From contig NIVC01002110.1 in NCBI GenBank assembly GCA_002269645.1, forward strand, positions 1-64,000: a stretch of 64,000 bases of DNA, read 5' to 3'. The first letter of the stretch is position 1, and every line of letters starts with the position of its first letter. The position numbers and the translations under genes were made by a program. Origin of the DNA: Macrostomum lignano. Its lineage: Eukaryota. Of the stretch, positions 1 through 64,000 are shown in pieces. The notes under the pieces are model-generated. The model made no database searches. It was given only the letters and a program-made list of their open reading frames with translations, and had not been told where the DNA came from.

Positions 1-3000
1 TTGCACCTTGCCGTTGCGGAACTGGCTTAGCAATTCCGATTGGCTTGTTTGGGTGATGCCGCCCTGGAGTGACGGTGGCGGCTAGTGAGCTGGCGTCTCC
101 CCTACTGTCTCACCATTGCTCCCTCTCGTCTCACCATTGCCCCCCTACTGTCTCACCATCGCCCCCTACTGTCTCACCATTGCCCCTACCGTCTCACCAT
201 TGCCCCCTACTGTCTCATCATTGCCCCCTACTGTCTCATCATTGCCCCCTACTGTCTCATCATTACCCCCTACTGTCTCACCATTGCCCCCTACTGTCTC
301 ATAATTGCCCCTACTGTCTCACCATTGCCCCCTACTGTCTCACCATTGCCCCCTCCTGTCTCACTATTGCCCCCCCCCTACTGTCTCACCATTGCCCCCT
401 ACTGTCTCACCATTGCCCCTACTGTCTCACCATTGCCCTACTATCTCACCATTGCCCCCTACTGTCTCATCATTGCCCCCCCCTGTCTCACCATTGCCCC
501 TCCTGTCTCACTATTGCCCCCCTACTGTCTCACCATTGCCCCCTACTGTCTCACCATTGCCCCCCTACTGTCTCACCATTGCCCCTACTGTCTCATCATT
601 GCCCCCCTACTGTCTCATCATTTCCCTCCCTACTGTCTCATCATTGCCCCCCCCTACTGTCTCATCATTGCCCCTCTACTGTCTCATCATTGCCCCCTAC
701 TGTCTCATCATTGCTCCCTACTGTCTCATCATTGCCCCCCCTTCTGTCTCATCATTGCCCCCCCTACTGTCTCCAAAAATACTAAATAAACTTCAAAAAG
801 CGACGCTCACTGAGTCCCCAGAAGCATTGGCGCCGGTTATGCCGATTTAAGCCGTACTCAGCTCGAAACAGCTTTTCCAGTAAAGCAGCTGCTGAACAAC
901 GCCCTGGAGTCCGGCTGGCGCTGGAACTGTTCGGCCAGGATCTGGCGCAGCTGATTCAGCGCTGGGCTGCAGCTGGCGGCGCTCAAGTTGCTGGCGCAGT
1001 AATCGCGCATCTGCGGCAGCAGGCGGCTCTGGAGGAGGTCGCGAAGTTCGGCGTCCGCGGACAGGTTGGGTCTCTGTGGAGCGCGGAGATGAGGCTTATA
1101 CGAGTATTATAGTGATGAAGCTGCTCTGATGCCTGAGGATCTCGGAGTCTGTCATCCCAATTCTGAGGATCTGTGGGAGTCTGTCATCCCAATTCTGAGG
1201 ATCTGTGGGCCTGTCATCTCAAATTCTGAGGATCTGTGGGCCTGTCATCTCAAATTCTGAGGATCTGTGGGCCTGTCATCTCAAATTCTGAGAATCTGTG
1301 GGCCTGTCATCTCAAATTCTGAGGATCTGTGGGCCTGTCATCCCAATTCTGAGGATCTGTGGGAGTCAAGTCATCCCAATTCTGAGGATCTGTGGGAGTC
1401 AAGTCAAACCCGAAACCCAAAGATAATCATAGCCCCACCTGCTAAGCACATTGGGATCGCACAGGTGCTCCTTAATATATTTCACAGCATCGTTGCTGCG
1501 GAACAGGCTCCATAGCAAGGTGGCCACATTGCAGTGGTGCAGCCGGACCCAAACTGCGGCTACTTCAACACTGCGAGCGACCAGTTTTGAGCGAAGTTCG
1601 CCGCCAGAAATTCGTATAGAGAAAACTGCTGCGCGCTGGGGGAGTCGGCGCTTGCAGCCTCAGCTTCTCGCATGCGGTTGCTAGGCCCTGAAATTGCATG
1701 TACATCCTATCTATACTATATAGTAATTTAGTTTGTTAAATAAATAAAGTAAACAGGAAACTTAAAATGTTTATTAAGTTGTTAGTGAATTAGAGTAGAG
1801 ATAAAAAATGGGTTGAAAATTTAAGGAGGGTATGGAGGGGAAAGGAGGAGAGGGTATGGTGGTGTTGTAACCCGGGTCGGCTTGGGTACCCAGTCCCGAG
1901 TACAATATATATTATATGTGATATAACAGGTGTTGTGACGCTCTGTCTGTACTTTTATGAATACGACGAGCAGGCGTGGCGACGCTCTGCGATAATAATT
2001 CGATCCCTCTGGTGTTGTGACACTCAGAGTTCACGCTGCGGCTCGAGGTGTGGTGACACTCTCGAGTGCTTCTATTCTCTATACCGTAGGGCGTACGCAA
2101 TATATATGGTAAACGGTACCGTACTACAGAAGCTATATGGTCTCCCGGCGTTATGACGCTCTGGCAAGAATCGGCCTAGCAAGCTTCCCGGAAAGAAAGG
2201 ACTCAAACAGCAGGCGGCTTACCAGTGGCCAGATGACTGTTCACCGTTTATTATTCGCAGGTCTCAAGCGCAGTTTCCGACTTCTTCTTAATTCTCCAAG
2301 ACTCTTCTCAATTAGGCTATTGTGTTTCTTTTATCCAAGTAGCTAATGTTGCTGTTTCTTTTATCGAAGTAGCTAATGTTGCTGTTTCTTTATCAGGTCT
2401 CGCGCTTGCACTCTCGGAGCACACCAAAACACAAAAAGCACGCAGGAGGCGGCAAGAGCCAGAGTCGCACCATAAATAGCACCCAAACCCTGGGGCAGAC
2501 GGCCCCACCGGCTAAGCTCACCAAAACAAACCACGCCGGCCCAGCCAATCAAAACCCCGCCTAAGGGGGAGGGGCTGCACCCGCGCCAAAGCTGGCCCGG
2601 CCGCAGCCAACCAGCCCTGAGCACGGGGCAGGGGCACGGCTGGGGAGGGGCACGCGCAAAGCCCGGCCGGGGCCAGACCCTGCCACGCCCGCCAACCCCC
2701 CCAACCAGCCCCAAAGTGCAACGCGCCCTGCCAACTGACAAGGGCGCATGCACTACACCCTCCCCTCCTACAAAAAAACAGGGCGGAGCTCGAACCACGG
2801 CGACTGGGATTCCAAATTTTTTAAATAACAAAGCAAAAAAAATCAAAAACAACAAAAAAAATTGGGAACAAACTAATGCAACAGGGAAAAGCAAAAAAAA
2901 AGGTTGCCGCAAGAGAAATATGAAAAAGGTACTAGTATTCTGCACGCGAGTTCGTCAGGAGCAACCACGGGGCACGGAATAGGCTTTCAAAGCTGGCGGC

Positions 3001-6000
3001 ACAGAAAACCATCGCAGGCGGCCGGCAGGACGAGCAGATGGCCGGGCGGGACGCGCAGGTTGCCGACAGGACGCGCAGATGGCCGGGCAGGAAGCGCAGG
3101 TTGCCGACAGGACGCGCAGATGGCCGACAGGGCACGCAGGTTGCCGACAGGACGCGCAGATGGCCGACAGGAAGCGCAGGTTGCCGACAGGACGCGCAGA
3201 TGGCCGACAGGGCACGCAGGTTGCCGACAGGACGCGCAGATGGCCGACAGGGCACGCAGGTGGCCGGCAAGACGCGAAGGCGGCCGGGCGAGGCGCGCAG
3301 ATGGCCGGGCGGGAAGCGCACGTGGCCGCCGCAGAAGCCGGCAGGAAGCGCAGGTGGCCGCCGCAGAAGCCGGCAGGAAGCGCAGGTGGCCGCCGCAGAA
3401 GCCGGCAGGAAGCGCACGTGGCCGCCGCACAGCTGCTGAGCCATTCCCCCAGGAAGCTTGACCCCACTAGCATGCAAATAAACCCATACAGTACGAGCGT
3501 AACAACATACATACAAGTAAGCAGAAAATACAGTATGAATCGGAACTGGGCACCCAGCGAACCCGAAGTCCAGGGAGACCGACGCAGCTTTTCAGGACCT
3601 CGAGCAGCCTGCCGGGCCGGCGCAAACCGAACAGCGGGATGAGCTCGTGACAGAGCTGTCGGACGAAACAATCAAAACTCTGCCTAGACCAGTAACGGCG
3701 GCCTGCTCTCTGACGCTTTACCGGAGCGATATCTCTGCGGATGAAGAACAACGCCTGCAGCAGGACCATTGACAGTGCGCTCCTCGGTTCTCGCTGCGAG
3801 TCTCGAAACAGCCGTCTCATAGCCGTGAGCACTGACACGATTCCGTCCGACTGTCCAGCCAAAATATGCTTCATCAAACGATGGCGGAGCTGACGCGCAG
3901 CTGCCGATAACGACAGCTTTTCATCATCCCATATTGCTCCCGACGCGCGATGTGAGACAACCTCCTTGCTTTCCGGTACATCGATCTCCATAGCTTCTGA
4001 CTCACTACTTCCGGAGGAGCCATCCGATGCCAGCAACTCGTCTTCTTCTTCTGTGTCGATGCTACACTCATCCGACTCCTCGCTCTCATCGTCGTCCGAG
4101 ATTAGAATGTAGCCATCCGCTTCGTAATCGTTCCTCTGTCCCTGTCTCCCCTGCCTGAGACCAGCTTCCTTGCGCTGAGCTTCTTCAACTTCTCGCCTTT
4201 GCTGTACTCCCTCTTCGATGTCCGCCGGCATTCTTACACCAGTAGGAGGTATGAACGTCATTGCGAAGGTTACAGCCTCGTCATACGGGATTGATTTATC
4301 GCCCAACTGGTCGTACATCGCTCGGCGATATGGACACGATAGAATTCTACCAGCAGTCTCAATTTCTTGGAAACGGCGTCCTGCGAGTTCCTTGTCCGGG
4401 TGCTTGTCCGGGTGCCAGAAGAGCGCTAGCTGTCGATAGACTCGCCTGATCTCGGCACGTTCGGCTGTGTGTCCGACTTGGAGGACAGCGTACAAATCCA
4501 TCTGCAAAGCAACGTACTCAAACCTGCGACACACTGTCCCTGACTCCAGATTCTACTCCTGCTCCCCTCTTGCCAGAGCGTCATCTCCTCGGACCGTGGC
4601 CCGCGGTACCCTGCATCGTAAAGTCCCAGCGCAAATTCGAGTTGTCACCGGATGCCAGTCCGAATACCCTCCACCGATGCATAGATTTTGTAGGCAAAAT
4701 TTGATTCTCGTCAAAACTTCGATGAAGATGCGATTAAAATGACTTAATGACGCATTAACGAATTTCTTGAATGACGCATTGGCGAACTGCTCGTACTCAT
4801 GATGAATGATGCATTGATGAAGTACTCGTATTTATGATGAATGACGCATTCGCGAAATATTTTTCTGGCTTTTAACGATAATCGCATATGAAACTGATGA
4901 GACTTCACGATGACGAGTAACCCATTAGAATGTCACTGGCTGGCCGTAGCGATCCGGCGGCCGTCGCAACCTTCCGGACCTTCGAGGCTCAGGTGCAGCT
5001 TCCACCGGGTTATGAGTAGGCTGCGGGTCGTCAACCAACTCCATCTGCTCTTCCAGCACCTCGGCGACTTCCTCGGCGTCCTGTGGCGGCATCAGTTGAG
5101 GCCGAGTCCAAGTCTCGCATTCCGCCTCTGTCTCCGAGTCCGTCTCGTCGACCACCTCCGGCGGTGCCGCGGTCCTAACTGGTGTTTCCAGGGCGGCCGG
5201 TCGAGCGAACTTCCGGAGGTTGTTGAAGTGGACGAACTTCGACTTTTTACGATTTGACGGGTTTTCCACTTTGAAGAGCACCTCGGATCTTCTTTCGAGC
5301 ACCTTCACTGGGCCGAGCCAGCTTACGTGAAACTTTGCGGCTTCGTCTGGTTTCAGGGCGGGGCTGTAGACGAAGACATGGTCACCCTCCTGAATATCGG
5401 ATCCTCGGGTTCTTTTATCGTACTGGTCCTTCTGTCGCCGCTGATAAGTATTCAACTGCTGTCGAGCAGCGCGATGAGCTGTCTGCAATTTGTCTTCTAG
5501 CTCCTTGACGAAATTTACATGCGAATCGACAGGCTGTGGCGGCTGGTCAGTCAAGTCTATCGGTAGGCGCATCTCCGTGCCATAGACCATGTAGTGGGGA
5601 GTATAACCCGTTGCTCGATGCACGCTTGATCGGTACGCCATTAACGCAGAGCTGACGAATTCTTCCCAGTCGTTTCGTCCTGAGTCCTCTAGGCAGCACT
5701 TGAGGATGGATTTTAAACTTTTATTGAAGTTTTCTACTTGTCCATTTCCGCTCGGATGATAAGCTGTGTTCTGGACTTGCGGATCTCGAGTATCCTGCAC
5801 ATTTCGCGCATCACTTGCGATTCGAAGTTCCTTCCTTGGTCACTGTGCAAAGTACTCGGACATCCATGCTGGCTAATCCATCGATTGAAAAGCGCCCTTG
5901 CCACCGTCCTTGCCTTCTGGTTGCGAAGCGGGTACGCGTCAGGCCACTTCGTAAACGAATCTTGGACTGTCAGGAGATAAATGTTTCCAGCCTTACTCCG

Positions 6001-9000
6001 CGGTAGCGGCCCGACAATGTCCATCATGACGCAATCGAATGGTGCTGCGAATGTCAACGGTTGCAGGGGTGCTCGGTTTCGCTTGCCCGGCTTTGACTTG
6101 CAGCAGGTGGCACAACCGCGAATATATTCTTCAATGGCACGAGACAATCCTGGACGCCAGTAGCGCTGAAGCACTTTAAATTTTGTCTTCGCAAAGCCCA
6201 TGTGGCCACCTCCCACTCCCTCGTGTAGGGTTTTCAAGATACGATCCAATGCCTTTCGTGGCAGCACCATTTGATACTCATCGCGCCTGTCTTTGTTTCT
6301 CACAAGGAGCACGTTCTCTTGCAGCACCAGGTCGTCTTTTCGAGTCCAGACGGCTCTAGCCAGTGGACTCCAAGCTGTCTCGCTTTTATCTGGAACTGGG
6401 TTTGAGCCAAGCGCTTCCTTTACTGTTCTCAAATCGTCGTCTTGATCCTGCTCGCTTGCCAGATTGCCGGCTGAGAATCGTTCAAATTCGACTGCATTTA
6501 GTCCTTCTGGATGCTGCGCACATGCCGGGCATGTCTCCGCTCCGAAATGTCTCCGTACTGGCTTCCTCGACATTGCGTCCGCGTTGCCATGCGATCGACC
6601 TGGTCTGTGAACGATGCGGTACTGAAATGGAGCCAACTTCTCCAACCAGCGAGCAACCTGTCCCTCGGCGTCACTGAAGTTTTTTAACCATTGCAGGCTG
6701 CTGTGGTCCGTTCGCAGACAGAACGCTTTTCCAGCAGATAGTATCTGAACTTCATGATGAAAGTCACAACCGCTAGTAGTTCTAAACGAGTCGTACAATA
6801 GTTGCGTTCGGCTTGATTTAGTGTCTTGGACCCATAGGCGATCACTCGTTCTGCTCCATCTGGCTGGACTTGAGAAAGTACCGCTCCTATGCCCATCTTC
6901 GAACTGCCATCAGTATCGAGGATAAACTCTCCGGCATCCGGGGAGAAATCCGGATGAGCCATAACCTCTGAACTTGTCATTCGTTCCTTCAATGTTTCGA
7001 ACGCCAGCTGCTGTTCCGTTTTCCATTCAAACTTTGCGTCTTTTGTTGTCAACGAGTTAGAGGCGCTGCTATTGCGGCGAAATCTTTAATAAACTTTCTG
7101 TAATAGCCACACAGGCCCAAGAATGAATGCAGCTCCGTCGAGGATCGCGGTGTTGGCCAGTTCTTCACTTCTTGAACTTTCTCCTCATCGGTACTGATGC
7201 CAGCAGCCGACAGCGTGTGACCGAGAAATTTCACTTGCTTTTGCAAAAAGTGACACTTCTGGGGCTTCAGGCACAAATTTGCTTGCCGCAACTTGCTGAA
7301 TATTTCCTCCAGTCTTCTCAGGTGTTCATCCACGTCGGTTGACCAAACCAGTAGATCGTCGATGTAGACGAGACAGGTTTTCCACATCTGCTTGTCCAAA
7401 ACGGCTGCCATCAACCTGGTGAATGTTGCTGGGCTGTTCACTAAGCCGAACGGCATAACCTTCCATCGAAATTGTCCGCGATGCGGCACTGCAAACGCCG
7501 TCTTGTCCTGATCCTGAGGTCTCACCCCTACTTGCCAAAACCCGCTGTGAAGGTCCATTGTCGAGAAGATCTTGGCGCCGTGTACTGCCTCCAGCGCATC
7601 ATCGACCCTCGGCATCGGCACTGCATCCTTGACGGTGACCTCATTCAACTTCCGATAATCGACGCACATCCTCATTTCCCCTGATTTCTTCTTTACGCAC
7701 ACCAAAGGAAAGCACCATGGTGACTGTGCTTCTTCGATCTGCCCCTTTTCCAGCAACTCGTTGACTTGACGATCTACTTCTGGCTGTAAGTGGGGAGGCA
7801 GACGACGCGGTGGGATCTTGATTGGGCGCGCATTCTCGGTGTTAATTTCATGCTCCACCACGGTAGTTAACTTGCTTGAAGTCTGCTTGGTCGTGAACAC
7901 ATCGCCGTAACTCCGGACAAGGATTCTAAATTCTTCGTCTTCTTTCGTCGACAGTCCACAGTCGCCGTACGAGTTTGGTAGCAAGTCTGCTTCCGAAGGG
8001 CTGTCGCTGCCTTGGAACTTCGGCTCTTCCTGTGGATCGTCTCCTGACTCTACGGCTAAGAGCTTGATGGTGTTCAACGGTTCGGTGGATTCTAGGGGGC
8101 AGAACCACCCGAGCGTACAACCTTGGCGAATTCTGACTGGCTCCTCCGTGATATTGATGAGTCGAGTCGGCAGACGGCTGCCGCTATTTGGGATCACTAA
8201 GGCCTTAGCAAGCCAGCGGCCAGCTGCCAAATCGTTCGCCCCGAGATTCTCAGTTAGACCGACACACCCTCTGTTCCGTCGTCCTTTGCTCTCCAGCCTT
8301 GCTGACAGAACTGCTTGATGACCTGGCGGTATTGTGCTGGACCTTGTCGCCAAAATTCTGCAAACGATCGGGCGCTCAGCTTGCCATCGGAACGGGATTG
8401 CAGTGTCCTGCACTGAAAAGACAGCTGTCTTGTAGTCGATGACGCAACTGTTGTCCCTGCAGAAGTCGGATCCCAATACCAGTTGGTACTTCACTCCGCT
8501 GACTACCAAGGCTGGAGTATCTATTACTTTATCAGCGATTGACAGTCGCAACAGGACTGTCCTCTCGATTTCGATCGGGCTGCCGTTTGCTAAGCTAACG
8601 TAGCCTTCAGCACCGGCCAAATCTCTGACGCTCTGTTTCGGCATACTTTGGTAAGCTTCCCGTGAGATAATGGTGCAGGAAGCTCCCGAGTCCACTAGCG
8701 CGTTCACCCTCCGCCCTGCGATTGAGGCCGTAACATATATCGACGCAGGATTGATTTGAATTGACTGAGGTGCGTTGACGGTGATTGGGCGCTGCGACTG
8801 TGCAAAACCGGCTAGTTGATGGTGAGGTGCAGTACCGGACGCTGGGGGCTGATGAGGCACTGTACCGGACACTGGAGGCTGATGAGACGCTGTACCGGAC
8901 ACTGGAGGCTGATGAGACGCAGTACCGGACACTAGAGGCTGATGAGACGCAGTACCGGACACTGGATGCTGATGAGACGCAGTACCGGACACTGGATGCT

Positions 9001-12000
9001 GATGAGACGCAGTACCGGACACTGGATGCTGATGAGATACTGTACCGGACACTGGAGGCTGATGAGACGCAGTACCGGACACTGGATGCTGATGAGATAC
9101 TGTACCGGACACTGGAGGCTGATGAGACGCAGTACCGGACACTGGAGGCTGATGAGACGCTGTACCGGACACTGGATGCTGATGAGGCGCAGTACCGGAC
9201 ACTGGAGGCTGATGAGACGCAGTACCGGACACTGGATGCTGATGAGATACTGTACCGGACACTGGAGGCTGATGAGACGCAGTACCGGACACTGGATGCT
9301 GATGAGATACTGTACCGGACACTGGGGGCTGATGAGGCACTGTACCGGACACTGGATGCTGATGAGACGCAGTACCGGACACTGGATGCTGATGAGGCGC
9401 AGTACCGGACACTGGATGCTGATGAGGCGCAGTACCGGACACTGGATGCTGATGAGGTACTGTACCGAACACTGGATGCTGATGAGACGCAGTACCGGAC
9501 ACTGGAGGCTGATGAGACGCTGTACCGGACACTGGATGCTGATGAGGCGCAGTACCGGACACTGGATGCTGATGAGACGCAGTACCGGACACTGGAGGCT
9601 GATGAGACGCTGTACCGGACACTGGATGCTGATGAGGCGCAGTACCGGACACTGGATGCTGATGAGCCGCAGTACCGGACACTGGATGCTGATGAGGTAC
9701 TGTACCGGACACTGGAGGCTGACGAGACGCAGTACCGGACACTGGAGGCTGATGAAGCGCGGTACCGGACACTGGATGCTGATGAGGCGCAGTACCGGAC
9801 GCTGGAGGCTGATGAGGCGCAGTACCGGACACTGGATTCTGATGAGGCGCAGTACCGGACACTGGAGGCTGATGAGATGCGGTACCGGGCGTTTGATGAT
9901 GATGAGATGAGATGACGGCTTGTTCGGAGGCTGACGAATTGCAGGGGCTCACTTGCCTCCAGCTGGTGGGCCCCTCTTGCCTTTTCCCGGCTTTGGGCAC
10001 TGGAATGAGAGATGGCCTATCTCCCCGCAGTTGTAGCACTTGACACCACTACGCTGCTTCGAGCTGGACGGAGCCGCCTGCTTGGATTGTTGCTTGTCTT
10101 GAAGGCCGGGTTCGGGCGGCTCCTGCTGGCCCTGCTGCATCTGCTCCATCCGTCGGATCTTTTCTTCCATTTTCTTTACTTTTTGACGCAGTTGGCGTAG
10201 CTCCTCGTCTTTGCCGGTGTCACCTGTCGACGTTTCGGTGGCAAAGGCATTCAGCCCAGCCCTGGGTCTGGCTTTGGACTGGGTCGAAGACGCCTTCTGG
10301 GCTGCTTCAAGTTGTCTTACTGTTCGAATGGCATCGGTGAGGTTGGCCCGCTGCTGCAGGTACAGTCTTTCTCGGACAGTGTCGGTTACTCGAACGCCTT
10401 TTAGAAATCTGTCTTTCGCCAGCTCTGTCCTGGTGTCGGCATCCGCGGTGGGGAAGGCATTGCGCACCAACTCCAGCAGCTCGTCCCCGTAGGTCTCCAC
10501 AGACTCCTTGTCTAGCTGATCTCGATTCGATAATTCAAAACGGTAGTCCTGGGCTGTTCTGTTCATGGTGAACCGCGCCAGTAGTGCATCCGTGAATTCC
10601 CCGTACTCGATGTCGTCTGCCAAGTCCAGCTTATCAACGGCAGCGTAGGCTGTTGTGAGGTCGAGTAGGCCGATCAGGTGCGGCCGCCTGGCTTCTTCTT
10701 CTATACCGACAGCCTCGCAGTACTCGTTGAAACTCTGCAGCCATAGGCTGAAATTCATCGTTGGTATGTACTTGGGCGGCTTCGAGAGTCGTGGCGCTGC
10801 TCGGTCGGCGTTGGCTCTGAGGCGCGCAGCCAGCGCATCGATCAGTTGGTCCATAGCTTGATCACCCATGGCCGAAGTCACTGAATACCGTTGCTACTCT
10901 TTACTCTGAGGTGGTGATAGCTATCGATCTCTGATAACCAATCAGTTGTCTGTCACCGTGATCAATGTCTTTTGTGGTAGGGCAATAGCCGCAAGCGATA
11001 AGCAACAGTCGTTTTAATAAGAAAAAACGCTCACAATATGACAGCAATTTTCATAGAAAGCAACTGAGCCGACTTTCAATCTTTGGGGACAGGGTCCCTG
11101 TTCGGGCGCCAATTTGTTGTAACCCGGGTCGGCTTGGGTGCCCAGTCCCGAGTACAATATATATTATATGTGATATAACAGGTGTTGTGACGCTCTGTCT
11201 GTACTTTTATGAGTACGACGAGCAGGCGTGGCGACGCTCTGCGATAATAATTCGATCCCTCTGGTGTTGTGACACTCAGAGTTCACGCTGCGGCTCGAGG
11301 TGTGGTGACACTCTCGAGTGCTTCTATTCTCTATACCGTAGGGCGTACGCAATATATATGGTAAACGGTACCGTACTACAGAAGCTATATGGTCTCCCGG
11401 CGTTATGACGCTCTGGCAAGAATACGGCCTAGCAAGCTTCCCGGAAAGAAAGGACTCAAACAGCAGGCGGCTTACCAGTGGCCAGATGACTGTTCACCGT
11501 TTATTATTCGCAGGTCTCAAGCGCAGTTTCCGACTTCTTCTTAATTCTCCAAGACTCTTCTCAATTAGGCTATTGTGTTTCTTTTATCCAAGTAGCTAAT
11601 GTTGCTGTTTCTTTTATCGAAGTAGCTAATGTTGCTGTTTCTTTTATCAGGTCTCGCGCTTGCACTCTCGGAGCACACCAAAACACAAAAAGCACGCAGG
11701 AGGCGGGCAAGAGCCAGAGTCGCACCATAAATAGCACCCAAACCCTGGGGCAGACGGCCCCACCGGCTAAGCTCACCAAAACAAACCACGCCGGCCCAGC
11801 CAATCAAAACCCCGCCTAAGGGGGGAGGGGCTGCACCCGCGCCAAAGCTGGCCCGGCCGCAGCCAACCAGCCCTGAGCACGGGGCAGGGGCACGGCTGGG
11901 GAGGGGCACGCGCAAAGCCGGCCGGGGCCAGACCCTGCCACGCCCGCCAACCCCCCAACCAGCCCCAAAGTGCAACGCGCCCTGCCAACTGACAAGGGCG

Positions 12001-15000
12001 CATGCACTACAGTGGGGTAAGAAGGGAGAGGGTATGGTGGGGTAAGAAGGGAGAGGGTATGGTGGGGTAAGAAGGGAGAGGGCATGGTGGGGTAAGAAGG
12101 GAGAGGGCATGGTGGGGTAAGAAGGGAGAGGGCATGGTGGGGTAAGAAGGGAGAGGGTATGGTGGGGTAAGAAGGGAGAGGGCATGGTGGGGTAAGAAGG
12201 GAGAGGGCATGGTGGGGTAAGAAGGGAGAGGGCATGGAGGGGTAAGAAGGGAGAGGGTATGGTGGGGTAAGAAGGGAGAGGGTATGGTGGGGTAAGAAGG
12301 GAGAGGGCATGGTGGGGTAAGAAGGGAGAGGGTATGGAGGGGAAAGAGGCAAGAGGGTAGGGAGGAGACATGAAAGATAAGATGGTACTACAGAGAGATA
12401 GAGGATACGAAAGATTGAGAAGTTGCTGGAGACAAGAGAAAATAGAGAAAAGATAGATTAAAAAGATACCCACCTGCTCAGCCCGGTCCATCAGCAGGTC
12501 CAAGCACTGTAGAACATCGTCGCTCTGTTTCCTACCAGTGCTATGCAGCTTAACTCTCGGATTATTCACGTGCTTATGCAAAGAATCCGCGCAGCTTTTC
12601 ACGCTAACTAATCGTTTACAGTCGAGACTGGCGCATAGGCCAAGCACGTGATCCATAGCCTCCTCCGTGTTGTGAGCCTGCCCGGTGCCCGGACTGGCTG
12701 TCAGGCCGACTATTTGCGGCAGGCGAAGGCCGGGCGACTGCTGCTGCCGCTCCTTCAGCTGGTCACGGTGACGGAGGCAATGATTAACATGGCATTTTAT
12801 AATTATAGCTTCTCTGTGATTCTTCTTAGTTTATTATTGTGAAAAGCTTTCAATATGACTTATTGGTGCTTTAGTGACCTCCCCTACGAGTCCTCTTCCT
12901 CAGAGATGCTTCAGTGATCTCCCCTATGAGTCCTCTTCCTCATAGGTGCTTCAGTGACCTCCCCTATGAGTCCCCTCCGTCAGAGGTGCTTCAGTGACCT
13001 CCCCTAGGAGTCCCCTTCCTCAGAGGTGCTTCAGTGACCTCCCCTATGAGTCCTCTTCCTCAGAGGTGCTTCAGTGACCTCCCCTACGAGTCCTCTTCCT
13101 CAGAGATGCTTCAGTGATCTCCCCTATGAGTCCTCTTCCTCATAGGTGCTTCAGTGACCTCCCCTATGAGTCCCCTCCGTCAGAGGTGCTTCAGTGACCT
13201 CCCCTAGGAGTCCCCTTCCTCAGAGGTGCTTCAGTGACCTCCCCTATGAGTCCTCTTCCTCAGAGGTGCTTCAGTGACCTCCCCTATGAGTCCTCTTCCT
13301 CAGAGGTGCTTCAGTGACCTCTCCTATGAGTCCTCTTCCTCAGAGGTGCTTCAGTGACCTCCCCTATGAGTCTTCTTCCTCAGAGGTGCTTCAGTGACCT
13401 CTCCTAGGAGTCCCCTTCCTCAGAGGTGCTTCAGTGACCTCTCCTAGGAGTCCCATTCCATAGGAGTGTACAGCGGCCCTGACTTTATTTATCGTTAGGC
13501 ATGTACACTTCACTGTGCCTTAGGGGTTGGCCCTCAATGGCGTTAACTGCCCAAAATTAATGTGACTGCATTCGGAATCGAGCCTGGGCCGCTGGCACAC
13601 CAGAGCGCCACGCTAGACCACTGGGCTACGGCCACAACCTACCTGAAAGTAGTACTCCATAATCTTGTTAGACGGGTGATCCTTGGCGCAGTTGTGACAC
13701 TCGTCGAATATAATGAGTTTGAACTTTGTCAAATCGCCATTTAGACCGTCTTCGTCTTTGTCCTTTAAACTGTTGAGCAGAATCTGGGTGCTCACTATGA
13801 GCACAGAGTGATGACGAAGCTGGTAGCTGAGCGGAGCGCGTTCGCCTTCGCCTCCAGTGACGGGAGAAATCCTGCAAATTGTGTTTTTGTAATATATTGA
13901 TTTAAACTAGCATTTCAATACATGTCGGCTGTTGAAACATTCTCGAACTTTACATACTACTGTTTTATCGCTTTTAAGTAGTATACACATATAGTTAGAA
14001 AACTCAATTATTAACTCAACAGCAAAATCCCTAATCTCAAAACTGCCAAATCCCCAATCTCAAAACTGCCAAATCCCCAATCTCAAAACTGCCAAATCCC
14101 CAATCTCAAAACTGCCAAATCCCCAATCTCAAAACAACAAAATCCCCAATCTCAAAACAGCCAAATCCCCAATCTCAAAACAGCAAAATCCCCAATCTTA
14201 AAACTGCCAAATCCCCAATCTCAAAACAGCCAAATCCCCAATCTCAAAACTGCCAAATCCCCAATCTCAAAACAGCAAAATCCCCAATCTCAAAACTGCT
14301 AAATCCCAATCTCAAAACTGCCAAATCCCCAATCTCAAAACTTCTAAATCCCAATCTCAAAACTGCCCAAACCAGATATTTATAAAACCATCGAATAAAA
14401 ACTTGAGTATGATAAACAGTGAGCACAGTGAAAGCAGAGCACACCCGCCAACTTACTTATCTCTAAATCTAGCCGGCAGTTGAGCTTTAAAGGCTTCGTA
14501 CTGCTGCTCAACCAGATGCTTCCTATCGGCCAGAAAGCACACCGAGCATCCGGGTCTTCTTCTAACCGAGCTCCGGCTATCCTGATGCTGACCAGAGTCT
14601 TGCCCGAACCTGTTGGCGCCACGATCACCGAGTTGAGGCCGGCCACCCCGCTGGCAGCCAGCTCCTCCTGGTACACCCGCATCTGCTGGATGCCCGACTG
14701 AGCTGCCTCCTGATCCACTTCCTTGATGAGCTTGTCTTAAATGCGGTAAAATTATATCACAGGGTTGAAAATGTTTGAAAATCTTAAATACTAAAATCCC
14801 TAATCATAATCATATAATCCCAAATCCTTAACTCCCAAATCCCTAACTATAGAATCTCAAATCCCTAACTATAGAATTAGAATCCCAAATCCCTAACTAT
14901 AGAATCTCAAATCCCTAACTATAGAATCCCAAATCCCTAACTATAGAATCTCAAATCCCTAACTATAGAATCCCAAATCCCTAACTACAGAATCCCAAAT

Positions 15001-17868
15001 CCCTAACTATAGAATCTCAAATCCCTAACTATAGAATCCCAAATCCCTAACTATAGAATCTCAAATCCCTAACTATAGAATCTCAAATCCCTAACTATAG
15101 AATCCCAAATCCCTAACTACAGAATCCCAAATCCCTAACTATAGAATCTCAAATCCCTAACTATAGAATCCCAAATCCCTAACTATAGAATCCCAAATCC
15201 CTAACTATAGAATCTCAAATCCCTAACTATAGAATCTCAAATCCCTAACTATAGAATCCCAAATCCCTAACTATAGAATCCCAAATCCCTAACTATAGAA
15301 TCCCAAATCTCTAACTATAGAATCCCAAATCCCTAACTATAGAATCTCAAATCCCTAACTATAGAATCCCAAATCCCTAACTATAGAATCCCAAATCTCT
15401 AACTATAGAATCCTACTTCTAACCTAGGCCCTATCAAATTTCGAGTTACAAAGCTGACAATTTTAATCTCAAAGCCTAACCATTCCCGATCTGAAATCGA
15501 ACGCCAACTCTCACTCCATTATACGAGCCGTACTTTCAAATCCATCATCCATCGATTCACCTGTCTCTTTAGCAATATCCATCATCTTCAACAGCTTAGT
15601 TGCCGGTTCGCTTTGCTGCTCCTCGAAATCCATGCTCTGTGCTGCAGACTGCAGTTGCTGCTGGCTCTGCTGCTTCTGCGGCAAGGCTCGAATCGGGGAG
15701 CTTTCATTTGAGCTGCTGCTGGCTTGAGCATTCGAGGCGGAAGACGCCGGCCTGCTCAATATTGAGATTTTGTGAAACAAATTTGCCTAAAATTTCTGAC
15801 GAAAAAACTATAAGATTTTAATTGGTCAGGATTAAGGATTGGGATTTGTCGGTATTAAGGATTGGGATTTGTCAGGATTAAGGATTGGGCTTTGTCAGGA
15901 TTAAGGATTGGGATTTCAACAAATGAGAACGAGATGCCGACCTACCCGGCAAGCAATAAGCTCTGGTGCACTCTGTGCACCTGTGGAGACTCAATAACAG
16001 GCTTAACAGCAGCAGCAGTTGAAGACTCAAAGTCTGCAGCCAAACTATCGCAGTTCATGCAGAAGTACAGATCAAGAGCTTCGCTGATTGTATTGCGAGC
16101 AGTTCGCCTGGTGTCCGCAATGTTGGACAGCAGCTGGGCTCGGGTGTCGGTTAGGCTGCTGTCAAAGTCTGTCATCAGTGGCGAGATGCGGAGAAATGTA
16201 GGGCGATTCTCAATCTAAAGGATGACGATTCTCTCTCTACGGCAAAGAAGGGCGATCCTCAATATAAAAAAGGGCGATTCTGAATCTAAAGAAGGGCGAT
16301 TCTCACTCTCTAAAGGATGACGATTCTCTCTCTATAGAAGGGCGATTATCACTCTCTAAAGGATGACGATTCTCTCTCTATAGAAGGGCGATTATCACTC
16401 TCTAAAGGATGACGATTCTCTCTCTATAGAAGGGCGATTATCACTCTCTAAAGGATGACGATTCTCTTTCTTAAGAAGGGCGATTCTCTCTCTACAGAAG
16501 GGCGATTCTCAATCTAAAAAAAGGGCGATAATTCTCACTCTAAAGAAGGGTGATTCTCTCTCTACAGAAGGGCGATTCTCAATCTAAAAAAGGGCGATTC
16601 TCACTCTAAAGAAGGGCGATTCCCACTCTAAAGGATGATGATTCGATCTCTCTACGGCAAAGAAGGGCGACTCTCAATATAAAAAAGGGCGATTCTCAAT
16701 CTAAAGAAGGGCGATTCTCCTTCTTAACGACGATTCTGAATCTAAAGAAGGACGATTCTCCCTCTAAATAAAGGCGATTCTCACTCTAAAGAAGGGCAAT
16801 TCTCAATCTAAAGAAGGGATTCTCAATAAGCTTATAGTCACAGAGGCAATTTCTAGAGGCCATACAAAGTTGATTAAACAAAATTAAGCTTAGGCCTACT
16901 GCTAGCAAAAAAGCTCTGAAAGTCTGGCAGGATCTCGTCAAGCTGCGTAAAAGCACCACACTGGATCATGGCTGCAATGAGGCGCTGTGTCCAATCAGGC
17001 TTGCCAATAAGTAGTGACAGAAGCACCACATCTTCTGCAAAATTATATAAGGCATATTCTCTATTTTATGAAATTATCAATAATTAAGCTATTGAAAACC
17101 AAACAATATACTACTCACTTTTAGTACTATCAACCTCATCAAAAGTAGCCAAGTCAGCTTCTGTCAATGTATTCGTTGTTAACAATGATGCCAACAAGTC
17201 ATCCAATGTTAGCAAGTCAAATTTAATTGAAGACTGGCCATTTGCTTTTTGATAATATTGAGCTAGGCAGCAAATTAGCCTTTGTTCTCTACTGCCACTT
17301 TCAAACTTAACTAAACCATTGTTATCTTGCATGTCTGAAAAAGCAATATATTATAAAAGATGATACTTAAAATTTAAATTAAATACTAATAATAACATTA
17401 TATTTTTCTATGCTAAAATTAAAAATAGTAGGCCTAAACTCACTTTTCTGCACAGATAAATAGAATTTTTCATATTTTTGCAACCTTTTCGAGCTGTGCA
17501 ATGCTTCTAATAGCATAGTTGAGACTCCAAGTAGTTGATCAGGTGAATTGCTATCAGTTACCAGTTGTTTTGCCAATTGTATATTAGAAAGAGTATCTAA
17601 AAACAAAGATATATAAAAAGGTTAGAGCATGAGGTTAAACTTCATGAACAATTTAAAAGTCAACAAAACTATTAATTTACTGACAGTGTCAATTAAGATA
17701 TTTTAAAAGCCTTCAGAAAAACCTTTGATCAAACTTACCAGGATCAAAACAGTCCGCAATGTCAGTTGGAAAACTTAGGATTTTATGCAGTTGCTTTTTA
17801 AAATCTTGTTTACCAGAACTAGTCGCAGAAACTTCAATCAGAAGTTGGTAAACAATCTCTTTAGCCAT
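1..17868 (-). CDS. RIG-I-like receptor (RLR) DExD/H RNA helicase gene, 3'-partial, 12 exons seen; several apparent 1-bp frameshifts
   Basis: GT-AG exons read by hand: 17868-17739, 17596-17444, 17334-17119, 17034-16900, 16168-15946, 15751-15515, 14735-14457, 13871-13643, 12758-12474, 1687-1439, 1073-811, 63-1. Ordered RLR motifs: MRVYQEELA / APTGSGKT / FLADRKHLVEQQ / IIFDECH / LPQIVGLTASPG / ITGANAS-GGITQTSQSELLSQFRNG. Two junction phases (15515/14735 and 1439/1073) do not reconcile. Confidence 0.88.
90..775. repeat. About 21-25-bp intronic minisatellite
   Basis: cccctactgtctcaccattg units. Confidence 0.95.
811..1687 (-). CDS. RLR Hel2i/Hel2 exons (1687-1439, 1073-811), frameshifted
   Basis: RLHHCNVATLLWSLFRSNDAVK(Y)IKEHL resembles RIG-I HLRKYNDAL..DALDYL; PALNQLRQILAEQFQRQPDSRAL; GITGANAS. 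Several indels are needed to join the frames. Confidence 0.75.
1130..1410. repeat. About 31-bp intronic minisatellite
   Basis: ctgaggatctgtgggcctgtcatctcaaatt. Confidence 0.93.
1863..2757 (-). repeat. 3' LTR (895 bp)
   Basis: By eye it differs from the 5' LTR by 2 substitutions and about 7 single-base indels, mostly in homopolymers; AATAAA (minus) at 2247-2252. Confidence 0.97.
2758..2769 (-). promoter_or_regulatory. Polypurine tract
   Basis: AGGAGGGGAGGG abutting the 3' LTR, preceded by a T-rich tract. Confidence 0.9.
3020..3430. repeat. GC-rich 21/42-bp tandem repeat in the element 3' UTR
   Basis: gccgacaggacgcgcagatg / gccgacagggcacgcaggtt alternation, grading into gccgcagaagccggcagg units. 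Confidence 0.9.
3467..4501 (-). CDS. Intronless J-domain (DnaJ/Hsp40-like) protein encoded inside the retrotransposon
   Basis: MDLYAVLQV...EIRRVYRQLALFWHPDKHP...RFQEIETAGRILSCPYRRAMYD is a complete J-domain with HPD, followed by an acidic tract and a helical region; lies between pol and the 3' LTR in the same orientation. Confidence 0.88.
   Translation of the reverse strand: MDLYAVLQVGHTAERAEIRRVYRQLALFWHPDKHPDKELAGRRFQEIETAGRILSCPYRRAMYDQLGDKSIPYDEAVTFAMTFIPPTGVRMPADIEEGVQQRREVEEAQRKEAGLRQGRQGQRNDYEADGYILISDDDESEESDECSIDTEEEDELLASDGSSGSSESEAMEIDVPESKEVVSHRASGAIWDDEKLSLSAAARQLRHRLMKHILAGQSDGIVSVLTAMRRLFRDSQREPRSALSMVLLQALFFIRRDIAPVKRQRAGRRYWSRQSFDCFVRQLCHELIPLFGLRRPGRLLEVLKSCVGLPGLRVRWVPSSDSYCIFCLLVCMLLRSYCMGLFAC
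4925..10039 (-). CDS. pol: Pol polyprotein (PR-RT-RNase H-IN), split by three apparent 1-bp deletions near 7050, 6730 and 5775
   Basis: ALVDSGAS (PR); PWCFPLVCVKKKSGEMRMCVDYRKLN and YIDD (RT); TDGSSKMGIGAVLSQ (RH); HH-CC, DIVGPL, HSDQGRNFES (IN). Confidence 0.96.
8820..9905 (-). repeat. 30-bp coding minisatellite (about 35 copies) inside pol
   Basis: Encodes HQ(H/P)PVSGT(A/V)(S/P) repeats, in frame between NC and PR. Confidence 0.95.
9949..10869 (-). CDS. gag: Gag (capsid plus CCHC nucleocapsid)
   Basis: Position after the PBS; CYNCGEIGHLSFQC zinc knuckle; capsid-like WLQSFNEYC...ESVETYGDELLEL; first ATG at 10869. Confidence 0.93.
   Translation of the reverse strand: MGDQAMDQLIDALAARLRANADRAAPRLSKPPKYIPTMNFSLWLQSFNEYCEAVGIEEEARRPHLIGLLDLTTAYAAVDKLDLADDIEYGEFTDALLARFTMNRTAQDYRFELSNRDQLDKESVETYGDELLELVRNAFPTADADTRTELAKDRFLKGVRVTDTVRERLYLQQRANLTDAIRTVRQLEAAQKASSTQSKARPRAGLNAFATETSTGDTGKDEELRQLRQKVKKMEEKIRRMEQMQQGQQEPPEPGLQDKQQSKQAAPSSSKQRSGVKCYNCGEIGHLSFQCPKPGKGKRGPPAGGK
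9982..9988 (-). promoter_or_regulatory. Candidate -1 ribosomal frameshift heptamer G GGA AAA
   Basis: X XXY YYZ heptamer in the gag/pol overlap; a -1 slip enters the pol frame; AGGGGC...GCCCCT stem starts about 6 nt downstream. Confidence 0.7.
11094..11111 (-). promoter_or_regulatory. Primer-binding site complementary to tRNA-Lys3(UUU)
   Basis: TGGCGCCCGAACAGGGAC, 3 nt inside the 5' LTR; 18/18 match to the known tRNA-Lys3 PBS sequence. Confidence 0.93.
11115..12011 (-). repeat. 5' LTR (897 bp)
   Basis: Near-identical to 1863-2757. Reads TGTAGTGCATG...GTTACAACA on the minus strand. TATA-like TATTTAT at 11727-11733, CCAAT near 11801, AATAAA at 11500-11505. Confidence 0.97.
12012..12345. repeat. 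25-bp purine-rich minisatellite (target of the LTR insertion; continues at about 1825-1862)
   Basis: gtggggtaagaagggagagggtatg; removing the element rejoins the unit exactly. Confidence 0.95.
12474..12758 (-). CDS. RLR exon with motif III (last exon before the LTR-element intron)
   Basis: LPQIVGLTASPGTGQAHNTEEAMDHVLGLCASLD; ends GAG CAG|GTGGGT, phase 0. Confidence 0.92.
12870..13460. repeat. 40-bp minisatellite with 200-bp (5-mer) higher-order repeat
   Basis: cagaggtgcttcagtgacctcccctatgagtcctcttcct; diagnostic variant recurs at 12901 and 13101. Confidence 0.93.
13463..13635 (-). mobile_element. tRNA-derived SINE, 3'-truncated
   Basis: GGCCGTAGCCCAGTGG A-box and GGCTCGATTCC B-box; homologous to 40052-40412. 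Confidence 0.85.
13643..13871 (-). CDS. RLR exon with DECH motif II
   Basis: ISPVTGGEG...VLIVSTQILLNSL...FKLIIFDECHNCAKDHPSNKIMEYYFQ; canonical splice sites. Confidence 0.92.
14020..14365. repeat. 23-bp minisatellite
   Basis: aaaactgccaaatccccaatctc. Confidence 0.95.
14457..14735 (-). CDS. RLR exon with Q motif, Walker A and motif Ia
   Basis: MRVYQEELAASGVAGLNSVIVAPTGSGKTL, then (after a 1-nt shift near 14540) VCFLADRKHLVEQQYEAF. Confidence 0.9.
14830..15415. repeat. 22-bp minisatellite containing CCCTAA
   Basis: aaatccctaactatagaatc(c/t)c. Confidence 0.95.
16200..16830. repeat. Degenerate intronic minisatellite
   Basis: gaagggcgattctc(a/t)ctctaaa core. Confidence 0.9.
16900..17868 (-). 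CDS. RLR N-terminal exons, probable tandem death-fold (CARD-like) helical domains
   Basis: Four exons joined in consistent phase 1 from an ATG at 17868 (MAKEIVYQLL...STMLLEALHSSKRLQKYEKFYLSVQK...LTLDDLLASLLTTNTLTEADL...VVLLSLLIGKPDWTQRLIAAMIQCG). The amphipathic helix pattern resembles CARD; assignment by eye only. Confidence 0.6.
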
Positions 17869-18778
17869 TTTATATATAGTAAGCTTACTGTGATAGCCAG
17901 ATCTTTGAAATAAATTATACTTTTATAGGCACAATAAATACTTGTCAGTTAGAAAGGCAAGTGACAAGTGACAAAATCCAAAAGGATTTTGGCACAGATA
18001 TATTATGTAATCTAAGCTTGTGTTGCATGCCTGTAAGAGTAAGACTGCAGCGCCAATATTTATGAATATAAAGTTTTCGCTTTTAAACGCAGATGGAATG
18101 GAATTTCCAAGAAATTTTGTGAATTTTCGTACGCAAGGGGAGTTTGGTGTACATTAGCTCCTTAGTGTACAATTGTACTTAAATAATGTACATCAAGCTT
18201 TTACAGCCTGGAGTGAAAGGAACTATAAATAGAATAGAACATTGTATGGAGCGAAATGTACACACAATCCCGACTTTGTGGAAACTGGTATAGCCCCTCC
18301 TGTTTCTGCTCATGTTATTATACTAAAAGCCCATCCACGTTAGGGTTAGGGTTAGGGGAAGGACAAATAAAGCAAGGTATATATTCATATATATGAATAC
18401 TATTTTAGTAGTCTTTACCCGGGTTAGGATCTACGAACTTTGCCAGCCGGAAGGTTGCCAGCCGGAAAGAATTGCCATATGCAGCCGGAAGGTTGCCAGC
18501 CGGAAGAAGGTTGCCTGCCAGCCGGCAGGTTGCCAGGCCAAGAAAATTTGCTGCAAAATAGCTACCAGGTCAGAATGTCAGCTGCTGTCTAATTTTACAA
18601 TTATAATAAATTAAGAGCTGAAGTAGCAATATACTAATGCATTTCAGGTATATTTACAGGTATTTACAGGTATTTACACGCATTTACACGCATTTACAGG
18701 TATTCGATCAGGCTGCATAAAACCTTTACTTTTAGCAATTGTATTTAGCAAGCTTTTTAGCAATACAATATGTGCAAT

Positions 18779-18979
18779 CAGGGGCGGATTTAGGGGGGGG
18801 GGGCGGCAAAATAGCTTGACAGAACATATTGCGCGGTTTGCGCTACCTAAGCTTGATTTTTCGCCCCCTCCACGCAATTTTTGCGCTCCTAGCTTAAAAA
18901 TTGGCGCCCCTTATACTCGAGTTGGCGCCCCAAACTTGGACCGCCCCCCCCCCCAAATGAAACTCTAGATCCGCCACTG
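18779..18979. mobile_element. hAT-family MITE (201 bp)
   Basis: TIR CAG(G/T)GGCGGAT(T/C)TAG; exact 8-bp TSD TGTGCAAT. Confidence 0.92.
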
Positions 18980-18996
18980 TGTGCAATATTTGCTTA

Positions 18997-20818
18997 CATC
19001 CCGGCGGTAAAAATCACGTCGAAATGACGTCGAAAAGCGACGTCGAAATTTCATGTCGATTTGAACCACGATTTCGACGTCGAAATTTTCGCCATCAGAT
19101 GTAGAGTGTGCGACGTCGCGTTTTCCACTATTGATGGCGAAAAGTCGACGTCGTTCATATTCATGATGACCGCAAGTAGATGGCGATTTTCGACAAATTG
19201 ACGATTTTTATCTACATATACTAATTAATATTAATAATATACTGTAGTGCATTAGTTTCATATAGTTATAAAAAGTTATTTTTTTCAATAGTCATAAACT
19301 GACGAACTACATGTACGATCTACAAACGAACTAAGCTGACGAAACATAAATGTTAATCCATACACTAAAGTCACTAATCTACCTAAATAGGAAAGAAATA
19401 TTTAAGCATAAAATGCCAAGCAAGGCTGCATGACGTTTCATTTGCTATCCAAACCAGATCCTATTATCCTGCAACCATGAAAAAGTATACAGTGTATATT
19501 CAATTCACCAGCAATTGGAAACGATCATAGAAATAGCATCAAAGCTATCAAGAATAGAAAATAGACGATGGAAAAATAAGGAACAACAATGTCAACAAAT
19601 GCAACTAAATGTAATTCAACAAATTGTAATCGTGAAAGGGAAACACTGAAAATCAACGGCGTCTGCGTGGTTACTCCACACGGAAATTCAGCTTTTGCGT
19701 CTTGTGCGGTCACGTAGGACGTCCTCAGCCGCCGAGTTGACAGAGGGGCATTTGCTGGAATTTTTGGTAGAGTAAGCAGCGGCTTTACTAAACAAGTAAA
19801 ATACTATACAATGTTCTATATATTCCTGGGCCATATAGAGCATTTATAAAAGTTTTTATAGCATAGTTACATAGTATATCCTGTTTTCATTACATAGAAA
19901 AAATAGATAATTATAGTATGAGTAGTATTTCATGCTCTAGATGCTGGCGATAAGGTACTTAAATGCTATAGCTGTTCTAGTTATTTCATGAGCAGTTATG
20001 GGTTGGGCTATGCTTTTATTTAGAATGTAACAAACATATATTAGAATGAATAATTAAATAATTAATGTTTAAATGGGATAATTATATATACTATTTAGGC
20101 TAAAATTATAATTACGTCTATGTCCTAAATGTCCTAAAAATTTTTTCATAACAAACATTCTTTTAGCTATAGAATTGTGCTTTTATTACATTTATAAAAG
20201 CTAATCTATTATTGTTTATTAAATATTACACTATTATTAATTTCCAATAAGCTGTACTAAAACGTAAAAAGTTGCTAATTTATGGCTACTTTATTATTAA
20301 TTCACTTATCCTGTATAAAAAGTTAAACCTATCCGTCCTATAAGCAACAGTATTATAAAACATCGAACTTTAAACGCATAAATTGTATATCACATTAATT
20401 ATCGAAAAAATAATGAAACGCAATGAAAGAATATGAATTGCCATGTTTGTTACAGAAAATTTACGTTAAAGATTTACGTATGAATCGCAGTAAAATAATT
20501 TGGAAGTCTGCAATTGACAAATAATAGATCGACATTCAGCATGGCTATATTTTTAAAAAGGTGTATCTCGCGATGCGTTGAAACAAAAAAAACGTTGTGT
20601 CAGTTTTACTGAATTTATTGATCCTTTCAATACACTGAAAATCACGTTGAAAAAATATTTTTCAAATATCACTAATAATTATTTCTGCAAAAAAGAAGAT
20701 AAAAATTTCATATCGAAATTTCGACGTCAAATGAAGGTTCAAACGACTACTCATTTGTCGCAAGTTTTTGAAAGGCGAATATCGACGTCATTTCGACGTG
20801 ATTTTTACCGCCGGGATG
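18997..20818. mobile_element. 1.8-kb non-autonomous DNA transposon with perfect 37-bp TIRs
   Basis: TIR CATCCCGGCGGTAAAAATCACGTCGAAATGACGTCGA at both ends; TA flanks (or an AT TSD if the ends are CCCGGC); AT-rich interior with no ORF. Confidence 0.9.
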
Positions 20819-21864
20819 TATGTACCAACACCAAGCAACTAAGCTCTTAACTGCTTCAGTCATTTTGCAACAAAATATGCAGATACACTATTTCTTTTCA
20901 GTCACATGCATTCGATTGCTAATAGTTTTTTTTAAAATACAAGTTTTATGCAGCCTAATTTAATAAATAAATGCATTGTATACTTCAGCTTTTATAATTG
21001 ATTTGATTATAATTGTAAAATTAGACAGCTGCTCAAATTGAGAGCTGGTACCTTTCTTACTGCAAATTTTCTCGGCTGGCAACTTTCCGGCTTGCAACTT
21101 TCCGGGTGGCAACCTTCCGGGTGGCAACCTTCCTAGCTGGCAACTTTCGGCTGGCAATTTTCCTGCTTGCGACCTTCCTACTGGCAACTTTCCGGCTTGC
21201 AACTTTCGGCTGGCAACTTTCCGGCTGGCAACCTTCCTGGCTGGCAACTTTCTGGCTGGCAACTTTCCGGCTGGCAACCTTCCTGGCTGGCAACTTTCCG
21301 GCTGGCAACCTTCCTGGCTGGCAACTTTCTGGCTGGCAACCTTCCTGGCTGGCAACTTTCGGCTGGCAATTTTCCAGCTGGCAACCTTCCTGGCTGGCAA
21401 CTTTCCGGCTGGCAACCTTCCGGCTGGCAACCTTCCGGCTTGCAACCTTCCTGGCTGGCAACTTCCCGGCTGGCAACCTTCTCGGCTGGCAATTCTAGGG
21501 CTGGTTGTTAATATTTGTAGCCAAATTTTACGGATATTTGAAAATATTTTTGCGATGACGCGTTAATGTGCAAGTCAATTGTGATTCTTTTAGTAATGGA
21601 ACATTGCGTCCATTAAGTGTGACAGATTTCAAGTTTCGATGTAGATGGAATTTTTAATTACAGGTCTTCGCTGGCTATCTGACCAAGGTTATTGATTTCA
21701 TACAATCTTAAAATATCAATCTTATTTGCGTCCTCATTGGGATCATATGAAGACCTTCTAATTATTTCTACATTAACGTTGACAGATGTTTTTAAAGAGC
21801 TTTTTAAAAAATTCCCTATTTCTATGAACGTCTTCAGTCAAGTCAATAATCAGTTAGTTAAAAA

Positions 21865-22704
21865 CAGTGTTGGGCAAGTTACTCAAAAAAAGTAACTTGC
21901 GTTACTGTAACTTAAGTTACCAATTTTTAAAAAGTAACTTACGTTAGCCTAGTAACTTTAGACAAAAACCCGGTAACTTTTAAGTTACTGTCCGTTACTC
22001 ACTTCCGTTACCCATGTTATTAACAAAATTTTCTGCTTTTTTCACATTGCACATTTTTTCACATTGTTGTTACCAAAATTTGCCATTGGGCATTGGGATT
22101 AACCGATTAACAGACAGAGACAGGAATTGGCGACACGATGTGAGGCAAGTAGAAGGACCAATGGGCAATGGCAATTAATAATTAAAATTATAAATGATAA
22201 AATAAACGAATATCAATAATTTAATAGAGTAAAATAAATAGAACTGTATAAAATGGTGTAGTGTACTGCAGTGCCAGCGGAGGGACTTGTGGAGGCTACA
22301 GATGAATTTCTTTCTTTGGTTGTTTGTTTGAATCAAACTTGAAAATTTTTAGTAACTTGAAAATGAAAGGCGAAAATATTTTACCGAAATTAACAAAGTA
22401 TAACATGTTTCAAGTTTTTCTTCATTACTTAAGCGCAATACCATATGATCTATTCACTTAATTTTGAATTTAGGAATGAAAAATGCAAAAACATGTGATA
22501 ACCGGCGTAATAGCTAAGCATTTCAGTTTTAAATTTAAATATTGCGATCGTTGCAAAGTAACTGTAACGGACTTCCGAAATTTGAGTAACTTACCGTTAC
22601 TCCGTTACTAAAATAAAAAAGTAACTTGCGTAAGGAACGCTTTACGAAAAAGTAACTTGCGTTACCATTTGCAAGTTACTCGGTAACGGAAGTGCCCAAC
22701 ACTG
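21865..22704. mobile_element. hAT-family non-autonomous element (840 bp)
   Basis: TIR CAGTGTTGGGCA; exact 8-bp TSD GTTAAAAA; many subterminal GTAAC/GTTAC motifs. Confidence 0.92.
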
Positions 22705-23129
22705 GTTAAAAATATATATGGGTTCTGTCAAGACTCACTGAAGTCCTTCATCAAAAGAATATAAAGCTGACATAAAAGTTTTAAACTATAGTATCACCGT
22801 TTTCCTTACATAGCATATGCTCGTATCCTTCTCCATATTGTTTCTAACGAATGGAGATTCATTAGCCATAAATAATATTAAAAGTACATGTAGAAATCTA
22901 TTTGTGGCTGGTTATTATAGGTTATAGCTAAACACTGCATTTATGGTCAGCTTAGCTGTTCATTTCTTGGGAGCAAAGTTGGGGTCAGTTTGTAATTGCC
23001 AGCCCGCCATTTCTCGCAGCCGACATTTGCCAGCCGATCAACGTGTCATTGACCAGAAATTGTTTTAAAATGCAACAAGAAGATTAAGACTTGGGGTTGA
23101 GAAATCAGGCTTTAGGATATTTTTATTAC

Positions 23130-23460
23130 AGGTGCAGGTGGCTGTGTGCACCCTGGCGCAATTTTAACGACATTGTCACAAAACCGTCGTGAGGCATTAC
23201 TGCCCATACCGCCGACTCCCCTGAGCAGGCACACAAGCGCGCGGGTACGTACGCAGTCATACGCACAGGCACTCACACAGGAGTGTACAGCGGGCCTAAC
23301 ATTATTTATTGTTAGGCATGTACACTTCCCTGTTCCTTGGGGCTGGCCCTCAATGTCGTTAACTGCGCACGAGCAGAGCCAAGCCGAGATTTCAGTTTAG
23401 CCCCAAATTAATGCGACTGCACTTGGAATCGAGCCCGGGTCGCTGGCACCTCAGAGCGCC
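23130..23460 (-). mobile_element. tRNA-derived SINE copy
   Basis: Reverse complement aligns with 40052-40412 (B-box GGCTCGATTCC; body and 3' end). Confidence 0.85.
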
Positions 23461-24339
23461 CTCCTCCGGTTTAAGATAAGGTTAGGATTGTAGGCTTACG
23501 CTCGTAGAGTTGAGGAATTTAGGGTTCAGTATAGGATTTGAGCTGGGGATTATGTTCGGCAGTCAATTCGCGTGGTAGTCAAATTGCGGCAGTCAGTCGT
23601 CATCATGGCCACTGCACAATCTCTTTCTTGATTGCTTGTAATTTATTTTTTACAGTACAAGCGCATGGCGGCGTTCATATTTTGCGTCTCATTTAAACGG
23701 CACTTAGGGCATGCGAAGGCGTATTCAGCATGCCAGTGAAGTATGAGACAGGCTAGGCCTATCGGCTAAGGTCTGCGATGCTTCACGCCTGCCCCATCTT
23801 CAGCAAGTTAAGGCTGGTGGGAGGTCTGCATGCACCCTCTATTTGCCGCTGGCAGTCGCAGACCCCCCCCCCCACTCGCAAGTCGACCCAGGGGTACTCA
23901 TCCCCGCGTGTGTTCAAGGCAGACCCTAGGGCTGCTGGACAGACTGGGCTCCGACGCTGGTGACCCATCCAGTGGCTTCGGCCGAACTTGGGTTTGCGGG
24001 TCTGGCATGCCAGCCTGCAGGCCGTAGCACCGCTTAACGTGCCCCCTAATGCCTAAGGTATTTGACCGTGCCGATGGGCTGGAAGGCCGGGGGTTGTCCG
24101 GTCGCTAGCGGTCATTTTCTTTTTCTTCTTTCCTCCTTTTGTGACTCAGCTCACTCCTGTCTGCGGGCCTTCAGCGGCCAGCGGAATGGGCGACCCTCGC
24201 CTCCCTGCTGTCTACGGACTATCCTGCAGCTAAGTCAACGGCACTTAGGATTCATGTCGTTGGTCTTCACTACGTGTTATCATTATTGACCGAAATTTTT
24301 TAAAACAAAATTTTTGCTTCCATCGTCGTGCGCTATCAC

Positions 24340-24840
24340 AACTTGGTGGTGGTGATTCCCGACCAGAGCTAGTCCGGGGCCCCAATCCTCTGGAGATAAT
24401 CGAGCACGCGAGGGCCGTCGTCAGCGACGACGGACAGCGACGGATTTGGTCCTAGGACATCCGCCCGGATGTCTGCGTGTGCCGGGCACTGGATCATGAG
24501 GTGTTTGAGGTCCTCCTCGGCTTTTCCGCATGCTGGGCAGGTTGCGGATGCCTCCAGACCGTTGCGGGGCGATATTTGCGGAGACGGGGCAGCGGCCGGT
24601 GCGGAGCTGGGCCAGGGTCACTTGGGCTTTGCTCCCGAAGCCCGGCGGTAAGTGTTTCGGTACATGGCCTCCCTTGTGTGGCAGAGCGATGCGTCGTCTA
24701 GTGCTGATCATTTTCGTAGGCTTCGTTGAGGTCCGAGGCTACCCGCATAGCGATGGCCGAGCGGTTGCTGTAGAGGTCCAGAAGGGCGTCAGCTTGCTGG
24801 AGCCGAGCCGCATCGCGCGCTGTGCTGTCCGCCGTTGACT
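24340..24840 (-). mobile_element. 5'-truncated, degenerate non-LTR retrotransposon (ORF2 C-terminus)
   Basis: AQVTLAQLRTGRCP...TCPACGKAEEDLKHLMIQCP (CX2CX7HX4C knuckle)...VLDYLQRIG*, typical of I/Jockey-group ORF2 ends; frameshifted. Confidence 0.8.
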
Positions 24841-25504
24841 CTATCACGACGTCTTTGTAGTGGCCTTATCCGAACAGAAGGCTCTTCTTCAGTGTTTTGT
24901 TGGTCACACAAAACACGGGCATCTTTTTGGCCAGCCATGCTATGCTTGAAACTTGACGTCTTACTCGCTCACCTGTTTACGTCAGTTTCAACAAAACTGC
25001 AATTCAATTTCACCAATTCAGATTTATTTTTAGACACGCAAGCTAGCTCCCAGACTATAGTTCTGGCAATGAATTTATAGACAAATCCGAAGTCAATTTA
25101 ATCAGGTTTATAATCAATTGCGAGACGTCCTATGAAAAGCAAAGAACAAAAGCAAAGAGGAGCCGATTGAAGATGACTGACTCCTATATACCTGCTGATA
25201 CTGTATGCAGACTGTCACTCAATCAATCCACTCATGCACACACCCCAACAAATTGTAGAGCCGCGCAGAATTTCTAATCATCAGGGATGTACATTCTCTG
25301 CGCCTTTGGGAATTGGTCCTCATAGGTGTGAGCCTCCATTGGTCACTTTTCGTGCTCAAGCCACAAATGAAAGGCTGCCCGTGTCTTTTGCTGCCTCTGC
25401 TCTCCTTGAATTTTATTTCATTTCCTTTCTTTGCTTAGTAATTTTTTAATATTGAGAAAATCACAGATTGTGACTCCTGTACTTTCAATTCCAAGTACAG
25501 CCAG

Positions 25505-26070
25505 GTAGGCACCCCTGTCTCTTGGTATTCACCCCTGTCTTTTGGTATTCGCCCCTGTCTCTTGGTAGGCGCCCTTGTCTTTTGGTATTCGCCCCTGTCT
25601 TGGTAGGTGCCCTTGTCTCTTGGTAGGCGCCCTTGTCTCTTGGTAGGCGCCCTTGTCTCTTGGTAGGCGCCCTTGTCTCTTGGTAGGCGCCCTTGTCTTG
25701 GTAGGCGCCCTTGTCTTTTGGTATTCGCCCCTGTCTCTTGGTAGGCGCCCTTGTCTTTTGGTATTCGCCCCTGTCTTGGTAGGTGCCCTTGTCTCTTGGT
25801 AGGCGCCCTTGTCTCTTGGTAGGCGCCCTTGTCTCTTGGTAGGCGCCCTTGTCTCTTGGTAGGCGCCCTTGTCTTGGTAGGCGCCCTTGTCTCTTGGTAG
25901 GCGCCCTTGTCTTTTGGTATTCGCCCCTGTCTTGGTAGGCGCCCTTGTCTCTTGGTAGGCGCTCTTGTCTCTTGGTAGGCGCCCTTGTCTCTTGGTAGGC
26001 GCCCTTGTCTCTTGGTAGGCGCCCTTGTCTCTTGGTAGGCGCCCTTGTCTCTTGGTAGGCGCCCCTGTTG
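25505..26070. repeat. 20-bp minisatellite
   Basis: cttggtaggcgcccttgtct. Confidence 0.95.
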
Positions 26071-26171
26071 GAGCGGGGGGCGGCCGTCCGGCTCCCTTTG
26101 TGGCTGAGGATGATGGCGCCCCTTTTCCTTTCAGCTATAAAAAGGTCCTCACCGCACCTCAGCTTGCTCAG

Positions 26172-26670
26172 TAAGGCGCCCCTGTCGTGTATATTATGGC
26201 GCCCCTGTCGTGTATATTATGGCGCCCCTCTCGTCTATATTATGGCGCCCCTTCTCGTGTATATTATGGCGCCCATCTCGTCTATATTATGGCGCCCATC
26301 TCGTCTATATTATGGCGCCCATCTCGTCTATATTATGGCGCCCATCTCGTCTATATTATGGCGCCCATCTCGTCTATATTATGGCGCCCATCTCGTCTAT
26401 ATTATGGCGCCCATCTCATCTATATTATGGCGCCCCTCTCGTCTATATTATGGCGCCCATCTCGTCTATATTATGGCGCCCCTCTCGTCTATATTATGGC
26501 GCCCATCTCGTCTACAGTATGGCGCCCATCTCGTCTATATTATGGCGCCCATCTCGTTTACAGTATGGCGCCCATCTCGTGTACAGTATGGCGCCCATCT
26601 CGTCTATATTATGGCGCCCATCTCGTCTACAGTATGGCGCCCATCTCGTGTACATTATGGCGCCCCCACT
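26172..26670. repeat. 23-bp minisatellite
   Basis: ggcgcccatctcgtctatattat. Confidence 0.95.
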
Positions 26671-27139
26671 CTTATCCGCTCTCTCACCTCATTTTATACA
26701 TAAACACTCGTAATAAACCACTAAAACGAGGAGATATTCTATAATTTGAGATCCATGCCGATGAAAAACAATGTTTAGAAATAAAGCTATGATTTCACAT
26801 TACAACATTTGAAAGATTGTTCCATTGGCTGCAGCAGTCAGAATGGCAGCCCAGCCAATAGCAGCACACCCAGTCTGATTAATCTATAAACCCTTCACCC
26901 GGTTTACACTGAGACAAACCCAACTGCGGTTAAACACAAGCTTTAGTGTTTGGATTTGTTTCAGGAATACAAAAATGGATAATCTAACTGTGACCCCAGC
27001 AACCAGAGCGTCAGAGAATAGCTCTTTGATTCACGTGAGTTGTGGCGACAAGCTTTCTGTGTCTACGAGCCCCATAAGTTTATGAATTTACTGTTTTTCT
27101 GTACTTTCTGTAGTCTGTTAGCAATAGGACATTCCCCCC

Positions 27140-27450
27140 CCCAAACCACCCAATCAGTGGGATATCCACCACCCCAATCAGTGGGATATCCACCAACTAA
27201 ATCAGTGGGATATCCACCAACTAAATCAGTGGGATATCCACCAACTAAATCAGCGGGATATCCACCAACTAAATCAGTGGGATATCCACAAAATCAGTGG
27301 GATATCCACAAAATCAGTGGGATATCCACAAAATCAGTGGGATATCCACAAAATCAGTGGGATATCCACAAAATCAGTGGGATATCCACAAAATAAGTGG
27401 GATATCCACAAAATCAGTGGGATATTCACAAAATCAGTGGGATATCCACC
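27140..27450. repeat. 20/24-bp minisatellite
   Basis: aaatcagtgggatatccaca. Confidence 0.93.
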
Positions 27451-27864
27451 TCACCTACCGCATTCAACTGTACATCTCTCCATACAAATACATTTGCATA
27501 TAGAATTCCACATTCAGACAAGCTTTAAAAATGTGCAAAACTCATACGATTTATTCCGTAATTAAACTGCCTACTTAAAACAACCAATTGTATAGTGTTG
27601 GTTTTTTAGGCATTGTACTTTTAAAACGGCCGATTTAAAGCCATGTGCTCCAGAGCCAAGGAAATTCGATCAAAATTTATGGTTTCCGTTCTTTATGGCT
27701 CGAGTTGGTGGTGGTTGCGTTTTCCTTCTAAAAAAATATCTGTTTTTCATCCCCGCGATTAAAGCGCTTAAATGTTGTGCGCCAATGATTAATAGATGGA
27801 TTTACCGGTCAGTGTAATTTGGATCGAATCAATTCACTGCTGCTTCAATATAATGCGAACTGGG

Positions 27865-28915
27865 AGACTGGGGTGTCAGTTAGCTAAATTATCGAGACTT
27901 GAAGGGTGTCAGCTCGCTAAATTATCGAGACTTGAAGGGTGTCAGCTCGCTAAATTATCGAGACTTGAAGGGTGTCAGCTCGCTAAATTATCGAGACTTG
28001 AAGGGTGTCAGCTCGCTAAATTATCGAGACTTGAAGGGTGTCAGCTAGCTAAATTATCGAGACTTGAAGGGTGTCAGCTCGCTAAATTATCGAGACTTGA
28101 AGGGTGTCAGCTCGCTAAATTATCGAGACTTGAAGGGTGTCAGCTCGCTAAATTATCGAGACTTTAAGGGTGTCAGCTCGCTAAATTATCGAGACTTGAA
28201 GGGTGTCAGCTAGCTAAATTATCGAGACTTGAAGGGTGTCAGCTCGCTAAATTATCGAGACTTGAAGGGTGTCAGCTCGCTAAATTATCGAGACTTGAAG
28301 GGTGTCAGCTCGCTAAATTATCGAGACTTGAAGGGTGTCAGCTCGCTAAATTATCGAGACTTGAAGGGTGTCAGCTCGCTAAATTATCGAGACTTGAAGG
28401 GTGTCAGCTCGCTAAATTATCGAGACTTGAAGGGTGTCAGCTAGCTAAATTATCGAGACTTTAAGGGTGTCAGCTCGCTAAATTATCGAGACTTGAAGGG
28501 TGTCAGCTCGCTAAATTATCGAGACTTGAAGGGTGTCAGCTGGCTAAATTATCGAGACTGGAAGGGTGTCAGCTAGCTAAATTATCGAGACTTGAAGGGT
28601 GTCAGCTTGCTAAATTATCAGAACTGGGGGAGGTGTCAGCTCACTAACTTTTCAGGACTTTGGAAGGGTGTCAGATCGCTAAATTATCAGAACTGGGGGA
28701 GGTGTCAGCTCGCTAACTTTTCAGGACTTTGGAAGGGTGTCAGATCGCTAAATTATCAGAACTGGGGGAGGTGTCAGCTCGCTAACTTTTCAGGACTTTG
28801 GAAGGGTGTCAGATCGCTAAATTATCAGAACTGGGGGAGGTGTCAGCTCGCTAACTTTTCAGGACTTTGGAAGGGTGTCAGATCGCTAAATTATCAGGAC
28901 TTGCAGGGTGTCAGT
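27865..28915. repeat. 33-bp minisatellite changing into a 69-bp dimer
   Basis: gaagggtgtcagctcgctaaattatcgagactt; 69-bp period from about 28600. Confidence 0.95.
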
Positions 28916-30730
28916 AAATTTTTTGTCATTAACTTTAAAAAGGTATGCTTGATTTGTTATTTGCATTTGAAAGATAATATGCAATATTTTTACCAATAAT
29001 TATGAACTGCGGCAAATGCATAAATCTATCTACAATAGCCAAAAGGAGTTTATCCGGGATTATCCGCAGTCCCTTGCAAAACCCAGTCCCAATATCCAGA
29101 CTGCACAAGCTTGATACAGCAAGCCGGAAAAATCCAGACGGCAGTTTGTGATTAATAATGGCTGCTCTAAAAGCGCCTTTGTCTTGCCGCAGAATGCCGC
29201 TCTCATTTTTGTGCTATTCCATTTAGACGAGCAATCAACAGATGAAATTCCCGTATCACGTGTATGGTTCTTGTTTCAATTAAATAGTGGGTTACAGGTA
29301 CCTTTCCGCGCTTATGGTTTTTATTATTGTTAAGACTGACGCCTTTTACTTTGGGTGAACAATTAGACGCTGCAGTCCTTGCACTTAAAATGGAAATCTA
29401 AGTATTTATTTTTTCTTATTGGGAATTGAGATTAAATCATTAAATAATTAATCGTGAAATAAAGTGATAACAATGTATTGGTCCTAAATAATTTACCTTG
29501 AGATTTTAAGTCACCCATTTGATTACCTCTGTGCGTCACTTCAAGGCAGAGACTGGATTCTCTCTGTATCTTCAGATTCTACATGAAAATCTACATAATT
29601 TCATATTAATCTTGTAATATTACACGTAGCACAGTTGCTAGAAAGATGACCTCTTACCTACATTTGCGAGTATACACATTGCAAGAAACTTGAGACATGC
29701 ATGTCCTGTAGTCAATTTCCTGCTAAAGGCGAGACATAAAATTAGGCAGACAAACAGCTCTTATCATCACGATGAGTTGTGAGCAAATTCATAATGAAAA
29801 ATGCAGAAATTTCGAGACACTCGATGAGGCGTTTTATTAAACCAGCGCTCTTCGCTTTCGCATTTTAAAATAGCTTTTAAAATTCTACAGAAAAAAAATA
29901 AGAGACAGACTATCCATTATCCCGCATGCAGCACTACACATTGTTGAGCCTTTTAAATTATTGAACACGAAATCTAAATCTCTGAATCAATACACTCAGA
30001 CACGCGTCAGGATTTGTGCATAGAAAATTTCCAACTGAGCATTCAGGCAGGCAGGCTGGTAATATATTTAGAATATTTAGAAGGCTTTATCGCTAGTCTT
30101 TATACACAACGCCAGCTTGGACCAATTAGGCACGGACTGGGGAGCGAAATTGGCCGGATTAGCGCGCCAGTAAGCACAGCAAGGCGACAAAATTTTTACT
30201 GCCAATCAAGCCGACTCCTCATGCCTCTCGCTCTTCGGTCCGGGCCGGACTCTTTCCTGAGGATCATCCCGGGGGCGGAATTTTTTCCTCTAGCAGTTTT
30301 TTTTCTCCTTCGGGGGCCGGTAGTCGCTATGAGCCTATAAGTATTGATTGGCGAACTGTTATTGCGAGATCCGAGCACACACAGGTCCGTCGAAGGAACT
30401 CAACTAAGGAACTCTAGAACAAAGAGTCTGGAATGCTATAAATCTACACCAAAAATCAATAAATTTTCGAACCTAATTGATGCACCGTTCTGAACTAAAT
30501 TTTACTAAAGTTAGCATAACTTTGGACAGTTGCAGTAGAAGGTCGCTATACTTACTTAAATTTTCTTAGAAAAGAGCTGAAACCCGGCAAAGAACTACAA
30601 TATATTCATCGTAGTGAATTTAGTATACTCTGGAGGAGTCGGATTTTTCTCGACTGAATTTGTCTATGGTAAAACCCTATTTAGCACTGTGCATTCTTTG
30701 CCGGACTCCAGCTCATTTCTAAGAAATTCA

Positions 30731-30917
30731 AGTGTTCGACGAGTGTTCGACGAGTGTTCGACGAGTGTTCGACGAGTGTTCGATGAGTGTTCGATGAGTG
30801 TTCGACGAGTGTTCGACGAGTGTTCGACGAGTGTTCGACGAGTGTTCGACGAGTGTTCGACGAGTGTTCGACGAGTGTTCGACGAGTGTTCGACGAGTGT
30901 TCGACGAGTGTTCGACG
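30731..30917. repeat. 11-bp tandem repeat
   Basis: gagtgttcgac, about 17 copies. Confidence 0.95.
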
Positions 30918-31639
30918 GATTAATTTAGAGTTCTGTCCAGTTCTGTCCAAATACATGCGCCCTGAAAATCAAGACTCAAAGGTGCAAGTACTCAAATACC
31001 TGAGTTATTTGAGTTACGACAATTGAACTGACTGCGTCATGGGTAAGAGTAGGCATTCCAAGTCCTATCTCTAGAGTTCCTTGGCACAGCTGGAACCGAC
31101 TCAACTCCCAGAGAAGCCCCTCCTAGCGCCCAGCGGCACAGCGGGGGTGTTTCCAGAAGTCAGCGCAGGGCCATTCAGAGTTATATAAAGTTGGAGCCAA
31201 ATAACATACGCTCGCATACACCGGCTCTCCTCTTCATTTTCGTCCCCAAATTACTGGAGAGTTCGGGCACTGCAGGGGGGATTAGGGAAGTGCGAGAGAC
31301 TTCCTCCACCCGACTATCTCCCTTCTAACCAACCCGTTAGTTCATTTTCTGCGAAATTCTTCAACAAGCTCAACTCCACAACTAAGATCGAGACGGCCGG
31401 AACAACTTCTTACGAGCTATTCGAGGCTCTTTCAGTTCCTCAGAAAGAAAGAGACTTTTTTATCTGTCTAATTCCACTGCCGCTTCATTTCTTGGTCTAT
31501 TTTTTAAAAGAAGTCGTTTACTAGGCCGGGGTGCGTGTTCAGCTACTCGACTGGCCACCTGGGTCAGGAGAGGATCAATTAGGTCAGAGGGAGACAGGGG
31601 ATAGTCTGGAGATGAATTTGACCAGGAAGTAGTCGCCAT

Positions 31640-31746
31640 CTGCTCAGGGGAGTCGGCGGAATGGGCAGTAATGCCTCTCGCCGGTTATGTGCCTATGTCG
31701 CTTAAAGTGCGCCAGGGTGCACACAACCCCCCTGCCTCTAATAAAA
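31640..31746 (+). mobile_element. 5'-truncated SINE with TSD
   Basis: Matches the SINE 3' end (…CCTCTAATAAAAAA), flanked by direct repeat AAGTAGTCGCCAT. Confidence 0.88.
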
Positions 31747-32239
31747 AAGTAGTCGCCATGCAAGAAGATCCTCTCCATAAAATATCAGTTCACCTGGGAC
31801 TCTTACTCACAGTGACCATGGATAACTCTGCTTAACCTTGCTGCAATTTAAGGTTTACGGTTTAAGGTGCAAGTACCTGTGTAACTCTAGAATACAATAC
31901 ACCAAAGCATGGAATGAGCCTCAATGGACCCTAGAACAATTTTAGTTAAAAAGTTGATTGTTAGGTCAAGTCTTTTATTCCTAACTTGACTTTTCTATGT
32001 TTCACACACACACACGTGTTAATTCTATATCTGTGACTGGCCATACGGTATCACTGATAAGAGGCCCCTACCTGAATTACTCTGGTCAGTGTGAGAGGTT
32101 CTATACGCAAAATTTACTCTATATTCTGTTCATTCTCACGCAGGTGAGGCAATTGAGTAGTTAGGCCAAATGGGGTCAATATATAACTTTGCGCTGTTTA
32201 AAAAATAGTGCATATTTTGTATGATATTCAGTTAAATCC

Positions 32240-33505
32240 AATTGTCTCTAATGGCGCCAGAATCCAATTGTCTCTAATGGCGCCAGAATCCAATTGTCTC
32301 TAATGGCGCCAGAATCCAATTGTCTCTAATGGCGCCAGAATCCAATTGTCTCTAATGGCGCCAGAATCCAATTGTTTCTAATGGCGCCAGAATCGAATTG
32401 TTTCTAATGGCGCCAGAATCCAATTGTTTCTAATGGCGCCAGAATCCAATTTTTTTAATGGCGCCAGAATCCAATTGATTCTAATGGCGCCAGAATCCAA
32501 TTGCTTCTAATGGCGCCAGAATCCAATTGTTTCTAATGGCGCCAGAATCCAATTGTTTCTAATGGCGCCAGAATCGAATTGTTTCTAATGGCGCCAGAAT
32601 TCAATTGTTTCTAATGGCGCCAGAATCGAATTGTTTCTTAGGCGCCAGAATCCAATTGTTTCTAATGGCGCCAGAATCCAATCGTTTCTAATAGCGCCAG
32701 AATCCAATTGTTTCTAATGGCGCCAGAATCCAATTGCTTCTAATGGCGCCAGAATCCAATTGCTACTAATGGCGCCAGAATCGAATTGTTTCTAATGGCG
32801 CCAGAATTCAATTGTTTTTAATTGCGCCAGAATCGAATTGTTTCTTACGGCGCCAGAATCCAATTGTTTCTAATGGCGCCAGAATCCAATTGCTACTAAT
32901 GGCGCCAGAATCCAACTGATTCTAATGGCGCCAGAATCCAATTGTTTCTTACGGCGCCAGAATCCAATTGTTTCTAATGGCGCCAGAATCCAATTGTTTC
33001 TAATGGCGCCAGAATCGAATTGTTTCTAATGGCGCCAGAATCCAATTGTTTCTAATGGCGCCAGAATCCAATTGCTTCTAATGGCGCCAGAATCCAATTG
33101 TTTCTAATGGCGCCAGAATCGAATTGTTTCTTACAGCGCCAGAATCCAATTGTTTCTAATGGCGCCAGAATCCAATTGTTTCTAATGGCGCCAGAATCGA
33201 ATTGTTTCTAATGGCGCCAGAATTCAATTGTTTCTAATGGCGCCAGAATCGAATTGTTTCTTACGGCGCCAGAATCCAATTGTTTCTAATGGCGCCAGAA
33301 TCCAATCTTTTCTAATGGCGCCAGAATCCAATTGTTTCTAATGGCGCCAGCATCCAATTGTTTCTAATAGCGCCAGAATCTAATTGTTTCTAATGGCGCC
33401 AGAATCCTATTGTCTCTAATGGCGCCAGAATCCAATTGTTTCTAATGGCGCCAGAATCCTATTGTCTCTAATGGCGCCAGAATCCAATTGTCTCTAATGG
33501 CGCCA
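32240..33505. repeat. 26-bp minisatellite (about 48 copies)
   Basis: aatccaattgtttctaatggcgccag. Confidence 0.96.
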
Positions 33506-33740
33506 AACCCAATTGTCTCTCATGACGCCAAAGCCATGAAAACCACTAAGTACATGTAAGCCATGCCCTCCTATTTCTCTGTGAAGCCAGCATTGCATCG
33601 ACAGTGCTAGGGGCACATTCCAGCAAGAATTCCCCAGAGCAACGCTATCGTTCTCGCAATCGGCGCCGGCAGAAACTTCAGACTTTCAATAGAATTGAAC
33701 TGCCAGTCACGGCAAGAATAACGATACAGAGGACAAGCGA

Positions 33741-33778
<38 letters not shown>

Positions 33779-34065
33779 ACATGCGCATGTGAATGGCGGA
33801 AGGCTTCAAAAGCATATGATTATGCAAATCAGCTTCTAAGCAGTTATTCTGAGCCATAACTGCCCTGGTACAATAGAATTATAATGAAGGCTTCACAGGC
33901 CGTTGAGCATGCGCACGCGAATAGACCCGTGAACTAGACAGATTGATTGTCATGCTGATCGCATCCTGGCTAATAGGTACAGAACAACAGTGAACACGCA
34001 TAGCAGGCCTTTTAAAGAGCTTTCATTTTTTAACAAACTGAAAAACAAGCGCACATTTTTTGCAG

Positions 34066-44338
<10,273 letters not shown>

Positions 44339-44519
44339 GCACCGAGTGATTGCTGCGTTAATAGCCACATTCGACAAGTCAATAGTGCTATTTATTTATC
44401 ATAGGGGATATTTTCTTAGAAAATAGAACAAACACCAGTTGTGATTTCTAAGAGGATACAAATAAGTTTTGAGTTGTTACGAGTTTCGAGAAAAAAATTA
44501 AAGAAACAAAGGAAGGGAG

Positions 44520-44710
44520 AGGGAAAGTGGGCAGAGAGGGAGACAGGGGAGGCAGAGAGGGAGACAGGGGAGGCAGAGAGGGAGACAGGGGTGGCTGAGA
44601 GGGAGACAGGGGTGGCTGAGAGGGAGACAGGGGAGGCTGAGAGGGAGACAGGGGAGGCTGAGAGGGAGACAGGGGTGGCTGAGAGGGGGACAGGGGAGGC
44701 TGAGTTGGAG
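44520..44710. repeat. 21-bp minisatellite
   Basis: gagagggagacagggg(a/t)ggc(a/t). Confidence 0.92.
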
Positions 44711-46346
44711 AGAGAAGCGAGTTATAGGTAAGGGCTTAGAGTGGATTGCAGGCTTAAGCAACCAGCTGCAGGGCTTATTAACCAGTTTATTCAAGCTATT
44801 AAGCTTATTAGACCATTCTGCAGGTATACTATATCAGGCTCCAGGCATTCCAGCCAGATTTTAGATTTGTAACAAAATACCTTCGCTCTAATACATTTTA
44901 GCTCCCACGAGTGTTTCATGTAGTTTTGTTTAAATTAGCTGCAACAAGTAACTGAAGTTTGTAACCCACAACTTTAAATGTTCTTGATGCGTTAATGATT
45001 TTTATTATGCTATTGTAAGAACCATGTTATGAATTATTGATTTATGTATGTTTCTATAAATCTGTTATTTAAACCAGGTCTGTATTTTTGCGTCAATTCA
45101 AATTAACTTAAAGAGACTGTTAATTAGGCTTTTAGCAGAATAAACCTTCTATTAGATGTTGTATTGTAGGCTGTATACAGTCATGCGTCGATTGTGGAAT
45201 TTAATTTGGTGCGAAAATTAATAATCAAGCAGATAAACAAATGGTGACTTTTATATAGTTGTTTTTGGCAATAAACTTTTTCCTAAAAAATGATCTGTTT
45301 ATATGATATGGTTTCCTAGAATAGGACTGAACGAAGGTTTTCTAGAAAAAGATCGGCTTGAATGATAATTTCATAGAAGAATATCCGTTTAAATGAATAT
45401 TTCCTACTAGAATTACAATGTTTACAATGTTTCCAATGTTTCCAATGTTACAATGTTCAGTTTACAAAATCAGTTTACAATGTTTCCTAGAATAGGATTA
45501 GTTTAAATGATGGATAGTTTTCTACAAGAAAAATGCTATTTTAAAGTAAAAGATTTTCTAAAATTGGGATCAGTTAGAATGAATATTTTCTTTAAAATTC
45601 TTTAAAGACGCTACCAATTAAGTATTTTTCACACGACAAGTACGCTCGTATCTATTTCATATTTGTACGTCTAAATTTTAATGCAGCACATATTTTTTAA
45701 ACTCTTTGTAGCAATCCACAATGCACTTTAACCTAATTTGTGTACACATGTATTTATCTGCCTAAAGTTCTCGTTATATGAATCCCAATTTACTGTCGTC
45801 AATAATAGAAACTGTACGCAGTTAAGGTGTTCGCAAAAAATCATTCAAACTATTTTAGAATATTCAATATAGCTTTGTGAACTGTTTATTGTTCAATGTA
45901 AACCTTTGAATGTAATGAGTAAAAATATATGGTTAAATAAACGTGTTGTGGGTCCATTTGGCGTATAAATTTTGAAAAGAATTTAAAGATAATAAATTTT
46001 ATGGAAAAGAAAAGCTGAAGATATATAAATATAGACTAGAATGTTACCACTATACATGTAGGACTAGAATATAAAAAATGTTTTTTAAAAAGCTTTGCAA
46101 ACTTGTCAGTACAAGATCGACTTAATTAAGAATCAAATAAAAGGGACGGAATTCTTTGTTTCCAATCAAATATTTGAAGGCTGGCTTTAGGTTAGTGAGG
46201 CGATTAGAAATGGAACCAAAAACAAAATAATGCAGTCATTAAAGATTCTAAGGAGTTTTGTCTTAAATGAAGCAATAAAACAGGCAATTCAAAATAAAAT
46301 TCGACCAGAAGCCAGCCTTCAAAGATATTCTAAGCAAATTTGCAAA

Positions 46347-47913
46347 TTAAAACAAACTGCCGCTTAAAATTTGCATCGAATCGCGATTCATCCAGCTGAG
46401 CCCGCGACTGACTGCCGGCTCGGGGCTGCCGTTTCCGTTGGCGCCGTCTTTATTATTCGTCGGTGACGCGCCGGCGCCACTGCCCGATAGGAAGAAGCGC
46501 GCTCGAGCCGTCTCCAATTCGGCGCCGTCCAGAGCGCCGCCGCCACAAATCGATGCGGCTCGCCAAATCGCGTCAGCTGCCGGATCGTCGGGCAGTGGCG
46601 GCTTGCCGCCAGCCGCCAAATTTTCCGACAGTTCGTCCGCTAATCGGCGACGGAATTCAGATCGATAATCTGGCGCGCTGTTAATAAGCAGTTCGGCCGC
46701 CTGCGGATTCGAACTCTCGTCCGCTGTTGAGCTGCAGAACTCGTCTGGTCGAAGGAAGATCCGGCGAAGAAAGTGCAGCGCGTGCCACAGTCGGTTGCCG
46801 TGCGGTTGCCAGCCGCCGCCGCGGAAGCCACGAGCGATGTCCACGTGACCGCTGCTGGGGTCAACTAGTGGGTGGAACACGTAGGGCGGGGCCAGGTACA
46901 CCTGCGGGTGCAGGGGATGCCTTGGTGTCAGGGGCCTGCAGTAGGCTGTGTCTCCGGACCGCCCCTGCGGCACCAGACTATGCATGTATTTATTCGAAAG
47001 TCAAGCGAAGGTGATATTTTGAGAATTTAGCTAGTAGTGCTAAAAACACTGAAAACTGAAGGCTGTCTTGCTAATGCAGTTTGGAGAGAGTTAAAACCGG
47101 CCTCTAAGTGAAAGCACGTCCTTCTGCTCGTACATGTCGTTGACGTCTTCATTGACGATGCCTGTAGCTACCAACAAATTGTAGAGGTATCTACATGTAA
47201 ATACCTTCCATCGTACTAAAAGAAACTCAACAAGACTTTATTACGTCTACATAAAAACATCCCGCTGCAGAACCTCTCCCTACATGCAGTAGCTTTGGCC
47301 ATTGGCCTCACCTCTAATGAAATGGCCTCATCTCAAATGAAATGGCTTCACCTCAAATGAAATGGCGTCACGTCAAATAAAATAGCGCGTCGCCTTAAAT
47401 CAAATGCAATGAGCATCAAATAAAAAACGACCCCCAATGAAAATTCCTGGCTGCAACCCTTGCTAAATTGGAACATACTTTTTCAGTTTACTATTTTACA
47501 GCTAACCATCTTTCCATCTAACCTACTCTCAGTAGTATTTATTGAGCACAAATAAAGTTGCGCACCTCAGGACAAGCGCTGTCAGGAAATCCTTTGGAAA
47601 TGTGCAATGTGAACCGAATAATATAACCCTGGTATGGGCCGCTGCGAACAAACAGCAGGCCGAACCAGGTGTAGGGCGACAGGCTAGACGGCAGCGGGTA
47701 CATTCCAGCAACCGGGTTCTGCATAGCCGCTATGTACTCGCGACGAAGTGCATATGCTTGACTGATTGAATTGCAGATTGAAGTATGACCGGGTGCTTTT
47801 ACTGGGCTTTGCCGCTGCTCCTCTGACAGTTGGTGTTGATGTTCTGGGTCATTTTGTTTAATTGAATTCCGTCTATTTGTAGCTTGTTGAATTTCCTCGG
47901 ATAGTGTGGTCAT
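46347..47913 (-). CDS. AKTIP: AKT-interacting protein / FTS (UEV, catalytically inactive E2 fold); exons 47913-47566 and 46901-46347
   Basis: YALRREY...GMYPLPS...WFGLLFVRSGPYQGYIIRFTLHI...FP...VFHPLVDPSSGHVDI (no catalytic Cys)...WHALHFLRRIF...NPQAAEL. Confidence 0.88.
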
Positions 47914-50018
47914 GTTTTTTTCACCAGATACCCAGCCTGTAAAAATAAATTAACCAATGGCATTTTTTCACAATATAGAATTAAACATGCGCCTACAACT
48001 GCATTACATGGGAAATTTTTACTCAGAAAATTTTGTAGCCTATAATTAAGTATAAAATAAAATAACTTTTAAAAAATTTTATGATATAAACACGATATTC
48101 GATGCATGTACCAATGTACATTCTATCCTATTACATGCTAAACTAGAATTTTTATCATTGCAAATAAAGCCGAGCGTCCCGTTTAGGATAAATCAGTTAA
48201 TCAAAGTATTGTGTTGGTAAAAAAAACAATTAAAAATTAAAACCTTTGATAGAAGCATTTTTCTAAGATAACTGATTCTTTGACTTTTTTTCTGACTGTC
48301 TTGAAAAAGCTACAGCTAACTCTGGCAGAAACAAATCATGCACTCACGACACGAGGTACAAAGACGAAAGCAAAGTTTAATATATAATCTAGGAATTTAA
48401 TTTATCTACTAACTAAATATACTACTCGCAAATTTTTTATCATTCCAACTCCACCTCCAGTAGGTAAAAATAACTAAAATTTACAAAATACAAGGCAAAA
48501 TAAGCCGTCCCACTAACTTTGGGTGGATCAACCAACCAGAAAAGCAGAAACTACACAAGCAAATAAATCCACAAGCCTAGTTAAGTAGATAAAATGAATA
48601 TTTTGGTAACAAGTGAAGAATAACCAACTAAGTTAAAACGTGGCTGCAGGAGTTACACTTGAGATATGAATGTTGCTCTGCATGAATTTCGTTGAATAGT
48701 GGCAAGACAAAAATTCGCACGATAATTATGTAGTTACAAACCTTACAATGGTTTAAACTATATGTTTTATCGACGTTTACTACTTAAAAATATATCTAAA
48801 ACAAAATATTAGCATATCAAGGGCTTTATATCCTTCTAAAGAAAATGTTTGTTAAAACGTAAGGTATTTTTACATTTCAAAGCAGTCTTTAAACATTTTA
48901 AAAGTTGAATGTAATTTAAAAAATCGTCTTTTTCTTGCTTTACTCTGCGAAGAGCTTTATATTTAAAAAAATGTTTTTATTATATCTTTGTTTTCTTACT
49001 TTTTGTTTATAATGTTGTAGAGTCATCGTTAAATTTCAACTAACAACTTTCAAGGAATGAGTGCTTAACGTTTGTGTTTGCGGTTACGTTTATTACAATT
49101 GTTTTTAATGAAAATGAAAAGTGAAAGTGCTTCGCATTTAGACATTTTAATTTCTTTTCCCCACCGGGGTCATTCGCAATTCCAGAATTCTTGCTGTGTT
49201 ACTGAACCCGAAGGTATCCAATCTAAAGAACAAGTAAATGAATTTAGTGATGTCACTCTTTTTGCTCTCCATATATGATATGAGCAAGACTTTCAGATAG
49301 ACCTAACTTTGGCGTAATTTTTTCCAAATCTTGATTTAAAGTGCAAAGTTTCTTGTCAGTCTTATCCATATACTAAAAATGAAAATCATATCTAATTTTC
49401 AGACTTTCAATTTTTTCTTATTTCAGCTAGCAGGCAAAATTCAGTAAATCAAAGTAGGCCACTAAACCTGGCTATCTAACATATAACTGCACCAATATTA
49501 TTGTTTACAAGTAAATTAATAGAAGATAGTTTACTTAGCAGCTGAAAATTATCTTAGATAAATTTAATTTTTATATATTTTACTTATAATTTAGTTTTTG
49601 TTAGAGTATCTCAATGTAAAACATAAATAAGTTTATTATCTTATTATTATGAGTATTTTAGTTGTTTAATAAGTTATTTAAAGCACTTGATAATAAGCAT
49701 AAGATTCATTGGTTACCTAAAACTTGCCATAAAAACTATGTTTTTCATTAGGAAAAATAATATTTGACCAAAATTTCCTTTGGCTTTGGTATTAAAATAT
49801 TGCAACTTTGGCTTACTTTTTTTGGCATTTACAATTTAATAATTTAAAGGACAACAATTGATTTAATACAATAAATCAAATTAAACAACAAGGTCTTCTT
49901 ACTTATTAATAACACTTTTTTGAATTTGCCATACATTGCACTGCCTAATTAATAGTATAATAAAATTTGACAGTTTAAATGAGACTATACTAGTATATTT
50001 GTTTAACTTCTTACCAAA

Positions 50019-53000
50019 ATGACCCCAGTTGACGTTAATATCTCTAAACTGCCAACCCCTTCAGCCATCTTTAAATTAACAATGCCATCAGTTGGTGCCA
50101 CTAGCATCACAAATGCTGCAGCTGCTGCAGCCAACCAAGACCCTGACCTGCAGCGCCTGCTGGCCAAAGTTGAACGAATTGGAGCCACCACGAGACGTCT
50201 GGACTCAGTTAGTAATAGCAGCGTTGCTATTGGCAACGGGTCAAATTCTGCATCTGCTGGACTCGAGCCTGTGCTGGCGGACGCTTGCAGTCTGTCCGAA
50301 ATGATCCGCTGCACTTCGGAACTGGCCGACCGCGTCAGCAGTAAAGTTCGACAGCTCGACTGCGCCAAGAGTCGAGTCACAGCTGGCCTGCAGCGTGTTG
50401 AGGACATCATCGATTTGAAGGCCTGCACTGATGGAGTTCAGAAGGCCCTGCAAGATGAGGATTACGAGATTGCTGCGGCGCATATTCACAGGTTTGTTAG
50501 TGCTGCCATTCCCGATTTCCCAGCCAAAAATCCAAATCCCAAATCCTCACAATCCAAATCCTTACAATCCACATCCCAAATCCTTACAATCCAAATGCCA
50601 AATCCTTACAATCCAGATCCCAAATCCTTACAATCCAGATCCCAAATCCTACAATCCAGATCCCAAATCCTACAATCCAGATCCCAAATCCTACAATCCA
50701 GATCCCAACTCCTACGATCCAGATCCCAAATTCTACAATCCCAATTTCAAATCCTACAATTTAGAACCCTAATCCTAAATTCCAGGTTCCAAATCCTACA
50801 GTTGATTAAATATCTATAATTTTAAAATCCCAATCTCAAATCTAAGAAGCCGAATCTCAGCTCCTAGAATCCCAATCTCGAATACTATGATCCCAATCTC
50901 GAATCCTAGAATCCCAATTTCGAATCATAGGATCCCAATCTCAAATCCTAGAATTCCAATCTCAGCTCCTAGAATCCAAATCTTAAATCCTAGGATCTCA
51001 ATCTTAAATCTTAGAATCGTAATCTCAAATCCTAGAATCTCAACCTCAAATCCTGGAATCCCAATCTTGAGTCCTAGGATCCCAATCTTGAGTCCTAGGA
51101 TCCCAATCTTGAGTCCTAGGATCCGAATCTCAAATCCTAGAATCCCAATCTCAGATCCTAGGATCCCAATCTTGAGTCCTAGAATCCCAGCAATGTCAAA
51201 CGCTACCCGAACCCGAATTGGTACTCAAACCCCGCTAACTGCAGATACCTGACCCTGGACGAAACCGTGATGCGCATGACGGCTGACGCAAGCGAAGGCA
51301 GCACCCTGGAGGCCAGCTTCGAAGTTCTACACAAATCCGAGGCCGTATTAAAAGACATTGTCCATAAACAGTTCGATTTAGCCGTACAACGCCAAGATCG
51401 AGCTTCTATAGAGAGATTTTTCAAGATTTTCCCCCTATTAAATTTGCACCAAGCGGGCTTGGAGAAACTGGGCGGTTATCTCGGCGGCTGTCTCAGGGAG
51501 CAGTGCGAGAAGGCCCGCATCGCAGCGTCCTCAGCTGCTGGTCAAGACGGCGGCGCCTGGGCAGCCCAGCAGCTGCTGCAGCTGTACGAAGCTGTGGCAG
51601 CCAGCGTTGAAGTGCACCAGCCGCTTGTGGAGACTTTCTATGGACCCGGTCACCTGTTCGGTCTGCTGCAGGTTCGCCTCTTTCAGTGTGCCTTTCCTGG
51701 GGACATGTTCCTGTTCTTAGACACATGTTCCTGTTCTTGAGACACATTTCCTGTTTCTGAAACACATGTTCCTGTTCTTTGAGACACATTTCTCGTTCTT
51801 TGAGACACATTTCCTGTTCTTTGAGACACATTTCCCGTTCTTTGAGACACATTCCCCGTTCTTTGAGACACATTTCCTGTTTTTGAGACAAATTTCCTGT
51901 TTCTGAGACACATTTCTCGTTCTTTGAGACATTTCCTGTTCTTTGAGACACATGTTGCTGTTTTTGAGACACATTTCCTGTTCTTTGAGACACATTTCCT
52001 GTTCTTTGAGACACATTTCCTGTTCTTTGAGACACATTTCCTGTTCTTTGAGACACATTTCCTGTTCTTTGAGACACATTTCTAGCTCTTTGAGACACAT
52101 TTCCTGTTCTTTGAAACACATTTCCCGTTCTTTGAGACACATTTCCTATTCTTTGAGACACATTTCCCGTTCTTTGAGACACATTTCCCGTTCTTTGAGA
52201 CACATGTTCCTGTTCTTTGAGACACATTTCCTGTTCTTTGAGACACATGTTACTGTTCTTTGAGACACATGTTACTGTTCTTTGAGACACATTTCCTATT
52301 CTTTGAGGTTGAGACACATTTCTTGTTCTTTGAGACACATTTCCTGTTCTTTGAGACACATTTCCTGTCCACTCAAGACTTTTTTACATTTAGAAATTTT
52401 TCTGTCTGTTAAGACATTCTCCAATTAATAAATATATTTTGTCGCACTCTAGGTCAGGCAATTATAAATCTATGATCCTATTTTACTTGTAAACCCTAAT
52501 CCCGTCTGATCGCCCAATCAGGTGCTGCAAAATGAAGTAGACGCGCAAGCAAAGCGCATTGTGGATCGATTTCGCAGTCTGCGCGATCTGGACTCGCGCG
52601 TCCGTTTAGCGCGCACATCGGCCACTCGTCATCAGCAGTCGCAGCAGCAGTACGGCCCGGGTAGCCAGGCTCAGATGATGTACCAGCAGCAGCAGCAACA
52701 GGTGAGTTAGTGACCACCTAGGGGGTTTTTGACACCCAATTAAGCATTGTGTTTATGGGGGTTGTAGATGTTGATACCCAATTAGGCATTGTGTTTATGG
52801 GGGTTGTACATGTACTCGTAGATACCCAATTAGGCATTGTGTTTATGGGGGTTGTACATGTAGATACCCCCAGTTAGGCATTGTGTTTATAGGGGTTGTA
52901 CATGTAGATACCCAATTAGGTATTGTGTTTATGAGGGTTGTACATGTAGATACCCAATTAGGCATCGTGTTTATAGGGGTTGTACATGCAGATACCCAAT

Positions 53001-56000
53001 TAGGCATCGTGTTTATAGGGGTTGTACATGTAGATACCCAATTAGGCATTGTGTTTATGGGGGTTGTACATGTAGATACCCAATTAGGTATCGTGTTTAT
53101 GGGGGTTGTACATGTAGATACCCAATTAGGCATCGTGTTTATGGGGGTTGTACATGTAGATACCCAATTAGGTATCGTGTTTATGGGGGTTGTACATGTA
53201 GATACCCAATTAGGTATCGTGTTTATGGGGGTTGTACATGTAGATACCCAATTAGGCATCGTGTTTATGGGGGTTGTACATGTAGATACCCAATTAGGTA
53301 TCGTGTTTATGGGGGTTGTACATGTAGATACCCAATTAGGCATCGTGTTTATGGGGGTTGTACATGTAGATACCCAGTTAGGTATTGTGTTTATGGGGGT
53401 TGTACATGTAGATACCCAGTTAGATATTGTGTTTATGGGGGTTGGTTGTACAGGTAGATACCCAATTAGGCATTGTGTTTGAGGGTTGTACATGTAGATA
53501 CCCAATTAGGCATCGTGTTTATAGGGGTTGTACATGTAGATACCCAATTAGGCATCGTGTTTATAGGCGTTGTACATGTAGATACCCAATTAGGCATCGT
53601 GTTTATAGGGGTTGTACATGTAGATACCCAGTTAGGCATCGTGTTTATAGAGGCTGTGGGTACCAAAAAAATGTAAAGACTTATGCATTTATATATCATT
53701 TAAGTTCCCGCTTTTAGATTACGAGTATTAAAGCTTATGAAAACTTCATCAACACCTAATTAGTTAATTAAAACTTTACACACACTGTGCAGAGCCAGCA
53801 GCTGGACGCCAAGCAACTAGATGCCGTACTATCCGAGCTGGCCGTGCTGAGTTCCCGAACCGAACTCTACCTGAGATTTGTTTCTCGCAGGTGCTTAACA
53901 GATTGGGCAGCTGCCGATAGCAAAGGAGGCGGCGGTGGAGGCGGTGCGGCCTCGGGAGCAGCTGACTCGGAGAGCGAATCCGTAGAACAGAGAAGGCAAC
54001 GAAAATTAGATGACTTTCTAGGAAAGTGTGCCGTGACCAGGTGTATTCAGGTGAGAATGCGGTCGTCATTATTTTGTTTTTTGGCTTTTTTATTGGTGTA
54101 AAAGGCTTTTTTTACTGTGACTGATAATCTTGGATTATCCAGACAATGGGATGAGTCAGATGGATAACCCGAAAGTCAGATGGATAATCCTGACCGTCAG
54201 ATGGATAATCCTGACAGTCAGATGGATAATCCTGACAGTCAGATGGATAATCCCGAAAGTCAGATAGATAATCCTGACAGTCAGATGGATAATCCTGACA
54301 GTCAGATAGATAATCCTGACAGTCAGGTAGATAATCCCGACAGTCAGATGGATAATCCTGACAGTCAGATAGATAATCCTGACAGTCAGGTAGATAATCC
54401 CGACAGTCAGATAGATAATCCTGACAGTCAGATGGATAATCCTGACAGTCAGATGGATAATCCCGACAGTCAGATAGATAATCCCGACAGTCAGATGGAT
54501 AATCCCGGCAGTCAGATAGATAATCCCGACAGTCAGATGGATAATCCTGACAGTCAGATGGATAATCCTGACAGTCAGATAGATAATCCCGAAAGTCAGA
54601 TAGATAATCCCGACAGTCAAGTGGATAATCCCGACAGTCAGGTAGATAATCCCGACAGTCAGGTAGATAATCCCGACAGTCAGATAGATAATCCCGATAG
54701 TCAGATAGATAATCTCGACAGTCAGATAGATAATCCCGACAGTCAGATGGATAATTCCGACAGTCAGATAGATAATCCCGACAGTCAGATGGATAATCCT
54801 GACAGTCAGATGGATAATCTCGACAGTCAGATAGATAATCCCGACAGTCAGATGGATAATCCCGACAGTCAGATAGATAATCCCGACAGTCAGATGGATA
54901 ATCCTGACAGTCAGATGGATAATCCTGACAGTCAGATAGATAATCCCGAAAGTCAGATAGATAATCCCGACAGTCAGATGGATAATCCCGACAGTCAGAT
55001 AGATAATCCCGATAGTCAGATGGATAATCCCGAAAGTCAGATGGATAATCCCGACAGTCAAGTGGATAATCCCGGTCCCGACAGTCAGGTAGATAATCCC
55101 GACAGTCAAGTGGATAATCCCGACAGTCAGGTAGATAATCCCGACAGTCAGGTGGATAATCCTGACAGTCAGATAGATAATCCCGAAAGTCAGATAGATA
55201 ATCCCGATAGTCAGATGGATAATCCTGACAGTCAGATGGATAATCCCGATAGTCAGATAGATAATCCTGACAGTCAGATGGATAATCCCGATAGTCAGAT
55301 AGATAATCCTGATAGTCAGATGGATAATCCTGACAGTCAGATAGATAATCCCGATTGTCAGATAGATAATCCTGACAGTCAGATGGATAATCCCGACAGT
55401 CAGATGGATAATCTAAGTAATATATAAGCAAGCCAACTGCAGATCCGTTAATCCCCCATCTCCGCAGAAACTGGTGGACGAGTACTGCTTATTAGAAGAG
55501 CACTTTATGCGCGAGATGCTTGCCAAAGCGGTGGCCTTGGACAGCGGCGTCGGCGGCTCGGATCCCACCGACACCCGCCTCGCTGACGATGCGTTCTTCA
55601 TCTTGAAGAAGTGCCTTCGCCGAGCCGTTTCAACTGGCAGCGCTGACGCCACCTGCGCCGCGTTGAACCGGGCAGCAGACGTGGCCGAAGCTCAACTGAT
55701 TGGCGCGCTTCGATCCCGTCTAGGCCGCGGATTTCCCTCCGGCTGGGTGCAGGACGCCTTCGGCTCCAAGGCCAGCGTTGAGGAGGCCCGGCAGGCCTAT
55801 CTGGCGGCGCTCAACTGCGCCGAGGCGTGTCGCGGCAATCTGCGGGACCTCAGACGCCTGCTGGAATCCGACACCACTACTGGAGCTGGGCGGCGGGACC
55901 GCGAGAAGCTGCTGAGCTGCCTGCAGGCGATGGACGCTGGGCTGGGCGAAGCTCTGGCCGCCATTGTGAACGAGGGTGTCGAATGTCTGACAGAGATCTC

Positions 56001-56731
56001 GCTGCGGCCGCAGGTGGGTTTGTTGGAATGATGCTGGAATTCTAGGGGCTGGAATGATGCTGGAATTCTAGGGGCTGGAATGATGCTGGAACTCAGGCTG
56101 GAATGATGCTGGAATGATGCTGCAATCCAGGCTGGAATGATGCTGCAATCCAGGCTGGAATGATGCTGGAATGTTGAAATCCTAACTCGTCAGCCAAAGC
56201 ATCACCCCAAACAATCTGTCGATCCCTTGCGCTCAGGTGAAGCAAATCCTGGCCCCTCTGTCCAACGTGAGTCACGTGATCACAGAAGAGGAGCTCCTGG
56301 CCTACGAGGCCAGCGACCCCTGGGTGGAGGCGGCCTGCCTTCGCATTGGCCAACTGGCTGACGGATTCCAGCGCCTGTTGCTGCCGCCGCTGTTCGACAC
56401 CCTGCTGCAGTCTCTGGCTGGCGAGCTGGTGCTCAGAGCCGAGAAGCTGATTGCTAGGAAACAGTTCAACAGGCTAGGGGGACTGCAGCTGGACCGGGAG
56501 GTCCGCTCTCTGGCCGCCTGCCTCAGCGCCAGGGCCGCTTGGAGTGTCCGAGATAAACTGGCCAGACTGAGCCAGACCGCCATGCTGCTGGGTCTGGAGA
56601 GCCTGGACGAGCTGACCGCCTGCTGGTCCGACTCTGTCATGGCCTGGCGGCTCACCCCGGCCGAGGTGCGGCACATGCTGGCGCTGAGGGTGGACTTCCG
56701 GCAGGATGATGTGCGGAGACTGCGGTTGTAG
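50019..56731 (+). CDS. COG4: Conserved oligomeric Golgi complex subunit 4; exons 50019-50491, 51245-51671, 52522-52701, 53793-54050, 55468-56013, 56237-56731
   Basis: LDCAKSRV...VEDIIDLKACTDGVQKAL...AAAHIHRY; ERFFKIFPLL; EEHFMRE...KAVALD; DDAFFILKKCLRRA; FNRLGGLQLDREVR; RDKLARLSQ; WRLTPAEVR. Junction phases are consistent. Confidence 0.95.
50520..51190. repeat. Two adjacent 21-bp AATCCC-type minisatellites (COG4 intron 1)
   Basis: aatccagatcccaaatcctac then aatcccaatctcgaatcctag. Confidence 0.9.
51700..52370. repeat. 21-bp minisatellite (COG4 intron 2)
   Basis: tttgagacacatttcctgttc. Confidence 0.95.
52730..53650. repeat. 42-bp minisatellite (COG4 intron 3)
   Basis: gatacccaattaggcatcgtgtttatgggggttgtacatgta. 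Confidence 0.95.
54115..55410. repeat. 21-bp minisatellite, about 60 copies (COG4 intron 4)
   Basis: gataatcc(c/t)gacagtcagat(g/a). Confidence 0.96.
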
Positions 56732-56739
56732 GGTGAGTA

Positions 56740-57550
56740 GTGTCAGTTGCTGAGGTGCCAGCCTCCTAGAGTGTCAGTTGCTGGACCAGCCTCCCAGATC
56801 TTCAGTTGCTGGACCAGCCTCCCAGATCCTCAGTTGCTGGACCAGCCTCCCAGATCCTCAGTTGCTGGACCAGCCTCCCAGATCCTCAGTTGCTGGACCA
56901 GCCTCCCAGATCCTCAGTTGCTGGACCAGCCTCCCAGATCCTCAGTTGCTGGGCCAGCCTCCCAGATCCTCAGTTGCTGAGGTGCCAGCCTCCCAGATCC
57001 TCAGTTGCTGAGGTGCCAGCCTCCCAGATCCTCAGTTGCTGGGCCAGCCTCCCAGATCCTCAGTTGCTATGCCACCAGCCTCCCAGATCCTCAATTGCTG
57101 GGCCAGCCTCCCAGATCCTCAGTTGCTGGGCCAGCCTCCCAGATCCTCAGTTGCTATGCCACCAGCCTCCCAGATCCTCAGTTGCTGGGCCAGCCTCCCA
57201 GATCCTCAGTTGCTATGCCACCAGCCTCCCAGATCCTCAGTTGCTGGGCCAGCCTCCCAGATCCTCAGTTGCTATGCCACCAGCCTCCCAGATCCTCAGT
57301 TGCTGGGCCAGCCTCCAAGATCCTCAGTTGCTATGCCACCAGCCTCCCAGATCCTCAGTTGCTGGGCCAGCCTCCCAGATCCTCAGTTGCTATGCCACCA
57401 GCCTCCCAGATCCTCAGTTGCTGGGCCAGCCTCCCAGATCCTCAGTTGCTATGCCACCAGCCTCCCAGATCCTCAGTTGCTGGGCCAGCCTCCCAGATCC
57501 TCAGTTGCTATGCCACCAGCCTCCCAGATCCTCAGTTGCTGGGCCAGCCC
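56740..57550. repeat. 28-bp monomer changing into a 59-bp dimer, just after the COG4 stop
   Basis: cagcctcccagatcctcagttgct(gggc/atgccac). Confidence 0.95.
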
Positions 57551-58339
57551 CTGCTAAATTGGGCCAGCTAAATTTCAGTTCGAGTTCAAGTAATAAAAAC
57601 TATCTTTTTTATGCATTTTTATATTCACGCGATAGACTACTGATGACTACTTAGATAAGTATGATAGTTCGTGTTTAAAATGAATGCTTTATTAATAACT
57701 GCTATAGCAAGTGGGTTTTCGTTAGAAAAGACACTAGAAAACACATCAGTTTTTTGTTCATTGATAGAAAGCAGTCGCTCTGCTTAAAGTACATAAGTTG
57801 ACGATTTTTATTGTGTCATATTTGTTCCATACTGGTTGGATTTTAATTTTTTGTTTGCTGTTTTTTCCTTGTAAAATTTTGCGGTGAATGTTAAATACAC
57901 TTGGCCTGGGTTATGATAGACAATACCTTTTGTCTAACATTGGACTAGAAATTTAATTAATATTAATTGACATATTTCGTGTCCTGTTATATAAACTTGC
58001 TCATCTGTCTTGTGAATTGTTTCCATTGTTGACTGTGATTATGCAACCAGTTAATTAGGCCCAAGGAAATGCATACCAATGCTTTAATTAACAGCAATAG
58101 CCGAGCTGTTTATGATAATTAGCATCGGTCGTACCGTACGAATTATTAATTATATTATTGAAATTATTGCACCCAAAACTTCTTTGACGTAGGCGGTTGT
58201 CATTTTTCCTGTGTCTCTTCGTGCTGCTTTCAGTTTTCTGCTCCTAATTTGGACCGGCCGAGTTTTTCTTCATTTTTGTTTTGTCCTCTCTGAACCGTGA
58301 CGGCTCCAGTTGCATGCATGGGGGACTTTATGAAAGCTT

Positions 58340-59760
58340 CACTGCCTCCTGACACCCACTGTCTCTCCTGACACCCCAACTGTCTCTCCTGACACCCCAA
58401 CTGTCTCTCCTGACACCCCACTGTCTCACCTGACACCCTAACTGTCTCTCCTGACATCCTACTGTCTCTCCTGACACCCCACTGTCTCACCTGACACCCT
58501 AACTGTCTCTCCTGACATCCTACTGTCTCTCCTGACACCCCACTGTCTCTCCTGACACCCCAACTGTCTCTCCTGACACTCCCAACTGTCTCTCCTGACA
58601 CCCCACTGTCTCTCCTGACACCCCACTGTCTCTCCTGACACCCCACTGTCTCCTGACACCCCACTGTCTCTCCTGACACTCCATTGTCTCTACTGACACT
58701 CTCCTGTCTCTCCTGACACCCCAACTGTCTCTTCTGACACCCCACTGTCTCACCTGACACCCTAACTGTCTCTCCTGACACCCCAACTGTCTCTCCTGAC
58801 ACCCCACTGTCTCACCTGACACCCCACTGTCTCACCTGACACCCTAACTGTCTCTCCTGACATCCTACTGTCTCTCCTGACACCCCACTGTCTCTCCTGA
58901 CACCCCAACTGTCTCTCCTGACACTCCTAACTGTCTCTCCTGACATCCTACTGTCTCTCCTGACACCCCACTGTCTCTCCTGACACCCCACTGTCTCCTG
59001 ACACCCCACTGTCTCTCCTGACACTCCATTGTCTCTACTGACACTCTCCTGTCTCTCCTGACACCCCACTGTCTCTCCTGACACCCACTGTCTCTCCTGA
59101 CACCCCAACTGTCTCTCCTGACACCCCAACTGTCTCTCCTGACACCCCACTGTCTCACCTGACACCCTAACTGTCTCTCCTGACATCCTACTGTCTCTCC
59201 TGACACCCCACTGTCTCTCCTGACACCCCAACTGTCTCTCCTGACACCCCAACTGTCTCTCCTGACACTCCCAACTGTCTCTCCTGACACCCCACTGTCT
59301 CTCCTGACACCCCACTGTCTCTCCTGACACCCCACTGTCTCCTGACACCCCACTGTCTCTCCTGACACTCCATTGTCTCTACTGACACTCTCCTGTCTCT
59401 CCTGACACCCCACTGTCTCTCCTGACACCCCACTGTCTCACCTGACACCCTAACTGTCTCTCCTGACATCCTACTGTCTCTCCTGACACCCCACTGTCTC
59501 TCCTGACACCCCAACTGTCTCTCCTGACACCCCAACTGTCTCTCCTGACACCCCACTGTCTCTCCTGACACTACTGTCTCTCCTGACACCCCACTGTCTC
59601 TCCTGACACTCCATTGTCTCTCCTGACACTACTGTCTCTCCTGACACCCCACTGTCTCTCCTGACACTCCATTGTCTCTCCTGACAGCCCAGTGTCTCTC
59701 CTGACGCCCCATTGTCTCTCCTGACACTTCATTGCCTCTCCTGACACCCCACTATCTCTC
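58340..59760. repeat. 20-22-bp minisatellite with about 345-bp higher-order period
   Basis: cccactgtctctcctgacac; rare variant ccattgtctctactgacac at 58681, 59026 and 59370. Confidence 0.95.
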
Positions 59761-60063
59761 CATTGACTAACACCTATTATCTCCCCGAGATCCAATTTTC
59801 CCATGAAGTCCCTGCAGACTTAAATTTTTAACGCGCTTAATAAGTAGTATGGAGTGTAAATTTAGCTGCAGAGAATGTTGTTTAAACTGCTGCCCACTTC
59901 TGATTGGCTAATCACTAACTGCTAGATAGAGAGAAAGGTATAACCATATAGCCTATAAGAACGGGTTCCAGAATAGAATTTAGCACAGCTACTAAAACAT
60001 TTACAATAGAATTTGAAGCTGGAAAAAAGGCAACCCATACTGTGCTGTGCCAAAGAGAATTCG

Positions 60064-60544
60064 ATGCGACGAAATCGCAAATTAGACAGACTTTGGCGCG
60101 TCTGGTACGCCCTGCTGGTGCTGCTGCTGCAGGCATTCCTGCTCTACGCAGCCGCCTGTCGCTATCTGGACTATCGGAGCCGGGCAATGAGAGAGCTGTG
60201 GCCGCAGGAGCCCATGAACTGCTATTTAGCGGCCATACTGACTGCCGGTTGCTTGACGACGCTGTTCGCCTATGCCGCCTTCGCCTCAACTGGCAACTAC
60301 GCCGACGATGGAGTGGCTCTGGGCCGGGATCGGGCGAGCCTGCGGATGGCCATGGCTGAGGCTGGCGTGGCCGCGCCGGCTTCTGTTGCTTCTTCTAGTA
60401 GCAGCGGCGGCAGCTGCGCTAGCAGGATGAGGCGCCACTTTCTGCCGCCAACCTGCGGCTTGCACCTGCTGATTGCGATGTGCCTGCTGGCTCCGCTGCC
60501 TGCTCTGGAGGCTCAAGCTGTGCTGCATGAGGAGGCGCCTAAAG
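60064..60544 (+). CDS. Tincar-like multi-pass membrane protein, first coding exon
   Basis: LWRVWYALLVLLLQ...STGNYADDGVALG...LHLLIAMCLLAP..LEAQ resembles the tincar N-terminus (recalled consensus LWS.WY...GNLANDG.KLG); ends AAG|GTATGA. Confidence 0.7.
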
Positions 60545-60589
60545 GTATGAGCTGGAATTTTTACTGAGGTGGATTTGGATTTGGAACTG

Positions 60590-61530
60590 AGGTGTCAGGA
60601 GAGGAACTGAGGTGTCAGAATCGGAACTGAGGTGTCAGGAGAGGAACTGAGGTGTCAGAATCGGAACTGAGGTGTCAGGAGAGCAACTGTGGTGTCAGGA
60701 GAGGAAGTGAGGTGTCAGAATCGGAACTGTGGTGTCAGGAGAGGAGGAGAGGTGTCAGAATCGGAACTGTGGTGTCAGGAGAGGAAGAGAGGTGTCAGAA
60801 TCGGAACTGTGGTGTCAGGAGAGGAAGTGATGGGTCAGAATCGGAACTGTGGTGTCAGGAGAGGATGAGAGGTGTCAGTGTATTGAGTGGGGTGTCAGGA
60901 GAGCAACTGTGGTGTCAGGAGAGGAAGTGAGGTGTCAGAATCAAAGCTTTGGTGTCAGCAGAGGAAGTGAGGTGTCAGAATCGGAACTGTGGTGTCAGGA
61001 GAGGAAGTGAGGTGTCAGAATCGAAACTGTGGTGTCAGAAGAGGAAATGAGGTGTCAGGGTATTGAGTGAGGTGTCAGGAGAGAAACTGTGGTGTCAGGA
61101 GAGGAAGTGAGGTGTCAGAATCGGAGTTTTGGTGTCAGGAGAGGAAGTGAGGTGTCAGGGTATTGAGTGAGGTGTCAGGAGAGAAACTGAGGTGTCAGGA
61201 GAGGAACTGAGGTGTCAGGAGAGAAAATATGGTGTCAGAAGAGAAAGTGAGGTGTCAGGAAAGGAAGTGAGGTGTCAGGAAAGGAAGTGTCAGGAAAGGA
61301 AGTGAGGTGTCAGGAGAGAAAATGAGGTGTCAGGAGAGGAAGTGAGGTGTCAGGAAAGGAAGGGAGGTGTCAGGAAAGGAAGTGAGGTGTCAGGAGAGGA
61401 AGTGAGGTGTCAGGAAAGGAAGTGAGGTGTCAGGAAAGGAAGTGAGGTGTCAGGAAAGGAAGTTAGGTGTCAGGAGAGGAAGTGAGGTGTCAGGAAAGGA
61501 AGTGAAGTGTCAGGAAAGGAAGTGAGGCGT
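60590..61530. repeat. 20/40-bp intronic minisatellite
   Basis: ggtgtcaggagaggaagtga / ggtgtcagaatcggaactgt. Confidence 0.95.
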
Positions 61531-62693
61531 CGGGATCTCGAATTGACAATTCCAGTGAACGCTATGTCAGTGTATTTTCGGTACTATGAAGTTTTACTGA
61601 TATCAGAAATAGTGCTTAAGGATAAGGATTTAGCTCTCTGCTAAAAGATTTAGAAAACAAAGAGCTTTCTCCCATAGGCCGGGGCACAAATTTAAAAGGG
61701 ATCATGCAGGGTAAAAAATACTGATCACAGAGCGGGAGCCACGCCCTTTAATGCTTTGTCCTCAGATGGCTCTATCGCATGTACCACTAGCTAGCAACAC
61801 AGGGGTGTAAATCCTTTGTGTTAAATGCTATGCAACTGAGCCATACAACTTCACATGCAATCGTGCTGTATGTCATTCATGTATATATGTATATGTATCG
61901 ATTAAAATCTGTTTGTTAAGTCTAAACCATACCATTCTCTTTCCTGTCTTTGCGTTGTAGTAATGATTTCATTCGAGTTTGGGAGGAGGGCAGCACACGG
62001 GGTGTTTTATTGTACGATAATACATGTGTAACGCGTAGGCTATGCCTGCTCTTTGTCCCTCGGCTCTGAGACCAAGGGGAGATCAAGAGATAAAACTTCA
62101 ACCTGGATCATTTCTAACTTTTTTATTGCTCTAAAAAGACACCTTTTTATGATGTCGGGTCTAAATTTTAATCCCACAGAAATGTAGGACTTGAAGCAGA
62201 TCAAGCACTCCATAGTCCTTGTTTCGCGATCTCCTTGATTCTGCACCCTTTTGCCCTGATCTGCTTGCGATATGCACGCGTATTGGGAAGATTATTGTCA
62301 TGCTTTAGGCTCTCCTACCCCATATTTAGTTTACCACAATTCCTTTGCTCCGCGGTTGCTTTATAATATAAAGGCCGTGTGCCGTGTCGTGTCCCAGTTT
62401 GCTGCTGTCTTGCTACCATCTGTCCTGCTCTGACACACGACCCCTGTGAGAGGGGTGAGCGCTTTGTTGGGTTATGCACATAAAGGACGCTACATTCGAG
62501 TTTCTTAGCAATGAGCCCAGAATGCATAGCGCTGAATGGGGTTTGGCCATAGACAAATTCAGTCGAGTAGAAAACCGATTTGTCTAAGTGAAGCATAGCT
62601 AAATGCCTCTCTAGGCATCCGGCTTATTTCTAATCAAATTGATTTTAGCGCGTGCTTCTGGTTCATTTGTCTATGGTATCACGTAGGTCAGAG

Positions 62694-63150
62694 CAGGGGT
62701 TGGCGAACTCCGGCCCGCAAAGCCTCTATCCGGCCTCGGGTCCTTTGAAACTTCACAATAGCAATCATCTCTCTCATCTCCCCTCTCTCCTCTCTCCCCT
62801 CCTCTCCCCTCTTTTCTCTTCTCTCTCATTCCCCTCTCTCCTCAATTCTTTCTCATCTTCCCTCTCTCCTCAATTCTTTCTCATCTTCCCTCTCTCCTCA
62901 ATTCTTTCTCATCTCCCCTCTCTCCTCTCCTCTTCTCCCTCATCCCCTTCTCTCCTCAATTCCTTTCCATCTCCCCTCTCTCCTCTTCTCTCTCATCTCA
63001 CCTCTCTCCTCCTCTCTCTCATCTCACCTCTCTCCTCCTCTCTCTCATCTCACCTCTCTCCTCTTCTCTCTCGTCTCCCTTCTCTCCTCTTCTCTCTCAT
63101 CTCTCTGGCCCGCAATATCTGGCCCTTAAGCTAAAGTTCGCCAACCCCTG
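62694..63150. mobile_element. hAT(Charlie)-like MITE with internal CT-rich expansion
   Basis: 15-bp TIR CAGGGGTTGGCGAAC, subterminal GGCCCG motifs; the 8-bp flanks do not match. Confidence 0.7.
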
Positions 63151-63779
63151 ATGTAGATAGATAGAGAGTCTGGTTTCAGCTATTAGATTAGATCCCCACG
63201 AGCGGTTAATGTCAAGGTTCGCTCGGGTTCTGCTTGACCTCACGCCCCCGATGCCTGCATGCCTTGCTGTCCTCATATTGTCCCATAAAAGCTCAGCAGA
63301 TCAGGGCAGGACATTTTTTAACCCTGCAGATCATAAAGACTGTCTCTTTTGCTTTGCTTATAGAGATCAGATGCAACCAACCCTCGGTTGAGCTGACTCC
63401 CCATGGCATCGTATTGAGTATCGTCTTATCGCTGTGATCTACTTTGCATTGCCCCTACCTGCATGCCTACCTGCCCGCCTGTCTTCGAGCGTTTCCGCCC
63501 TTTGTGGCCAGGCCATGCAAACATAAAATTGCTTGACCTATGAGCCTGATCTAGGAAGCTGGAGTCTCTCAATATCAGGCTATTCTCATCTCTACATCTA
63601 ACTACTTTACCTGGATTCGTCTTGCAGATTCTAAGTATGCTAGAAGAAAAAATACTGATCGATTATGCATACATAATTTCATTCTCAGATGCCTGCTGTA
63701 TCTCATAATTTTAATGTACACATTTATTTTGACTAATATATTTTGCCGTCAACTATTTTGTAGGCTGTCTAATTTGACT

Positions 63780-64000
63780 ACTCCGTTCTCTACTCTGTCT
63801 ACTTTGTCTACTTTGTCTACTCTGTCTACTTTGACTACTGAATTCTCTACTCTGTATTTTGACCATTCCGTTCTGTATTCTGTCTACCCTGTCTACTTTG
63901 TCTACTATGTCTACTTTGACTACTGCATTCTCTACTCTGTCTACTCTGTCTACTCTGTCTACTTTGACTACTCCCTTCTATCTACCATGTCTACTATGCC
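63780..64000. repeat. Short-period (about 9-bp) repeat
   Basis: gtctactct / gtctacttt. Confidence 0.85.

Follow-up and report, generated by a model that had tools for sequence, protein, structure and literature searches.

A DnaJ-domain gene carried as a non-env ORF3 by a Ty3/gypsy retrotransposon clade of the flatworm Macrostomum lignano

Introduction

LTR retrotransposons are known to carry third open reading frames (ORF3s) that are not env genes (PMC5408684, PMC9289625, PMC6338049). In the bdelloid elements with DEDDy exonuclease or GDSL esterase ORF3s (PMC5408684), as in the orchid elements with an AlkB ORF (PMC9289625), a captured cellular domain follows integrase, is lineage-specific and has been both gained and lost, much as in the elements that we describe here. 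The cargo differs: judging by the main text of these two papers, in which a word search for 'DnaJ' gives no hit, neither group corresponds to the ORF3 reported here, a predicted Hsp70 co-chaperone with a helical C-terminal domain and swappable reader modules.

Three further systems resemble this ORF3 in part. Polyomavirus large T antigen, as described in PMC11720896, starts with a J-domain containing the HPD motif, followed by a disordered region with short host-binding motifs, which is also the order found here. The earlier note on this locus had remarked on this likeness, and it holds as a likeness of logic, with homology seen only at the J-domain; in contrast to T antigen, our sequences belong to a retroelement and not to a DNA virus, have no detected origin-binding or helicase domain, and contain LxCxE in just one of 19 cases. 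CERV, encoded by the Caenorhabditis elegans element Cer1 (PMC10309623), serves an LTR retrotransposon as an accessory protein, and it is nuclear and made from a spliced mRNA, as we propose for ORF3; unlike ORF3, it is not associated with a J-domain in the abstract of that paper. Finally, plant J-proteins bind methyl-DNA readers: in the DNAJ1/2 (SDJ)–SUVH1/3 and SILENZIO–MBD5/6 pairs the readers bring J-proteins to silenced chromatin, acting for or against silencing (PMC11694752). As presented there, these J-proteins are encoded by the host and their reader is a different protein, whereas in our elements the J-domain and the reader share one element-encoded chain.

Here we analyse a 64,000-nucleotide stretch of the M. 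lignano contig NIVC01002110.1 (hereafter the window) together with related elements. What appears to be new is the J-domain cargo; a non-env ORF3 is in itself a known kind of gene. A search of the full-text literature found no LTR retrotransposon described as carrying a DnaJ ORF, and word searches of PMC13524379 and PMC3248453 found no J-domain cargo; repeat databases and one M. lignano LTR classification lie outside that scope, and a brief prior mention is possible.

Results

All features below lie on the reverse strand of the window. The element is bounded by a TG...CA pair of LTRs, of 897 bp on the 5' side (11115..12011) and 895 bp on the 3' side (1863..2757), which differ by two substitutions and six one-base gaps across 899 alignment columns and are flanked by a 4-bp target-site duplication (1859..1862 and 12012–12015, unstranded). 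Between them lie a primer-binding site (11094..11111), which we take to be of the tRNA-Lys type and, presumably, like that of Osvaldo, a gag gene with a Retrotrans_gag-like Pfam match and a CCHC knuckle (9949..10869), a pol gene in the order PR-RT-RH-IN (4925..10048) and a polypurine tract (2758..2769), an arrangement that identifies a Ty3/gypsy LTR retrotransposon. Ahead of the protease, the pol frame contains a tandem repeat with a 30-bp unit (8800..9900; 31 units in the window copy, 15–30 in seven further loci), and 20-bp tandem repeats occupy part of the 3' untranslated region (2990..3430). The pol frame of the window copy is broken near 7050, 6730 and 5765; since contigs from public sequencing runs disagree with the window at these sites, the breaks are probably assembly errors. 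A pol protein annotated as M. lignano is identical to that of the window copy over the stretch that aligns.

ORF3 (3467..4501, 344 aa as read in the window) starts 423 nt past the integrase stop at 4925 and ends before the polypurine tract, on the same strand as gag and pol and within both LTRs of the one element, just as the earlier note had described it. An open frame of at least 315 codons was found in none of 1000 shuffles of the 3' spacer (mean longest, 140). The length is where family and window part: the conserved core comprises residues 1–315 (3557–4501), and the remaining 29-residue read-through tail (3467..3556) is a minority form. A search of the M. lignano genome with ORF3 gave 118 matches. 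The start codon is present at 25 distinct family-A loci; 20 of these are open through residue 315, with 13 ending there, four ending at 344 (representing three insertions, since locus C2467 and the window copy go back to a single one) and three reading through to 496–566 aa, while the other five are broken. Near 3555, contigs from all four public runs depart from the window sequence so as to yield the 315-aa form, and the orthologues A2 and P0277 (see below) share this end. The usual family-A product is thus 315 aa long. Among 28 loci with 99–100% identical RT, ORF3 lies downstream in 24, and the remaining four are interrupted or deleted within or just past integrase. Its intact state in other copies shows that ORF3 is not a one-off transduction, a doubt that had been raised when the ORF was first noticed.

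The protein begins with a J-domain (4310..4498; HPD at 4406–4414) that is complete, as had been proposed: Pfam DnaJ matches residues 2–64 with an E-value of 6e-18. It is followed by helices that are kept across families (4142..4309), a disordered acidic linker (3929..4141) and a basic C-terminal domain, or CTD (3581..3928), a layout common to the families described below. AlphaFold2 models the J-domain with its extra helices at pLDDT ~95 (~97 for the J fold), and its J model matches solved J-domains, with the four-helix fold and the HPD loop. The region past the J-domain, for which structure prediction had been suggested earlier, resolves into the post-J helices, the disordered linker (126–191) and a CTD of five helices. 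The acidic tract and the PVKRQR motif agree with the earlier description, and a conserved basic CTD loop (3686..3724) is a candidate NLS or nucleic-acid contact. Family G lacks the HPD, as do single decayed copies. ORF3 is not a class A or B DnaJ, which would show a G/F-rich region, a zinc finger and beta-sandwich C-domains: PF00226 is its sole DnaJ-type match, its linker is acidic and its CTD all-helical.

The CTD is strongly basic (pI 9.6–11.9 in 12 of 12 sequences) and gave no significant family or fold match, in searches that do not establish a new fold. Its best structural match (Z 7.9, rmsd 2.2, 80 aligned residues; AppA SCHIC) is within the common range for helical bundles, the best BFVD match has an E-value of 0.99, the hits of a sequence search against the PDB were designed helices, and a later Atlas search gave no match. 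DnaJ-X proteins (PF14308) also combine an N-terminal J-domain with a later helical domain and form the Atlas cluster nearest to the CTD; we rejected this identity, as the Atlas lead of 0.77 is below chance level and PF14308 matches none of 12 CTD sequences at E ≤ 10. The description of ORF3 as occupying the env position is right as to location only: none of 17 normal forms has a transmembrane-like stretch (top Kyte–Doolittle 19-residue mean ≤1.57), and no env Pfam match was found.

The linker contains a SUMO-interacting-like (SIM-like) motif consisting of a hydrophobic core, a serine and an acidic run (4079..4111). Of 17 linkers, 13 contain the motif, where shuffled sequences lead one to expect 1.45, with the caveats that the pattern was set after seeing the data and that the 17 rows are kin. 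It is missing only in three chromodomain-bearing proteins and in G, the family whose J-domain has no HPD; given the kinship, this mutual exclusion amounts to roughly one event plus G. A predicted complex of host SUMO with linker residues 115–160 scored 0.44 against 0.03 for the best control, which falls in the class 'weak support'; the runs agree in at least 86% of contacts and the partner has a pLDDT of 50. Of solved pairs 51 of 78 pass this mark, and of mismatched pairs 2 of 108; passes with scores of ≤0.60 come from 5 of the 78 solved pairs and from all four passing mismatches, and passes of this kind are more often wrong than right unless the pair was likely beforehand. SUMO–SIM complexes have already been solved, and the pass may for that reason reflect memory.

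In lineage D a chromodomain (Pfam E 1e-12) lies between the J-domain and the CTD, with HP1, Swi6, CDY and MPP8 as nearest structures. At the presumed aromatic-cage positions, aromatics 1 and 2 are found in D, D2 and the orthologue P0133, and aromatic 3 only in D2. Chromoviruses carry their chromodomain at the integrase end; here it sits inside ORF3, in that lineage only. Families E and G have gained a TatD-like domain (Pfam E 1e-7 to 1e-4 across E, G and H, PDB E 0.002; the GEMGLD-type motif reads GEAELD), and H keeps that domain alone, an addition that parallels the DEDDy exonuclease ORF3s as described for bdelloids (PMC5408684).

Relatives of ORF3, at 27–35% identity, are found in at least seven diverged families in the M. 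lignano genome. In six of them (B, C, D, E/E2, F and G) the homologue follows integrase and paired LTRs were seen, with RT cores 52–64% identical to that of the window; family C has 14 loci with a full-length, stop-free match and family D 18 loci with open frames of at least 331 aa. The gene is intronless and lies in LTR pairs with differing flanks. In a 37-row RT tree, from which 14 of 51 rows had been dropped beforehand (long branches, near-duplicates, truncated loci), the families with a J-ORF3 fall into a single clade of 18 rows with support 95/90; the same clade appears in the 51-row tree (SH 91), which excludes L036 as too short. Inside this clade L154/L156 and L162 have no ORF3, L158/L159/L164 retain only the TatD-like part, and truncation leaves five loci or pairs of loci too short to score. 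Outside it, seven more distant loci of the same genome (L163, L165–L170) have no J or CTD match. One of them, L163, with 53% RT identity, matches Mlig-id38, which is classed as Gmr1/Osvaldo in PMC12801592; our trees contain no named reference elements.

Further afield, a metagenome scan with the pol alignment found a J or CTD match in none of 80 gypsy loci, many of them cut short, and missed the contigs of P0010/P0011. Neither the ORF3 alignment nor P0132 gave a match in IMG/VR scans, and a word-index search with the 315-aa protein returned just four matches, all restricted to the J-domain. Among the best 150 entries listed by a profile search of 1.84 billion representatives are eight proteins whose match extends far past the J-domain. 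Of these, three represent gene models of M. lignano in which ORF3 is joined to pieces of pol, and the other five are orthologues from Logan or JGI assemblies, which we infer to come from related flatworms. In genome G000, the best matches of P0130 and of P0277, the latter a cluster mate of P0135, reach no more than 46% and 56%, respectively; for P0129 (40%), P0132 (33–35%) and P0133 (76%) the best identity refers to the family representatives, the sole comparison made. P0132 and the pol protein P0011 each come from a 7008-base contig and both group with family B; they are likely to be one element.

In a J-domain phylogeny, as the earlier note had suggested, a single branch separates the 17 retro-J rows from 21 other J domains of the genome in 100% of bootstrap trees. 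On the 80 alignment columns the donor host DNAJ gene was not resolved and the bootstrap did not settle. Trees and selection together show that ORF3 is a true accessory gene of this clade of flatworm Ty3/gypsy elements. Its simplest history is a single capture followed by vertical descent along with pol, with gains of modules and some losses. Judging by the members in which it is absent, reduced to the TatD-like part or without the HPD, parts of the clade can do without this gene.

Selection was assessed by Nei–Gojobori dN/dS on separate open stretches, and every computable pair lies far below 1 (overall range 0.09–0.35). For A versus A2 the ratio is 0.185 (CI 0.12–0.28), with 0.11 in the J-domain and 0.24 in the CTD; the remaining pairs give 0.24 (B versus B), 0.18 (B versus B2), 0.14–0.35 (C versus C2), 0.35 (C-half of D versus D2) and 0.09–0.11 (E versus E2; TatD part 0.19). 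The value 1 is outside every whole-gene interval, and the intervals of three small slices extend to 0.69–1.8. No ratio is given where dS is saturated (N-half of D versus D2, several post-J slices, RT of E versus E2), and ratios are rough where dS is high, several slices being saturated or too short. In A versus A2, dS is 1.17 for ORF3 and 0.17 for RT and IN; the ORF3 cassette thus seems to have been exchanged independently of pol, which argues against tight co-adaptation of ORF3 and integrase. The proposal of the earlier note that the element encodes a J-domain gene is borne out, and the spread over families, the RT clade and dN/dS show that this gene has long been kept; none of the outcomes that the note had named as refuting it arose.

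A pyrimidine-rich tract and CAG abut the ORF3 ATG (4502..4515) and form a candidate splice acceptor, in cis or for a trans-spliced leader. YAG directly precedes the ATG in five of nine family starts, compared with 52 of 2073 ATGs in these elements (2.5%), and a donor-like GTGAG follows the primer-binding site in families A–D, both of which point to a subgenomic ORF3 mRNA. Since M. lignano trans-splices ~30% of its genes with a leader that ends in AUG, as reported in PMC8629364, leader trans-splicing is an alternative to splicing in cis. In four public runs that we guess to be RNA, contigs span ORF3 and pol and show neither a junction nor a broken end at the candidate acceptor; as contigs drop rare forms, this speaks neither for nor against splicing or expression.

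Heat is reported to induce some of the LTR elements of M. lignano (PMC12801592). The heat-induced element Mlig-id38 is the one whose LTR start matches L163, outside the clade and with no J-ORF3, and a word search of five supplements of that paper found no DnaJ-bearing element named. The LTR stretches scanned at 14 clade loci, several of them incomplete, contain no canonical heat-shock element.

Discussion

In this study we have characterised a J-domain gene that a clade of flatworm Ty3/gypsy elements carries behind integrase. With its J fold and HPD, ORF3 very likely recruits Hsp70, and it probably acts in the nucleus; a role in particle assembly, which had been suggested at the outset, is less favoured than a nuclear one. 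A more specific reading, for which we see a little under an even chance, is that ORF3 is a nuclear adaptor that takes Hsp70 to SUMO- or H3K9me-linked silencing complexes. Its fullest form, an anti-silencing factor, kept by a whole clade, that recognises SUMO (H3K9 methylation in a single lineage) and dismantles silencing at its own loci through the host chaperone, is possible and, taken whole, rather doubtful. ORF3 would be made from a short mRNA of its own, spliced at the acceptor beside its ATG and possibly bearing the spliced leader, as a class-C-type J-domain adaptor. From its HPD and fold the J-domain is predicted to recruit and stimulate host Hsp70; the basic CTD may serve nuclear entry, nucleic-acid binding or both; and the swappable reader, a SIM-like motif in most families and an HP1-like chromodomain in lineage D, would choose the target. 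Hsp70 would thereby be delivered to SUMO-modified or H3K9me-bound silencing complexes on element loci or nascent RNA, which would be loosened, and the element transcribed. Silencing by piRNAs is reported to depend on SUMO (10.1101/533091), and the plant pairs described above indicate that J-proteins can be brought to chromatin by readers.

The same nuclear pointers could serve integration. The chromodomains found in gypsy elements are known chiefly for their part in targeting integration, and ClpX takes apart the MuA strand-transfer complex; by analogy, ORF3 might accompany the pre-integration complex, tether it through the SIM-like motif or the lineage D chromodomain, and let Hsp70 dismantle the strand-transfer complex. 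The basic CTD suits such a role, and the TatD-like domain of E, G and H, more in keeping with the processing of nucleic acids than with anti-silencing, might trim DNA ends or bind them. In intact-looking families, however, ORF3 is separate from integrase with no fusion, and the A/A2 contrast in dS speaks against close co-adaptation of the two, so that we consider a helper of integration unlikely. A nuclear protein from a spliced mRNA might instead, like Rev or like CERV (PMC10309623, where the latter precedent is described), bind unspliced genomic RNA through its CTD, with Hsp70 remodelling the RNP for export and packaging. This reading has the basic CTD in its favour, as well as the acceptor at the ATG and the donor-like GTGAG of families A–D, which imply that unspliced RNA has to evade splicing. 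It leaves the chromodomain unexplained and sits poorly with ORF3-less families whose LTRs are near-identical (L154, 99.5%; L158, 100% over partial coverage), as these have moved recently without ORF3 unless complemented in trans; we hold it to be distinctly unlikely.

Host Hsp70 and Hsp40 aid retroelement particles, and an intact HPD and J fold would equally suit a cytoplasmic chaperone for Gag or Gag-Pol folding, VLP assembly, uncoating or survival of heat stress, the last in line with the heat induction reported for some M. lignano LTR elements (PMC12801592). Yet the suggestion that ORF3 folds the repeat-expanded Gag-Pol fails on families C and D, which have ~110–140 nt between their gag and protease matches, hence no long repeat, and keep J-ORF3; the LTR stretches scanned at the 14 loci are devoid of canonical heat-shock elements, Mlig-id38 is outside the clade, and a nuclear site of action is what the SIM-like motif, the chromodomain and the basic loop suggest. 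We therefore give a cytoplasmic role a small chance. Smaller by far is the chance that ORF3 is a neutral passenger, a host DNAJ gene transduced recently or a host gene family taken for cargo of the element: losses of ORF3 and decay of the HPD in some families are what a passenger would show, but dN/dS far under 1 in all computable pairs largely refutes these readings, and the retro-J domains are monophyletic with no resolvable donor, in an intronless gene flanked by LTRs at different sites.

These results bear on why non-env ORF3 genes are retained, as clade-wide a recognisable J module is coupled to interchangeable chromatin-type readers. They also mean that many J-domain matches in the M. 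lignano genome are transposon cargo, and that public gene models merge ORF3 with parts of pol and call the product 'J domain-containing protein'. The natural variants, with a SIM-like motif or a chromodomain, with the HPD lost, a TatD-like domain added or the gene gone, form a comparison series in an animal for which transgenesis and RNAi are available. To our knowledge, few counter-defence proteins encoded by transposons have been described in animals. If the anti-silencing reading is true, the T-antigen logic of a J-domain plus a short target motif would here be aimed at transposon silencing, and retrotransposons would have converged on the way in which T antigen uses Hsp70 against host complexes.

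Variation and probable exchange of the J-domain gene

Comparison of the window element (family A) with its relative L041 (family A2) yielded a dS of 1.17 for ORF3, the J-domain gene, as against 0.17 for RT and IN. Because ORF3 is so much more diverged than the enzymatic domains, the ORF3 cassette was probably swapped by recombination. The end of the C-terminal helical domain is near-identical between families D and D2, a pattern that we liken to this cassette exchange.

ORF3 also varies in composition across the related families. A degenerate TatD-like domain is joined to it in families E and G and stands alone in family H (L161:5660-7372 in family G; also L045, L158, L159 and L164). Family G comprises about 20 near-identical RT copies, and its J-domain lacks the HPD motif. 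In families E and E2 no ATG was found at the aligned J-domain start (L050:5990-6010, L057:5965-5985), and a CAG is retained shortly upstream of it; the start codon may be created by splicing. Read-through variants (L005, L006, L008 and the window copy, at 3467-3556) gain a hydrophobic tail (Kyte-Doolittle 2.1-2.3), which is probably accidental.

The stretches examined around six further ORF3 copies (L032, L035, L056, L063, L065 and L068) contain no match to pol, and we interpret these copies as deleted or non-autonomous remnants. Separately, an unrelated, intronless ORF of 1449 aa that carries an N-terminal J-domain lies at L189:2223-6572 on the minus strand and is present at five places in the genome.

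Insertion site and neighbouring mobile elements

The element is surrounded by a short-repeat tract in or next to a RIG-I/DDX58-like helicase gene, whose exons lie at 11568-14736 on the minus strand, the same strand as the element; the exon at 13616-13906 matches RIG-I (E 1e-11). Further along the window, at 18537-21076, inverted repeats of 45-74 nt spaced about 2 kb apart are possibly a small DNA transposon. Elsewhere, ORFs inserted into a family-D relative (L157:1618-4423, minus strand) are Polinton/adintovirus-like candidates, judged by eye from their translation.

Features of gag-pol, the LTRs and the primer-binding site

A 30-bp repeat (HQPPVSGTAS-type; 15-31 units across copies) lies in the pol frame upstream of the protease, at 8800-9900; in family D, gag instead opens with an Ala/Gly repeat. 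Close to the end of gag, in the gag/pol frame overlap, a run resembling a slippery heptamer (~9975-9985) is a candidate -1 frameshift site.

The family-A LTR contains a perfect TTCCCGGAA, which we take to be a STAT/GAS-type site, at 2185-2193 and at the equivalent position of the 5' LTR. The motif is absent from the other 13 LTR stretches scanned, and its occurrence may be due to chance. Finally, primer-binding sites are of at least four types among families A-I, which points to primer switching within the clade.
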